From: Bdellovibrionota bacterium
GTDB lineage: Bacteria > Bdellovibrionota_C > UBA2361 > OMII01
DNA length: 64,000 nucleotides
Reading direction: 5' to 3'
NCBI GenBank assembly: GCA_044345405.1
Contig: JBIJBE010000009.1
Coordinates: forward strand, 28,773-92,772
Position numbers and translations under genes: made by a program. Positions 1-64,000 of this stretch are shown here, one piece after another. The notes beneath the pieces were generated by a model. It saw only the letters and a list, made by a program, of their open reading frames with translations, was not told where the DNA came from and did not search any database. Numbering within the stretch: position 1 is the stretch's first letter; each line of letters starts with the position of its first letter.

Positions 1-352
1 CCGCCGAATTAGAAATAAGATCAGATACAAAAGCGATGACCGATCCCCCGTAAAACGTCCGAAGCATCAGCTCCCCGCGAAATTTTCGAATATCCGATCT
101 TCTTAGGGAATACCAATCTGCCAAACGGGTGAATTTCATCTGCTCGCCGAGATAATCGGCAAAAGCAAGCCGATTTGTCCTATCCGCATAGAACTCATCG
201 GGCACATATCGGTGCGTCACTCGGAGTTGATGGATAAATCTTCTTACTTGGCGAGTGGCCTTGCGAGGCTTCCAAACAGCGGATTGGGCTCGCCTGGCAA
301 CCGACGATTGGACTTTTCTTCTCGCTCGAACGCGAGCTCCGGCGCGCTTCAT
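1..352 (-). CDS. Hypothetical helical-repeat protein, 3' part outside the window
   Basis: Not in the ORF track. Manual translation from ATG at 352 (GGAG upstream) stays open to the window edge: ...YVPDEFYADRTNRLAFADYLGEQMKFTRLADWYSLRRSDIRKFRGELMLRTFYGGS..., resembling VP..FW....NR..F.DWL...DWY repeat proteins. Confidence 0.6.
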   Translation of the reverse strand, partial: MKRAGARVRARRKVQSSVARRAQSAVWKPRKATRQVRRFIHQLRVTHRYVPDEFYADRTNRLAFADYLGEQMKFTRLADWYSLRRSDIRKFRGELMLRTFYGGSVIAFVSDLISNSA

Positions 353-661
353 TGTGAACTCGTATCTCCAGGCGATCTTCGACTTAGCTTAAAATGTCAC
401 CAATCGGAAACCGGACACTGTCCAAACCAAGTCTCTCGATGCATTTGTTACACCGCCTGGCCTATTGGTACAACCTACCTCAGGAGACTCCCGCCCCAGC
501 GCATCAGCAAGGGACCCGAGGTTGGAGCTAGTTTCAGGAGCCCTGCGTTAATCCAGAACTTTCGCTGACACAAAAAACATCGGGCACCAGACCCAAGGGG
601 CCGCGAATGGGAGGCCGCTCTCAAATGGCCTGAGTACTCACTTTCCTTACTTCAAATTTAA

Positions 662-2092
662 TTATCCAAGCAGTGCTTTCAGCGCCTTCATTTGACCAGT
701 CGCAACGTCCAGCGCCTTCAGAATTTCCTCGGTGTAATAGTCGGGGGACTTTAATTCCTCTGCGTCAGCTGGATTCAACCAAGTAATATCCAAATTATCA
801 TTACGGCCTGTGATCTCTTGTCTGGAGAAGCACCGGAAACGTCCGGCGATTCCTTGGTCAATGCGCGTAGATGTTCCCGCAGGACTGTCGCCGAAGCAGC
901 TCTCAAATGCGGCAAAATCACGGTCGGATGCTGGATTTCTTTTGCCGAACGCGGGTAAGTTCGTTCGCATGTCATATATCCAGACGCTCTTGGTATTACC
1001 TTCATCGGTATGACCGCGGCTGAAAAAGAGAACATTGATCTTCACTCCTTTTCCTGGGTAAAGACCTTCAGGCAACCTCAGGATCGTATGAAGATTACAT
1101 TTGTTCATCAGCTCCTGTCGGATCTGGTGACCATTATTCCGATCCTCGAACAGAACATTATCGGGAAGAATCACAGCAGCTCGGCCACCGGGTTTGAGCG
1201 ACCGGTAAAAGTGTTGGAGAAAGCAGAGGTGCCTCATATTCGAGGAGTAATTTAAGTCGTCTCTGGTAACCTTTTCACCCCTCTTAAATTTTGCGTAAGG
1301 CGGATTGCAGAGAATGACATCTGCTTGGGAGAGCCCCTTACCAAAACTACTCAGCGAATCCTCGAATAGAATGGAATTCTCAATTCCATTTATCAGGCAA
1401 TTAAGCACCAGGAGAGGATACTTGTCGGGACTTATTTCGACACCTGTAAACGCATGTAGCTTTTGAAACTCTTGAATCTTGGAGGGCACGCTGAAAAGCC
1501 CCTCAGTGTCGTGATGAATCTGTTTCGCAGCCTCGACCAGAAATCCGCCCACGCCACAAGCAGGATCTTGAATTCGCTCGCCTGGCTGAGGTTTGATAAT
1601 CCTCAGGATACTTCGAATGAGTACTCGAGGGGTAAAAAAGTCTTGCGCATCAGTGCTTCGCTCGTTCTCACTCTCCTCGAGGAGTGCTTCGAAGAAACAT
1701 CTGAACTCGGGGTCATCCTTCAACTCGAACCAATCGCAGTGATCGAGCACGGTAACGAGTTTTGTAAGATACTTGGGCTGCTCAATCCTAGATCCCGCCT
1801 TTTGAAAAAAGCTTCTCACTGCGATGGAGGAGCAATTATTTGGAGCCCCACCCTCCGGCGTTCTTTTAAGTTCCGTAAGTAGCTTTAGATACAGGTCAAG
1901 CTGTGCGGTGCCGTCAAGCTTTGTCAGGTCCGACCAGCGAAATTCCTCGGGGACCTCCTGCTTATCGCGACCAGTATCATGGAGAAATTTCAGGAAGAGC
2001 AGGTATGCGAACTCGCTTGCAAACTGAACTGCGCCCACTCCTTGGCTTGAAAGCCTCTCCTTTACGCTCGTGATTTGCTCACTAAAACTCAA
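662..2092 (-). CDS. hsdM: Second type I R-M methyltransferase subunit (HsdM paralogue, NPPY motif)
   Basis: Motifs FFTPR, DPACGVGGFL, NPPY, GRAAVILPDNVLF; collinear with 4761..6227; TTG start with GAGGT upstream. Confidence 0.88.
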   Translation of the reverse strand: MSFSEQITSVKERLSSQGVGAVQFASEFAYLLFLKFLHDTGRDKQEVPEEFRWSDLTKLDGTAQLDLYLKLLTELKRTPEGGAPNNCSSIAVRSFFQKAGSRIEQPKYLTKLVTVLDHCDWFELKDDPEFRCFFEALLEESENERSTDAQDFFTPRVLIRSILRIIKPQPGERIQDPACGVGGFLVEAAKQIHHDTEGLFSVPSKIQEFQKLHAFTGVEISPDKYPLLVLNCLINGIENSILFEDSLSSFGKGLSQADVILCNPPYAKFKRGEKVTRDDLNYSSNMRHLCFLQHFYRSLKPGGRAAVILPDNVLFEDRNNGHQIRQELMNKCNLHTILRLPEGLYPGKGVKINVLFFSRGHTDEGNTKSVWIYDMRTNLPAFGKRNPASDRDFAAFESCFGDSPAGTSTRIDQGIAGRFRCFSRQEITGRNDNLDITWLNPADAEELKSPDYYTEEILKALDVATGQMKALKALLG

Positions 2093-2526
2093 ACGTCCAC
2101 CTCAGAGAATTAAACTCTATTTGGCTGATATTGAGGGCTCGAAAATTGCTAAAGATAAGCTCGCCACCTTGGTTCCCGGGTGTATCGGAGTCCGCCCTCG
2201 CCCCAACCCTAATTATAGAGAGACATGTCAATCTTGTCCCTTATAATGTTATGTAACCTGACAGAGGTTCCGGCCCGCTCAAGGAGGTGACTATTTCACT
2301 CGCTTTCACAGAATAGACTTGTCAGGGCTGGCGATGTGATTATCCAAATCAATGCTATCAGTGAATAGAAGCCCTAGCGAAGATCAAGCAACACAAGCAA
2401 CTTGAGACATCCTGCTTTAAGGGTCAAGCTGATCGCTACCGGCGAATGAGGTAGCGGGAACCAGAACTAGTGGCATATAGCCTTATTACGGGGTGCCTGG
2501 AAATACCAGGAAGCAGTCCAAGCGAG

Positions 2527-3222
2527 CTACGAAAAGGGAGCAAGTGACATGCCTATATCTTTAACGCCGTGAAAGGCATCCTTTAATAATTGTATGGCAG
2601 ACCCGTCAATCCCGTCGAACTGGAAGTCAACCCAAGTAGTCCTTGAGACCCTAAGCTTGGGGTCAGGGCTTGGCATTTGAGTTAAAGGATTGATGGGGAC
2701 TCCCCCAATAAACACGCCGCTTCCAAAGGTAACACTCGCGGGATCCCAGGAAACACAGCCCCCGTCAGCCATGTGCGCCTCCACTCTTGATCCCACCTCC
2801 TCACAAGTTTGAGGAACGAGAGATCCGTGTTTATTGGTGTTGTTAACTTTGTTAAATTTTCCAAGCCACTCATAACCCGGCTGGTAGGGCTGGCATTTTT
2901 CTAGTTCTTGCCAAGCCATGGGTGCTGTCTCCCTGAGGCCCGGGAACCATTTCGTCGTTTTCGACTTAAACTCAGCAGCATTTGGAAAGATTGGAAAGTA
3001 GAACTTTGCTTTTGGGTCGGCCGAGGGACAATTTTTCTCTCTTATCCCACACGCCAGATAATCTAGCACCGACCGCAGGTTCTCATAGTAATTCTTGATG
3101 TCGACACGAAGGGGAGCGACAATTTGCCTCTCTTGAAGAGACGCCTCGTATTCTTTGAGAATTTCTCGGAGCTGCTGCGCAGCCTTTGCAAGGAGCGCTG
3201 CAATATCCTCTTTGCGAGTCAT
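2527..3222 (-). CDS. Hypothetical protein, HEPN-like (NLRSxLDYLA ... NxxKH)
   Basis: 231 aa, 9 bp downstream of hsdS on the same strand; helical N-terminal half with NLRSVLDYLA and NNTNKH. Confidence 0.6.
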   Translation of the reverse strand: MTRKEDIAALLAKAAQQLREILKEYEASLQERQIVAPLRVDIKNYYENLRSVLDYLACGIREKNCPSADPKAKFYFPIFPNAAEFKSKTTKWFPGLRETAPMAWQELEKCQPYQPGYEWLGKFNKVNNTNKHGSLVPQTCEEVGSRVEAHMADGGCVSWDPASVTFGSGVFIGGVPINPLTQMPSPDPKLRVSRTTWVDFQFDGIDGSAIQLLKDAFHGVKDIGMSLAPFS

Positions 3223-3231
3223 GGTTTGTCG

Positions 3232-4764
3232 TCAGGCCTCAACGCTTTTTGTCTTCTGAAGCTTTCCTTTGGTTGTTTTTTTCGCAGGCGCTCCCTGTTC
3301 CTTCTCTGCCTTTATCCTCCCCAACAGCACAGACGCAGGTTCCTCACTTGGATCCTGGGGAACAAGCTCTCCGCGAAAGGCTTTGGCGAGAATGGACTGG
3401 TCTAGGGAATCAATTTGAAGCAGCCTCTCTCCGACAACAGTAGAAATGTTAGCGCAAGTGGAAAGAGTCCGTTCAAGTTTAGCCACTACCTGTTCCTGCT
3501 CTTCGATAGAACATAGGGGGATCATGACATTCGCTATAAGGTCCGTATTTAGATTTGGTTGTGCCGCACCTTGATTGATTGCACGAAGGCTCCTCGTTTT
3601 GCTCATCCAAAAATAGCAATGATACTTCAAGTCTGTCTCTGCAAGCCCTAGGAACGCAGCCACCCCATCATTAAACGTTGTGCCAAAAGTGCAGATCTTG
3701 GGAACTCCGAGTGTCGCACCACTATTAGAAAGCATTAGAGTAGAAGGGGCGACCCAGCGGGTTCTTGATAGGCCGGCCTGCTTGATAGAGGACTTCGCCT
3801 CATCAACATAAATCCCCTGCGAGTTTGTCAAATCTGCAACCTTCAGAAAGGGAATTGGCCCATCGTAATAACGACAATCTCCCGCAGGTCGCGGAGAACC
3901 TCCCCTAACGACATCGCATAGCTGCCCGATAGGTAGCCAACACCACCCCTCCGGAAGCTCCGGCAGCCCCTCCGTATCAACAGCCTCCGGCTCCGTATAT
4001 TTCCTCTTCCACGAATCATCCTTCGGTGGCTTTCCAGCGGCCTGAAACTTTCTGAGCTGCTCCTCTTCCCACTTCTTGCGTCGTTCAACACGGATGCGCT
4101 TCAGAAGCTCACTCGCTGGCTCAATCTTATCCTTATTCTTCTCTCGCCACTCCTTGGTGAGGTCCCCTCGAAACGCAGCAGCCAAGACAGACTGACGGAA
4201 CTTCTCAATAAGAGCAGGAACGGACTCGAGCGCTTCACGTGCGCGCTTGGAGCGGGATTGGAGGTCTTCTATCTTTCTTACGATGCGCTTTTGTTCGGGA
4301 AGAGGAGGAAGCGGAAGACAAACACCGGCTAGCTTTTGCGCGTTAACGTTCTGCATACCGCTGCCAGCTGCTGCGGCACCAATCTGCTGAAGATAACTCC
4401 GACTCTTTAAGAAGTGAGCTATGAGCTTGCTGAGCGGCTTAAATATAGGACGCCCGCGAATCAGATAGGACGCGAAAACAGCATTCGGCGGTTCAAGGAC
4501 CCTCCATGCTTTTTCGATTGAGCCAGACCGCGCAAATACGATGTCATCTTCGGCCAGAAGATACTTCTGTAGGTCCTCATTTGAAATAGTGCAGGTAGGG
4601 ACTTTATCCCATTCAACTCCAGCTTCCCCAAGATCCGTTATTCGGAGAAATCGTGGTCCTGCTGCATTGGGTTCTGCCTTGGCGGTATATCCATACTGCA
4701 ATCGATCCAACAGTTCTCCAAGCGTAGCTAATGCCCAACCTGCTGGTAGCTTATCTTCACTCAT
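3232..4764 (-). CDS. hsdS: Type I R-M specificity subunit
   Basis: LPAGW start, two TRDs, PLPPLPEQKRIV and QSILAKAFRGEL conserved spacers; ATGA overlap with hsdM. Confidence 0.95.
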   Translation of the reverse strand: MSEDKLPAGWALATLGELLDRLQYGYTAKAEPNAAGPRFLRITDLGEAGVEWDKVPTCTISNEDLQKYLLAEDDIVFARSGSIEKAWRVLEPPNAVFASYLIRGRPIFKPLSKLIAHFLKSRSYLQQIGAAAAGSGMQNVNAQKLAGVCLPLPPLPEQKRIVRKIEDLQSRSKRAREALESVPALIEKFRQSVLAAAFRGDLTKEWREKNKDKIEPASELLKRIRVERRKKWEEEQLRKFQAAGKPPKDDSWKRKYTEPEAVDTEGLPELPEGWCWLPIGQLCDVVRGGSPRPAGDCRYYDGPIPFLKVADLTNSQGIYVDEAKSSIKQAGLSRTRWVAPSTLMLSNSGATLGVPKICTFGTTFNDGVAAFLGLAETDLKYHCYFWMSKTRSLRAINQGAAQPNLNTDLIANVMIPLCSIEEQEQVVAKLERTLSTCANISTVVGERLLQIDSLDQSILAKAFRGELVPQDPSEEPASVLLGRIKAEKEQGAPAKKTTKGKLQKTKSVEA

Positions 4765-6227
4765 GCCGCCTCTTCCGCAACCTGCTCATTAACCTCTAAG
4801 AGCGAAGTCAGCTCCTCCATCTCCTCAAGCGCTGTCTTGAGCGCTAGCGTAATCTCCGCGGCGACCACCTCCGGCTCCGGCAAATCCTCAACTCGCGAAA
4901 CACTCTCATCATGAAGCCAGCTAATATCAAGATTATCCCCACGCTTCGTTATCTCATCACGGGAGAAGACCCGGAACCTTCCTTCCTCACCCTGGTCGAC
5001 ACGCTTCGATTGGCCATTAGGATCGTCACCGAAACATTTTTCAAAGTCGACGAACGCAGCGCGGGTAAACGGAGTACGCTTGCCATAAGCAGGCATATTC
5101 GTTCGCATATCATAGACCCACACTTCTTTGGTGTTGCCGTTGTCGGATTGTCCTCGGGTGAAGAACAGAACGTTTGTCTTAACCCCCTGAGCATAGAAAA
5201 TGCCAGTGGGGAGTCTCAGGATTGTGTGGAGGTTACACTTGTCCATGAGGTCGCGGCGAATATCGCGGCCGGTATTGTCTTCAAACAATACGTTATCCGG
5301 CAAGACTACGGCCGCCCGACCGTTAGGCTTTAGCCCTCGATAGATGTGTTGGAGGAATGCGAGCTGTTTATTGCTCGTGGGATACGTAAAATCACTTCGC
5401 GTTGGCTGTTCACCACCCTTCTTCGTTCCGAACGGGGGATTCGCAAGAATCACATCAGCTTTGGGAAGGTTCGTTCCAAACGGAGAGAGCGCGTCCTCGT
5501 AATAGATGGGGCTCTCAATTCCGTGCAGCATCGCATTCATGAGCGCTAAGCGGTGCACATCTTGCCCCAGCTCTACTCCGATGAAGGCCTGCGTTCTCTG
5601 AAACACCTGCTTCGCCTCGGGCAGATCAAAGAGATCGTCGGTGTGTTTCTTGATGTACCGATCTGCGGAAATCAAAAATCCTGCAGTTCCAAGCGCGGGG
5701 TCTTGTACGATCTCGCCGGCTTGAGGCTTCACGAGCTCGACCATTGAATCGATCAGAGGGCGCGGAGTGAAGTACTGTCCTGCCCCGCTTTTCTTCTCGC
5801 TCGCATTCTTCTCAAGTAAACCCTCATAGAGGTCACCGAGACCTTCGGACTTGGCGGAGTACCAGTCCAGTTTGTCGATCTCTGACACCAACTTGGCAAG
5901 GTTCTTGGGGTGTTTTAGAGCGGTCGAGGAATCCGCAAAGATCTGCCGAATACGCGCTGGGATGAATATCTTTCCTGTAGTGTCTTCTGTGCCAAGGGTA
6001 AGGAGAAGCTTCTTGTAATGAGTAAGCTGCTCAGTTCCGTCCCGAGAGGTTAGATCTTTCCAGCGGTAGCCTTCAGGAAGCTGCCCCTCCTCCCGCCCGG
6101 TTTCCTGCAGCATCTTAAGGAACAAGAGATAGGTGAGCTCAGTCACATATTCGTGGTACGTGACACCATCATCCCGAAGAACATGACAAAGATTCCAAAG
6201 CTTTTGAACGATATCTAAGGTCGACAT
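4761..6227 (-). CDS. hsdM: Type I R-M m6A methyltransferase subunit (EcoKI-like)
   Basis: KLWNLCHVLRDDG N-terminus, GAGQYFTPR, DPALGTAGFL, NPPF. Confidence 0.96.
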   Translation of the reverse strand: MSTLDIVQKLWNLCHVLRDDGVTYHEYVTELTYLLFLKMLQETGREEGQLPEGYRWKDLTSRDGTEQLTHYKKLLLTLGTEDTTGKIFIPARIRQIFADSSTALKHPKNLAKLVSEIDKLDWYSAKSEGLGDLYEGLLEKNASEKKSGAGQYFTPRPLIDSMVELVKPQAGEIVQDPALGTAGFLISADRYIKKHTDDLFDLPEAKQVFQRTQAFIGVELGQDVHRLALMNAMLHGIESPIYYEDALSPFGTNLPKADVILANPPFGTKKGGEQPTRSDFTYPTSNKQLAFLQHIYRGLKPNGRAAVVLPDNVLFEDNTGRDIRRDLMDKCNLHTILRLPTGIFYAQGVKTNVLFFTRGQSDNGNTKEVWVYDMRTNMPAYGKRTPFTRAAFVDFEKCFGDDPNGQSKRVDQGEEGRFRVFSRDEITKRGDNLDISWLHDESVSRVEDLPEPEVVAAEITLALKTALEEMEELTSLLEVNEQVAEEAA

Positions 6228-9200
6228 TTACGCTACATCCTTCCAAATCTCGTCGTGTATCTCACTAAGGACCTGCTCTGCTTGGCCGGCAAAGATCTTA
6301 TTTATCCGCGCAAAGCCACCCTCGGTCTGAAACTGTCCACCGTTGAGCGCCTCTCCGTCCAAGATAACCTCTAATCGGAGCTGCTTTTCGAAACGCTTGA
6401 GCCAACCCAGCTGGGCACCGGTCCAAGCCCGAGAACTATAGATCTTTTGCATGGCTCTGGCGACCCTTTGCTCGTACGGAATAAGGGGCGAGCCAAGCGC
6501 GGCGCAGCGAATGTAACCAATAATCGAAGCTGCCGTTTGGTGGGCGGTTTCTTGGTATGCAGAGTCCAGGGATTTTTCGGGGAATCCGGCTCGGTCTAGT
6601 ATAAATTTAAGTTCTCGGAGGTCTTTCCGAGTGAGCTTGCTGGGCCTTGTGGTAACTACCATGAGAGCCGAAATCTTATTCTTGTTCTCATTCAGATAGT
6701 TCTTGAATGCCGTAAGGTAGTCCTCCGGCCTGTCGAAATCCCCGTATCCCCGCTCGATCCCGATAAATACATCCGGATGGTGCGAGACTAGGCGGGGCTT
6801 ACCGTCTGACTCCTCACGGCTATCCAGAATACTCGCGACTCTCGCCCCCTTGTCTTTGAAGTAATCTTTGGTGGCTTGAGGGCCCAACGTACGCACGTGA
6901 GCTGCCAGGTCCTTAACGGAGACACCAGTCACTGCCTCAAGTTCACCGGCGCGCTCGGGAGAGATGCGCTTCAAGCGACGGTTTAGCTTGGCTACTAACT
7001 GTTCGTAGACCTCCTGGCGCTCTTCTGCAGTTCCGACGTGATCAAGCTCCCCAAGAAGGGTTTCAAATGAAATCTTTGGCTGCGCTACTACGGGACGCAT
7101 CGTATTCCACTCTTGAATTGCGGAATATAAATCCACAGCGTCAAATATCTTAAACGCATCCTTATCCTGTCCAGAACCGAAGAGATCGGGGCGCTTACGC
7201 GTGGCCCGGCCTAGCATCTGCTCGTAGAGGATACGGCTGCGCACCCGTCGTATGAATACCAGGTTCACTATTGCCGGAACGTCAACGCCCGTCGTCAGGT
7301 AGTCGACTGTTACAGCAACTGAAGGGAACTTGTCGTTCTTATATTTCTTTAAAAGCTCTTTGGGACGGTCAGTCTTGGGTTCCCCGGTTATCTTAACAAC
7401 AGCATTATCCTGAATTTCGCCGTACACCTCTTGAAAGGTCTCTTTGAGAAGCCGAACAACCATGTCCGCGTGGAGGTCATCTACACAATATATAAGAGTC
7501 TTTCCCGGGCTGAGGGGATCAATCTCCGTCGCCAGCGCTGAGCAAACGGCTCGATTAAAGGACTCAGTAATGACGCTTCGATTGAAGTCCTCGATCTCTA
7601 GATTTATCTCGTCAGGGGTATCAAAGAGATCAATCTCACCAGTCCTAGGCTGATACACCTCGATTCGCTCCCCTACCTGCCAAGTAATACCGTCTTCTCC
7701 GAGCTGCGTGAGAATTCGGTAGGGCGGAAGGTGATCCACTAAGATATCGTCAATAACAGCTTCACGGTACGAGTAGACATGGACTGGAGCTCCAAAGATC
7801 TGCTTGGTGTGAGGAGCGGGTGTTGCGGTTACCCCGACTTTTACGGCGTCAAAATACTCGACGACCCGCCGATACTTAGAGAGGTACTCCTCTTCGCTGC
7901 GGAAATTAAGCTCATTGTCACTGAGGTCCTTGTCCAGCGTATACCCTCGATGACACTCGTCAATCACGATGAGGTCGTAGGTGTCCACCGACGGCGGAGG
8001 GGCATCATCGTTCGGATACAGGACTCGCTTCATCATCCCCTGAACGGTCGAGACGTGGAGTTTAGTATCTGTCTCCGGCCGAATGTCTTTAAGCTCTTTG
8101 ACCTCATAGATGTCAGCGAACGATCTGCCTCCCTCAAGCTTAATATGCTTAAAGTTCTCATCAAGCGCTTGATCCCCAAGCGCTGTTCGATCGACCAAAA
8201 AGAGCACCCTCCGGAACTTCTTTGCCTTTAGAAGGCGATAGATAAGACACACGCATACGCGGGTTTTGCCGGTACCAGTAGCCATAGCCACCAGCGCTGT
8301 TCGACGTCCCGAGGCTATCGCGTCCTCTACTTTTAAAACCGCCTCTCGCTGATAGGAATGAAGTGGAAGATAGTCCAACGACTCTGCCTTCAGAGCAGCC
8401 TGGGCACGGTCTTCGTCCTGTTTGAGCAGATGCTTGAGTCCCTCTGGGGAATACCAAGAGGAGAGCGGGCGAGAAAGATTCACGGGACGTCGTGCATCGC
8501 GAAACCAAATACCACTCTCCTCTCTGATTTGCTCCAGGTAGGGTCGTCCATTGGCTGAGAAAAGAAAGGGCACTCGGAAACCGCCCCAATCACTTTCATG
8601 TGAATGCGCTGCGCCCTCCCTCAGAAACCCCTGGCTGTATCTGGTTGCCTGGGTTCCGATATACGAGGAGACATTCCTATTCCTTCGCTTAGCCTCAACC
8701 ACTGCCAGCGGCAGGAGGCCGTCAAAAAGAACATAATCCGCGGGGCCCGATTCTGTGGGCCACTCCGCAATTGCCAAGAACTTACCTTTTTGTGGCCGGG
8801 CGCCCTTTCGGTAATCCAGCCGTTGAGTATCAGCCTCCCAACCTGCGTCGCGCAGCTGTTTATCGATGATCTTTCTGGTGTCTGCTTCGGAGAGATCTAA
8901 CTCGCGGGAGGCTTTCTCTGCCCGCTGGATGAGAGTAACAATCTCTTCGTCTGTCTTCTCGTCCGTCGCATTCTTTAATTCGGAGAGACGCTGATTGAGA
9001 GCCTCCTTCTCTTCCCGATCCCTGGTAGCTCGAGATTCTGCCTCCTCGGCAAGGGATAGTAGGGCTTCGTTATCCGCGTATGCCTTGAGAGCCTTTTCTT
9101 CGTAGTCTTTCGCTATGAGCTTAGCCGCCTCTAGCTCGGCGAGCTTCTCGTGCATCTCCCGCCTAACGGCTTCTAGCTCCGTAGTCAGGTCAGCGGTCGC

Positions 9201-9638
9201 ATCCTTGGGCGCCTGAGGAGGAACGAAGGGCCCTGGCTTAAAGCCAGGATCGCGACCAAAGGAACGGTGAAACCAGACGGCAAGCGAGCGACTATATTTC
9301 AGCGCAGTGAGAGCCTCAGCTTGGGAGAATTGCCTTTCGTTATGGGCGGCAGCATTGGCATCCTTTCGAATGGTGTGCCAAAGGTCTGCCAGGTCTTGAG
9401 CTATGACTCCTTCACTCCGGAACGTGCTGATAAGCTCGGCCAAAGTAGTTCCTTCGTAGTTCGGTATCCCGGTATAGGTGGCGGTGAGGTTAGCTATGCC
9501 TTCAATCAGTTGCCGAATCTTAATAAGCGCGGTGTCTGGATCCTCAAACACGAATCGCTCGGCCAAGGCGCCGTAACGAGCGAGTAGAGGTTCGCGCTTC
9601 TGCAGAAATCCAAAGTTGATTGATACAAGAGTTTTCAT
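6228..9638 (-). CDS. hsdR: Type I R-M restriction subunit R (EcoKI-like)
   Basis: ADYVLF..VVEAK nuclease motif, MATGTGKT, DECH, TATP, QMLGRATR helicase motifs; stop codon abuts the hsdM start. Confidence 0.96.
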   Translation of the reverse strand: MKTLVSINFGFLQKREPLLARYGALAERFVFEDPDTALIKIRQLIEGIANLTATYTGIPNYEGTTLAELISTFRSEGVIAQDLADLWHTIRKDANAAAHNERQFSQAEALTALKYSRSLAVWFHRSFGRDPGFKPGPFVPPQAPKDATADLTTELEAVRREMHEKLAELEAAKLIAKDYEEKALKAYADNEALLSLAEEAESRATRDREEKEALNQRLSELKNATDEKTDEEIVTLIQRAEKASRELDLSEADTRKIIDKQLRDAGWEADTQRLDYRKGARPQKGKFLAIAEWPTESGPADYVLFDGLLPLAVVEAKRRNRNVSSYIGTQATRYSQGFLREGAAHSHESDWGGFRVPFLFSANGRPYLEQIREESGIWFRDARRPVNLSRPLSSWYSPEGLKHLLKQDEDRAQAALKAESLDYLPLHSYQREAVLKVEDAIASGRRTALVAMATGTGKTRVCVCLIYRLLKAKKFRRVLFLVDRTALGDQALDENFKHIKLEGGRSFADIYEVKELKDIRPETDTKLHVSTVQGMMKRVLYPNDDAPPPSVDTYDLIVIDECHRGYTLDKDLSDNELNFRSEEEYLSKYRRVVEYFDAVKVGVTATPAPHTKQIFGAPVHVYSYREAVIDDILVDHLPPYRILTQLGEDGITWQVGERIEVYQPRTGEIDLFDTPDEINLEIEDFNRSVITESFNRAVCSALATEIDPLSPGKTLIYCVDDLHADMVVRLLKETFQEVYGEIQDNAVVKITGEPKTDRPKELLKKYKNDKFPSVAVTVDYLTTGVDVPAIVNLVFIRRVRSRILYEQMLGRATRKRPDLFGSGQDKDAFKIFDAVDLYSAIQEWNTMRPVVAQPKISFETLLGELDHVGTAEERQEVYEQLVAKLNRRLKRISPERAGELEAVTGVSVKDLAAHVRTLGPQATKDYFKDKGARVASILDSREESDGKPRLVSHHPDVFIGIERGYGDFDRPEDYLTAFKNYLNENKNKISALMVVTTRPSKLTRKDLRELKFILDRAGFPEKSLDSAYQETAHQTAASIIGYIRCAALGSPLIPYEQRVARAMQKIYSSRAWTGAQLGWLKRFEKQLRLEVILDGEALNGGQFQTEGGFARINKIFAGQAEQVLSEIHDEIWKDVA

Positions 9639-9871
9639 GGTGTATTCCCACGCCCCTTTATTGGACTCTAAACGCCGTTCTCTGAATATACCCAGGCGAG
9701 CTCTTCACCGGCAAGGTCTTTAGGGGCCGTCGGACCCATGTTGATGCAGACTCCTGTGTGAAGTGGGGTATCCCGTGCAGGACCCAAAACCCGCACTGGC
9801 GCTTGAATAAGCAGGCGGTCAGTTTTTTTTTAGCGTTCATAAAATCGATCCTGAGTAACTTAAAGTATCTA

Positions 9872-11608
9872 CTAACTCCATAGCGCCTGTTGTCTTTCAG
9901 CGATGTCAGCGCGAAGCTGCTCTATTCGCTCTTGGATTTCGAAAATATCGCGATGCACTTGGGTTACTCTTTCTGTTTCATCAACATCAGGCACAGGGAT
10001 CGGCAGTGACTTCAAATCCTGTGCCGAAAGAGTTTGCATCGCTCCTTGTATTTGTTTGCTCTTTATCAAGCTCTGTCCAACCCTCGATCTCAGGAACTGG
10101 GTGACAAATTGGGGTGAGAGTTGGGACGAACCTAACTTTGGACGCAAGGTAACGAAAACCTGCCCAGCAAACCAAATGCCCTCGTGCTCTGGCACAATCG
10201 CAACATGGCCAACGCTACCTTTTACCGATAGGAGGACATCTCCAGGCATCAAGGCCAGCTTGCCTATTTTTTTCATCAGGTCAAATCCGACCTTGCGTCG
10301 TTTTTGGGGAGTTCTTATGTCCCCGATCTCTGTAATATCCGAGATTGAGACCTCGTAAATATCTTCGCCACCCCCTGCGCTATCGGACAAAGCAGGCGCA
10401 CGTTGGATCTCTATGAGTTCATCCAACTCCGCACATTTTCTATCGGAAAAAAATTCCTCTACCTCCTTGTTGGTTTCCGTAGAAACATACCTTGAGGGAT
10501 CCATGTTATAGAGGTTTCGCTCAATCTCGCTCGGCTCAACGATTTTAAACAGATCCCCATTTTGCCTTTTCTGATAGGCCTCTAGAATTCTTCGCAGCCC
10601 CTCTCGTTCACCATATTTCTTAAAAACCTCAGCCGCGTCAGCCATGAAAACGCCCTCGGTTGGATTGAACGCGCTACCCCTCAGAACGACGATCGCTGCT
10701 GGAATACGAGTCTGCGATAAGCTGCCAACTGGAAGTTTGATGATAGCTTCGATTGCCCGCTCGCCCAGCAACAGCCGTTTGAATTCTCTCTCCTCCGTGG
10801 TAGTGCGTGAGAGACTAGCTGCTGGCAGCACAATTACAGCCCGTCTCTTGGCTCTCTCCCGCGCGTCCAATATTGCTATGTTTTCAAAGAATCGACCCCG
10901 ATAAGGGTACTTATCACTCAGCTTGCGGGCACTCTCAGGCCTAATCTTGAAGCCCACCGGAGGTGCCGAAAACACCACATCGTAAATCTTCCCGTGTTCC
11001 TGCTCTAAGACCTCTTCTGCATGGAGGGTTGAGATATCAACCTGCATATCAAAGAGCCAGCTATAAAGGGTTGCAAGGAAAGCGTTGTCACTTTCCTCAA
11101 CGGTCACAGACACGCGCTTATCCTCGAGACTCTCAACCAAGTCAAAGGCCGCGGTGAACATACAGCCCGCAGCATCTCCCATTTTCAGCTCGCCCAATCG
11201 AACACAAAGTTCGCTGGCAATCGGATTAATATACCGAGAGAACTTATCTGATCGATTGGTCTTGCGCGCCTCGTCCCAAAGGAAACGGAGGTTAGAGACA
11301 TTCGTAGCTAGCTCTTGGGCGAGTTCAAGCGCCATTCCGAGATGGTACTCACTCAGGTACTGATAGACACTGAAGACATTAACGAACTTCGAGGAGACCT
11401 TATCCTTTACAGAGCCGGCATATTCAAAAGCGGATGTGGTTCCCCGGGAAAAAGGAGGAACAGCGGCCTTTCGAAAGGTAGCACACAAAACAAGTAGAAA
11501 GAGATGAGAGTCATGGAGCGTTACCTTATCTCTCAACTCATCTAAGACGCGAAACACTCGTCGCTGATTTGATTCATCGAGGGATTTTTTTGTTGGTAGA
11601 TCATTCAT
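9872..11608 (-). CDS. Degenerate N6-methylase-fold protein fused to a C-terminal type I TRD (M-S fusion)
   Basis: YDVVFSAPPVG (motif IV NPP changed to APP), RAVIVLP, IEAIIKLP; C-terminal GDVLLSVKGSVG and LKSLPIPVP. Start placed at ATG 11608 with GGAG upstream. Confidence 0.75.
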   Translation of the reverse strand: MNDLPTKKSLDESNQRRVFRVLDELRDKVTLHDSHLFLLVLCATFRKAAVPPFSRGTTSAFEYAGSVKDKVSSKFVNVFSVYQYLSEYHLGMALELAQELATNVSNLRFLWDEARKTNRSDKFSRYINPIASELCVRLGELKMGDAAGCMFTAAFDLVESLEDKRVSVTVEESDNAFLATLYSWLFDMQVDISTLHAEEVLEQEHGKIYDVVFSAPPVGFKIRPESARKLSDKYPYRGRFFENIAILDARERAKRRAVIVLPAASLSRTTTEEREFKRLLLGERAIEAIIKLPVGSLSQTRIPAAIVVLRGSAFNPTEGVFMADAAEVFKKYGEREGLRRILEAYQKRQNGDLFKIVEPSEIERNLYNMDPSRYVSTETNKEVEEFFSDRKCAELDELIEIQRAPALSDSAGGGEDIYEVSISDITEIGDIRTPQKRRKVGFDLMKKIGKLALMPGDVLLSVKGSVGHVAIVPEHEGIWFAGQVFVTLRPKLGSSQLSPQFVTQFLRSRVGQSLIKSKQIQGAMQTLSAQDLKSLPIPVPDVDETERVTQVHRDIFEIQERIEQLRADIAERQQALWS

Positions 11609-11621
11609 AGGATTCTCCGAA

Positions 11622-11873
11622 CTAATTGAAAAGCTTATACGTTGTGATCTCAGTATTTCCACTTGTGACAACCACGAGCCCACCACTTTGAGTGGCCTTG
11701 AGAGCAATTCTCTTTAACTTCTCGGCCATCTCAACAAGACCGAGCGCCGCTTTGCGAGTCAGAATGCACCTGTTGTCATGACTAGGCTCCCCGTACTGCA
11801 TAACCAACCGGACCATCTCTTCACTAATAGCCCGTTGGCTCATCCGCGCTTTCATGTGGTTTGTCTTGCTCAT
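11622..11873 (-). CDS. DUF4258-like small protein
   Basis: MSKTNHMKARMSQRAIS..V..YG pattern; GGAGG RBS before ATG 11873; 13 bp upstream of the M-S fusion. Confidence 0.65.
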   Translation of the reverse strand: MSKTNHMKARMSQRAISEEMVRLVMQYGEPSHDNRCILTRKAALGLVEMAEKLKRIALKATQSGGLVVVTSGNTEITTYKLFN

Positions 11874-12293
11874 AGAGTCCTCCAATCTCAGAACTCGACA
11901 AAGGTACACCACACAACACCCATTGTAAATGCCGTACTTTCGCTTCAATGCGCTTACTGAAAGCCCTCAGGAAGGGAGTAAAGAGACATTTAGCATTTAT
12001 TTTTAGTAGGTTACGAATCTAAGGTTGGTAGTTAAGGGGGGGGGATAAAAAATTTTACCTCTATCCCTCTAGCAGTGTTCCCGCGCGTTTCAACGGTGAG
12101 AAACGTTCGCCAGGTACCAGATTGTCGAGCATCTCGGCGGTACAGACATCGCTTAACAGATGCACCGGCATCCCCCGAATCCTGCCCGCCTTGCCTCCAT
12201 TCCTCGTCTAACAACGCTTACATAGGAGAACATTTTTGAGGGAACCTATTTGGACAATATCGAAAACTCACCGACTAAATAGAGGCACGTTGA

Positions 12294-12821
12294 ATGACGC
12301 AACACCCCTTTGGGACCACGGAACAGCGAGAAGCAAAAGAAATAGTTCTGTTTATAAGGGAGTACAACCTCATTGAACCAGGCGCTCCATGGACCGCTTC
12401 TACACATCGAGATCGCCCCGATTTTATCATAACCAGCGAAAGCAATTTTGAAGAGCGAGCAGTCGAGCTGACTTCAGTCTACCTCGACGATAAGAGCGTG
12501 GCACGAGATCATGTTCGACGGTTGAGAGGCCCGATACCGATACCTTACGACGCTCGCAAAGTGGAAAGATATAAGGCACGGATCATTCGCGCAGTAGAGA
12601 AGAAGTGTCGTTCTTTCGCTGATGGATTCGGAGGACGAACCGCCGTCCTATCTGTTTATTTGAACGAATATATCGCAATCCATATGAGCCAAGAGGACTT
12701 ATTTGAACTCTTACTCATTCATCTTCCGCGGGTCGCTGGAAGAGTCCCTTTCAATCAGATCTTACTGTGGGGAGGCTGTCCGGATACGCCCGCTGTCTAC
12801 TCCCGTGACCAATGCACGTAG
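12294..12821 (+). CDS. Hypothetical protein, PD-(D/E)xK nuclease-like
   Basis: DRPDFII...AVELT motif; GAGG RBS upstream. Confidence 0.55.
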   Translation: MTQHPFGTTEQREAKEIVLFIREYNLIEPGAPWTASTHRDRPDFIITSESNFEERAVELTSVYLDDKSVARDHVRRLRGPIPIPYDARKVERYKARIIRAVEKKCRSFADGFGGRTAVLSVYLNEYIAIHMSQEDLFELLLIHLPRVAGRVPFNQILLWGGCPDTPAVYSRDQCT

Positions 12822-13179
12822 TAGCTATCGCCCCAAGCTATTAATACAACCCACCTCAACAACCATTCTCCCGAGCGTATCAGCCATGGGCCCAAAATCG
12901 GATATAGTTTCAGGTGCTCTGCGTTAATCCAGAGCTTCCGCTGACATAGCAAAGCACCCCGTACCAGAGCCCAGTCACTCCTGAAGAGTTGGAGAGACTT
13001 TTACCAAAGAGCGCTCAAGTATGCAGGCCCTTGGTCCGGCCGAGGTCCAGCAGTAGATTCAAGCCAGCAATGAGCTGTCCGCTGGGGTCCTCTAGATTCC
13101 CCCCTTCCATTTGGCAAGTTGGTTCGTCCGATACCTCGTGAGTTCAAGGGGCTCCCCTTAGGGAAAGGTCAGGCGCAAA

Positions 13180-13812
13180 TCAGCTGTCCGCCGGCTCCTC
13201 AAATTGCTCCCCCTCCATTCGGCGTCTGCGTTCGTCCAACAGCTCCCCTTCGAACATCCAGTAAGCGGACCCACTGGCTGCGATTGTGCTGTAACCGAGC
13301 TGGTGCAATGTTTTCAACGCTGCTGCTGATGGACTCAAGACCTCACCGTTAAGGAGAACTTTCCCCTCTGGCAGTACCTCGGCCGTTATCGCCTCATCGC
13401 GCGAAAAAGTCAGCAAAGCCCCGGGATGGATCCCCAGCGCGCTCAATTTGATATTTGGCCGACGCGCTCTGACCTTTTCTAAGGCTTTGCGTTCCTCAAT
13501 GTCGATTTCCAGGCTGCCCGGTGTGACCTCCCGGAAATCACCGATGCTGAGCGCCAGCACCACCTTCTCGGGATCCAACCTAAAGAACTCCCGCTTGGGG
13601 TTGATTCGATGCTCGGCAAAGAGCTGGTGCAAAATCTTCTCGATCCGACTGCTATCTGAAACCTCCGCGGCAAAGTAGCACTCGAACGGGAGTGGAACGC
13701 CCGAATGAGCACTTAGCTGTGCAACCCGTGACTCTACACTATCGGTGGTGAGCCCAACTTTCACCAGGCCCGGCATCGCTTCATTTGTAAGGACGTACAC
13801 TATCTCTGCCAT
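13180..13812 (-). CDS. GIY-YIG nuclease, T5orf172/MUG113-like
   Basis: VYVLTNEAMPGLVKVGLT...R..L..SGVPLPF...E..LH...REFF. Confidence 0.88.
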   Translation of the reverse strand: MAEIVYVLTNEAMPGLVKVGLTTDSVESRVAQLSAHSGVPLPFECYFAAEVSDSSRIEKILHQLFAEHRINPKREFFRLDPEKVVLALSIGDFREVTPGSLEIDIEERKALEKVRARRPNIKLSALGIHPGALLTFSRDEAITAEVLPEGKVLLNGEVLSPSAAALKTLHQLGYSTIAASGSAYWMFEGELLDERRRRMEGEQFEEPADS

Positions 13813-14019
13813 TTTCCTCCGAGCCTACAGTCCGGCCAATTCGTGAAAAACAATAGTCGTGGGACGATTTGAAAGCAATTTCCTGGCGCTCCTGCCCCCG
13901 ATTATCAAGTTCATTCTACCCGACTATGGGCTCCACACCTACCGTTGATACCAGCTAGAAGAAACTCTCAAACCAGACGCTCCACCGTTTTGAGGAGCGA
14001 TGAACCTCCATCCCCTAAA

Positions 14020-14718
14020 CTACTCAATATTATCCCTCTTCTCCAAATTATGCCGGGCGCACAGCAACTGAATGTTTTCAGCGCGAAGCGAAGTCCCCCC
14101 TTTCGAGAAAGGGACGATATGGTCGAAATGCAGTTCATCGGTCGCTCCACAGGTGACACACCGTCCGCCGTCGCGGCGCCATACCTCTAACTTGACCGGG
14201 GTTGGAATAATTCGGCTTCGTTGCGCCTGATAGTGTGGCGGCTCTTCAGCTGCAAACTCATTCGAGACCTGCTCGATCGCTACAAGTTTAAACTTAAAGA
14301 CGTTACGAGCTCCGTCGTGCTCAATCCACGAATCCACGAGGTGAAAGAAGCCGTTATCGATCCAGATTCCTTTGTGAATCTTCTCGTATACCTGAACGAT
14401 ATCAGCGCCCTTCGTTCCGGCTTTGAACTCCTGAGCGGCGTGGTGGAATTTTCCGTTCTCGGTTAGGCCCCCACGAGGTTGTCGCTCAGGTTGATCGAGC
14501 GCTTTAGGATCGGGGCCGCCGCGACGCGCTGGCTCGTCATGCCCCTCGTAGATCAAAACGGCCCCGTCCTCTTCAACTCGGTCCTGATATGGCGAGTTGG
14601 TCCTCACAGACATTAGGATGACAGAGTGTCTCCCCCGTAAGCGAAAATTCATGCCACGCTGAAGGGCGGCGCCCTCCTTTTGGCACATGTCGTAGTATGG
14701 GATTACGGTTCCTCGCAC
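14020..14718 (-). CDS. HNH endonuclease with SRA/PUA-like N-terminal domain (candidate modification-dependent nuclease)
   Basis: C-terminal RDGGRCVTCG...HFDHIVPFSKGG...NIQLLCARHN; N-terminal YQD...LIYEG...VYEK...VFKFKL. Confidence 0.8.
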   Translation of the reverse strand: MRGTVIPYYDMCQKEGAALQRGMNFRLRGRHSVILMSVRTNSPYQDRVEEDGAVLIYEGHDEPARRGGPDPKALDQPERQPRGGLTENGKFHHAAQEFKAGTKGADIVQVYEKIHKGIWIDNGFFHLVDSWIEHDGARNVFKFKLVAIEQVSNEFAAEEPPHYQAQRSRIIPTPVKLEVWRRDGGRCVTCGATDELHFDHIVPFSKGGTSLRAENIQLLCARHNLEKRDNIE

Positions 14719-14879
14719 AGTGGACCTCTACAGCAACCCCTCGCGCACCGGGATGCGGGGGGCTCTTATACCGGGCAAAAGAGTACCGCATGGACTCCCG
14801 CGACTCAATCAGGGCACGGCACCGCTAAAACGCTCGTCTTTCGAGAGAGCCCAAGCGGTGAACCTTGGGATCAGCTCCC

Positions 14880-15674
14880 CTAATTCAACGCCGCATCCGG
14901 AGCATTCGCTAAGATAAACGCCATAGCCAGGTCGGTTTGCGTTGGTGACACTACGGCGACAGCACCCGGTGCGATCGGTATACACTGACGAGTCTCTGAT
15001 ACGGCAAAAGAGAAGCTCGTGACCGCGATAATGCCCCACTGCCCCTGATTGTTCTTTGCCAGGATAGGTCCGCCCGAATCGCCTTTACAGGTATTCCCCT
15101 TCCCGTCAGTTACGGCTTCGTAGAAGTATCCATTCGTGGCACTCGCGAAGGTGAGATAGGTTGCCTTGAGCGGTGTCTCTCCTGCCTCTGCTCGGTCAAG
15201 CGCTCCACGTCCGTTTTCATCAACTCCGTAGCCGTAGGCGACAAGCTCCGCACCGGGACTTGGAGCGCCCGAGGATACGAGCAAGGAAGCCGGCGATACC
15301 GGCATTGGCTCTGCGACCTTTATTATCGCTAGATCAAATGAACGTAAGGTCCCGCGAAATTGAGGATGGATGGAATAGCTAGAGGCGATGCGGCCAAACT
15401 GGGGGGTGGCGACCTCTATCTGAGAGGGACGGTCAGCAACACAGTGCGCCGCCGTGAGAATAGCAGTCTGGGATATCGCGGTGCCCGTGCAGAAGGACGT
15501 CGCACCTCCTTTATGCATTGCGAGCAACACAACGGGCGATGCACCTGACTCACACGACTCACCACCATTCACTTTTAGGGTCGAGCATGCGCTGGAACCG
15601 CCCCCTCCTCCACCCCCACAACCGAACAAAAGAACGCTCGTGAATAAAATGAGAAATGTATTTGCCGTCTTCAT
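14880..15674 (-). CDS. Trypsin-like (S1) serine protease lipoprotein
   Basis: Lipobox LLFGC, then TAAHC, DLAI and GDSGGP; start placed at MKTANTF. Confidence 0.92.
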   Translation of the reverse strand: MKTANTFLILFTSVLLFGCGGGGGGGSSACSTLKVNGGESCESGASPVVLLAMHKGGATSFCTGTAISQTAILTAAHCVADRPSQIEVATPQFGRIASSYSIHPQFRGTLRSFDLAIIKVAEPMPVSPASLLVSSGAPSPGAELVAYGYGVDENGRGALDRAEAGETPLKATYLTFASATNGYFYEAVTDGKGNTCKGDSGGPILAKNNQGQWGIIAVTSFSFAVSETRQCIPIAPGAVAVVSPTQTDLAMAFILANAPDAALN

Positions 15675-15947
15675 AGGGGAGCCTTTGTATCCTTTCTGGA
15701 TGTGTCGCACACGGCGAACCATCTTCATCATTTGACGCGCCGGAGCGAGTCCTCGTGGTTGAGGACTTTAGTCATGGAGGAAGGGGGAAGCCATCGGGTG
15801 TACCAGGTGATGAGTCACCTTAGTGGAGTCCCACGACGATGAGTCCTCCAAACATTTCCGATTCCAGTCCGACATCAATTCTGCATGTCACGACGAAAGA
15901 TGAGTGTTACTTCTCTGACTCGCCTACCAAACAAGGAGCTCTGACAT

Positions 15948-16562
15948 ATGTTCCGAATAAAACTTCTGTTCTTCTCCGGGGCGAGCATCGAACTTATCCG
16001 TGTTGACTTCGCTCATGGCTCACACCCGGTCATTACCTCCATACGGGGCAAGACTGACGGGGCATATCGTGGGGCTGGTACGTTTCAATGGTCGTCGGCC
16101 GTTCGCGCGGTAGCTTCCATATTCCTAAAAGCAAAGCTCATAGAGGACCTCGTGCCTGGCGAGCCGATGTTGACTGGGGAGGAACGCTCCCTTGCGGCAT
16201 CTTTGGACTACGCTCTTACGAAGAGACCGAATTGGTTGCTGGATATGTTTGGGGTATCGGCCAACGGAACATCCACAGCCAGGCGGCTATTCAAAGTTTC
16301 AAACTCACATCGAAAGCGAGGTGGTGCCGTGTCGTTATCACTCAATCTATACGCATGCCCCCCTCACTGCGTAGAGATCTTTCTTGATGGAAAGGAGGTA
16401 CAAAGGCCGGAAGTGTTTCGACAGATGCTTGCGAACATAGAATCCTATCGTCCAGGACATCGGTCCTCGGAAGGCGTCAGAGAGAGTAGATCCTCCAAAA
16501 CGCGATGTCGGGAACTCGACAAAACGGACGAGGAGCCAGTGCTTGCAATCGGCTCGTGGTAG
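15948..16562 (+). CDS. Unknown protein, SLAASLDYA-domain paralogue 1
   Basis: AAGGAG RBS; full-length similarity to 16886..18055 and 37019..37558. Confidence 0.85.
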   Translation: MFRIKLLFFSGASIELIRVDFAHGSHPVITSIRGKTDGAYRGAGTFQWSSAVRAVASIFLKAKLIEDLVPGEPMLTGEERSLAASLDYALTKRPNWLLDMFGVSANGTSTARRLFKVSNSHRKRGGAVSLSLNLYACPPHCVEIFLDGKEVQRPEVFRQMLANIESYRPGHRSSEGVRESRSSKTRCRELDKTDEEPVLAIGSW

Positions 16563-16643
16563 ACGGGTATCGTGGAATATCAGACCGTTACACCAAATGG
16601 GGCGAATGACCTCTATAGCGGTGCGCGGTCACTTTTTCCCTTA

Positions 16644-16672
16644 GAAACTATACCGGTCTGCGGTATAGTTTC
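16644..16672. promoter_or_regulatory. Perfect 12-bp inverted repeat GAAACTATACCG-N5-CGGTATAGTTTC
   Basis: Read directly; lies between paralogues 1 and 2; function unknown. Confidence 0.5.
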
Positions 16673-16828
16673 GCTCACCTCACAAGCCGCCCCTTCCTCT
16701 TCAACCGCATGTGTCCGGGCAGCCTCGTCATTCCGCTTGCAGGGGGTTATCTCTCTTTCTCATTTGATCTCGTGGAAAGAGAACTACCGAAAAGACTTCG
16801 GAATCAACGTGCGAACGGAACTCTTTCC

Positions 16829-16856
16829 TTGACGTCAGATAAGCATTCGGTACCAT
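16829..16856 (+). promoter_or_regulatory. Putative sigma-70 promoter (TTGACG-N16-TACCAT)
   Basis: Near-consensus -35/-10 about 30 bp upstream of ATG 16886. Confidence 0.4.
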
Positions 16857-16885
16857 CTCCAGCACAACGCCTAGAGGTGGGTACC

Positions 16886-18055
16886 ATGACTCAAATTGAC
16901 CTCTATTTTCGAAGCTGTGATGACTCGCTACCTGCGTTGGTCGAAGTAGCCTTTCGACGAAATGGCGATTCTCCAGTTCTTCGAACCGTTCGCGGCAAGT
17001 TTTGTTATATCGTTCCCGCGGGTGGAAGTTTTCAGTGGACCCGTGCGGTCAAGGCACTCACGGTGCTTCTCCTTCGGACCGCCCTGCACGGCAACAGCGC
17101 GGTAATTCAGGGAGAAGCTGGAAGCTTAGCGGCATCACTCGATTACGCGCTGTCCAAAGAGCCGACATGGCTCTCCGAAATGTTTGGAGCCGACGCTCAA
17201 GGGAGAGCTTTTGCGAGACGCCTGTTCTATCGAACTAATCCTGAGAGAAAGCGTTCAGGCCCCGTCATTATTAACCTCAATCCAGCCATCGTGAAGGCAC
17301 CACAAATTCAGATATATGTGGACGGTACTAAGATGCCGCCGTCTCCAAACCTTGAGATGATTCTCAAGCGATTCGAATCAGTGGAAAAAATTGAGGGAAA
17401 AAGTGAGCTCCGTAGCCGAGAGGCGGGGAACAGCTCGCTGGAGGGGGAAACGTCAGACCGAGTGCTCGTGGGAATTGCGGACCTCCTTGAACGAACGAGT
17501 TCCTCAAGGAATCTCTCGCTCAAGGTGACCGAGGACGGACTTGTCACATCCTTCGCCTCACTAGCTGAGGCCGATACCGTTCTTCCGTCTCTGATGGATA
17601 TGTGTACCGGCGAGTCAAAGGGCTCGACGATGTATTGGTATTTAAACCACGCTTGGTGGCCCTTGATATCACCACTCTACTGTTTTCGACACACCGAAGC
17701 CTCACGATCGGTACATACAAATGTGAGCTATGTTTCCCCCTCGTCGGGCGCAACCGATCGATATGTTTCAAATTTCTACGCCAACTCCGGAATTCCAAGC
17801 CGATTGGGAGCTTCCTCCTTCTTAGAGCACGACACCTGGCTGTTCAACGATTACGTTATTGAGCAGGTCTTTCCCGCGGAACTTCGAAAGGAGATCGATG
17901 CATTCCTCAGCCAAACTCAAAAGCTTGAGGCGTTCAACCCAGTTTCCTTTATCCGTAACTTTTTAGAGGCTGACGCAAAGATCGAACTGAGAGTAAGAAA
18001 AATGTCAGACGCCGCCCCCCTGCGGGCGGCGTTTGAACAAGCGATGAGGTGGTAA
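16886..18055 (+). CDS. Unknown protein, SLAASLDYA-domain paralogue 2 with an extra C-terminal domain
   Basis: Start placed at MTQIDL (GAGGT RBS), matching the paralogue N-termini; about 200 aa of extra C-terminal sequence. Confidence 0.85.
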   Translation: MTQIDLYFRSCDDSLPALVEVAFRRNGDSPVLRTVRGKFCYIVPAGGSFQWTRAVKALTVLLLRTALHGNSAVIQGEAGSLAASLDYALSKEPTWLSEMFGADAQGRAFARRLFYRTNPERKRSGPVIINLNPAIVKAPQIQIYVDGTKMPPSPNLEMILKRFESVEKIEGKSELRSREAGNSSLEGETSDRVLVGIADLLERTSSSRNLSLKVTEDGLVTSFASLAEADTVLPSLMDMCTGESKGSTMYWYLNHAWWPLISPLYCFRHTEASRSVHTNVSYVSPSSGATDRYVSNFYANSGIPSRLGASSFLEHDTWLFNDYVIEQVFPAELRKEIDAFLSQTQKLEAFNPVSFIRNFLEADAKIELRVRKMSDAAPLRAAFEQAMRW

Positions 18056-18056
18056 C

Positions 18057-18731
18057 ATGATCGAATCAAAGCAAGGGAGTCCTTTTTTTATGAGCGAAAG
18101 AACCGAGCATGCAACGATGCCGCCACGAGAACCGGACGCGGCCTGCCCCTTCGGACCGGGACTTCAAAAGTACTGGGACCTTCTCTCCCCAGAGGAGAAG
18201 AGGATGCAAATGGATATCCCCGGGCTCTACTCAATCACGGTGCGCGAACTAGCTCTTCAAATCGCGACGACGTTACATGGGGATTCGGTTTTCGACGCTT
18301 TTTGTGGACTTGGAGGCAACGCGATCGCTTTTGCGTTAGCGGGCAAGAGGGTCATCGCGAGCGAGCTAGACGAAGGGAGACTGGAGATGGCAAAGGCAAA
18401 CGCCGCGCTCGCGGGCGTTTCAGACCGAATCACCTTTGTGCAAGGTGACACACTCTCTCAACTTGGTCGAACTGCATGCGACGCAATATTTCTCGATCCT
18501 CCTTGGGGTGGTCCCCAGTACTCAAAGATCGAAAAATTCAAGCTGAGCTTTTTCTCTCCGGATGGAGAGGGCCTTTTGGAGTCTGCGATTCGAAACTATG
18601 CGGGAGTTGCATTTAAGTTGCCAGGCAATTTCGATTTTAGCGAACTAGACCGTTTCGGAGCTGGTCAGTGGCAGGTGCAGGAGAATCGCTTGAATGGAAA
18701 GTTGCTACACTATACTGCGTATCGGCAGTAG
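18057..18731 (+). CDS. TGS1-like (trimethylguanosine synthase family) SAM-dependent methyltransferase
   Basis: KYW...MD..GLYSIT...A.QIA, DAFCGLGGNAIAFA and DAIFLDPPWGGPQY motifs. Confidence 0.82.
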   Translation: MIESKQGSPFFMSERTEHATMPPREPDAACPFGPGLQKYWDLLSPEEKRMQMDIPGLYSITVRELALQIATTLHGDSVFDAFCGLGGNAIAFALAGKRVIASELDEGRLEMAKANAALAGVSDRITFVQGDTLSQLGRTACDAIFLDPPWGGPQYSKIEKFKLSFFSPDGEGLLESAIRNYAGVAFKLPGNFDFSELDRFGAGQWQVQENRLNGKLLHYTAYRQ

Positions 18732-18932
18732 CGGGCGCCGACTCAAAGCCGCTCTAGGAGTTCAACGTCCCTGAACCAACCGCGCCGGGGAACTGATTAG
18801 CGTTACGGGTATCTCCTTCCCTACTCGCACGGTTGCCCGAAACCTTACCGCACCCTTATCGCAACTTCCCTGGCGGTTCCACGATAACCCCCTACGCTCT
18901 AATCACCCCTTATAATTCTCTCGATTAATTAT

Positions 18933-18942
18933 CGTATATACG
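18933..18942. promoter_or_regulatory. Palindromic operator candidate CGTATATACG upstream of brnT
   Basis: The same GTATATAC core lies upstream of the second brnT (22032..22041). Confidence 0.5.
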
Positions 18943-18947
18943 TTATT

Positions 18948-19229
18948 ATGTTCTCATGGGACCCGGCTAAAGCGGCCGTTAACTACCTGAAGCACAAAGT
19001 GTCTTTTCATGAAGCGATGTCAGTCTTCGCGGATTCACGAGCGTTAGAGAGTCCTGACGTAAAGCATTCTCACCATGAGGCACGGCGCTTTATCGTAGGC
19101 GCTTCGGATCAGGACCGGGTACTCGTAGTGATCTTCACAATACGGAGGCATCGCAGTGGTAACAAAACGCTCAGAATCATCAGCGCGAGGCAAGCGTCCC
19201 GCAAAGAGAGGTCGGCATATGCCAGATAG
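18948..19229 (+). CDS. BrnT family toxin
   Basis: FSWDPAKAAVNYLKHKVSF.EA...E.R...RIISARQA. Confidence 0.92.
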   Translation: MFSWDPAKAAVNYLKHKVSFHEAMSVFADSRALESPDVKHSHHEARRFIVGASDQDRVLVVIFTIRRHRSGNKTLRIISARQASRKERSAYAR

Positions 19230-19446
19230 CAAGATCGATTTCTCGGATGTTCCAGAGCTTAGCGATCGCCAGCTCAAGACCGCTCGCCGAGTCGGGCGTC
19301 CTCGAACTGGGAACGCGAAGCAACTGATCGCCCTACGGATTGCCCCTTCCCTACTTGCCACACTGAGGAGAATAGCGAAGAAGCGGGGGATGCCGTACCA
19401 GACGTTGATGCATGAGATTTTGGAGAGCGCGGCGAAGAAAGGGTAA
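19219..19446 (+). CDS. BrnA/CopG-like antitoxin
   Basis: IDFSDVPEL...GRP...K..I.LR...YQTL; overlaps the brnT stop. Confidence 0.88.
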   Translation: MPDSKIDFSDVPELSDRQLKTARRVGRPRTGNAKQLIALRIAPSLLATLRRIAKKRGMPYQTLMHEILESAAKKG

Positions 19447-19619
19447 TCCAGGTATCTTCCTTATTCGCACCCGTTCTAAACAGATGCAATCGACCTTGAG
19501 GCGACCTCCCCCGGCTCCCCTACATCGCATCCTTCTGAATCCTCGTCATACCGGTACTATGTTTTCGTACTGAATCACGTTGAATCCGGTGATATACTTG
19601 AGGCTCTTTCGGAGGACCT

Positions 19620-20657
19620 ATGAAATTCGCCTCACTCCCTAAACTTCAACCTGGAGACTCGGTCGGCATCGTATCTCCTTCGTTCGTCGCTCCCGCGATA
19701 TTTCCTATGGAATACGATCTGGGACTCTCGCGATTACGGGAGCGCTTTGGGCTTAATCCGGTTGAGATGCCGAACGTAAAGAATAGGGACGCGACACCTG
19801 AGGACAAGATGAATGACCTGATTCAGGCGTTCTCGGATCCAAAGATAAAGGCGGTTATCACTACGATTGGTGGCGATCACCAGATTGAGTACGTGCATAA
19901 GCTTCCCTCAGAACCGTTTCGGAATAGTCCCAAGCCGTTCTTTGGCTATAGCGACAATACGCACCTCAGTAATTTTCTCTTTCTGCAGGGAATACCCTCC
20001 TACTATGGGGGATGTATCTACACAGAATACGCCATGCACGGCGCCATGCATCCCCTCACCGAGCGGTATACGCGAACAGCGCTCTTCTTCGGCGGGGAGC
20101 AAACGCTTGAGGCGAGCCAGGACTTCAACGATGAGGACCTGATGTGGGGTCTTCCGGAGAACCACGCCCGTCACCGACGCCATCAACCAAACGAGGGGTG
20201 GCAGTGGAATGGCGCGCGAGACGGACGGGGAGTCCTGTGGGGAGGATGCGTAGAATCCGTCGATGAGATCCTTCGCCATGGACGCGCAATTCCAACGCTC
20301 TCTGACTTCGAGAAGATCGTTCTCTTCTTTGAGACATCGGAGGAGATGCCCTCTGCCACGTATGTAGGGCGAGTGCTCCGTGCGTTCGGTGAACGAGATA
20401 TCCTTTCGCGTGTACAGGGTGTGCTGGTAGGACGTCCCAAGGCGTGGAACTTTGAGAAGAGGTCCTCAGATGAGGAAAAGGTAGCGTACAAAGAAGCGCA
20501 ACGGCACACGGTCTTGCAAACTATCCGCACGTACAATCCAACGGTGCCAGTAGTACAGAATATGGACTTCGGACATACGTCACCAACGTTGTGCCTTCCG
20601 TATGGTGGAGAGGTACATATTCAGTCGGCGCCGCGTGCCGTGAGAGCTTGGTATTAG
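19620..20657 (+). CDS. S66 family peptidase (LD-carboxypeptidase/MccF-like)
   Basis: VGIVSPS, TIGG, FFGYSDNT, LFFETSEE, DFGHT. Confidence 0.92.
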   Translation: MKFASLPKLQPGDSVGIVSPSFVAPAIFPMEYDLGLSRLRERFGLNPVEMPNVKNRDATPEDKMNDLIQAFSDPKIKAVITTIGGDHQIEYVHKLPSEPFRNSPKPFFGYSDNTHLSNFLFLQGIPSYYGGCIYTEYAMHGAMHPLTERYTRTALFFGGEQTLEASQDFNDEDLMWGLPENHARHRRHQPNEGWQWNGARDGRGVLWGGCVESVDEILRHGRAIPTLSDFEKIVLFFETSEEMPSATYVGRVLRAFGERDILSRVQGVLVGRPKAWNFEKRSSDEEKVAYKEAQRHTVLQTIRTYNPTVPVVQNMDFGHTSPTLCLPYGGEVHIQSAPRAVRAWY

Positions 20658-20712
20658 CCGAAGGGGAGAATGGCTTAGGCGCTACCTGCGCCACTACACT
20701 GGAGTTTAATCG

Positions 20713-21441
20713 ATGCCCTCTAAGAAGTCCTATCAAGTGTTCGCTCGATACTATGACGCGGTCATGGGGGATCGAAAACGTGACATCGCTCGGGTGAAGC
20801 TCTGGATCCGAGAGCGTGTTCCCCATGCAAAGAGATTGGTAGAGCTAGGGTGCGGCACTGGCGCGGTACTTCAGGGCTTCGCCGGACGGTATGCTGTGAC
20901 TGGGGTCGATCTCTCAGGCGAAATGTTACGCGTCGCGAAAAAGCGACTGCCCCACGCCACGTTGCGAAAAGGTGACATGTCACGCTATCGCTCAAGCGAG
21001 AAAGTCGATGTGGTCCTCTGCCTCTTTGATACGATCAATCATCTCGTCTCGTTTCGGGATTGGACCCGTCTCTTCGCGAACGCTCGCTCCATGCTCGCAT
21101 CGGATAGCGTTTTTATCTTCGACATCAATACGATCGAACGGCTTCAGGCATTATCCACCTTTGGGCCGATGGTCTCCTACTTCTCAGATGAGGATTTTGT
21201 GCTCATGCGAGTCTCCAAGGGAAGCGCGAACCGTTTCTCGTGGGATGTTCGGATCTTTGAGCGTTCGCGCCCTACCCGTTATAGGAGTCATCGAGAGGTA
21301 ATTCAGGAAGCCTCGTTCCCTATCGATCGTATCACCTCTTCATTGACTCGCTGGTTTTCACGAATTGAGCTTTTCAATGCTGAAGGAGAACCTGTCTCCG
21401 CCAACGCGCAGGGGCGGGTGTTCTTTGTGTGTCGACCGTAA
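20713..21441 (+). CDS. Class I SAM-dependent methyltransferase
   Basis: FARYYD, VELGCGTG, GVDLSGEML, GDM. Confidence 0.9.
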   Translation: MPSKKSYQVFARYYDAVMGDRKRDIARVKLWIRERVPHAKRLVELGCGTGAVLQGFAGRYAVTGVDLSGEMLRVAKKRLPHATLRKGDMSRYRSSEKVDVVLCLFDTINHLVSFRDWTRLFANARSMLASDSVFIFDINTIERLQALSTFGPMVSYFSDEDFVLMRVSKGSANRFSWDVRIFERSRPTRYRSHREVIQEASFPIDRITSSLTRWFSRIELFNAEGEPVSANAQGRVFFVCRP

Positions 21442-21489
21442 CCATCGGTTCGCACCCAGTATCTTCAAACATACTTTCACACGGCTCTC

Positions 21490-21756
21490 TCAAGGGAGAG
21501 GTATCCCCTTCTTTTTCTTCGCCTCCACATACGACCGCAGCACCGCGTTCATCAGGGATTGATATCCCTTGCCGGTCGACCGAAACCATTCGAGAACGTC
21601 ATGGTCGACACGCAACGAAATGGCTTCCTTAGGAAGAGGAAGTTCCACCCGCGCTCGTCGCCAGAAGGAGGCACCGAGCTCGGGGATATCCTCGTAGCTA
21701 ATTGATTCGGCGGTAGATGAGGTTTTCTTTTTAGAGGAACGGCTTGATTTTGGCAT
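21490..21756 (-). CDS. BrnA family antitoxin
   Basis: EDIPEL...K..ISLRVDHDVLEWFRSTGKGYQSLMNAVLR. Confidence 0.92.
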   Translation of the reverse strand: MPKSSRSSKKKTSSTAESISYEDIPELGASFWRRARVELPLPKEAISLRVDHDVLEWFRSTGKGYQSLMNAVLRSYVEAKKKKGIPLP

Positions 21757-22014
21757 AGAATGTTTGACGCTCCTTTTTGTTAGCCCGACGAGCGGAGATT
21801 ATTCGTATCTTTGAGCCCCGGCGAGTGTGCGCGATGACCAGTACGGTTCCTGAATGGTTTGAACCGATAGGAATCCATCGCTCTTCCCCATACGGAAACG
21901 TCGATCCGGAGCGGTCAACGAGACACGTTCGAAGACCTCGGTTGCCTCCGTGAAGGTCACGCCGTGCTTCTCTTTGTTAATTTCATCTTTAACGAGGTCC
22001 CATTCGAACCTCAC
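21731..22014 (-). pseudogene. BrnT family toxin with a 1-bp frameshift near 21895
   Basis: First frame VRFEWDLVKDEINKEKHGVTFTEA...PDRRF; second frame YGEERWIPIG...RIISARRANKKER...FL*. Confidence 0.85.
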
Positions 22015-22031
22015 ACGTAGTCCATACACTA

Positions 22032-22041
22032 TGTATATACA
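22032..22041. promoter_or_regulatory. Palindromic operator candidate TGTATATACA upstream of the second brnT
   Basis: Shares the GTATATAC core with 18933..18942. Confidence 0.5.
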
Positions 22042-22171
22042 GCTGAAAAGGCCTTGGTGCGCATGTCGAACCGGAGGAACCTTACGCCACATGAGGCGCG
22101 GTCCGCTGCCGACAGTTGGGACCGATGTATCGAGAATATGAGAGAAAGGTTGTGCTCGCGTTATATGAGGC

Positions 22172-22748
22172 GGCGGTCAGGAGCTCACGTAGGTGCGCTA
22201 CGAGGGACGAGCTGCCCGCCCTCCCGGATCACGGGTCAACTCGGGCCGGAACTCGCGCGCGTAATGTTCGTGTGGCTTCCGGCCCGTCAGTAGACGGTTC
22301 CTCCGGGGGCGACGCCGCCATCTTTGCATCGTGGGGCACGGCGGTCAGGAATGACCGCCCTCCCGATTTACGGGTCAAGACGGGCCTTCATATTTCACCG
22401 TCCTCGCATGAGACCGTTCCGGGGGCCCGTGTCCACACGGGCCGGAAGTCGAACGATAATTTCGGGGCGAGTTCCGGCCCGTCGGGAGACGGGCCCTCCG
22501 GGGGAAAACGTCGCCATCTTTGCGTCGTGGGGCACGGCGGTCAGGAATGACCGCCCTCCGGATTTACGGGTCGAGACGGGCCCTCCGGGGGAAAACGCCG
22601 CCATCTTTGCGTCGTGGGGCACGGCGGTCAGGAATGACCGCCCTCCGGATTTACGGGTCGAGACGGGCCCTCCGGGGGGAGAATGTCACCATTTTCATCT
22701 CCCGCAATGCGGCGGTCAGGAATGACCGCCCTCCGGGATCACGGGTCG
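22172..22748. repeat. Cluster of REP-like palindromes with an 87-bp tandem amplification
   Basis: GGCGGTCAGGAATGACCGCC(CTCC) at 22340, 22536, 22623 and 22711; GGCCCGT(C/G)-N4-(G/C)ACGGGCC at 22424 and 22476; tandem units start at 22486, 22573 and 22660. Confidence 0.9.
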
Positions 22749-22879
22749 TACTATCTGAAATCACCGGACCACTACGAAAAACCCGTAGCCACCAAAACAC
22801 GCTCGAGGCTACAGGAATCCCCTGCTTTCCCATAACCATTACTGGGACATGCTCGTATTCGGGCATTGGGGGGGATTAT

Positions 22880-25800
22880 ATGAGTTCAATTTCAACGCAC
22901 GCGACACCGCGTCCTGAAACCGTATCTACTACCGACGTTGTTGAGGTATCGCGCGTTCAGAACGGCGACGACAAGCTCGCGCAGCCATCGGCGTCACGCG
23001 CGTCGAGTGCACAGCAGTCAGTAGCTCAGGAGCTCAGGGTATTTTTAGGTGCTCACTGGGAATCGCAGGCTGTAAAGGAACTCTACGAAGAGCTGAAAGC
23101 TGACCGCGTTACACCTGACAACATTCCGGCGACCTTCCTTGAGTCTCAACGGATCGTGAATCCCCTTTCACCTGAGGGTGTCACGTTCCAGAACTCGATG
23201 GAGCAGCTCACCAAACGGCTCCTTCCCGAGATCGATCAAAAAGCTCATCCAATCACATTCGTTATCGCCGACGCCCAGCAAGAAAACGCCTTCATTATCA
23301 CAACCCCACAGCAGAGCCTCATTTGCTTCGACCGCAAACTTCTCGCGACCTTCGACAACCTCGACCAGCTCTCGTGGGTACTCCTCCACGAGCTTACCCA
23401 TCTTCAATATAAGGACCTGTTTGGAGCGGTTCCCGCCTCTCAAACTGAGGAGGCAGCATGTGACCTCCGTCCCCTTATGAAGATGCACGACGCGGGACTC
23501 AATCCGGCGGAAGCTGAAGCATACGCGATAAAGATGGCGAAGACCAAACAGCCGGCGTGGCTCTCAATGGTTGACGCTCACGGACTTCCTCCTTTTCGAG
23601 TAGACGCCATTCAGAAAGGACTCGCGGCGTTGCGACATTCTCGGGGTAAGCTTAAAGAGGGCACGGAGCCTCTTCCCGATCCCCTCCAAGTGGATGGCGG
23701 GTTACGGGGAGCTCGACACGAGTCATTTGTCGACCTGAAACTAAAAGCGACCCAGTATGCCGAGGGAACAACCCTTGAAAAGGTGAGGATACTTCACTCC
23801 ATGCTTCCAGACCTGGAAGCGAGGTTTCACCATCGCGCGGACGATATGGCAAAGCGGGTTCGAAAGCTCATCGTAGCCGAATCTGACAAAGAGACACGAG
23901 TGGTACTCGCTCAGCTGATGGACTCACTCCTCGACAATCCACCCGCATTTAACGCGCTTCACGTTCATCTTCGCTCCGCTCTGGACGGTGCGCATCCGAA
24001 AAAGATCCGCTACTACGCCCCTCGACTTCTGCAGGTAGCCAAAGCGGCGAAAGCTTTTATCGAAGCCGACGATGACACGACGGCACAGGAGAAGGCGGCG
24101 GCCGCTAGCCATCTCATCAAGACACTCGAAGACCTCCCCGCTTGGCAATCAATTAATTGGGGCACCGTGGATCTGCCACACTTTGCACTCCCCGATGAAC
24201 GTGAGTATAAGCGAGCGATCAAGGAGGCGAAATCCTCAGGGGATGACGTCGTATTTCCATGGCACGAACTCGCCGAGGCCGCGAGCAGCGAGAATCAGAT
24301 AGGGCGCGCGTTGCTCTGCCTTGGTACGTGGGATGACCGAATTCCTCTCAACGCCGGAAACGAGGACCTTACCTGGATGGATGCGCATTTGCGGCTTGCC
24401 AAGCAAAGCTCGGGCCATTCCCATCACTCGTATGAGTCAACTATTTCGACACCGCGAACGGACGAGGGAGAGAACTCCCGCTTTCAGCTAATAACGAATG
24501 GTGGTGGACTCATCAAAAAAGTAGACCCGCTGGCTACAGACCGAGACACCGTAAAACGGGATGTCGCGAACAGAATTACGGTCGAGCTCGAGCGAGCGAG
24601 ACTTGAGGCGGAAACAAGTGTCGCTATCGCAACCGTCCCCTCTGAAGAATTACCGAGTTCAAGCCGGGAGCGGACCCTTTCATTCCTGAGCCTCCCGTAT
24701 AGTGAATTCATGAAGGACCCGTACGCGCACCTGCGGGTGAACGAGGTGTTGCTGTGTCCCCCATCGTACATTTCACCGAGCGGCTCCGCTGGACGATTAC
24801 GGTCGCAGCTGCGGGACCTCATGGCACTTACGACAAACTCAGCGCGCTCACTTCTGCGCTACTTCGACGGCATGCTTGACGTTACCTCCGAACCCGAGCG
24901 GACGACGTATCGCGAGTTCGTGCGGGACTTTTTCCTAAACGAGACGACTCCCTTTAACTTTCAAACCGTAGTGGAACGACAGTTTGAGGATAATAGCTAC
25001 TCCAACATCTTCCAATATGTGCGATGGGCCGGTAACGATACGCACCAACTCTTTAGCCTTCAAGAAAAAGGACTCATCTTTTCCGAATATCACGAGGGGG
25101 GGGCCCTCACGCTGGGCCGCAACGCCGCTGGGATGCGCAAACCTGAGACGGTCGACGAGCTCCGCCATGCGCTCGACACCTATCTTGAGATGACGGGCTT
25201 GCATGACCACACGGAAAACTCCAAAGTCGATCTCTCTTTATTTACAAGTGAAGTTATCTCGGCTGAGGTTGCTGAGTTTCTCCGTGACCATCGAGACGCG
25301 GAGGGACTCCATCGACTTCTGAGCTCGCATGGCCACTGGCTCCGCGACGTCTATCGGGAGGCCTCCTTTGACCAGATATTCGTCGAGTACTTCAAGCATG
25401 AAAAATCGTGGCCAACCGACGCGATGACACTTGGAGCGATATATCGCGCAATCGAGGGACTTGGCATCTTCCCCAACGAGTTATGGCGAGCCTCATTCGC
25501 GGTTCGGGTATTGGAGAGCGTAGACGCCACAACCGATCTCCAAACACGAGTCGATGCCCTTGAGAATCTCCTCTTAGGAACGCCACCAAAAGATGTGGAC
25601 ATCCGCGAAGGGGCGATCGCCCGGTGGGTCACCTCGATGGCGACGATGTACGGCGATGACCACACAGCTTCATGGAACTCCTCGGACTGTCCATATCTCG
25701 CGACGATTCAACCGGTCTTGGACCGAGTTGCAGGGGAGGCGCATTCATCCATACGGGGAGAGATGCTCGACGCCTTGGGCAATCGGATACTGGCGCAACG

Positions 25801-27832
25801 CCAGGTGAGTCACGCGATTGAGCGGGCGATCCTTGGACCGATCGACAATGCCGCCACACAAAGCACGGGAGCCGCGTACGGAGGGCTTCAAGCGGGCTTT
25901 ATGATTATTGGCGAAGCGAAGGAGAACCGCTTTAAAACGATTCATTTCCTTACGCGCCCCTTGACGGACAAACGTATCAAGGCGTTCTCAAAATTGGTTA
26001 TCAACGAGGGGATGGCAACCTCACAGATGCTCGATGCTGATGACCTGTCAGGTATCGACTCCCCTCGAAACCGACGTCGTATACAGCTCGAATGCAAGCG
26101 TATTCATGAGAACTTCTGGCGGGCTCCGATAGGGTATCGCGCGGCTTTTCTGGAAGAGCTCATGATGCCCGCCGCGGCGCGTTTACGGGACCTTCAAGCT
26201 GGAACTCAGAAAACCTTCACCAACGCCTGCGATTTCGTTATATCCGAGCTTCTTCCACTTAAGGACAGGCACGACCGGCCGATCAAATACGCGCCCGAGG
26301 CCCAACGGATCTTGAGGGCGTTTCTTGCCGATGGGGTCCTTGACCACCGACAGCAGCCGATCTTTCTCTCAGCGTTGATGGCCGCCGCGCAACGTTCCAA
26401 CGAGGAGCGAGGTCGCTTAAGCGTCGGGCAGATCCTCGCCTCTATCTTCGACAACATGGGTCCAGCATGGCGTAAATTTGGACAGGCGATCGCCAATCAC
26501 CCAAGCACTCCCCTCGATATCGCTCGCGATATGGAGCCACTCAAAGGGAAGCAATCTGTTACTCGCGCTCAAGCGTGGGCACTCTACGAACATACGGTGC
26601 CGGAAGATATCCGTATACAGAACCCACGACTTGGACCGGTGCTTGAATCCGCGTCCTTCTTCACCGCTGTTGATGCCGGGAACGAGGTGTTTACGTTCCT
26701 GACGCCGAAAGCTCTCGTACGAGCGGAGGATGGATTCTCCATTATGGAGAGCTTTGTCGCGGAGCTTCGGAAAGCGGAGGATTCGCTCTCACAGGTCGCA
26801 CCCGCGGTCGCGGAGATGGTGTCCAGCGCGCGAACGAGCGCTATCCTGGAGACGAATGGACGGGTTGGTGCCGCTCAGGCTGATGCGATGCGAGCCCGCT
26901 ATAATGAACTCACCGTTACGATCGGGAATATGAAGTTCCCCTTCTCTACCGCCGCGTGGAGTGATCACGGTCCGGAGTTTCGTCGCATGCAGAAGATGAA
27001 AGGTCCGACCTTTAACGACGTTCCATCCACAACACCAGAGGAGATCGAGCATAAACGGCACGTCGCGAAAACTATCGTGTACGTTGAGCTGCGAAATATC
27101 CTCTCTGGAAACGCGTTCTGCGTCGACCGACACGGTCGTAACATTCGGGTCGATGGAAACTCGGTTGGACATTTTGACCACGGAGCGGTTCACGCCGTTG
27201 TGCGGGATAAGAAGGGCAAGGAGGTACACCCACTTGAGGCGGAGCCAGCCCTCGTTGGCGGTGGAACGGTTGAGATTCCGGGTGCGAGCGGGACGGAGAA
27301 GCTGCAACTCGCGGAGGCGTTGTACAGCGCGTACACGCAGCTTAATGGCGGGCAGCCCCTCGCTGTTGTTATGCACAACGAGATTGAGAAGGCTCGCGCC
27401 GCTACCGGCGCGACGCCCGAGTACCTTATCCGGGTGGAGCGAGCGTTGTTGGCACTCAACGATTGTTTCAAGTGTCTCAACGGGCAGGACATGAAGGATA
27501 TACTCGGAAGCCTCTACCTGAACGGGGATATCGACAAAACCATAACGACAACCCTAGAGAGCAAGATTAAGAGCGAGAAGATCGGCGGCTTCGCTGGACT
27601 CTTCGTAAACGCGTCTAAGGTTATTCGCGGTGAGATCGAGAAGTCGGTCGTTGAGCGAATGACGGTTTCTCAGGGCTCTCAGAACCAGGGAGCTCGCTCT
27701 CAGTGGCACGACAACGCGATGAATCGTCAGGACGTGCCGTCGTTGCTTACGACGAGGGATTTCCGGCAGAAGAAGAAGGAAGAATCTGGCAGGGCGCGGA
27801 AGCGGAGCTTGACGGTGCCTACGTTGGAGTAA
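22880..27832 (+). CDS. 1650-aa protein: M48-like zinc peptidase, long helical region, AarF/UbiB (ABC1)-like atypical kinase domain
   Basis: LLHELTH...EEAACD; MGPAWRKFGQ, ESAS, VDRHGRNI, HFDHG. The first 120 aa of the ORF track are translated repeat, so the start is placed at ATG 22880. Confidence 0.8.
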   Translation: MSSISTHATPRPETVSTTDVVEVSRVQNGDDKLAQPSASRASSAQQSVAQELRVFLGAHWESQAVKELYEELKADRVTPDNIPATFLESQRIVNPLSPEGVTFQNSMEQLTKRLLPEIDQKAHPITFVIADAQQENAFIITTPQQSLICFDRKLLATFDNLDQLSWVLLHELTHLQYKDLFGAVPASQTEEAACDLRPLMKMHDAGLNPAEAEAYAIKMAKTKQPAWLSMVDAHGLPPFRVDAIQKGLAALRHSRGKLKEGTEPLPDPLQVDGGLRGARHESFVDLKLKATQYAEGTTLEKVRILHSMLPDLEARFHHRADDMAKRVRKLIVAESDKETRVVLAQLMDSLLDNPPAFNALHVHLRSALDGAHPKKIRYYAPRLLQVAKAAKAFIEADDDTTAQEKAAAASHLIKTLEDLPAWQSINWGTVDLPHFALPDEREYKRAIKEAKSSGDDVVFPWHELAEAASSENQIGRALLCLGTWDDRIPLNAGNEDLTWMDAHLRLAKQSSGHSHHSYESTISTPRTDEGENSRFQLITNGGGLIKKVDPLATDRDTVKRDVANRITVELERARLEAETSVAIATVPSEELPSSSRERTLSFLSLPYSEFMKDPYAHLRVNEVLLCPPSYISPSGSAGRLRSQLRDLMALTTNSARSLLRYFDGMLDVTSEPERTTYREFVRDFFLNETTPFNFQTVVERQFEDNSYSNIFQYVRWAGNDTHQLFSLQEKGLIFSEYHEGGALTLGRNAAGMRKPETVDELRHALDTYLEMTGLHDHTENSKVDLSLFTSEVISAEVAEFLRDHRDAEGLHRLLSSHGHWLRDVYREASFDQIFVEYFKHEKSWPTDAMTLGAIYRAIEGLGIFPNELWRASFAVRVLESVDATTDLQTRVDALENLLLGTPPKDVDIREGAIARWVTSMATMYGDDHTASWNSSDCPYLATIQPVLDRVAGEAHSSIRGEMLDALGNRILAQRQVSHAIERAILGPIDNAATQSTGAAYGGLQAGFMIIGEAKENRFKTIHFLTRPLTDKRIKAFSKLVINEGMATSQMLDADDLSGIDSPRNRRRIQLECKRIHENFWRAPIGYRAAFLEELMMPAAARLRDLQAGTQKTFTNACDFVISELLPLKDRHDRPIKYAPEAQRILRAFLADGVLDHRQQPIFLSALMAAAQRSNEERGRLSVGQILASIFDNMGPAWRKFGQAIANHPSTPLDIARDMEPLKGKQSVTRAQAWALYEHTVPEDIRIQNPRLGPVLESASFFTAVDAGNEVFTFLTPKALVRAEDGFSIMESFVAELRKAEDSLSQVAPAVAEMVSSARTSAILETNGRVGAAQADAMRARYNELTVTIGNMKFPFSTAAWSDHGPEFRRMQKMKGPTFNDVPSTTPEEIEHKRHVAKTIVYVELRNILSGNAFCVDRHGRNIRVDGNSVGHFDHGAVHAVVRDKKGKEVHPLEAEPALVGGGTVEIPGASGTEKLQLAEALYSAYTQLNGGQPLAVVMHNEIEKARAATGATPEYLIRVERALLALNDCFKCLNGQDMKDILGSLYLNGDIDKTITTTLESKIKSEKIGGFAGLFVNASKVIRGEIEKSVVERMTVSQGSQNQGARSQWHDNAMNRQDVPSLLTTRDFRQKKKEESGRARKRSLTVPTLE

Positions 27833-27863
27833 TCCGGAACTCACGCACGTCATTTTCGTACGG

Positions 27864-27975
27864 CTTCCGGCCCGTCGGGAGACGGGCCCTCCCCACCAGC
27901 ATCAGTGCGTCACGCAACACGGCGGTCAGGAATGACCGCCCTCCCGCACCATGGGTCGATACGGGCCCTCCGGGG
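27864..27975. repeat. REP-like palindromes
   Basis: GGCCCGTCGGGAGACGGGCC at 27869..27888; GGCGGTCAGGAATGACCGCC at 27921..27940. Confidence 0.9.
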
Positions 27976-28081
27976 TGCAAACGCCAACATCTTGCCCTCA
28001 CAACTTTTCACCCCCACCTCCGAAATGTAGCTACCGACACCCATGCTCTGCAGCTTACTCAAATTTTCTTGCCTCTATTAT

Positions 28082-28095
28082 TATCATATATGATA
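28082..28095. promoter_or_regulatory. Palindrome TATCATATATGATA overlapping the toxin start (TA operator candidate)
   Basis: Perfect 14-bp palindrome. Confidence 0.5.
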
Positions 28096-28437
28096 CTTAT
28101 TAAATATCAGATCCTTGAATACGTATCATCGCGGGGAACAAATCCATTTCGAGACTGGCTTGAAACCCTTCCTCGAATGATAGCGGCAAGGGTCCAAGCA
28201 CGGTTATATGCGGCAGAGCTTGGCAATTTGGGAGACTATAAGGGAGTTGGGGATGGGTTGTTTGAGCTACGCCTCCATATAGGCCCGGGCTATCGCATCT
28301 ACTTTGGTAGGGAGTCCCGAACCGTTCTCATCCTACTTGGAGGAGGAACTAAGGGCACCCAGACACGAGATATCGCAAGGGCTCGGCGGAACTTTACAAT
28401 GTATCGAGGAACCAACCATGTCACGACGAAGCGCTGA
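28090..28437 (+). CDS. RelE/HigB-like addiction module killer protein
   Basis: PFRDWL...GNLGDYKGVGDGLFELRLHIGPGYRIYF...LLGGGTKGTQ.RDI..A. Confidence 0.92.
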   Translation: MILIKYQILEYVSSRGTNPFRDWLETLPRMIAARVQARLYAAELGNLGDYKGVGDGLFELRLHIGPGYRIYFGRESRTVLILLGGGTKGTQTRDIARARRNFTMYRGTNHVTTKR

Positions 28438-28729
28438 TTGGAACGCAGGTTTGGCTCAGGACCTCCGAGAGAAGGGCTTTGCGCAGGAATTTATTCAAGG
28501 CTGCCTTGAAGAAGGTCTTTCTCTACAGGAAGCGCTCGCGAAGGTCGTGCGCGCATATGGCGTGAAGGAATTCGCTATTCGAGCCAAGCTACCGAGCTCA
28601 AACGTACTGCGAGCGATTAGCCCAGGACACAATCCTACCAGTGAAACGTTGAACGCGATCCTAAAGCCATTTGATTTGTGCCTGTCGGTGGCACCTCGGC
28701 GGAAGGTGCGGGGAGCGGGGTCGCGGTAA
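28418..28729 (+). CDS. Addiction module antidote (HTH) protein
   Basis: ALAKVVRAYGV...GHNPTSETLNAILK; overlaps the toxin gene. Confidence 0.88.
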   Translation: MSRRSADWNAGLAQDLREKGFAQEFIQGCLEEGLSLQEALAKVVRAYGVKEFAIRAKLPSSNVLRAISPGHNPTSETLNAILKPFDLCLSVAPRRKVRGAGSR

Positions 28730-28748
28730 TAACCCCATGCGAGGGATC

Positions 28749-29012
28749 CGGAGGACCCGTCTCCTGGTGCCCTGTAGCTCTAGCGAAGGGGGGCTGACGG
28801 ATCCTCCGGGGTACAAATGCCAACATCGGTGCGTCACGCAACACGGCGGTCAGGAATGACCGCCCTCCCTTATCACGGGCCGGCACAACGGGAGGGCGAC
28901 CGTTTCCCCGCCGCGAAAGCTTTGGGGAACAGGTCGCGGTCGCCGAAAAATCACGCATCGCTACAATATTTCGCTTCACGCAACACGGCGGTCAGGAATG
29001 ACCGCCCTCCGG
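28749..29012. repeat. REP-like inverted doublets, two with loop insertions
   Basis: Canonical copies at 28845..28864 and 28987..29006; expanded-loop copies at 28749..28809 and 28891..28944. Confidence 0.85.
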
Positions 29013-29043
29013 GGTCATGGGGCGCAATATCGACATGGGGAAT

Positions 29044-29080
29044 AAAAAAAGGGGGCCAAATATCAAAGATATTCGCCCCC
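29044..29080 (-). terminator. Rho-independent terminator of the MFS gene
   Basis: GGGGGCGAATATC-TTT-GATATTTGGCCCCC followed by T7 on the minus strand. Confidence 0.8.
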
Positions 29081-29098
29081 CGTGTTGTTCGATGTTCT

Positions 29099-30283
29099 TT
29101 AACCTTTCGCGCGTAACTTACTCGGAGTCGTAACCCAGAGTACGGTAGCGCCCATAATGAGCAATACCAAGTTAACGCTAAACATCGTCGTGCGTCCGAG
29201 ATGATCGATTCCGAGCCACCACGGCACCATTACGGCGACGTAGAGAAATACTCGAAGCGCGTTGCGTACGGAGAGAGCCGTCACTCGCACCGCCTCCGGG
29301 ATCGCTTCATTAATAGTGCTACTAAAGAGCGCTCCCGATATCGATCGAACCATCTGCTGCGGCAAGATAAGAAGCCACGCAAGGCCTCCCACCATTGTGA
29401 CCAGTCCGACAGTCGAACCGGCTAAAGCGCAAGTCAGTATGAAAAAAATTCGCACTGACCTCCGTGTGTCGGTTACCTTTCGAATGGTGAGCGCCGTAGC
29501 GCCGGCCACCAGATTAAATAACGCGAACACGTAGCCCGACTCTCCCCGACCAATGCCGCACTCAGCCAAGTACTCTGGATACATCCAGAGGAACGTTTGG
29601 TTGAGCCCCGCTACGAATCCCGGCGCGATCGCCATCCAACGGATATGCGACGAACTGAGAACGATAGCGGCGACAGCCTCTCGCAGTGTTCCATTCGTGG
29701 TTACCGGACCTTTCGGAGGGGTAACCAGAGCGAAACACAGCACGAGCCCCAAAACCTCAATACCAGCGCAAAACAGGTAAGGAGCCCCGAGGTCGAACTC
29801 GCTCAGATGAGCGCCAACGACCGCGAAGAGCGCAGCCGCGACAAACGTAGCGCCGATACCGAAGGTCCACCATCTCTGGTGCACCTCTTTGTCGCAACCA
29901 AGCGCCGCGTTACTCCGGAACATCAGAGATTCATCCGTTCCGGAGATAAGCGCGATTCCTAGCGCGGCCAACACTTCGCCGGCAAGGAAGCCACCGAATC
30001 CGGTCGCCTCCGCGTACGTCAACGATCCGAGCGTAAGAGCGATGAAGCCTAACTTCATCGTCGTAACCTCTCCGAAGCGATCCGCGAATCGCCCCGTTGC
30101 GACCTCAAGGACAAGGAGCGCGATAGCGAAGAGGATCTCTAAGAGATAGAAATCACCCGTGCTAAGCCCCCTGTCGTGCCAGAGTGCCGTAATACCTGGG
30201 GTACCCGCCGCAAACCCGACGCTGAAGCATCGAGCCGCGACGATAAGCCCCCTATTCATGGATAACCGATTGTTTGTAGTCAT
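29099..30283 (-). CDS. MFS transporter
   Basis: About 12 hydrophobic segments; EVATGRFADRFG motif A-like; SGTDES. Confidence 0.9.
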   Translation of the reverse strand: MTTNNRLSMNRGLIVAARCFSVGFAAGTPGITALWHDRGLSTGDFYLLEILFAIALLVLEVATGRFADRFGEVTTMKLGFIALTLGSLTYAEATGFGGFLAGEVLAALGIALISGTDESLMFRSNAALGCDKEVHQRWWTFGIGATFVAAALFAVVGAHLSEFDLGAPYLFCAGIEVLGLVLCFALVTPPKGPVTTNGTLREAVAAIVLSSSHIRWMAIAPGFVAGLNQTFLWMYPEYLAECGIGRGESGYVFALFNLVAGATALTIRKVTDTRRSVRIFFILTCALAGSTVGLVTMVGGLAWLLILPQQMVRSISGALFSSTINEAIPEAVRVTALSVRNALRVFLYVAVMVPWWLGIDHLGRTTMFSVNLVLLIMGATVLWVTTPSKLRAKG

Positions 30284-30867
30284 AGCTGTGAGCCTTTCTG
30301 TTGTTTCATGTGTGAACCTTTAGAACCTGCGGAACATCACCCGCCGACGGCGCGGCGGGGCCCTTGCGCTCTCATCGAGCGAAGCGACAAAGGAGCTGTG
30401 AGCGCGCGAAGACAGCGCTAGCTGAAAGCTCTGGAGGGTAATGATTGGTGGGGATTACAGGGAGAGGAGAGCGAGCGAGGAGTGTGCTACACCCTCGGCG
30501 AGCGAGTTACCGATTGATTATACTTCTACCCTTATGAACGTGTGTGGTGTGCGTGGTTTGAGCCGCTTGGCGACCACTGGCATAGAGATGGGAGTGAACC
30601 CATACCCACATGATTTCGCGGCCCGACCACATGAGTCGGTGGTGGCTCCAATCTGGAGATCCCACGTTCCAAGGATGTGCTGATCACGAAATAGACAGTT
30701 CATAAAAGCTCTCGAATAACTCAGCCGAAAATCAGATGATTAACGACGTTGAAAACCAATGATACCACGAATAAAGCTGGTAGGGTAAAAAATCTTTAGG
30801 ATGTGTGACGGATCTGAATCCTTCGCGGTGTTTGAGAGAAAAACCACCCACTCAATCGACGCTTCAC

Positions 30868-30905
30868 AAAAAAAAACGGCTGAGTGAGAGATACTCACTC
30901 AGCCG
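30868..30905 (-). terminator. Rho-independent terminator
   Basis: CGGCTGAGTGAG/CTCACTCAGCCG 12-bp stem followed by T9 on the minus strand, after the collagen-like gene. Confidence 0.88.
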
Positions 30906-30923
30906 CTCCTGATTGCACGTGTT

Positions 30924-31817
30924 TTACTTCTTCACGATCTTAATCGCCACGTTCCATCCGGGCGTGGTGCGCAGCGTCATCTTGCTCGTGTCACGATACG
31001 CTTCATTCGTCGCCGTACCGAGCTGGGCGGGCGCTACGTAACTCGTTGGACAGTAGGTCTTATGGTTTTGGAACGCCGCAACATTGTGAGGAACAAAGAA
31101 ATAGCTAGTAGCGCCAGCTCTTCCGACGAATCCCTCACCGTAGCTGCCCCCCGATGGAGCGAAGAAGGTGATGTACCGACTAACAGAATTTCCTTGGAGC
31201 TGCGGGGACTGCATTACCACGTTAACATGGTGGCCGATAACGCGTGTTGTGTTCGTGCTGAAGAAGGTCATGTGGATCTCACATCCAGGCCCTGGATCCT
31301 CTCCGCACAACGTTCCAAGGTCGATTGTTTCGCACGATGACTCAGCTACGAAGTACCGAGCCGATGGCATTTCGCCGGTGGGTCCAGCTGGACCACGAGC
31401 GCCCGCCGCGCCTGCGGCACCTGGCGCTCCGGGGAGCCCCTGCTCACCACGTTCACCCTTGTCGCCACGATCGCCCTTGTCTCCTTTCTCTCCTCTATCG
31501 CCTCTGTCGCCCTTGAGACCCTGAGCACCGACGTCTCCCTTCTCACCCTTACCAGTTGCGATCAGTCCTGGAATTACGACAACGCCAGTCGTTGTTGAGG
31601 AGCCTCCGAGGCTCTTCGCGATCACCGCTGTTGACTGTTTGAGGATACGAATTGAATTGAGAACGCTCGAGTGTTTCTTTTTATTCGCAGCGTCTTGTTG
31701 GCGGTCATAGACCGAGGAGCGATTGACTTGTGTTTGAGCGTGCGCTGTCAGGGTAAAGAGAGACGCGAGCGCTACGGTTGTCGTGAATACAAGACGGGAA
31801 CAACGGATACGTGACAT
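30924..31817 (-). CDS. Secreted collagen-like protein
   Basis: Signal peptide (AHA-Q), about 20 Gly-X-Y triplets, C-terminal globular domain; GGAGG RBS. Confidence 0.85.
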   Translation of the reverse strand: MSRIRCSRLVFTTTVALASLFTLTAHAQTQVNRSSVYDRQQDAANKKKHSSVLNSIRILKQSTAVIAKSLGGSSTTTGVVVIPGLIATGKGEKGDVGAQGLKGDRGDRGEKGDKGDRGDKGERGEQGLPGAPGAAGAAGARGPAGPTGEMPSARYFVAESSCETIDLGTLCGEDPGPGCEIHMTFFSTNTTRVIGHHVNVVMQSPQLQGNSVSRYITFFAPSGGSYGEGFVGRAGATSYFFVPHNVAAFQNHKTYCPTSYVAPAQLGTATNEAYRDTSKMTLRTTPGWNVAIKIVKK

Positions 31818-32130
31818 AGGTTAAAACCTCCAATTAAAAACCATCGGCCCAACCCAAGGGCCGCTACCTTTTGTTGTGATATGGTCCAATTCGGGCTCTA
31901 GGTGACGCGGGAATGCTATTTTTTTCAGCCAAGGGGGATAATCGACAGAAGGCGGCTAGAAGATCCTCGTAGAGGATAGAGCCGATCTATACCACCATGT
32001 AGCGCGGCGAAGCGGCCCTGGAGATAACGAAAGCGTAACATCACCTCAAGTGGGTCGAATCTCTCTCATTCTAACGTCACACCTGAGATCGGCTCACCCA
32101 TAATCATCCTAGTGTTTAAGCGGTTGTTAC

Positions 32131-33087
32131 ATGAGCCGTTTTATTTTTGGGGTTTGTATGAGTCTACGTTCAGTTTCAGCTATTCTTCTGTCCTCTATCG
32201 CTTTCATCTCCACATCCAACCTGACCCACGCTCAGTCCGCCTCGCCGGCGGAGCTCCTCGCGGCCATGAAGCAGGGGAATATCAATATCGAAAATGATGT
32301 CAAAAACATTCAGACCCGCTGCGCTAATCAACAAAAACGAAAAGAGCTTCTTGAGCAGGAGATCCTGAAACGCAAGCCTGAATTGACCTCGCTCTCCGCT
32401 TCCAAGACAGCGCTCACAGAGCTGCTCAAGCAGAAGGACGCGACGCTCCAAGGAAGAAGCAAGACGCTCGCTGCGCTTCGAGCATCCATCACCGATCTTC
32501 AGGATGCGATTAAAAACGCCAACACCTCGACAACCACTCGACTTGCCACCCTTAGAACGGAGCGGGACGCCGCTAAAAAAGTCGTCCAGGAAACCACCAA
32601 AAATATCAACTCGCTTGACGATGTATTCGAGAAGTGGAAGGACGAGGGAAGCAACGAGTTTACCCTCTATCGAGCGCAGTTTAAGGATGAGAACAACAAG
32701 CTTCTCCCTCCTGAGAAGCGCGTTGAGTTAACCCAACAGGAGAAGAGCGCGCTTGATTATCTAAAGTCATATGACTCTATGCGCTCCACCCTTACTCAAA
32801 CTAAAACAACTAATGAGGCGACCATTATCCAAAAGGATAAAGCGATCACTGACCTGACGGCCGGACGAAAAGAGACGGTTCAGGAGCTGCAACGTAAGCT
32901 TGCGGAGAAGCAGGCCGCTGTGCCGGCTACGATAGCCTCCGTAACCGCGGCTCAAGTGGACTTTAACCGCGCCCAAGGTGATCTGAGATTCGTGACCGCT
33001 CGTATCGCGACGCTCTCAAGCATCGTGATCCCGAACATCCCGACGGTGTGCACCTTTATCAATCAGATGTCCACACCGAGAGCCTAA
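32131..33087 (+). CDS. Secreted coiled-coil protein
   Basis: Signal peptide (THA-Q), heptad-rich K/E/L/A sequence. Confidence 0.75.
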   Translation: MSRFIFGVCMSLRSVSAILLSSIAFISTSNLTHAQSASPAELLAAMKQGNINIENDVKNIQTRCANQQKRKELLEQEILKRKPELTSLSASKTALTELLKQKDATLQGRSKTLAALRASITDLQDAIKNANTSTTTRLATLRTERDAAKKVVQETTKNINSLDDVFEKWKDEGSNEFTLYRAQFKDENNKLLPPEKRVELTQQEKSALDYLKSYDSMRSTLTQTKTTNEATIIQKDKAITDLTAGRKETVQELQRKLAEKQAAVPATIASVTAAQVDFNRAQGDLRFVTARIATLSSIVIPNIPTVCTFINQMSTPRA

Positions 33088-33114
33088 CCACTCAGCTACT
33101 TCGTAGTGTACATC

Positions 33115-33152
33115 GCCGGCGAGCTCTCATGTGGGAGCTCGCCGGCTTTTTT
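33115..33152 (+). terminator. Rho-independent terminator
   Basis: GCCGGCGAGCTC...GAGCTCGCCGGC followed by TTTTTT, between convergent genes. Confidence 0.85.
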
Positions 33153-33158
33153 GTGGCG

Positions 33159-34970
33159 TTAGTCGCAACGACTTACCGTTCGAGGCAACTTGGAGATCTC
33201 CGCTCGAAGCTGCTCGAGGTAATGAATCGTTTGTGGCCGAGTGTCGGGCTTCGCTCCCGGCTTGTGTCCGCACGCCGCTAGAGCGCGCAGCTTAGCTCGC
33301 TTAGCGCTTCCGAACAGGCTCTGCGCCAAGATGTTGAGAGCCGCCTTGTCGCTCGCCAGAGACACGCTCGGGCACACGCTCGCGGAGCATCGTAGCTCTG
33401 AATTTTTAAACGCTGAGGCCAAGCGGCGTTCAAACGTTCTTCGATTGGCGATCGCGCCCTGCTCAAGTGACGTTGGATACGCCCCTCCACACGCCGCGGC
33501 TCGCTTCCCGAAACGAGGGACTCTCGCGAAGAGCGAGTTGAGACGCCGAGTAACCGCCGCTTTCTTTCTCGTGAGTTCTACCGAACCGCACGGAGGGGAG
33601 GTAGTAGCTCCTACGTACGATAGATTCAACTTGTCACGATCCTGCATATCATCAAACGCGTCATCGATGCCGTTTTGATTTGTGTCGAATCCAGAAGGAG
33701 TAACGTCAGCTACGTCATCTCCATTGAGATCAAACGCCTCAGTTATGTCTCCGGTGCCATCATTATCAGAGTCGGTATCCGCGGCGTCCGGAGTTCCATC
33801 GCCATCGCTATCGGTCAATGGATTACCGGTCTCAGACGAGAGTCCATCATCAACACCATCGGTGTTCCCATCAACGCCGGACGGGGTTGGCTCAGGACCC
33901 GTTGGATTACGCTCGATCGCGTCCCCTACTCCATCGCCATCCGAATCCCGATCGAGGAAATTGGGATCGCCATCGCCATCAAGATCTCCCGTACCTTCAA
34001 CACCGTCAGTTATCGTGTCGCCATCACTGTCTTGATCGAGATAGTTCGACGAGCCGTCACCATCAAAGTCCTCTGCGCCCTCGGTGTTGTCCGGTATGGT
34101 GTCACCATCGGTGTCACCGGAGCCAAGCGGAGTTGGGGTCGGAGTTGGGGTCGCGGCTGGATCGGGCGTGGGAGTTCCACTCACGTAGGCGGACTGACAC
34201 GCCCCGATAAGGATGTGATACGAGGGAGCTCCGGTTTGAACGAACGATTGATACTCGAAGGTAATCTCACTAAGCGAAACGTTAGGTTGAAACCATATAG
34301 CTCCCGCTTCGGTATCACCGGAGGAGGTGTCGATCGTCGTGTGCCAGGTAGAGGCCGTACTCTCCGATCCAACCACCGCCACCTCAGCGGGATCCCAGAA
34401 AGGTATATTGAGTCCATCAACGGTAGGGCTTGCGTCGAAGGTTTGAATGAACCAGCTCGCCATCGTCGCGAGCGGTACACTAGCTCCAGTCGCGTCCTTC
34501 GCGCGAAACCGCGTCTGATCGACATCCATATCCACAAGCGAGAATCCCCAACCGGATGGTGGCGTTGGTTGGTTGAAGCGGATTGTAACGGTGACCTTTT
34601 TCGTGATTGGCCTTCCTGGGAGAATACTATTGGTCTTCGTACGGATGTTAAGGTTAGTGGCGTTCTTCGCGCTTCCGTAGACACCCACCATGGAGTTGCC
34701 TCCCCCGAACGGTTCATCGGTGCCAACGTTAATGTATTGAATGGTGCCTGAACCTTCCCACGTAAAATCGGGCAGAACAGATACCCGGCCGGCGGGGAGG
34801 GCAAACGATCCAGAACCTGAGGTCGCGGTTGCTTGCGAGAAGGTCGCGTAGACGCCAGAGAGGCCCTCGCTACAGGTTTGTGGGGCGGCGTACACTGTAG
34901 CCGGCGAGATAAAAAGAGCGGTCGTAAGCGCGATAAGCGCCGGCACTCGTCGAATCATGGGTATCCTCAC
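33159..34970 (-). CDS. Secreted protein with Pro/Thr linker and thrombospondin type-3-like DxDGDG calcium-binding repeats
   Basis: Signal peptide, PTPTP linker, many DSDGDG repeats, Cys-containing basic C-terminal domain. Confidence 0.85.
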   Translation of the reverse strand: MRIPMIRRVPALIALTTALFISPATVYAAPQTCSEGLSGVYATFSQATATSGSGSFALPAGRVSVLPDFTWEGSGTIQYINVGTDEPFGGGNSMVGVYGSAKNATNLNIRTKTNSILPGRPITKKVTVTIRFNQPTPPSGWGFSLVDMDVDQTRFRAKDATGASVPLATMASWFIQTFDASPTVDGLNIPFWDPAEVAVVGSESTASTWHTTIDTSSGDTEAGAIWFQPNVSLSEITFEYQSFVQTGAPSYHILIGACQSAYVSGTPTPDPAATPTPTPTPLGSGDTDGDTIPDNTEGAEDFDGDGSSNYLDQDSDGDTITDGVEGTGDLDGDGDPNFLDRDSDGDGVGDAIERNPTGPEPTPSGVDGNTDGVDDGLSSETGNPLTDSDGDGTPDAADTDSDNDGTGDITEAFDLNGDDVADVTPSGFDTNQNGIDDAFDDMQDRDKLNLSYVGATTSPPCGSVELTRKKAAVTRRLNSLFARVPRFGKRAAACGGAYPTSLEQGAIANRRTFERRLASAFKNSELRCSASVCPSVSLASDKAALNILAQSLFGSAKRAKLRALAACGHKPGAKPDTRPQTIHYLEQLRAEISKLPRTVSRCD

Positions 34971-35176
34971 AGAAGGGAGATGCCCTCAAAGGCTAGCCTC
35001 CGCGTTCGAGCGCTGTCTATACGAAAAAGCGAACGAGAGCCGGCAGAACTTAGGCGAGGCGCCCTCTCCTGGTTTCTCGTATTCCACGTATCACCATCTC
35101 CTACGTGCGTGATTTCGCACTACCGTCCCTTTAGGATGGCCCTCCTCCGTCCGAACACTCCTTAGAGGGGAACGCT

Positions 35177-35746
35177 ATGATCAACCACTATCTTCGACGC
35201 TCCATTAGGGTACTGATACCGGTAGCTCTCTCGATGCTGGCTTCGGACGCGCACACCCAACAGAGGTCCATCTCTGGCGCTGAAGCGGCCTATCTGCAAG
35301 CGCAACAGGGGAAGCCGCTTCCTCAAAAGCCGGGGTCGCCGAACCCACCGAAGCGCACCTGGGTTCCACCCGCGTCGTGTTATTGGCTGTCCCCTCGTGA
35401 GGTATCGTGCAAAGACCCGGCGCGAACGGTGACGGTTCTGATGTATAGCCCTGTTCTCATCCCCCCGGATCCTCCCCTCTCCCCGGTTCGAGAGGCATCG
35501 AGACGATGCGAGGAGATAGTAGCCGGAATCTGGAATAGATACGTGCAAGCGAATGTGTGTAAACCTGAGTTTGGACCGAACCGCATGGACGCGATGGCGA
35601 AGGACATGGTCGAATTTACGATCATGGCCGCCATCTGCCGTGAACCGAAACCACCTCGCACCATCGAGGAGTTGTTCACTCAAAATCTCGATAATCAGTG
35701 GAACTGCTTCCTTGATAAAACGTGCACGGTAAAGCCAACCAAGTAG
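35177..35746 (+). CDS. Putative secreted Pro/Cys-rich protein
   Basis: GAGGGG RBS, signal-like N-terminus, several Cys. Confidence 0.65.
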   Translation: MINHYLRRSIRVLIPVALSMLASDAHTQQRSISGAEAAYLQAQQGKPLPQKPGSPNPPKRTWVPPASCYWLSPREVSCKDPARTVTVLMYSPVLIPPDPPLSPVREASRRCEEIVAGIWNRYVQANVCKPEFGPNRMDAMAKDMVEFTIMAAICREPKPPRTIEELFTQNLDNQWNCFLDKTCTVKPTK

Positions 35747-35862
35747 GCTCTACGGCTCGAAAGGTGACAGGAGATAGCTAAAACGGACAGGCGAGGAGCC
35801 CCGCGCTCTCCGCCGAACGGGAATCTGGCATAATTACCTTACCCGGCTTCCGGTTCAATGGT

Positions 35863-37011
35863 ATGACAGAGCCAGCGCCACTCCGCCGAAACGGTGGCCG
35901 CCGCTTTATCCCCCTGTTCGTTGTTTCAGCTATGAGAAAATCCCCCCAAGCTCCTATCCGCGTTCCACGTGATCGTACCGTCGTTGCGCCACCACAATCT
36001 GATACCGTACAGCCCCCTTCCAGCCCCTATTCCTGCAAGGGCGATACGGGCGCGAATTACCTTATTCAACACGCCATCAAGCTTGAGCTTCTTACTCCCG
36101 AGCAGGAGCGCATACTGGCGCGTCAACGACTCGACGCGGATCGGGAGATCGAACTTCTTGAAAAAACGTTAGCAGCGAATACACCAAGAAAGGGAACGAA
36201 GCTCTACACGCAACTCCATACATCATTGGAGGAGGCGAAGAAAAAGAAGGATGAGGCGGTGTGCGCTTTTATTGAGCGAAATATTCGACTCGCGGTGAAG
36301 ATAGCGGCAGACATGGACTTCCTTTCAGCCCCATTTGAGAATCGTGTCTCATCAGCGCTTGATGGACTCCGAGAGGCCGCGCTTCGATTTGATCCCGACA
36401 AGGGAGGAAAGTTCTCAACCTACTCCGGATTCTGGATTCGGCAACGAATCTTCCGTGACAATCGGGTTGAGTGCGGAACTATCAAGCTCTCCGCGAACAT
36501 GATGCGCAGACTTTCCATGGTGGCACGGGCGGAGAACACCCTACATAGCATCTATGGTCGCACCCCAACCGATAGTGAGATAGCGCAACACCTCGGACTC
36601 AACGACAAACAGATGCGCGCGGTACGGTTCGCGAAACAAACAAAACCTATCTCTCTGGAACTGCACAGTGACACCGGAACCGACGATGAAACACCGATTC
36701 AAATTGCGGATCCGAACGCGGTCGTGCCGGGAACCTCAGACCTCTCATCAGATCGGCTCACCATCCTTGATGAGGCGCTCGGATCACTCAACGAGCGAGA
36801 GCTCGCCATTATCCGCGCTCGGTTCGGGTTCGGAGAGGCGGATCGGGTCTTCACCCTTGAGGAGATCGGGCACCGCTTCGGGGTAACACGAGAGCGGATT
36901 CGACAGCTTGAGACTATCGCGCTTACCAAGCTTCGGAAGAGGTTTGAGGAGGTCGATACCCCGAATCTCGTGCTGCAACACGCGCTGGAAGAGGCGGCCC
37001 GATCCCAGTAA
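35863..37011 (+). CDS. Sigma-70 family RNA polymerase sigma factor (RpoD-like, divergent)
   Basis: LLTPEQE, NIRLAVKIA, RFDPDKGGKFSTY, TLEEIG..FGVTRERIRQLE..AL.KLR; start may be 35932. Confidence 0.92.
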   Translation: MTEPAPLRRNGGRRFIPLFVVSAMRKSPQAPIRVPRDRTVVAPPQSDTVQPPSSPYSCKGDTGANYLIQHAIKLELLTPEQERILARQRLDADREIELLEKTLAANTPRKGTKLYTQLHTSLEEAKKKKDEAVCAFIERNIRLAVKIAADMDFLSAPFENRVSSALDGLREAALRFDPDKGGKFSTYSGFWIRQRIFRDNRVECGTIKLSANMMRRLSMVARAENTLHSIYGRTPTDSEIAQHLGLNDKQMRAVRFAKQTKPISLELHSDTGTDDETPIQIADPNAVVPGTSDLSSDRLTILDEALGSLNERELAIIRARFGFGEADRVFTLEEIGHRFGVTRERIRQLETIALTKLRKRFEEVDTPNLVLQHALEEAARSQ

Positions 37012-37018
37012 CTACGGA

Positions 37019-37558
37019 TTACCGAAGCAGTGCGCTCTCCACCCGTTTCTCGGTGAGGAGCTCCTCAAGTCGTCGCAACTGTGCCTCGCCCCGAAGCGCC
37101 TCACCATCAACCTCGACCCTCACCTCAAAATCAACGTTCGGGATAAACACCGTGACCGGTCCGGGACGTTTCCTATCAGGATTCATCCGTCGAAAAAGTA
37201 ACTTCGAGATGGCGGTACCCTGCGGGGTCGTTCCGAACATATCCTGCAACCACAACGGTTGCTTGCTGATCGCGTAATCGAGCGAGGCGGCGAGTGAGAA
37301 ATCACCTCCGTCGATAGCTGCTGGCGAGTTTGCGGTCGCTCCACCGTTTCGTCGATCAAGCGAGAGGATCGCCTGCTTTGTCATTAAGAGCGACAAAGCT
37401 CGTACACCAGAGCTCCACCTGAAGGTCCCCATATTTGCAGGTGCCGCGGAGCCTCGAACTGAGATGAGTCGTCGCTCCAAAAGCGAATGAGAGAACGTCG
37501 TCTGATAGAGCGCCACTGTGGACTCTGTGGTAACGAAGCTGAGGGTCATCTTGATCAT
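37019..37558 (-). CDS. Unknown protein, SLAASLDYA-domain paralogue 3
   Basis: GGAG RBS; shares GxFxW, SLAASLDYA, PxWLxDMFG and NxxRKRxGxV with paralogues 1 and 2. Confidence 0.85.
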   Translation of the reverse strand: MIKMTLSFVTTESTVALYQTTFSHSLLERRLISVRGSAAPANMGTFRWSSGVRALSLLMTKQAILSLDRRNGGATANSPAAIDGGDFSLAASLDYAISKQPLWLQDMFGTTPQGTAISKLLFRRMNPDRKRPGPVTVFIPNVDFEVRVEVDGEALRGEAQLRRLEELLTEKRVESALLR

Positions 37559-38113
37559 GGTTCATCTCCGGGTTTGCAACGTAGGACGAGCTTGGCCCCG
37601 TGGTCGAAGCAATTTCCGACTTTTTCCTGGTGTCTTTTCAACGTGGCGACGGATTTGACAAAACGACACCTTGAATCCCGTTGAATATTACAGTTTGAGG
37701 GATGAACTGGAGACCCGCTCAACGTCGGTTTTAGGATGAAGAGGTGTTCGAGGGGCGCTGTGGCACGATACGAGATGCACATTCGTGCGCGTTGCGCGAT
37801 CGGAGTCTGGAAATAGAGCATTTTTTAGGCGATCCGCTACCGAAACGCCTACTTCTGGGCGCCTATATGGTGGGAATCGGATTCACGGTCTGAATCGTGC
37901 AAGCGATGGCAACGCTACGGGACGGCGCGCCTCACCGTTTCCCGCCACTACGAGGTGTGACTTAGGAGAACAGATTCGACCCGATATAGCATTGCGTGAC
38001 ACCGAGCTTATCCTTTAGAAGCACACCGGCGTTCATGGTGCCCATAACGGAAGCATGGGGTCTTTTCGCTAGGTTTCGCGCTCAGCACGAGCGCATGGCA
38101 TGGGGGTTGTATC

Positions 38114-38632
38114 ATGGTAGGTAGCTTTTGTAGAACGACGAGCATTCTTGTCGCATCGCTTGTAGCGGTATGCGTCCTTGGTACCTTCGGGATGACATCC
38201 TCCGAAGCGCAGATCAATCCAACGCACGGATTACCTAAACCTCCTCCTCGCGTACCGCTCCCTGCGGAATGTACGCAATCACCCGCAAACATCATCAACG
38301 AAATTGAACAAGGGATCGATCAGATCCCAAACTGCGGCGCGAGGCCTCGACTGGGACGCGCCGTCTGCTGCGCTGCCGCTACGACGCTCTCGGAGAGCGG
38401 ATGTGAGAAGGTGCTCGACACCGCGATGCGGTGCTGCCGATTACGGTTCCCATTATGGACTCCTCCGAGAATGGTTGACTACCTCTGCAATCAGGCGATG
38501 TATCAGTACGGAATCAGCGACGCGAGCGAGCACTGCTGGAGAACTCGAGAGAAGCGGCTTGAGAAAGTGGGGTGTATCAGGGTACCGAGCACGAAGAGGC
38601 CGGAGTCTGCGGGTGCTGAGGAGTCGTTGTAG
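38114..38632 (+). CDS. Putative secreted Cys-rich protein
   Basis: Signal peptide (SEA-Q), Pro-rich stretch, about 10 Cys including two CC pairs. Confidence 0.7.
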   Translation: MVGSFCRTTSILVASLVAVCVLGTFGMTSSEAQINPTHGLPKPPPRVPLPAECTQSPANIINEIEQGIDQIPNCGARPRLGRAVCCAAATTLSESGCEKVLDTAMRCCRLRFPLWTPPRMVDYLCNQAMYQYGISDASEHCWRTREKRLEKVGCIRVPSTKRPESAGAEESL

Positions 38633-38887
38633 GGAAGACCCAGGACGAACTGCTTCAATTAACATACCCTGCGGTCCGCCAGCGAGAAGAATGAGGGAAC
38701 CTGCATTCACCGTGCATCGGTCGGAATCTGTCGGTCATTGAGGCCAAGCGAGCACCTATTTTCGGAGCATCCAGCGAGCTTAAGGTGGACGCCTCACGGG
38801 ACGACATCGTATCATGGGTCGAGCAGCAACCTGCTGGAGGGGACGGAATTCCGAGGATTTTTCTTGAAAGACCCATCATCGCATGAC

Positions 38888-41635
38888 ATGCATAGAGCTA
38901 TTGAACAGCATCCAGATCCGCTGGAGGGCGCTAGCTTTACCTCATCCGGCCGGCGTCCGGCCCCATTCCAAACACTTGCCCATACCAACAAGCACATAAC
39001 TTTGGATTACAGGGCGCACCGGGAAATCTTTCGAGCGATCGTGGACAACAGCGAATCGGGCCTTCATGCTGCTTGGGTCCAAAATCCGGGAATGCCGATT
39101 CGGGCGGAAGAAGCGATCGCCATGTGCGTTGAGCTCAACCAAGCTGACTTAATTCCTGTCATCTTAGATCTTGGGGGAAAGCCCGACAAACTCCGAAGTT
39201 CTTGCCTAGCGACGCTGATGACTTGGAGACGTTTCGATGTCCTAAAGCTATTGGTGGAGGCTGGCGCGCCGGTGAACAATGAGGCAGGAGAAAGTGAAGC
39301 TTTAAATAATGCTTTGGGCGATTTTAACCTTTACGTAGACGCCAAACAGCTTGCTACACGTTACAAAACGTTGGACGCAGAGTTCTTCTGTGAACCCAAA
39401 GGCTCCTTTGACTTTTCCGAAATTGAATTTTTACTCAAAAGCGGGGCTCGAATCGACACCACGGCACCAATGGTCCAGCGGCATTCGGTATCGCCCACCA
39501 GCGGCCCCGTTGATTGGATTGAGTCACATTATTCGACATTGCTTTCTCTGTTTGAGAAACATGGCGCCCAACTAGGAGCAGAACGTGACTTTGGTGCATC
39601 GGCGACATCCGGAAATAAGGTCGAAGCTATCGAGCAAGCTATTGAGCAGGATGACATTTCGACGTTGCGCGAACTCCTCAGCAAAGATTCGAGGATGCTT
39701 TCTCTGATAAGGAACCCCCTCTCCAAAGCGGTTTTGAGCGGAACCTCCGTGGAATTGTTGCGCTGTCTGATAGACCACAAATGCGATGTTAATGAGGAAC
39801 TCGGAAAGCCCCTTCTGTATGCCTGCACCGCCGAAAGGCACATTAAATATTTTCCTACCCCTCTTTTAGTTCGGACCTTACTCAAATTTGGCGCCGATGT
39901 TTCGCTGCGCGGAGCCGAGGCCTTTATTCAATCTTTTGAACGTTTTCCGGAATCACTCGGGTTTGTTTTTCTCGAAACAGGGTCAGTTCCGAGCGTAGCC
40001 GCGCACCTTGATGTCGCTCTCCAGGGCCTGTTGAACAAGTCCCGTTTTGTCCCAGAGTTGGAATTTGTTAGGTCCCAAAAATATGACGAACCAGCTTTTA
40101 GACACCTCAACATGGCAAAGTCCTTGGTTGACCGAGGCGCCGATCCCTACTCCGCAATCCTTCTTCTTCTAAAAAAATCATCTCTGGCCCCATATAATGA
40201 CCACACAAGCCTGGAGCTCAAGACTGCCTCTAGTCATTATACAGTATGGCGAGACTTCCTGAGAGAGCGCCTTTCGGAGAAGCTATCCACGGATAGAACG
40301 GAACTGGACAACTGTTACAAGGCCGCCGCAGGTTCGTTGTATCGCTACTGTTCCCTAATGCAATTAGGGAACAATGCCACCCAACGGTATTCATTACCTG
40401 GCATGGCAATCCGATATACTCACCTAATGGCTCAAGTATTAGAGCCCTCTAATTCCTGTTGGATGAACTCACTTATTCGTGAAAAGCAAAGACAAATCCC
40501 TGATTTTATGATCAGTCCGTGACTCCTAAAGGAGGACAGTAGATACAAAATAGTCTCGGACGTGGCGGCGATTGCAACTGTACTGCACCGCCCCTTCACG
40601 CTTCGACAAAATTTCATCAATCTTGCCAGGGCAACTTTTTCCGACAAGACCAAACTGAAAGATAGCCAAGACAGTAACGAGAGTGTCTTTCAATGGCTAC
40701 CTTTTACGAAGCGATTGGTGAAGCATTTTACCGACACGGCACTGCTTCCGGCGGTTTTGAGCCATTTTCAGCCGGAGGAGGTGGATTATCTGACTAGTCC
40801 TGTACTGGAGAAGGTACGCGAAGACCTTTCATTTTTGGCGGCTGAAGCTCTTTTTGATGGAAGATCATTACGAGAGATTAGGGACTTCACCAAAAGATGG
40901 CACGCACTGTCAGATAAGCACCCAATACCCATAAGTTATTACGCTTCCTGGAACAGTATACTGCCAAACCACCTATCACTACCAAACGGTTTTGTGGTCA
41001 AAGACATCCATACGGTAGAGAGTCTTCGCGATATTGGAGGGAAAATGAACAACTGCCTCGTCGATGGCGTTCATGCTTCACAGTGTTATCTCGGTCGCGC
41101 ACGCATTCTCGCAATCTTCAAAGATGATATCCCGATCGTAGCCATGACTCTTGAGATACTGGATGAACGTTGGTGCCTTACCGAATATGAGGGTCCTGGC
41201 TATAGTGAACCAGACGAGGGGCCCGAGAGCCCGTTGACACACTTTAAGGAGAGACTGGCGGCTAATCACATAAAATTTGATCCAGCCATTCAACGCTCCA
41301 TTTATCCCCCTGCTGAATACGAGAATACTGGGGACGGATTTATCCCGAAGTTCTTTAATTACTTTGATACCTATCGAACACACCTTGCCGCCGATGGGAA
41401 CGATTGGCTGAGGTTAGCGCTTCAAGCACCAGGAATAGACGCCACAGCATTCTATAGACGGTGGGTAGTTTTAAGCGACAAAGGCACTCAGAAACCCGTT
41501 CCCCTTCTACGAGATGAGGCAATTATGAAATGTAACGAAAGCATTAAGGAGATCACCGAGGCCGTCTCTCTTTATCTTGAGTACAGTAAAAAGTTGTACA
41601 AGAGCTATCCGGACTGGGCCGTGAAGAAACTATAG
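38888..41635 (+). pseudogene. Ankyrin-repeat plus PcfJ-like domain gene interrupted by one in-frame TGA (40520..40522)
   Basis: ORFs 38738..40522 and 40562..41635 share a frame with no stop between them other than the TGA; ankyrin-like LLVEAGAPVN and LLKFGADV; PcfJ-like ESLRDIGGKMNNCL. Confidence 0.7.
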
Positions 41636-41783
41636 AGATTCGCCACCAATCTAAAGAGAAGGGTTCGCACCGAACTAATTTGGGAAATGCGTTTTGTAGG
41701 CCATTCCCGGATTGCACACACAAGGAAATTTCTTTACCTTTGAGTCGACACTCATCTATAGAAAGCCATTTTCTTTTATCTCA

Positions 41784-42794
41784 ATGAAGCTCACAGCCTC
41801 TCAAAAACAGATACTTGACGCTGTCGTTTTACAGGCAAATAAATCTGCTCCCGATATTGCTAAGGAACTAGGTCTTCGAGTGCATGTCGTGCGGAGGGGA
41901 CTTTCCTCGTTGCTCGATCAGGGCGTGTTTCTGCGTCGGTCAATATGGGTGGATCCCCATACGCTGGGCCTCAATCTTCATACAGTGCAGGTCGAGATTT
42001 CTCTCAAATCGATGATTCATCGAGAGGCCTTTCTAGAACAGCTAGTATCGTTGGAGGAATCATGCGCAGTCGCTGAACTCGGGGGCGAAGGACTCTTCGA
42101 AGTTAGAATTTTGGCCTCTGGCAGAGATCATCTCGACAAGATATTTCAAGCGCTCGCCCAAACATCGCCGGTGCCGTTCAACATTCGCGGTTGCATGACC
42201 GTGCTGGAACAGGACTACTCAGGAACCTCGACACCGGGAAGCAAGAAAGGGCCCATCCACTCGCTACACTTCGGGGCAGTACCGTCCAGCAGGTCGCGCT
42301 GTCAATTGGACGAAAAAGATCACAGCATTCTTTCCGCGCTTGCCAATCAGCGCTACTTGAACTTCCAGGAAGTCAGTCGTGCTCTTAATCTTCCCTCAGC
42401 TACTTTAACCTACAGGATCGAGAAATTAGAGAAGGTAGGTGTCATAAAAGGTCACTACTACGTGATGGATCCAAAAGTATTCAGGGAGATGCCGATAGCG
42501 TTGCATATACGTTCTCGTGTTCTCACCTCAAAGGAGAGGACCGCTCTCACGAATTTTTGTAGAGCGCATCACCGTATCAGCCTTATAAGTTTTCTCTTTG
42601 GAGAACACTCTATTGAGATCTATACCTTGGTCCAGGATCAAAAGGAGGTGAGAGCTGTCCTCGCCGATTTATCTCGCCACTTCGGAGATATTCTTGACTC
42701 GGCCCAAATGGTCCCACAGATCAGCTTCTACAAATATACGCTGTACCCATTTAAAAGTTACGGCACGATCCGGGAAATATTTTCGGGCATGTGA
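41784..42794 (+). CDS. Tandem Lrp/AsnC family transcriptional regulator
   Basis: Two HTH-plus-ligand-domain units (QILDAVVLQANKSAPDIAKELG; LDEKDHSILSAL...YRIEKLEKVGVI). Confidence 0.88.
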   Translation: MKLTASQKQILDAVVLQANKSAPDIAKELGLRVHVVRRGLSSLLDQGVFLRRSIWVDPHTLGLNLHTVQVEISLKSMIHREAFLEQLVSLEESCAVAELGGEGLFEVRILASGRDHLDKIFQALAQTSPVPFNIRGCMTVLEQDYSGTSTPGSKKGPIHSLHFGAVPSSRSRCQLDEKDHSILSALANQRYLNFQEVSRALNLPSATLTYRIEKLEKVGVIKGHYYVMDPKVFREMPIALHIRSRVLTSKERTALTNFCRAHHRISLISFLFGEHSIEIYTLVQDQKEVRAVLADLSRHFGDILDSAQMVPQISFYKYTLYPFKSYGTIREIFSGM

Positions 42795-43096
42795 CTCCAA
42801 TCGGGGCACGTGTTGAGCGATAAAAAGTTGCAAGCCCCCCGATTATCTGAACATCCTTTTAAAGTCGATTTCACCCAGGTTTAAAGATGCTAAGACAAGC
42901 CTGATTCCAACGCAATGAACACGGATACGAAGACACAAATAACGGACCTGGCCAATAAGCCAAAGTATCCGCATGAGTACAATCGACAAGGGGTCCAGGG
43001 GGCGAAGGAAATAACGGAAGTAGCAAAAAGGTTGGGAGAGCCCCCTGGGCGTCATCCGCATCTTGGCGCAGCCAAGTGCGAGATAGCCAAAGATAC

Positions 43097-43170
43097 TGCC
43101 CACGCCTTGAATCGAACAAGGGACCTCAGAATTATGAGTTCTGCGCTCTAACCAGCTGAGCTACGTGGGC
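43097..43170 (-). tRNA. tRNA with CAT anticodon (probably elongator tRNA-Met; Ile2 not excluded)
   Basis: GCCCACG acceptor stem, TAGCTCAGCTGGTTAGAGC D-arm, CAGAA-CTCATAA-TTCTG anticodon arm, TTCGATT T-loop; CCA not encoded. Confidence 0.93.
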
Positions 43171-43325
43171 ACATCGAAACTGAGCCGGCATAGTGCCAAA
43201 TCCCCCTTCCAATTACAAGCCCACCCCACCCTACAGGCCCCCCTAAGCCACCTAGACGGCTAGGGTTTTGGGAACCTCAGAATATTGTGGCAACCCTTCC
43301 CGGGGGGTAAGCATCTGAACTTATT

Positions 43326-43769
43326 ATGGCGAGACAGGAAGTCATCGACGGGCCAGGAGTGGCCGCCAAGATATTGAGCCGGTTCCCCGCTGAGGAGCGT
43401 GAGCACCTTGTTGCCGCAATCCGGGCTGAGGCTCCAAAGGTGGCCGCTACCCTTGAGCGACGCATAGTCGACTTTACGAAGGTAGAGCGTATCCCAACCA
43501 GCGCCCTGCAAAACCTCCTCCGAGAGATCCCTCACCGCGATATCGCTATCTCTTTGAAAACTGCCGAAGAACCGGTTCAACAACGTATTCTTGAGAACGT
43601 CTCGGAGACCAAGCTTGAGATGGTCAAAGAGGATCTCTCCCTGCTGCCTCCTATGGAGGTAACGGACGTGGAGGCCGCTCAGGCCCGCATCCTCAAACGG
43701 CTTGAGGAGCTCTACCCGGACGAGTCGGATTCGAACGTACGGAAGCCGTTCAAATCACGGCTGGCGTAG
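43326..43769 (+). CDS. FliG C-terminal domain protein
   Basis: LQNLLREI...AISLK...ILENVS...DVEAAQARIL. Confidence 0.8.
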   Translation: MARQEVIDGPGVAAKILSRFPAEEREHLVAAIRAEAPKVAATLERRIVDFTKVERIPTSALQNLLREIPHRDIAISLKTAEEPVQQRILENVSETKLEMVKEDLSLLPPMEVTDVEAAQARILKRLEELYPDESDSNVRKPFKSRLA

Positions 43770-44035
43770 CATTTTTCCTACGAAAAAACGGGTTCTTAGC
43801 GGGGAATGGCACGACCTGGATCATACCCCTCGTCCTCATGCATTTCTCACACGTAGCATAAAACCCATATTTTTCAGGGGTTTTTACTCTGTGGTTTGGA
43901 GATGTTCCCGTATTTTCTGATTATTTTCGACTCTAAATCCTTCTTTAGCGGATGACTCCGAGGTATCTTCTGGCATAGCTGGTTTTACTTACGCAGTTAT
44001 GTGGTGAGAACGAGTCGGCGCTTATTGAGGTAAAA

Positions 44036-45604
44036 ATGCATTCAGATCCTTCTGCCACTTTTTCAGGCATAGCGATGGGACCTGGAGTTGGTAGAGCTGC
44101 ACCTGCGGAACTCAGTTCGCTTGCGGCCCCACAACGTCCTGTCAGTGGGCAACCACAAGCCAATCGCCTTGAACGATCAATTCCTTTCGGCCTTACGGTA
44201 ATCGTCGGCGGCACCAACGTGCGCTTTTGCATTTCCACGGCTGCGGAGCCAGAGCCCTTAAGAGAAGGTATCAAATGGCAGAAAATGAAAGAGGTTCTGT
44301 CGTTCGACGCTGAGCAGTTCAAGCAAAGTCACGACATCTCCTACCCTTACCTCGCTAAGATGTGTTTGGACTTCATCGCACAACAGTTCGAACCAGATGA
44401 CATCCCTCCCCCGCTTGAGAATCTTTGCGCGGTTACGTTTTCGGTCGCCGGACAGGTTTCTGGTAGCGCTCGTGACGCCTTGATCACCACTACGAACACG
44501 GGACTGACGTTCGTTCGTCAAGCTTTGGCAGATGAGTTCCTTGGGGCTCTGCAAAACGAAATTGCTGCAAGAACCGAAGTTGCTCATCAACAAGGCAAGC
44601 CGGAACTTGAGTGGCCGAGCTTGCCCACCTTAGAAGTCGAAGTCATGAATGATGCCAAAGCCGCTCTTTGCGGTGAGGTATACTACGGAAACCTGCAAGA
44701 TAAGAACGTCGGTGTTATCATCTTGGGAACCGGCTGCGGCGGTGAAGCTCAGTTAATCAATCATGACGAGTCAACCGACATTCGTTCAAAGAGTCACCAA
44801 ACTGAGGAAGGCTCTGAGACGGCACCGCCCGTAGCTCCAAACATGAACGAGTGCGGTCATCGCAATATTAGAGATACCGTGAAAAGCGAATTCACGTGTT
44901 TTCCTAATGGCGAGCTTGCTAAGTTCATAAATCCGGACGGCTCCTTTAAGAAGCTCGACGGGCATCTCGTCTACGCCGAGCATCTAATCGCAGGACCGTG
45001 GAACGCTATTCGTTTCGTGAGGGGTATCCTTGAAAATGACAGGGCAAAGAACGCGCTTGCGAGACGAGTGGTCGACGACCCACAAGATCCGCAAAAACTG
45101 GCGAGAGCGATCCAAGCTCTCAACAACTTAGGAGCATTAAAGGTGGAACATCGCACAGAGTGGGCGATAGACTCTGACGCAGACCTGGTGCGCGCCATTA
45201 ACAACCTAGTATTAGGATCCAATTTATTCGTCGAAAAATGCGAACTAGATGCCAGAAGAGCAAGCGAACATGTCTCAGCGGATGATGCTCTTATAGAAAC
45301 GGCTTACAAGCATTTCTGGGAATACTTCACCTATGTTGGCGAAGTGATTGGCTCTACATACCAGACGGCACGAGAGCACGGTTTCACGTTCGATAATTTG
45401 ATACTGTGCGGAGGAATTGGAGAATCGTGCAATTTATTCCCCGACTATCTCCGAAAAACAGTGCTAAAACATTTACACAGAGTGAGCAATATTCCTGAGG
45501 GGGTCATAGACTTCTCTAGAATAAGTCCAGAGTGTAGAGAGGATGCTGTTAACCGGTCCAAGGTAATTGCCAAGCATAACGCTATGCACGCAACCCTTCA
45601 CTGA
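44036..45604 (+). CDS. ROK/hexokinase-fold sugar kinase-like protein with long insertions
   Basis: VGGTNVR, VMNDAKAALCGE, ILGTGCGG, ECGH, ILCGGIG. Confidence 0.75.
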   Translation: MHSDPSATFSGIAMGPGVGRAAPAELSSLAAPQRPVSGQPQANRLERSIPFGLTVIVGGTNVRFCISTAAEPEPLREGIKWQKMKEVLSFDAEQFKQSHDISYPYLAKMCLDFIAQQFEPDDIPPPLENLCAVTFSVAGQVSGSARDALITTTNTGLTFVRQALADEFLGALQNEIAARTEVAHQQGKPELEWPSLPTLEVEVMNDAKAALCGEVYYGNLQDKNVGVIILGTGCGGEAQLINHDESTDIRSKSHQTEEGSETAPPVAPNMNECGHRNIRDTVKSEFTCFPNGELAKFINPDGSFKKLDGHLVYAEHLIAGPWNAIRFVRGILENDRAKNALARRVVDDPQDPQKLARAIQALNNLGALKVEHRTEWAIDSDADLVRAINNLVLGSNLFVEKCELDARRASEHVSADDALIETAYKHFWEYFTYVGEVIGSTYQTAREHGFTFDNLILCGGIGESCNLFPDYLRKTVLKHLHRVSNIPEGVIDFSRISPECREDAVNRSKVIAKHNAMHATLH

Positions 45605-45651
45605 TTGGGAAGGTCCCATGCTAGCAGCCGGATCATTTTGGCAGATCCTAT

Positions 45652-46962
45652 CTAGTACCTTCCATCAAACCTCCGCCCCAACCCCCTCCAACACTCCGCA
45701 TAATCCTGCTGGAGCGCGGAGGACTCTGCGGCGTACTTGGTAAGATGCTGTGGGTAGCGGGTCTCAAACATAAACGCCATCGTGTTTGAGAGCTTCACGG
45801 GTTGGAGCGTTTCGTTCGTCGCTTTATCGAAGGCGGCGGCGTCTGGTCCGTGCGGAAGCATGCAGTTGTGAAGGCTAACACCTCCTGGAACGAAGCCGTC
45901 CGGTTTCGCGTCGTATCGTCCGTAAATAAGCCCCATAAACTCAGACATGATGTTCATGTGGTACCACGGTGGACGGAACGAGTGTTCCGCGACTGCCCAT
46001 CGCTCGGGGAAGATCACCAAATCAACGTTAGCGGTCCCCTCCTCTCCCGATGGCGCGGTGAGTACGGTGAAGATGGAGGGGTCTGGGTGATCGAAGAGGA
46101 GCGCTCCGACGGGAGAGAAGGTTCGAAGGTCGTACTTATAGGGCGCATAGTTTCCGTGCCACGCCACGACATCGAGTGGTGAGTGATCGATCTGGGTTTC
46201 AAAGAACTTACCGCACCACTTTACGAACACCTTACAAGGCGAGCGTTTATCTTCGTAGGCGGCGACGGGGGTTTTGAAATCGCGTGGATTAGCGAGGCAG
46301 TTCGCGCCGATCGGTCCACGATTGGGAAGGGTGAACTTCGCACCGTAGTTCTCACACATGTATCCACGGGCGGGGCCGTTGAGAACTTCCACTTTGAATT
46401 TCATACCGCGAGGAATGATGGCGATCTCACCTGGGGCGATATCTATTTTTCCGAGCTCTGTGAAGAAGCGCAGCTCCCCCTCTTGCGGCACAACCATGAA
46501 CTCGCCATCGGCGTTGAAGAAGTACTCATCAACCATCGAGGTGTTTACGAAGAAGAGGTTTGCGGACATTCCGGTTTGGGTGTTCACATCACCCGCGGTG
46601 GTCATGGTTCGAACACCAGAGAGGAATGTAGTGGGTTCCGTCGGAGCGGGAGGTGGGCTCCACCGGAGTGGGCCGATCGGAAGGGTATGCTCGTCGATGC
46701 AGGGAGCGGTCTTCCAGAATGGGAAGCTCGTCGGCGTGAATCGTCCGACATGAGTCACTGAGGGCTGCATACGGTAGAGCCATGAGCGTTCGTTCGTGCC
46801 GCGCGGCGCGGTGAAGGGTGAACCGGAGAGCTGCTCAGCGTAGAGGCCGTAGGCGCATTTTTGAGGGGAGTTTTGTCCGTATGGAAGCGCGCCGGGAAGC
46901 GCCTCAGTTTCAAAGTCGTTTCCGAAGCCGGGCATGTAGCCGGGGATGATTGCGCTCTTCAT
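45652..46962 (-). CDS. hmgA: Homogentisate 1,2-dioxygenase
   Basis: [51 protein letters not shown]. Confidence 0.97.
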
Positions 46963-47121
46963 GGCGAAACCTGTGTCCAGTAGGCGAATGGGTTGTACGG
47001 CACCGATGATTGTACCATGCGGTTGAGGGGGCGGGCTCTAAGGAAAATTAGGAGGGGTTAGGGGGGCGGAAGTGTTGGGGATGTATGGGGGACGGGATGC
47101 CATGACGAACCCGCAACCATC

Positions 47122-47179
47122 GGAGGGCGACCAGGATCCCCCTTCGCTAAAGCTACGGCGGACAAGCTGCTCGCCCTCC
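47122..47179. repeat. REP-like palindrome with a 31-nt second-family hairpin in its loop
   Basis: GGAGGGCGACCAGGA-[TCCCCCTTCGCTAAAGCTACGGCGGACAAGC]-TGCTCGCCCTCC. Confidence 0.85.
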
Positions 47180-47281
47180 CTGGTCACGGGTTTAATATCC
47201 ATCGTGACATGTAACCCCCGTACAGGGTACCGTTCTGAGGCGCTAAACGCTTGATGAAACAATAAAACAAAGGGACTCGTT

Positions 47282-48727
47282 ATGCTCTCTAGGCTCTTTA
47301 TCAGGAAACCTCTCGAGATGATTCGCGCCGAGGCGGAGGACGAGACGCGGGGGTTTCACCGATCACTCACCGGGATGAATCTTTTGCTTCTCGGGATCGG
47401 CGGAATTATCGGTGCCGGTATCTTCGTGTTGACCGGACAGGCGAGCGCGTCCTACGCGGGACCGGCTATCGTTATCTCCTTTATCCTCTCCGGTATCGCG
47501 TGCGCGTTTGCGGCGCTCTGTTACGCGGAGCTTGCGGCGATGATTCCGATCGCGGGAAGCGCGTACACGTACGCGTACGCAACCTTGGGACAACTGTTGG
47601 CCTGGATCATCGGATGGGATCTTATCCTTGAGTACCTCTTCGGAGCGGCGACGGTTGCAGTCGGTTGGTCGGGATACGTGGTAAGCTTCCTTAAGGATTT
47701 CGGCATCCATATTCCCGCCGCGCTCAGCAGCGCGCCGTTTAAACATTCACCCGGTACGGGGTGGGAATCAACAGGAGCGATCATCAATCTGCCCGCAATG
47801 GCGATCGTCGCGGCGTGTACCTATCTTCTCTACGTCGGAATCAAAGAGTCGGCGAAGTTCAATAACCTGATCGTCTTCGTGAAGCTCGCGGTTCTCGGAC
47901 TCTTCCTTGTGTTTGGCGCGATGCATGTCATTCCTGACAACTGGGTTCCGTTTATTCCTGAGAACACCGGCGAGTTCGGACACTTTGGATGGAGCGGTAT
48001 CCTTCGTGGCGCGGGGGTTATCTTCTTCGCGTACATCGGCTTCGACAGCGTTTCAGCCTTAGCGCAGGAGACGAAGAATCCACAGAAGGACATGCCGTTC
48101 GGTATCATCGGTTCACTTATCGTCTGCACAGTTATCTACATCGCCGTATCGCTCGTACTGACCGGCATCGTAAAGTACGATCAACTCGGGGTCGCGGACC
48201 CTATCGCGGTGGCGGTAAACGCCGCTGGACCGGCGCTTGAGTGGTTACGGCCTTTCATCAAGATCGGCGCGGTTGCTGGATTGAGCTCCGTTGTGCTCGT
48301 GCTTCTTATGGCGCAGCCTCGAATTCTTTATACGATGGCGCACGATGGACTCCTTCCTCCAGTATGCGCCAAGCTTCATCCGAAGTTCCGGACCCCGTAC
48401 ATCACCACCATCTTTACGGGGATCTTTGCTGGGCTCGTAGCGGGGCTGTTCCCGATCGGGTTGCTAGGCGAGCTGGTATCGATCGGAACACTCTTCGCGT
48501 TCGTGCTGGTATGCCTTGGCGTGTTGGTTCTTCGGTACACCAATCCAGAGGCTCACCGACCATTTAAAACCCCTGCCCCACACATCGTGTGTATCATCGG
48601 TGCGCTCTCAGCGGCGGCGCAGATGGCGTCACTTCCCGCTGAGACGTGGGAGCGGTTGGTTGTGTGGATGGCGCTCGGCTTGGCGGTATATTTCGCGTAT
48701 GGGCGGAAGCACGCGACGTTGAGGTAG
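47282..48727 (+). CDS. APC family amino acid permease (cationic amino acid transporter-like)
   Basis: [35 protein letters not shown]. Confidence 0.95.
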
Positions 48728-48747
48728 GGAACCGGGTGGAGGTTGTG

Positions 48748-48775
48748 ACACGGCGACCGTCCTCGGTCGCCGTGT
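48748..48775. repeat. REP-like palindrome variant
   Basis: ACACGGCGACCG-TCCT-CGGTCGCCGTGT between convergent genes. Confidence 0.75.
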
Positions 48776-48803
48776 TGCCGGAGAGCGGAGCCTTACCGGG
48801 TTG

Positions 48804-49454
48804 TTAGATAGAGGCGCTCTTACTGACAATCGCGAACGCAGCTTGGAGATCCTTTTCAGCTACGACGACCGTCAGCTCGGTATAGGTCGACACCACCTCA
48901 ACGATATTGATGCGGCTCAAGGCGAAGGGGCGAATGAGCGCGAAGATCGTGTTGGGGGTGTGCAGGTAGTGTGCTGGAAAGCGAAGGGAGAGGCTCGCGA
49001 GGTCGTCCTGAACGAGAGTTGGCTTCTCACCTTTAAATACCTTGATAACTTCCCCCTTCAGAGCGGCAGGCAGGATAAGCGAGATCTCGCGAATGCCGGA
49101 GGTGATGGTCAGAAGGTCGGCTTCTGCGAGCTTTTCGTTCTCGTAGAGAGAGCGTAGCTTTTTTTGATTCGTCGCGTTCTTGGTAAAGGTGAGTTCAACG
49201 AGCGCGGAGCGGGTCGAGATGCTTTCTATCTTTACCTTTGGGAATAATCGAGCGCGCTTTCTGGCCTCTATCTCGTACCGACAAAGAGCGACAACGATGG
49301 TGCCGACGGAGACCTCTTTCTTGGAGCGACGGGCGACCTCGCCCTTAATTTTCTTGGCGTAGGCGGAAAGATTGAGCAGTCCGTCGCTTAACGCGCTTAA
49401 GGCGATCTCGGATTCATCGACGATTTCACGGACAACGGCGGCTATCGGACGCAT
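48804..49454 (-). CDS. HTH plus ACT-like domain protein
   Basis: GLLNLSAYAKKI...TIVVALCRY N-terminus; INIVEVVSTYTELTVVV C-terminus. Confidence 0.75.
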   Translation of the reverse strand: MRPIAAVVREIVDESEIALSALSDGLLNLSAYAKKIKGEVARRSKKEVSVGTIVVALCRYEIEARKRARLFPKVKIESISTRSALVELTFTKNATNQKKLRSLYENEKLAEADLLTITSGIREISLILPAALKGEVIKVFKGEKPTLVQDDLASLSLRFPAHYLHTPNTIFALIRPFALSRINIVEVVSTYTELTVVVAEKDLQAAFAIVSKSASI

Positions 49455-49523
49455 ATGTAGAGGATACTACATTTTGTAGGGAAACGCGACTTTCAATTTA
49501 TATATAGGGTTAGCGGGTTCACG

Positions 49524-49552
49524 CACGGCGGTCAGGAATGACCGCCCTCCGG
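49524..49552. repeat. REP-like palindrome
   Basis: CAC-GGCGGTCAGGAATGACCGCC-CTCCGG. Confidence 0.9.
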
Positions 49553-49571
49553 GGTCCTTAATCGATCGGGA

Positions 49572-50963
49572 TTACGCCGCCTTTGCCCGCCGCGTCGACG
49601 TCGGCTGCCACACGGCGAGGTCAAAGATAATAGCGGTCCCCTCACCCTCTCGGCTTAGGATTCGCAGGTTGCCACCATGAAGTCGGGCTACCTCTGAGGC
49701 GACGGAGAGTCCGATACCGGAGCCTTGCACCCGACCCTTCACGTTAGCGCCCCGCACAAACCGCTCGGAGACCCTCGTGAGTTGCTCCTCAGGAATACCA
49801 ACGCCGGTATCGTGAATCATCACTCGTATCTTTTGATCGAGGTGCGCGATGCTCACATCGATACGACCGCGTGGTGGGGTATATCGAATGGCGTTGTCCA
49901 CGAGGTTACGCACCATTCGCTCAAGAAGCTCTACGTTCCCATGAACGAGTGGAACTCCTTTGGGTATTCCTACTGATATCTCGAGCTGCTTCTCGTCGCA
50001 GATCGGCTTTACCGCCATGACGCAATCCATCAAGAGATCCGCGATAGAGAGCGGCTCCATCGAAACCTCGTGATCGGTCGCTTGAATCCTTGAGATATGG
50101 TGCAGGTCGTTCAACATCGCCGCGGCTGATTTGGTGCTTCGAAGGGCGACGTTTAAATCGTGCGAGGAGAAGGCACCCTTCTCTTGCATAGACTCGAGCG
50201 CGCCTTGGATAGAGGTAAGGGGACCTCGAAGGTCGTGCGAGAGCACGGCGAGCTCGGTCGATACAGCTTTGAGTTTTCGGTACATCAGGAGGAACACGAT
50301 CGCTACGATGATACCCGTTGAGAGGATCGCCATCGCGAAAGTTGAGAGTCCAAGTCTGAGGCCGGCGGCGCGTTCAAAATAGCTCTGCATCGTGCCACTT
50401 GAGGTAACCACGTAGAGATAGTGATCCCCTCCTCCCAGCCGAATCGGCGCCGCTGAGAACGGGACCTTCGCCTCGTAATCGTGTGGGTCATCGCCCACAA
50501 CAACCTCTTGAGGTCCGACGTGACCATCACCAAGTAGCTTCACGGGACGAATATCTATGAATGGTAGCTGCGCTCGCCCGTATCGTTGTGGGGCGTACTT
50601 CACGATCCCGTGTTCATCAACGATGTAGAGACGAACGTTCGGATTGATAGCCGCGACCTCATTGAGGCGCATCTGAAGCTCAGCGTGATTGAACTGCTCA
50701 CTATACACCCGAAGTTTGTCAGCAAGCTGTGTGGCGACGTGTCGATACAGTGTTGACTCAGTTTTCTGAAGAGCGTTGGTCGAGAGCTGGGTCACCGCGA
50801 AGCCTTGCACGATTATCAGAAGACCCACGATGACGGCGCCAGCGAGCAGTACAGACGTAGGCACGTAGGTCCGCGCTGTACGAATACTCAAGCACGCTAC
50901 CTCCCAAACCGAATGAAGGGTCTGGCGGAAAGTCGAGACAGATTTACGCAGCCGCTCGCCCAT
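49572..50963 (-). CDS. Membrane sensor histidine kinase
   Basis: Two TM segments; SHDLRGPLTSI, NLVDNAIRY, DTGVGI, GSGIGL. Confidence 0.93.
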   Translation of the reverse strand: MGERLRKSVSTFRQTLHSVWEVACLSIRTARTYVPTSVLLAGAVIVGLLIIVQGFAVTQLSTNALQKTESTLYRHVATQLADKLRVYSEQFNHAELQMRLNEVAAINPNVRLYIVDEHGIVKYAPQRYGRAQLPFIDIRPVKLLGDGHVGPQEVVVGDDPHDYEAKVPFSAAPIRLGGGDHYLYVVTSSGTMQSYFERAAGLRLGLSTFAMAILSTGIIVAIVFLLMYRKLKAVSTELAVLSHDLRGPLTSIQGALESMQEKGAFSSHDLNVALRSTKSAAAMLNDLHHISRIQATDHEVSMEPLSIADLLMDCVMAVKPICDEKQLEISVGIPKGVPLVHGNVELLERMVRNLVDNAIRYTPPRGRIDVSIAHLDQKIRVMIHDTGVGIPEEQLTRVSERFVRGANVKGRVQGSGIGLSVASEVARLHGGNLRILSREGEGTAIIFDLAVWQPTSTRRAKAA

Positions 50964-51663
50964 CGTTAGTTCCTACAAATTTGTACCCAACTCCCCACAC
51001 GGTGTGGATGTAGGTTGGCTCACTTGGATCCGGCTCTAATTTCGCCCGGAGGCGATTGATATGTGTATTCACCGTGTGCTCATACGCGGATGAGGTGTAT
51101 CCCCACACCGAGGTGAGAAGTTGGTCACGAGAGAATGTGCGCCCCACATTTTTGACGAGGAAGGTGAGGAGCTCAAATTCTGTCGAAGTTAGATCGAGCT
51201 TTGCCCCTCGAGCGAACGCCTCATGCGCGGCGATATCTATCTCAACATCTCCAACTTTAAGATTCTTTACCGATGAGACCTCCTCACCAGTCGTTCGGCG
51301 CAAGACCGCTTTCGCTCGCGCGATGACCTCTCGTGGGCTAAAAGGTTTGGTCATGTAATCATCAGCTCCGAGCTCAAGTCCGAGGATCTTATCGATCTCC
51401 TCTCCACGGGTGGTGAGCATGATTATCGCGGCGCCAACCCCTTTTGATCGCATCTGTCGGCATATCTCCATGCCGTCCTTACCAGGAAGCGCGACATCGA
51501 GGATCACAAGGTCGTAGCTATCCGAGAGCGCGAGCTCTAAGCCACGATTACCATCAAGGGTATCGGTCACGAGGAACCCGTTGTCTTTTAGGTGTTGAAC
51601 GAGAAGCTCTCGAACGCTGGAATCGTCCTCAACAACGAGAACTCGTTTATCAGATGTGCTCAT
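50944..51663 (-). CDS. OmpR/PhoB family response regulator
   Basis: VLVVEDD, LDVALP, GADDYMTKPF, HINRLRAKLE, TVWGVGY; start placed at MSTSDK. Confidence 0.95.
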   Translation of the reverse strand: MSTSDKRVLVVEDDSSVRELLVQHLKDNGFLVTDTLDGNRGLELALSDSYDLVILDVALPGKDGMEICRQMRSKGVGAAIIMLTTRGEEIDKILGLELGADDYMTKPFSPREVIARAKAVLRRTTGEEVSSVKNLKVGDVEIDIAAHEAFARGAKLDLTSTEFELLTFLVKNVGRTFSRDQLLTSVWGYTSSAYEHTVNTHINRLRAKLEPDPSEPTYIHTVWGVGYKFVGTNDGRAAA

Positions 51664-51768
51664 ACGCAAAACCCCCGATAGAACCGGATACTTGGTTGTT
51701 ATGGGGTGTTTGGGGTGGAATGTGATGGAAGGGGTAAGGGGCTGAGATAATGGGGGATGTTTGGTGCC

Positions 51769-51853
51769 CCGGAGGGCCCGTCTCCTGACGGGCCGGAAGC
51801 CGCACCGATAATGTGTTCGCAAGTTCCGGCCCGTGTGGACACGGCCCCTCCGG
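51769..51853. repeat. Inverted REP-like doublet (REPIN/BIME-like)
   Basis: CCGGAG-GGCCCGTC-TCCT-GACGGGCC ... GGCCCGTG-TGGA-CACGGCCC-CTCCGG. Confidence 0.85.
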
Positions 51854-51857
51854 AATC

Positions 51858-54412
<2,555 letters not shown>

Positions 54413-54420
54413 TTTATTGT

Positions 54421-54694
54421 GACCGGGCACGCCGGATGCCGCTCATTCCTGAGCGCCGTGTTGCGTGAGGCAAAGATCGTTCGCTATGCGCGGCGTTGTG
54501 GCGACCAGGAATGGTCGCCCTCCGAATTACCGAGCTCAAAAGAAAGGGGCGTCACAGTCGACCCGGCACGCCGGAGGGCGCTCATTCCTGAGCGCCGTGT
54601 TGCGTGAGGCAAAGATCGTTCGCGATGCACGGCGTTGTGACGACCAGGACCCGCCTGCGCTTTGCTACGTCGAGGCAAGCTGGTCGCCCTCCCG
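54421..54694. repeat. Two tandem REP doublets (period 139 bp), the second with a loop insertion
   Basis: GGCGCTCATTCCTGAGCGCC-type at 54438 and 54577; GGCGACCAGGAATGGTCGCC at 54500; filled copy 54639..54692. Confidence 0.9.
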
Positions 54695-54720
54695 ATTACT
54701 GGGTCAAATGGAATGAATTC

Positions 54721-55824
54721 CTAGGGCAACCCAACCCGATTCAAAAACTCCACCTGTATCTCCCCCCACATCCGATACCCCTTAGCATTGAAGTGCATGT
54801 CGCCTGGAATGTAGATCTCTTGAGGCGGGGTGGTACCGAGCTTCTGTTTAAAGGCTTCGACAGGGTTAAGGAATGGAACGTTTTCCTTTGCGCACACGGA
54901 AGCTATGTCGTTCATCGGTTCAAGGGACCACTTCCCTTGGAGCTGCTGAAGATGTGGGACCGCGGTTACCACTATCTTAATTCCGCTCGCTTTCGCGAGG
55001 TTTACAACACGGCTGAGCATATCCATGCTGTGGAGCACGTCCTGCCGAGTCTGTGGAGAGCGCCTAGGGTCGCACCATGCGAAGGCTGCTGGCACTAAGC
55101 CACTATCACGCGCATAGTTGCGTCGATGCGACACAGCCTGAACTACTAACTTTACCGCGGCAGACCTGTCGGAGAGCCAACTGAGAACGCGTTGCGAGGG
55201 GGTGATCTCTTCAAGTCCATGCTCCGTTCTGCGATGGGTCCCGAGCATTGGATGTCCAGGTGGACAGGCGACCGGATCTCCCTGGGTGTCGGTTCGTAGG
55301 GTAGCGCTATAAAGGGAGTCATCAAAGACATCGGTCATATCCACATTCACAACTACCAAGTCTGGGCGATAGGCGAGAACTTTGGTCTTGAGGAGAAGAT
55401 AGTAAAGGGTTGGAGCGTACGATGCGGTGCCAGCATTGAGCACATCAACAGTTTCATATCCGGGAACACGAAATGACCGTTCCACAATCGCCGGGACTGA
55501 GTCGGCCTCAGGGCACGTTCCCTCAATAAACGAATCACCGAGATACGCGATACGATAGGCTCGCTCTGCCTTCTGCTGAGATACCTCACGCTCCATGATA
55601 AAACCCTGGCTGTTCACTTTTCGCGTGAAGGGGGGGATTCCCGCCTTCTCGAAATCGCGCACGATACGGGTTTGGCCCGGAATCCAAACGTGATTGAGCA
55701 CCGCGTCAGTCATAAGGATTGGTGACGCACTCTTGTAAAAAGAGCGCGCACTCAGCTCAGCGACAACCAAAAAAATGATCGTCGGTCCGAGCCAAATGCA
55801 CGCTCTTTTGAGAAACGCTTTCAG
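54721..55824 (-). CDS. SGNH/GDSL hydrolase family membrane-anchored protein
   Basis: LGDSF, NAG, DMHFN; frame open to CTG 55824 with AAGGAG 6 nt upstream (the ORF track start is 55770). Confidence 0.82.
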   Translation of the reverse strand: MKAFLKRACIWLGPTIIFLVVAELSARSFYKSASPILMTDAVLNHVWIPGQTRIVRDFEKAGIPPFTRKVNSQGFIMEREVSQQKAERAYRIAYLGDSFIEGTCPEADSVPAIVERSFRVPGYETVDVLNAGTASYAPTLYYLLLKTKVLAYRPDLVVVNVDMTDVFDDSLYSATLRTDTQGDPVACPPGHPMLGTHRRTEHGLEEITPSQRVLSWLSDRSAAVKLVVQAVSHRRNYARDSGLVPAAFAWCDPRRSPQTRQDVLHSMDMLSRVVNLAKASGIKIVVTAVPHLQQLQGKWSLEPMNDIASVCAKENVPFLNPVEAFKQKLGTTPPQEIYIPGDMHFNAKGYRMWGEIQVEFLNRVGLP

Positions 55825-55834
55825 GAGCTACTCC

Positions 55835-56710
55835 TTACTTACTAAGCACATCCTTCATCTTCGAACCGAGCTCGTGCGGAGATCGGACCGTGTGAATTCC
55901 GGCGGCCTGGAGAGCCTTGAACTTAGCCTCAGCGGTGTCATCAGCTCCGCCGATGATAGCGCCAGCGTGGCCCATGCGTCGCCCTGGAGGAGCGGTCGCT
56001 CCCGCGATGAACGATACGATCGGCTTCTTCATGTTGTTGTCCCGTACCCAGTTAGCGGCCTGAACCTCAGCGTTACCACCGATCTCACCGATCATAACAA
56101 CCGCGTCCGTATCTGGATCCTCGTTGAACATCTTTAAGCAGTCGATGAAGTTCGTGCCGTTCAGTGGGTCTCCACCGATACCGATACAGGTCGACTGTCC
56201 CATGCCGAGGTGCGAGAGCTGGAATACCGCCTCGTACGTGAGCGTTCCCGATCGGGAAACCACGCCGATGCGTCCTGGCTTGTGGATGAAGCCCGGCATG
56301 ATGCCGATCTTCGCCTCACCAGGGGTGATGATTCCTGGACAGTTTGGTCCGATCAAACGGGTACGACGTCCCTGCATGTAGGTCGCGACCTTGAGCATGT
56401 CCAATACTGGAATACCCTCGGTGATGCAGATAACGAGATCGAGGTCAGCGTCCACCGCTTCCATGATCGCGTCAGCCGCGAAGGGAGGTGGAACGTAAAT
56501 GATCGATACGTTCGCGCCGGCCTGCTTCTTGGCCTCGTGAACGGTGTCGTAGAGGGGGATTCCCTCAAATTCCTGTCCACCCTTACCTGGGGTTACTCCC
56601 GCCACCATCTGTGTGCCGTACTCACGGCACGCGCGGGTATGGAACGCGCCGGTCTTACCGGTGATTCCTTGAGTTACTACACGTGTATTTTTATTTACGA
56701 GAACGCTCAT
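55835..56710 (-). CDS. sucD: Succinyl-CoA synthetase alpha subunit
   Basis: [26 protein letters not shown]. Confidence 0.98.
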
Positions 56711-56723
56711 CGTCTCTCCTTCC

Positions 56724-57884
56724 TTACTTCGCTAAAGCGACAATTTTCTTAGCCGCGTCATCCATGGTATCCGCTGGCGTAATCGCGAGGCCTGAGTCCG
56801 CGAGAAGCTTGCGTCCAAGATCTACGTTTGTTCCTTGGAGTCGAACGACGAGAGGAACCTTGAGTCCCACCTCCTTCGCTGCCTCAATAACGCCTGTGGC
56901 GATCACGTCACACTTCATGATTCCGCCGAAGATGTTGATGAGGATTCCCTTCACCTTAGAATCTGAGAGAAGGATACGGAACGCTTCCGTTACGTTCTCC
57001 TTCGTCGCTCCACCACCTACATCGAGGAAATTCGCTGGCTCACCACCGAACTCCTTAATGATGTCCATGGTCGCCATGGCGAGACCGGCTCCGTTTACGA
57101 GACATCCGATGTTGCCATCGAGTCCAACGTAGTTGAGTCCGTACTTCTGAGCGCGGAGATCTCTAGGATCCATCTCATCGTAGTCCATCATCTCGTGGAT
57201 AGCTTTCTGTCGGAACGCCGCGTTGTCCTCAAGCGCGACCTTCGCGTCGAGGAGCACGAAGGTGTTCTCCTTCGTAAGCACGAGTGGGTTAATCTCAAGC
57301 ATCGCGAGGTCTGAGCCCATGAACGCTTTGTAGAGCCCCTTCACAACCTCAACGAAGTTCTTTCGAGCCTCGACTGGAATAGCGAGGTCGATAGCGAGCT
57401 TCGAAGCTTGGAATCCTTGGAGTCCAACCTTTGGGTCAACGCGAACCGTGAGGATCTTCTCAGGGGTGTTGTGAGCGACCTCCTCGATCTCCATACCGCC
57501 CTCTGTGGAGGCGATGATAGAGACACAGCGGCTAGCGCGATCAACGAGGATACTGAGGTAGTATTCCTTCGCGATGTTGCATCCCGCCTCGACGTACACC
57601 TTATGAACGATCTTACCCTCAGCGCCTGTTTGAGGGGTTACGAGCTTCATTCCCAAGATCTTTTGCGCGTGTTCACGAGCCTCAGCGGAGCTCTTCGCGA
57701 GCTTCACGCCACCAGCTTTACCGCGACCACCGGCGTGAACTTGCGCCTTTACAACGCAGATTCCACCGCCAAGGTTATCAGCCGCGGCCTCAGCCTCGCC
57801 CGGTGTGTAGCACAGGTAGCCATTCAAGATCGGCAAGCCGTACCCTTTCAGCACCTGCTTTGCTTGATATTCGTGGAGATTCAT
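56724..57884 (-). CDS. sucC: Succinyl-CoA synthetase beta subunit
   Basis: [36 protein letters not shown]. Confidence 0.98.
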
Positions 57885-57911
57885 ATGTTTTTCCTACGTA
57901 CGTGTTGTTGA

Positions 57912-60030
<2,119 letters not shown>

Positions 60031-60031
<1 letters not shown>

Positions 60032-61119
60032 TACTTTACCTCCGAAGAATTTTCACGTTGCGTTGTGGCTCCCGCGAGCTTCTTCACCCAGGTGTCAAAA
60101 TCGTACGGGTCAACATTTGAGACAACGCCGCCTTTGAGCGAGCCAAGAAACTGCGCGAGTTGGAGCGCCACGTACACGTCACCTCCAACCTTCGCGAGGA
60201 CATCACCTCGCATCTTATCGACATTCGCTTTGGCTTCCGCCACAAGGAGGTCTCCCTGCGCGTATTTTTCACGACGATAGAGGTCTCCCTCAGAGCGAAT
60301 CATATCAGCGTCACCAACGCCACGCTTCTCAAGGCTTTGGATCGCGACATTACCATCGGCCTCTACCTGGTTTACATCGCGCTGAGCTTCCGCGAATTCT
60401 CCGGCAACCTTATTGTAGGCCGACTCAAGCTCTTGCAAATTCTTTTTGAAGATCGCTTGGTCGATCTCATCTCGATAGCGATAGCGACGGAGAAGGACCG
60501 CCTGAACATTCACTCCGAGCGGAGCGAGGCGCTCTCGCAGAACCTCTTCGGCTACCTTTACGCGAGCCTCTCGAGCGCCCGGCTCATAAAACTCAACGGT
60601 CGAAAGCGCGCTCAGTGCTCGTTTCAACTCATTCTCGGCGACCTGCGAGAGATACCGAGACCACTGAACGTCAGTCGCGCCAACATTTTGAATCAGATCA
60701 GCTGGGCCACCGTGTTTGATTCCTTCGGATTCTCCCTGAGAGGAGAAGAAGCGATAGACGACCGCGGCATCAACATCGACCGTAGTTCCATCGACCGTGG
60801 GAATGTCGAGAGATCGGGGCGCGGAGAAATCAAGAATACGAAGGGTCTGCGGCACCATGTACACCGTTGAGTAGTACGGAACCGCCCATTGGAGACCCGG
60901 GGGAAGGGATCGGTGTCGTAGTCCTTGGCCCGGACCGAAGGCGATCTTTCGAACGCCGACAGCGCCAACCGGAACGATCGTGCCGAACACGAACGCGATG
61001 ACCGCGAGCGTCCCGCCAACCAGGGCGAGGAATACGATGAACGAGGTGAGGAAGCGCCCGTGCTCACGAACGCGAGCACGACGAGCTTCAGTCATTGAAG
61101 GTGTTGTATCAGCAGCCAT
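60031..61119 (-). CDS. SPFH domain membrane protein
   Basis: N-terminal TM; PGLQWAVP, TVDGTTVDVD band-7 motifs; stop overlaps the next start. Confidence 0.82.
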
Positions 61120-61479
61120 GAGGACGTCTTACCTTATGAGTGAGAAACCCACGCTGGTGGAGCGCAGTGGGTGTGAGGGATCGAGTAACACGACAGGGGG
61201 AGGATCGCAACTTAGGAAATTGAAATGACTCACAAATTCGGGTCGAGAAGCCATACAATCACCTAGGGAGCTCGGTTAGGCACCGCCCTACCCTGCGCGC
61301 CCCGGTTCCTGCCAGGGCGACCGTCCCCAGTCGCCGAAATGTCGCGCAGGTCATAAGGCATTTGCTTGACGCAAATCGGCGAACGAGAGACGGCAATCCA
61401 CGGGGCGGCGAGCGGTGAATTTCAAGGAACAGACATATAATTACGGGGACTTGAGAAACGAAGGCTTCAAAGACTTCAA

Positions 61480-61545
61480 CCTACGCTAAAGCTTCGGTGG
61501 ACAGGCAAGCGGATTGCGCGCCGTAGCTGGTAAGAGCGCAGGTGG
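61480..61545. repeat. Free-standing inverted pair of second-family hairpins
   Basis: CCTACGCTAAAGCTTCGGTGGACAGG followed by an inverted GCCGTAGCT...AGCGCAGG copy. Confidence 0.65.
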
Positions 61546-61718
61546 GAACGCCTCAAACTTCAGACTGAGAACTGCAAACATAAGCCTCGTACAAAAGTGG
61601 TAAGTCGCTGCACGCGCAGAAGTAGTATGAGGCTCTGAATATGGGTAGCGCTTTACTCACAAATAGGTGTTCCTTTTTGAAGGTATACCTTTAGGAGAGC
61701 GGCTATGCCCTCCTTAGC

Positions 61719-64000
61719 TCACTTTGAACCCGCACTGACCGTCCGATGAGTCCTGCTGATATTCTGAGCTCGCATGAGCTTGTAGGCTTCAGGAAGTTTA
61801 AAGAGGGAGGAAGTCTCCGAATCGGTTGTTAAAAACCTTCGATAAACGACTCGCGACTGATTGTCGGCCCAGAATACGCCGGGAGCCTGTTGGTTACTTT
61901 CGCGTGTAAAGATCCCCGTTCCGATGGTCGCGTTTCGAGAGATGTAGAATAGCGGGAACGCGAAGCTTCCCGCCATTGTTGTTATTCTTATCTGTCGACC
62001 GTTAGAAGTAGTCCCTTCGAGGACCGCAACGAGTGGCACTTGCGTTCCGCCACGGCGAATCACGAATCCACGAAGGAACTGATTGTATCCCGTGAATAGT
62101 TTGCGGGCGCCAGATGTATCGAAAGCGGCTAGAGCGGCCTTGCGCCTGGTAGTTCTAGGTACGCTAAAAAGAATTTCATCTTTACCGTCTGCATCAGTAT
62201 CGCCACAGCCTAGTAGGTTCCCATTGCCAAGCTTGTCTAGGGTCACTACTCGGGTTGTAGAATTGTCGAAGCTCCTGAATGAGAGTTGACGCTTTTCCCT
62301 ATTGAACACGGCGAGAGCACTGCCCCCGTTTGTAAAGAAGTCGCAACCTGAGATGATAGTTTCCCCAACATCTCCAAATATCGCTGTTGAAGTGGTTCCC
62401 GTTGACGAACGTTTTATGTTCCATTGGAGCCGTTCACCAGCTACCGCTACAGCAGCAAGATCCGTCACTCCATCGTTATCATAGTCGGCTGGTGCGGGGT
62501 AACGACCCGTCAGTTCGAAGGTGGTCCAGGAGGCTTGCGAGGCTCTCCGAGTCTTGAAGCGCATCTTACTTCCTTCTCTACGCCATGCAGTGATAGCGGT
62601 ATCTCCGGTGGCGGAGAAATCAAGAGGTGCTGCATCAAGGACTGTAACCATAGTTGGCGCAGACGGGGGGCCTCTGTTTCCCGACTCATCAATAAAGATG
62701 GCTACAATCTGTCGTATTCCTGCCGAAAGCGGGGGAAGATTGAACTCCCCGACCCCCGTTGCAGGGCCCGAACCAGGAGTTGTGGCTGAGGCAGTTCCGA
62801 CAACGATGCCGTCGACTTGAATTTCCACAATATACCTTGGATTTCCTGTTACCGAGATGTTGATTGATTGGCCAGATACTACTACAGGCCCATTTCCGTC
62901 GGATGCTTGAGGAGGAGCATCATTAAAGGCAGGAGCAGATGGCTGCGGAATCGCTGGTAGCACCGGTGGTGGTGCAATTGGTGTAGCGATCGGTGCGGGT
63001 GTCTCGGTCGGGATAGCCGCAGGCGTATTCGTATAGGTCGGCGTTACCGTTGGTGTGTTCGTTGGAGTGCTCGTGAAGGTCGGAGTATTTGTCGGCGTTG
63101 CAGTCGGAGTCTCCGTTGGCGTTGCAGTCGGCGTAGCCGTAGGAGTCGGGGTGGGTGTCGGGCCACTTAGGGAGCTGACAACCTCTCCGGAAGAGCTACC
63201 ACTTCGGTTCCACAACGCCGCGATCTGGGAAGAGCCCCCCGAATCGAGCGCGCTTGAGACTGAGAGCGGGCTCCCCGTAGAGCTCGCCGTGGCAGGACTT
63301 GACCACGAGGTGTAGGGGCTACTCGCCTCTGAGTAGCTAACGACACCACTATCAACGAACCAAGCGGCAAGGTTTGATGTGGCGGTATAGTATCCTCCGG
63401 CGACTGAAGCCGCGGTGCCCGTTAGTACCGTCGTAGCGCTACTCCACGAAGCCGACGGCGAGCCTGAATAGGTCTTCATCATCACATCGTTGTTACTATC
63501 GATGTAGAAGAGGTGTGCTGCGCCGCTTGAGCCGGCTACGAGGGAGGCGGTGGAGTTGGCGAACTGGCTCTTGACTGCTACGAGCTGTACGTAACTCAGA
63601 GCCACACCCACACCCCCCGCATAGAGGTTTCCACTTGAGTCAATGGCGAGGGCGGACACGTCGCTATTCATCCCCGTCCCCAGCGCAGACCACGAGGTGC
63701 CGTTCCATTTGGCTATCCTGTTTACGGTGGTGCCCCCGGCCGTCACGAAATTTCCCCCGGCATAGAGGTTTCCGCTTGAGTCAATGGCGAGGGCGTTCAC
63801 TGTGTTACTTGTCCCCGTTCCCAGCGCAGACCACGAGGTACCGTTCCATTTGGCTATGTAGTTTACGGTGGTGCCCCCGGCCGTCGTGAAAGCTCCCCCG
63901 GCATACAGGTTTCCACTTGAGTCAATGGCGAGGGCGTTCACTGTGCCACTCGTCCCCGTTCCCAGCGCAGACCACGAGGTCCCGTTCCATTTTGCTATCC
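61719..64000 (-). CDS. Large surface protein (5' end outside the window): beta-propeller-like repeats, Pro/Thr linker, FG-GAP-like C-terminal domain
   Basis: WNGTSWSALG repeats, PTPTP tract, DYDNDGVTD and DTDADGKDE motifs; frame open to the window end. Confidence 0.88.
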   Translation of the reverse strand, partial: IAKWNGTSWSALGTGTSGTVNALAIDSSGNLYAGGAFTTAGGTTVNYIAKWNGTSWSALGTGTSNTVNALAIDSSGNLYAGGNFVTAGGTTVNRIAKWNGTSWSALGTGMNSDVSALAIDSSGNLYAGGVGVALSYVQLVAVKSQFANSTASLVAGSSGAAHLFYIDSNNDVMMKTYSGSPSASWSSATTVLTGTAASVAGGYYTATSNLAAWFVDSGVVSYSEASSPYTSWSSPATASSTGSPLSVSSALDSGGSSQIAALWNRSGSSSGEVVSSLSGPTPTPTPTATPTATPTETPTATPTNTPTFTSTPTNTPTVTPTYTNTPAAIPTETPAPIATPIAPPPVLPAIPQPSAPAFNDAPPQASDGNGPVVVSGQSINISVTGNPRYIVEIQVDGIVVGTASATTPGSGPATGVGEFNLPPLSAGIRQIVAIFIDESGNRGPPSAPTMVTVLDAAPLDFSATGDTAITAWRREGSKMRFKTRRASQASWTTFELTGRYPAPADYDNDGVTDLAAVAVAGERLQWNIKRSSTGTTSTAIFGDVGETIISGCDFFTNGGSALAVFNREKRQLSFRSFDNSTTRVVTLDKLGNGNLLGCGDTDADGKDEILFSVPRTTRRKAALAAFDTSGARKLFTGYNQFLRGFVIRRGGTQVPLVAVLEGTTSNGRQIRITTMAGSFAFPLFYISRNATIGTGIFTRESNQQAPGVFWADNQSRVVYRRFLTTDSETSSLFKLPEAYKLMRAQNISRTHRTVSAGSK
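63620..64000 (-). repeat. Intragenic 141-bp (47-aa) tandem repeats
   Basis: Near-identical units start at 63620, 63761 and 63902. Confidence 0.9.

Follow-up and report, generated by a model that had tools for sequence, protein, structure and literature searches.

Located at 54421–54706 of the window (the whole 64-kb stretch of the Bdellovibrionota genome G000 analyzed here), between convergent ORFs, were REP copies arranged as two 139-bp units in tandem (starting at 54421 and 54560, by direct comparison), and each unit was a head-to-head REP doublet (REPIN-like) composed of an inverted REP, a 43-nt spacer, and a forward REP. The two units were identical at 84 of 90 positions (six differences) up to the loop of the forward REP (...CCAGGA), and there they parted: the loop was AGGAAT in unit 1, while it was AGGA plus 31 nt plus T in unit 2, with the insert (CCCGCC...GGCAAGC) at 54650–54680. 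After the loop, both units ran into TGGTCGCCCTCC (12/12 identical), beyond which their tails diverged, with nine differences over the 30 bases compared from TGGTCGCCCTCC on. The empty/filled pair described in the first-pass annotation, with a single A in unit 1 and 31 nt in unit 2 at the same site, was thereby confirmed from the sequence. The two-copy 139-bp array was absent from the Tandem Repeats Finder list, which did contain an 87-bp × 3 REP array (22486–22748). Contigs of four independent lake-water runs reproduced both the empty copy (e.g., 54455–54531) and the filled copy (e.g., 54599–54888) with zero or one difference, which made an assembly artefact unlikely, and the empty forward REP of unit 1 was bridged unchanged in the contigs of three of these four runs. 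The empty/filled polymorphism that had been suggested as a check was not seen: these Logan contigs contained no joint skipping the 31 nt, which says little as contigs drop rare variants. Relatives of the 54650–54680 insert were found at C76:94353, C8:15969, C65:20898, and C66:78517.

Table 1. Features of the tandem pair and of the related sites in the window
Feature	Position	Strand	Evidence
Unit 1, REP doublet (REPIN-like): degenerate inverted REP1, 43-nt spacer, empty-loop forward REP1, tail	54421..54559	+	84/90 identity to unit 2 up to loop
Unit 1 left REP1, inverted; degenerate head GGATGC; + strand loop ATTCCT	54434..54457	-	Read directly
Unit 1 right REP1, empty, GGCGACC-AGGAAT-GGTCGCC-CTCC	54500..54523	+	DNA fold -10.1 kcal/mol, z -5.35
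Unit 2, same REP doublet as unit 1, right REP1 filled	54560..54706	+	Direct comparison
Unit 2 left REP1, inverted; stem GGCGCTC; empty loop	54573..54596	-	Read directly
Unit 2 right REP1, filled, GACGACC-AGGA-(31 nt)-T-GGTCGCC-CTCC	54639..54692	+	Sequence; spanned by contigs of 4 runs
Unit 2 inner hairpin, subfamily e, minus strand reads GCTTGCCTCGACGTAGCAAAGCGCAGGCGGG; reverse relative to REP tail	54650..54680	-	nhmmer C60:83423-83452, E 0.16
REP1 with both tails (GGAGGG...CCCTCC), inner unit 47137-47167 (31 nt)	47127..47180		R1 score 52.4 bits; minus-strand DNA fold -19.2 kcal/mol, z -4.35
REP1, stem GGCGGTC/GCCCGCC (one mismatch), partly degenerate inner unit 22183-22212 (30 nt)	22172..22224	+	E 0.13
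Different palindrome (REP2-like, CCGGAGGACCCGTC...GACGGATCCTCCGG), inner unit ~28765-28794	28748..28809	+	Partial match C60:57546-57564
Inverted REP1, divergent inner variant at 28902-28931	28891..28938	-	C60 minus strand, loop 30
Head-to-head inner-unit pair, without REP stems	61480..61547		Sequence, nhmmer
87-bp x3 array of empty REP1 units (BIME-like)	22486..22748	+	Tandem Repeats Finder

The further sites listed in the first-pass annotation were likewise recovered (Table 1): the two filled REP loops agreed exactly in position and length, the two related inserts turned out to lie in a different palindrome and in an inverted REP1, respectively, and the free copies formed a head-to-head pair. 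The last was part of a ~200-bp repeat of which the genome has four copies, differing in how many inner units they contain.

The outer family, REP1, had the pattern GGCGNNC-AGGAAT-GNNCGCC-CTCC, with ~300 short copies genome-wide and ~70 further hairpins that carried a 24- to 31-nt imperfect hairpin in the loop, in both orientations. A genome-wide scan gave 758 candidate hairpins with the CCCTCC tail, of which 299 had a 6-nt loop; loop lengths of 30, 31, 35, and 36 nt were represented by 13, 17, 22, and 24 cases, respectively, against 1–11 cases for any other length from 7 to 98 nt, and these peaks argued that the nested inserts were not due to chance. A looser hairpin scan had a background of ~9 matches per loop length and served only as a pool. 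REP1 was a short, GC-rich, imperfect, extragenic palindrome with at least about 100 copies per genome, as is expected of a REP family, and the listing of flanks showed it to form inverted doublets (REPINs) and BIME-like arrays. It displayed no 5' GT(A/G)G head, the conserved REP criterion in the text drawn on from Nunvar 2010 (PMC2817692); its conserved tag was the 3' CCCTCC tail, followed by about GATTACGGGTC. All the genomes compared were metagenome bins, so all repeat copy numbers are lower bounds.

The inner unit had the 30- to 31-nt consensus GCTTG-TCCCCC-G(T/A)AGC-TTTA-GCGAAG-GGGGA, composed of a conserved 5' leader and an imperfect hairpin. In alignment A1 of the unit, C2 was invariant, T4 and G5 were conserved at >=90%, and 93.8% of cells were paired; covariation was weak, with double changes in only two pairs and 31 of 500 shuffles doing equally well. 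The genome contained 93 inner copies (nhmmer, E<=0.5): 70 in REP1 stems (38+14 of the long type and 15+3 of the short type), 3 in other hairpins, and 20 free, which left 23/93 outside REP1; the covariance model R1 gave 79 matches. REP1 loops summed to only ~2 kb of the 3.59-Mb genome, and the enrichment in REP loops on which the first-pass annotation had staked its reading was found genome-wide (70/93). Most copies were singlets, and head-to-head pairs were identified in G002, G012, and G024 and at 61480–61547 of the window. At contig ends (the C60 start, C45, C67, and C23), 11 nt matched the short inner type; the match belonged to an IS-like repeat and looked coincidental.

Inner copies entered REP1 in two orientations with two junctions: (i) 32 reverse copies arranged as AGGA-unit-T and (ii) about 15+17 forward copies arranged as AG-unit-GAAT. 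Subfamily b had reversed copies (C18:41466 and C18:86754) and a forward copy (C26:100363). Subfamily c had forward copies at C57 (twice), C40:46110, and C22:37643, a reversed copy at C18:58834, and free copies at C21:51364 and within the C56/C82 arrays. Insert and stem were incongruent, which had been proposed as a check: one identical 30-nt unit, GCTTGTCCCTCGTAGCGGAGCGAAGTGGGA, resided in GGCGACC stems (C15 twice and C35) and in GGCGGTC stems (C65 three times), and these two stem variants differed at 4 of 14 stem positions. Besides REP1, the hosts of the unit included a second REP family (REP2), other palindromes, and tRNA D-arm and T-arm fragments. Insertions were also found at the stem strands of these tRNA fragments, between loop and arm, within the 5' arm of a REP, and in ordinary intergenic DNA, so that loops were not the only targets.

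In five contexts with a known empty site, the filled form equaled the empty form plus exactly 30 nt, with no target duplication: (i) REP2, at an orthologous site of G011 and G020 (50 versus 20 nt); (ii) tRNA-Asp, for which the 3' fragment with the unit was compared with the intact G000 gene, and the G012 fragment with the same gene; (iii) a tRNA 5' fragment in G019/G045, G048, and G033, all filled at ...AGCT^CAG...; (iv) REP1 with a forward subfamily c unit (loop of 36 versus 6 nt); and (v) REP1 with GRGGAC loops. The reverse-type junction in AGGAAT loops was not a clean insertion, one base being replaced. No target consensus was found at the junctions, and the 5' flanks varied (..CAG, ..CTG, ..CCCG, ..CTCC, or an arm end). 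Assignment to MITEs, which derive from DDE-transposase elements and have terminal inverted repeats and target-site duplication, was rejected, since no duplication was present at the junctions with a known empty site.

Orthologous REPs of different species were empty, filled forward, filled reverse, or doubly filled. At the 54421 locus, G046 contained a forward unit, while G000 had an empty unit 1 and a reverse insert in unit 2; the G046 insert differed from the latter in both orientation and subfamily. At the 47137 locus, a single loop of G044 harbored two inner units of different subfamilies, G000 harbored one, and G010 had no REP. A 20-kb synteny search yielded no usable orthologous REP for the sites at 22183, 28765, and 28902. 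The free copies C83:59899 and C21:51364 were each missing from the corresponding spacers of five relatives, a comparison that scores absence alone, the orthologous spacers being too diverged to define junctions.

The covariance model R1 detected the inner unit in 26 of the 34 other genomes of the genus, whose members had 0–79 copies, and in 49 of the 91 genomes and 23 of the 39 genera of the order, many without REP1. The exact REP1 pattern was absent from G012, G019, G002, G003, and G022, which carried 57, 22, 17, 11, and 11 inner copies, respectively. Near-identical units were present in different families of the order (e.g., G033 and G039, 50.5 bits). The inner repeat predates the REP family that hosts it and has a far wider range.

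The first-pass proposal that the insert is a further miniature element, independent of REP1 and taken up by REP loops on more than one occasion, was upheld by the two orientations, the differing junctions, the free copies, the shifts of occupancy, and a range wider than that of REP1. The reading that we favor, with moderate confidence, is that the 54650–54680 insert is a copy of an independent 30- to 31-nt repeat that was inserted many times, without target duplication, into hairpin-forming DNA and would have been moved as single-stranded DNA by an HUH/Y1-type enzyme. The unit was independent of REP1 and discrete in length, duplicated no target, lay in both orientations, and changed its occupancy in place; what we infer beyond this is the single-stranded intermediate, the class of the enzyme, and a preference for hairpins as distinct from mere tolerance of them. 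Y1_Tnp genes in nearly all genomes of the genus and the activities reported for TnpA-REP (see below) lend plausibility to that class of enzyme. Counting against the favored reading are the missing link to an enzyme, the lack of a shared target sequence, the base replaced at reverse-type junctions, and the weak covariation of the inner hairpin.

Many inner copies had multiplied together with their host. Identical composites of REP1 and inner unit were present at three to eight loci and common to sister species, including GGCGGTC plus subfamily a three times on C65 and others twice on C57, twice on C78, and on C52/C65; the subfamily-a composite was common to G000, G011, and G020. Such composites might be all that there is, the inner hairpin having been fused with REP once or twice long ago and then amplified, with recombination or gene conversion shuffling loops and stems and no ongoing insertion of 30 nt; the reverse-type junctions, which were all similar (variants GAGGAC-CCC... 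and AGGAT-CCC...), allow that all reverse-type composites stem from one event, and the polymorphism unseen in the contigs of four runs points the same way. We consider this account unlikely, since at least five unrelated hosts always gained 30 nt, the inner unit was abundant in genomes without REP1, the same subfamilies occurred forward, reverse, and free, one orthologous loop (that of G044) was doubly occupied by different subfamilies, and REP stems of 7–11 bp offer very little homology for conversion. Descent of all filled copies from one ancestral composite, which the first-pass annotation had named as fatal to its reading, was not what was found; its claim that loops were targeted repeatedly held for more than one entry but was overstated, many filled copies being descended from composites amplified as units.

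The search for an enzyme covered Y1_Tnp and RAYT genes. Y1_Tnp genes were present in 34 of the 35 genomes of the genus, and their presence did not track the inner unit. The relatives carried a Y1 type of ~225 aa. The seven Y1_Tnp ORFs of G000 were of three types (C18:70748-71821, C43:42631-43668, and one with five copies, such as C67:31261-32241) and were flanked by three other repeat types (CTGTAGCCGGGCTAC, TCGTCACTGGTGCCAGG, and GGTACGGGGTTAC); no REP1 lay beside any of these seven genes in the 85-contig assembly, in which a gene may have been missed, two tail-motif matches within 1.2 kb carried no REP1 stem or loop, and the inner unit flanked none of the seven. None of 27 Y1/RAYT loci from six genomes (75,398 bases) was specifically associated with the inner unit, the single R1 match being the conserved tRNA-Asp fragment copy. 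The enzyme that the first-pass annotation credited with writing short hairpins into hairpin loops is a conjecture (0 of 27 loci). This outcome suits a copying process with no dedicated enzyme, of the quasipalindrome type, in which replication stalls at a hairpin and the nascent strand switches to another inner copy and back; every host with a known empty state forms hairpins (REP1, REP2, other palindromes, and tRNA D/T arms), and the junctions left a 1-nt ambiguity (G or C) resembling microhomology. Variable end points would be expected from such copying, while the ends and the 30-nt length were constant across unrelated hosts and families, and the 5' leader GCTTG, which lies outside the hairpin, was conserved as expected for a recognition element; templated copying is improbable to about the same degree as an origin from composites only.

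It also speaks against the favored reading that the sequence is conserved across an order, which is uncommon in a REP that is purely selfish and may reflect a function or a conserved binding protein. We give little credence to the account that selection maintains the inner hairpin across the order as a conserved site for binding (e.g., by a structure-specific protein) or as an RNA element, with its position at REP tips serving to stabilize or mark the hairpin and not a sign of parasitism, an account compatible with any mode of spread. It gains from the near-identical sequences in different families of the order and from the copy in the tRNA-Asp 3' fragment, which persists in G000, G012, and G014 while its stem changes leave the pairing intact (CCCCCC/GGGGGG, CCAGCC/GGCTGG, and CCCGCC/GGTGGG); it loses from copy numbers that vary so widely within one genus, from the occurrence in both orientations and many contexts, which is hard to reconcile with one transcript-level role, and from Rfam 15, which had no match on the inner unit at E<=1 in four unit-bearing loci (in the 64-kb window, nothing except a tRNA reached the Rfam gathering score).

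Equally remote is the view that REP1 began as a two-tier hairpin, whose short AGGAAT form arose by apical deletion and then spread, making the empty copy at 54500 a deletion product: long palindromes are deletion-prone, the loop of the short form was very uniform, the short form far outnumbered the long one in G020 (87 exact short copies versus at most one or two long), and the more distant G046 is filled at the 54421 locus, but the G046 unit has the opposite orientation and another subfamily than that of G000 unit 2, the inner unit is also found where REP1 never was, among genomes as well as hosts, AGGAAT is split at different points by forward and by reverse insertions, its remnants staying in place, and two units share one orthologous loop.

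Under the favored reading of an independent, repeatedly inserted repeat, the inner unit would be inserted as a discrete unit, with the REP1 apical loop as its favored host in G000 and the second REP family, other palindromes, and tRNA-arm fragments as further hosts. A trans-acting cleavage/strand-transfer enzyme of HUH/Y1 type (RAYT or IS200/IS605-like) would move the unit in single-stranded form, and extruded hairpins would supply the single-stranded target. Once formed, a composite REP would be copied together with its REPIN/BIME host, and this multiplication of composites would account for much of the inner copy number. For the pair at 54421–54706, the REP doublet would have been duplicated, the two copies differing by one inner unit. 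A bolder version, offered tentatively and with more doubt than trust, is that the 30-nt hairpin is a self-contained transposition substrate, the smallest so far, which a trans-acting enzyme of HUH type or another kind would excise and insert precisely as single-stranded DNA, reading extruded hairpins (REP tips and tRNA arms) by structure and not by sequence; nesting would then build mosaic REPs, and coevolution with the enzyme would keep the sequence near-constant across an order of predatory-type bacteria.

The origin, diversification, and spread of REPs and BIMEs are only partly understood, and accounts of their mosaic structure have come mostly from models. The present genome and its relatives provide a natural series of empty, filled, and doubly filled states at orthologous sites, and the inner unit is a concrete, very small substrate for testing single-stranded DNA cleavage and strand-transfer enzymes. 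If the proposed movement is true, it would fix a lower limit on the size of an insertable bacterial DNA unit, the inner unit being among the smallest seen, and it would show that DNA structure can define insertion targets, in hairpin tips and in tRNA-arm sequences. For annotation, the lesson is that a distinction between 'long' and 'short' REP variants can arise from nesting, with two families of separate history combined in one composite.

Comparison was made with four known systems. REP1 resembled the REP/REPIN/BIME systems with RAYT (E. coli TnpA-REP and Pseudomonas REPINs) in its short GC-rich extragenic hairpins, ~370 copies, inverted doublets, and tandem arrays. According to Ton-Hoang et al. 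2012 (PMC3333891), single-stranded DNA is the only substrate of TnpA-REP, which requires the hairpin and performs low-specificity cleavage at C^T and strand transfer; BIME variants are proposed there to arise from this activity, and mosaic variants are to be expected from cleavage and strand transfer of such low specificity. The present case differed from these systems in that a single 30-nt hairpin (no REPIN) was nested in the apical loop of a different REP in ~70 cases, in either orientation, in that neither the outer nor the inner family had a GT(A/G)G head or flanked a RAYT gene, and in that the inner family spanned an order. A small insertable hairpin nested in this way extends the known REP/BIME mosaicism, by a mechanism that is conjectural. 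The literature searched yielded no account of small hairpins lodged in the loops of REPs, although the supplementary alignments of REP papers could hold such cases. The initial remark that no description of this nesting was known needs some qualification: IS elements of five families target REPs, according to the sections used of Tobes & Pareja 2006 (PMC1525189). Like these REP-targeting ISs (IS1397, ISKpn1, IS621 and other IS110-family members, and ISPpu9/10; PMC1525189 and PMC12288879, both in the parts drawn on), the inner unit would be a mobile element inserted into REP sequences specifically; unlike them, which are 1–2 kb in length and each encode a transposase, it is 30 nt long and noncoding and makes no target duplication. 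The IS200/IS605 family and PATEs ('peel and paste') are comparable in precise insertion without target duplication, in hairpin dependence, and in the Y1 genes in the genome, and IS200/IS605 elements have no inverted repeats and no flanking direct repeats (introduction of PMC3333891). The inner unit differed from them in having one hairpin instead of left and right subterminal hairpins and in that no fixed target tetra- or pentanucleotide was found. To our knowledge, its 30 nt is also several-fold shorter than the miniature derivatives of IS200/IS605. ERIC/IRU is a hairpin-forming intergenic repeat with short forms and with longer forms that have an extra block at a defined internal site, and REP1 is like it in having short forms and long forms with a block at a fixed internal site. 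We know of no ERIC extra block that occurs elsewhere as an independent repeat family, whereas the block inserted in REP1 is itself a dispersed, order-wide repeat.

The ~139-bp unit reported in the first-pass annotation as a tandem pair of one empty and one filled copy was confirmed by reading the sequence: two direct copies were located at 54421–54706 between convergent ORFs, and the pair was missing from the Tandem Repeats Finder output. When compared directly from their starts (54421 and 54560) to ...CCAGGA, units 1 and 2 were identical at 84 of 90 bases; thereafter, unit 1 had a single A whereas unit 2 had 31 nt (54650–54680), and both continued with TGGTCGCCCTCC before their tails diverged. 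The 139-bp unit was a head-to-head REP doublet composed of an inverted REP, a 43-nt spacer, and a forward REP plus tail. Empty and filled REPs were both recovered with 0–1 differences in contigs from four independent lake-water runs. The other sites named beforehand were likewise found, namely filled sites at 47137–47167 and 22183–22212, related inserts near 28765–28794 and 28902–28931, and stem-less inner copies at 61480–61547. Upstream of the array, a 714-aa ORF (52268–54412, plus strand), its translation judged by eye, looked like a tRNA-guanine transglycosylase with a C-terminal extension; a separate 141-bp unit (2.8 copies, 88% matches by Tandem Repeats Finder) at 63613–64000 reached the window and contig end.

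The outer family REP1 was scanned in the studied genome G000 (3.59 Mb, 85 contigs, 55% GC), whose contig C60 holds the window at 28773–92772, as 7-nt complementary arms with a CCCTCC tail, giving 758 candidates: 299 had a 6-nt loop, loops of 30, 31, 35, and 36 nt were present in 13, 17, 22, and 24 cases, respectively, and the remaining lengths from 7 to 98 nt in 1–11 cases each. The short (empty) form was GGCGNNC-AGGAAT-GNNCGCC-CTCC, with compensatory stem variation (GGCGGTC, 84; GGCGACC, 65; GGCGCGC, 34; GGCGAGC, 22) and a GGGGAC-loop variant in 18 copies; REPIN/BIME-like inverted doublets and arrays were seen in its flanks. The exact short pattern occurred 221 times in G000 and in 3 of 24 other sampled genus members (G011, 66; G015, 24; G020, 87), and was absent from all 16 genomes sampled in the order's other families; REP1 was also carried by G044 and G046, both outside the 24-genome sample. 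The genes flanking the 7-kb stretch 22043–29046, bounded by REP arrays 22170–22750 and 28750–29010, were only ~180 nt apart in G011 (C343), suggesting that DNA was inserted or deleted where REPs cluster.

The loops of long REP1 forms aligned as a single family with the consensus GCTTGTCCCCCGTAGCTTTAGCGAAGGGGGA, and a shorter type was CCTGTCCCGAGCA..GTCGAGGGAG. The leader of this inner unit was conserved (C2 invariant, T4 and G5 at least 90%), and its fold was composed of a 6-bp stem, a purine-rich 3×3 internal loop, a 2-bp stem, and a tetraloop; 93.8% of alignment cells were paired, and covariation was weak (both-side changes at 2 pairs, likewise in 31 of 500 shuffles). Rfam contained no family matching it. 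The composite of REP1 and inner unit was predicted to fold as one extended hairpin in single-stranded DNA, best at 47118–47182 (minus strand, −19.2 kcal/mol, z −4.35); the filled copy of the 54421–54706 array folded no better than shuffled sequence (z about −0.85).

Searching G000 with nhmmer profiles of the unit without REP sequence (E ≤ 0.5) gave 93 non-redundant copies: (i) 70 between REP1 arms (38 + 14 of the long type and 15 + 3 of the short type); (ii) 3 in other palindromes, such as C45:24336 within GGTAGGGCCCG...CGGGCCCTACC; and (iii) 20 free or in other settings, including 84-bp and 106-bp tandem arrays (C56/C82 and C36), a tRNA-Asp fragment (C62), and a ~200-bp repeat with four genomic copies, one being window 61440–61640. 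Two of the latter, on C40, were inverted around a 3.5-kb stretch with ORFs of metabolic appearance. With the flank, loop, and tail of the asymmetric REP as reference, long-type copies were reversed in 32 cases (AGGA-unit-T), forward in ~15 (AG-unit-GAAT), and within two-tailed REPs in 4, and all 17 short-type copies with assignable orientation were forward. Grouping by apical sequence gave subfamilies that were not tied to one orientation or context: (i) subfamily b had two reversed copies (C18:41466 and C18:86754) and a forward one (C26:100363); (ii) subfamily c had forward copies at C40:46110, at C22:37643, and twice on C57, a reversed copy at C18:58834, and free copies at C21:51364 and C56/C82; and (iii) subfamily f was reversed in REP1 and also placed within the other palindrome at C45. 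Support for the earlier proposal of a second miniature element entering REP loops repeatedly came, among other observations, from one identical 30-nt unit present in both GGCGACC and GGCGGTC stems, which differ at 4 of 14 stem positions.

In every case with an available empty state, the filled form was longer by exactly 30 nt: (i) REP2, a second REP family, had GGCCCGTC-GGGAG-ACGGGCC in G020 versus an orthologous 50-nt form in G011; (ii) a downstream tRNA-Asp 3′-end copy was interrupted as GGTTCGAGTCCC^GTCGGCTCCGCCA when compared with the intact G000 gene lying 250 nt from it, and this fragment also held the unit in G012 and G014; (iii) upstream partial tRNA 5′ halves in G019/G045, G048, and G033 (the last from another family) shared the interruption point ...TAGCT^CAG..., and an intact copy of that tRNA 5′ sequence adjoined the fragment in G019, G045, and G033 (scored as tRNA by Rfam in G033); (iv) REP1 with forward subfamily c had 36-nt versus 6-nt loops; and (v) REP1 with GRGGAC loops had 30 nt between loop and 3′ arm. 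Reverse-type units in AGGAAT loops gave a net +30 with one loop base replaced. Junctions bore no duplication of the target, were ambiguous by 1 nt at most, and yielded no common target sequence; the feature common to host sites was the ability to form hairpins. The tRNA-Asp 3′-end copies, interrupted at ...GTCCC^GTCGG..., were kept in three species with stem changes preserving pairing, and the interrupted tRNA copy was always a duplicate fragment.

Among the genomes compared, all of them metagenome bins, the covariance model R1 of the unit matched in 26 of 34 other genus genomes (E ≤ 0.01; 0 to 57 copies each), among them five without the exact REP1 pattern (G012, G019, G002, G003, and G022). 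Across the order, 49 of 91 genomes had matches at E ≤ 0.001, as did 23 of 39 genera, with tens of copies in some other families (G057, 51; G051, 32; G032, 29; G055, 28; G033, 28), where sequences were nearly identical to the consensus. The inner unit therefore predates REP1 and is distributed far more broadly.

Occupancy was further compared at orthologous sites. The intergenic region of the 54421–54706 array was syntenic in seven relatives: G000 had an empty unit 1 and a reverse inner unit in unit 2, while G046 had a single REP doublet that shared this spacer and carried the tail of G000 unit 1, its right REP holding a forward inner unit of a different subfamily; a short REP1 occurred there in G044, and a REP2 that was empty in G020 and filled in G011. 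At the 47137 locus, G000 had one inner unit in a two-tailed REP, G044 a full REP doublet whose left loop held a pair of oppositely oriented units, each from a different subfamily, and G010 no REP. The free G000 copies C83:59899 and C21:51364 were absent from the matching spacers of five relatives each. To account for these differences, the unit must have been gained or lost in place independently at least several times.

The data are best fitted by a small independent hairpin repeat, which would be inserted as a discrete piece into hairpin-forming DNA and, once its REP host was amplified, would travel along. Many composites had clearly been copied from one another (a set of three on C65 and pairs at C57, C78, and C52/C65), so composite amplification explains a good part of the 70 REP1-held copies; pure composite amplification with conversion as the whole explanation is unlikely, since unrelated hosts all carry the unit at a fixed 30-nt size and since the unit also occurs without REP1. 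Template switching, about equally doubtful, and a long ancestral form of REP1, highly improbable, are weakened by the same two observations. A selected functional motif would be compatible with insertion and is itself given very little probability.

Positions of REPs, repeats, Y1 genes, and interrupted tRNA fragments (unprefixed, window; C, contig of G000; G, genome; L, locus)
Feature	Location	Remarks
Inverted REP of unit 1, degenerate	54434–54457	
Inverted REP of unit 2	54573–54596	
~200-bp repeat, other copies	C40:12150–12330; C40:15650–15830 (−); C84:8480–8660 (−)	Constant right part (GGGAACGCCTCAAAC.TCAGACTGAGAACTG...); 1–3 inner units per copy
84-bp/106-bp period tandem arrays	C56:1–105; C82:43–241; C36:31967–32100	At contig ends; one inner hairpin per array unit, constant flanks
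REP1 with inner unit in 5′ arm and second in loop	C18:58794–58864; C52:949–1018; C65:40749–40818	
Filled-REP pairs	C65:20885–40818	Every ~4.8 kb (20.9, 25.7, 30.5, 35.2, 40.7 kb); spacing hints at a gene block repeated in tandem, its joints carrying REP doublets
Repeat of at least ~160 bp ending in TAGGGTGTTCCAGA	C60:1–165 (outside window); C45:1–200; C67 end; C23:240–460	At several contig ends; probably terminus of an unassembled insertion sequence
Five-copy Y1 type	C52/C26/C67/C69/C22	Flanks CTGTAGCCGGGCTAC and GGTAGCCCGGGTACAG
C18 Y1 gene	C18:70600–72000	Flank TCGTCACTGGTGCCAGG
C43 Y1 gene	C43:42450–43700	Flank GGTACGGGGTTAC
Interrupted tRNA 5′ halves	G019 L042; G045 L043; G048 L038; G033 L196 (about 1440–1560)	
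Interrupted tRNA-Asp 3′ ends	G000 C62:27400–27470; G012 L080:925–975; G014 L045	

G000 contained seven Y1_Tnp/RAYT-like ORFs (L001–L007; 326–357 aa) of three types, each with its own flanking short tandem hairpin repeat unrelated to REP1 and the inner unit. The expected enzyme gene flanked by the inner element did not emerge: neither REP1 nor the inner unit flanked any of these seven genes, and among 27 Y1 loci from six genomes the unit was present in the flanks of one, as the conserved tRNA-Asp fragment copy. Y1 genes were present in 34 of 35 genus genomes, with or without the inner unit. Neither comparison linked a Y1 gene to the inner unit.

A search of full-text literature turned up no account of a 30-nt hairpin sitting within REP loops or tRNA-arm fragments; a passage of Tobes & Pareja (2006, PMC1525189) reports full-size IS elements of five families targeting REPs. 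The present loci offer a natural series of empty, filled, and doubly filled sites and a very small candidate substrate. Passages of Ton-Hoang et al. (2012, PMC3333891) describe TnpA-REP as acting on single-stranded DNA only, requiring the REP hairpin, and combining low-specificity cutting at C^T with strand transfer, an activity proposed there as the source of BIME variants. Precise insertion without duplication, hairpin dependence, and conservation of the leader beyond the stem suggest ends set by an enzyme and are closer to single-strand HUH/Y1 chemistry than to DDE transposition, from which we infer an HUH/Y1-type enzyme as a candidate mover of the inner unit.
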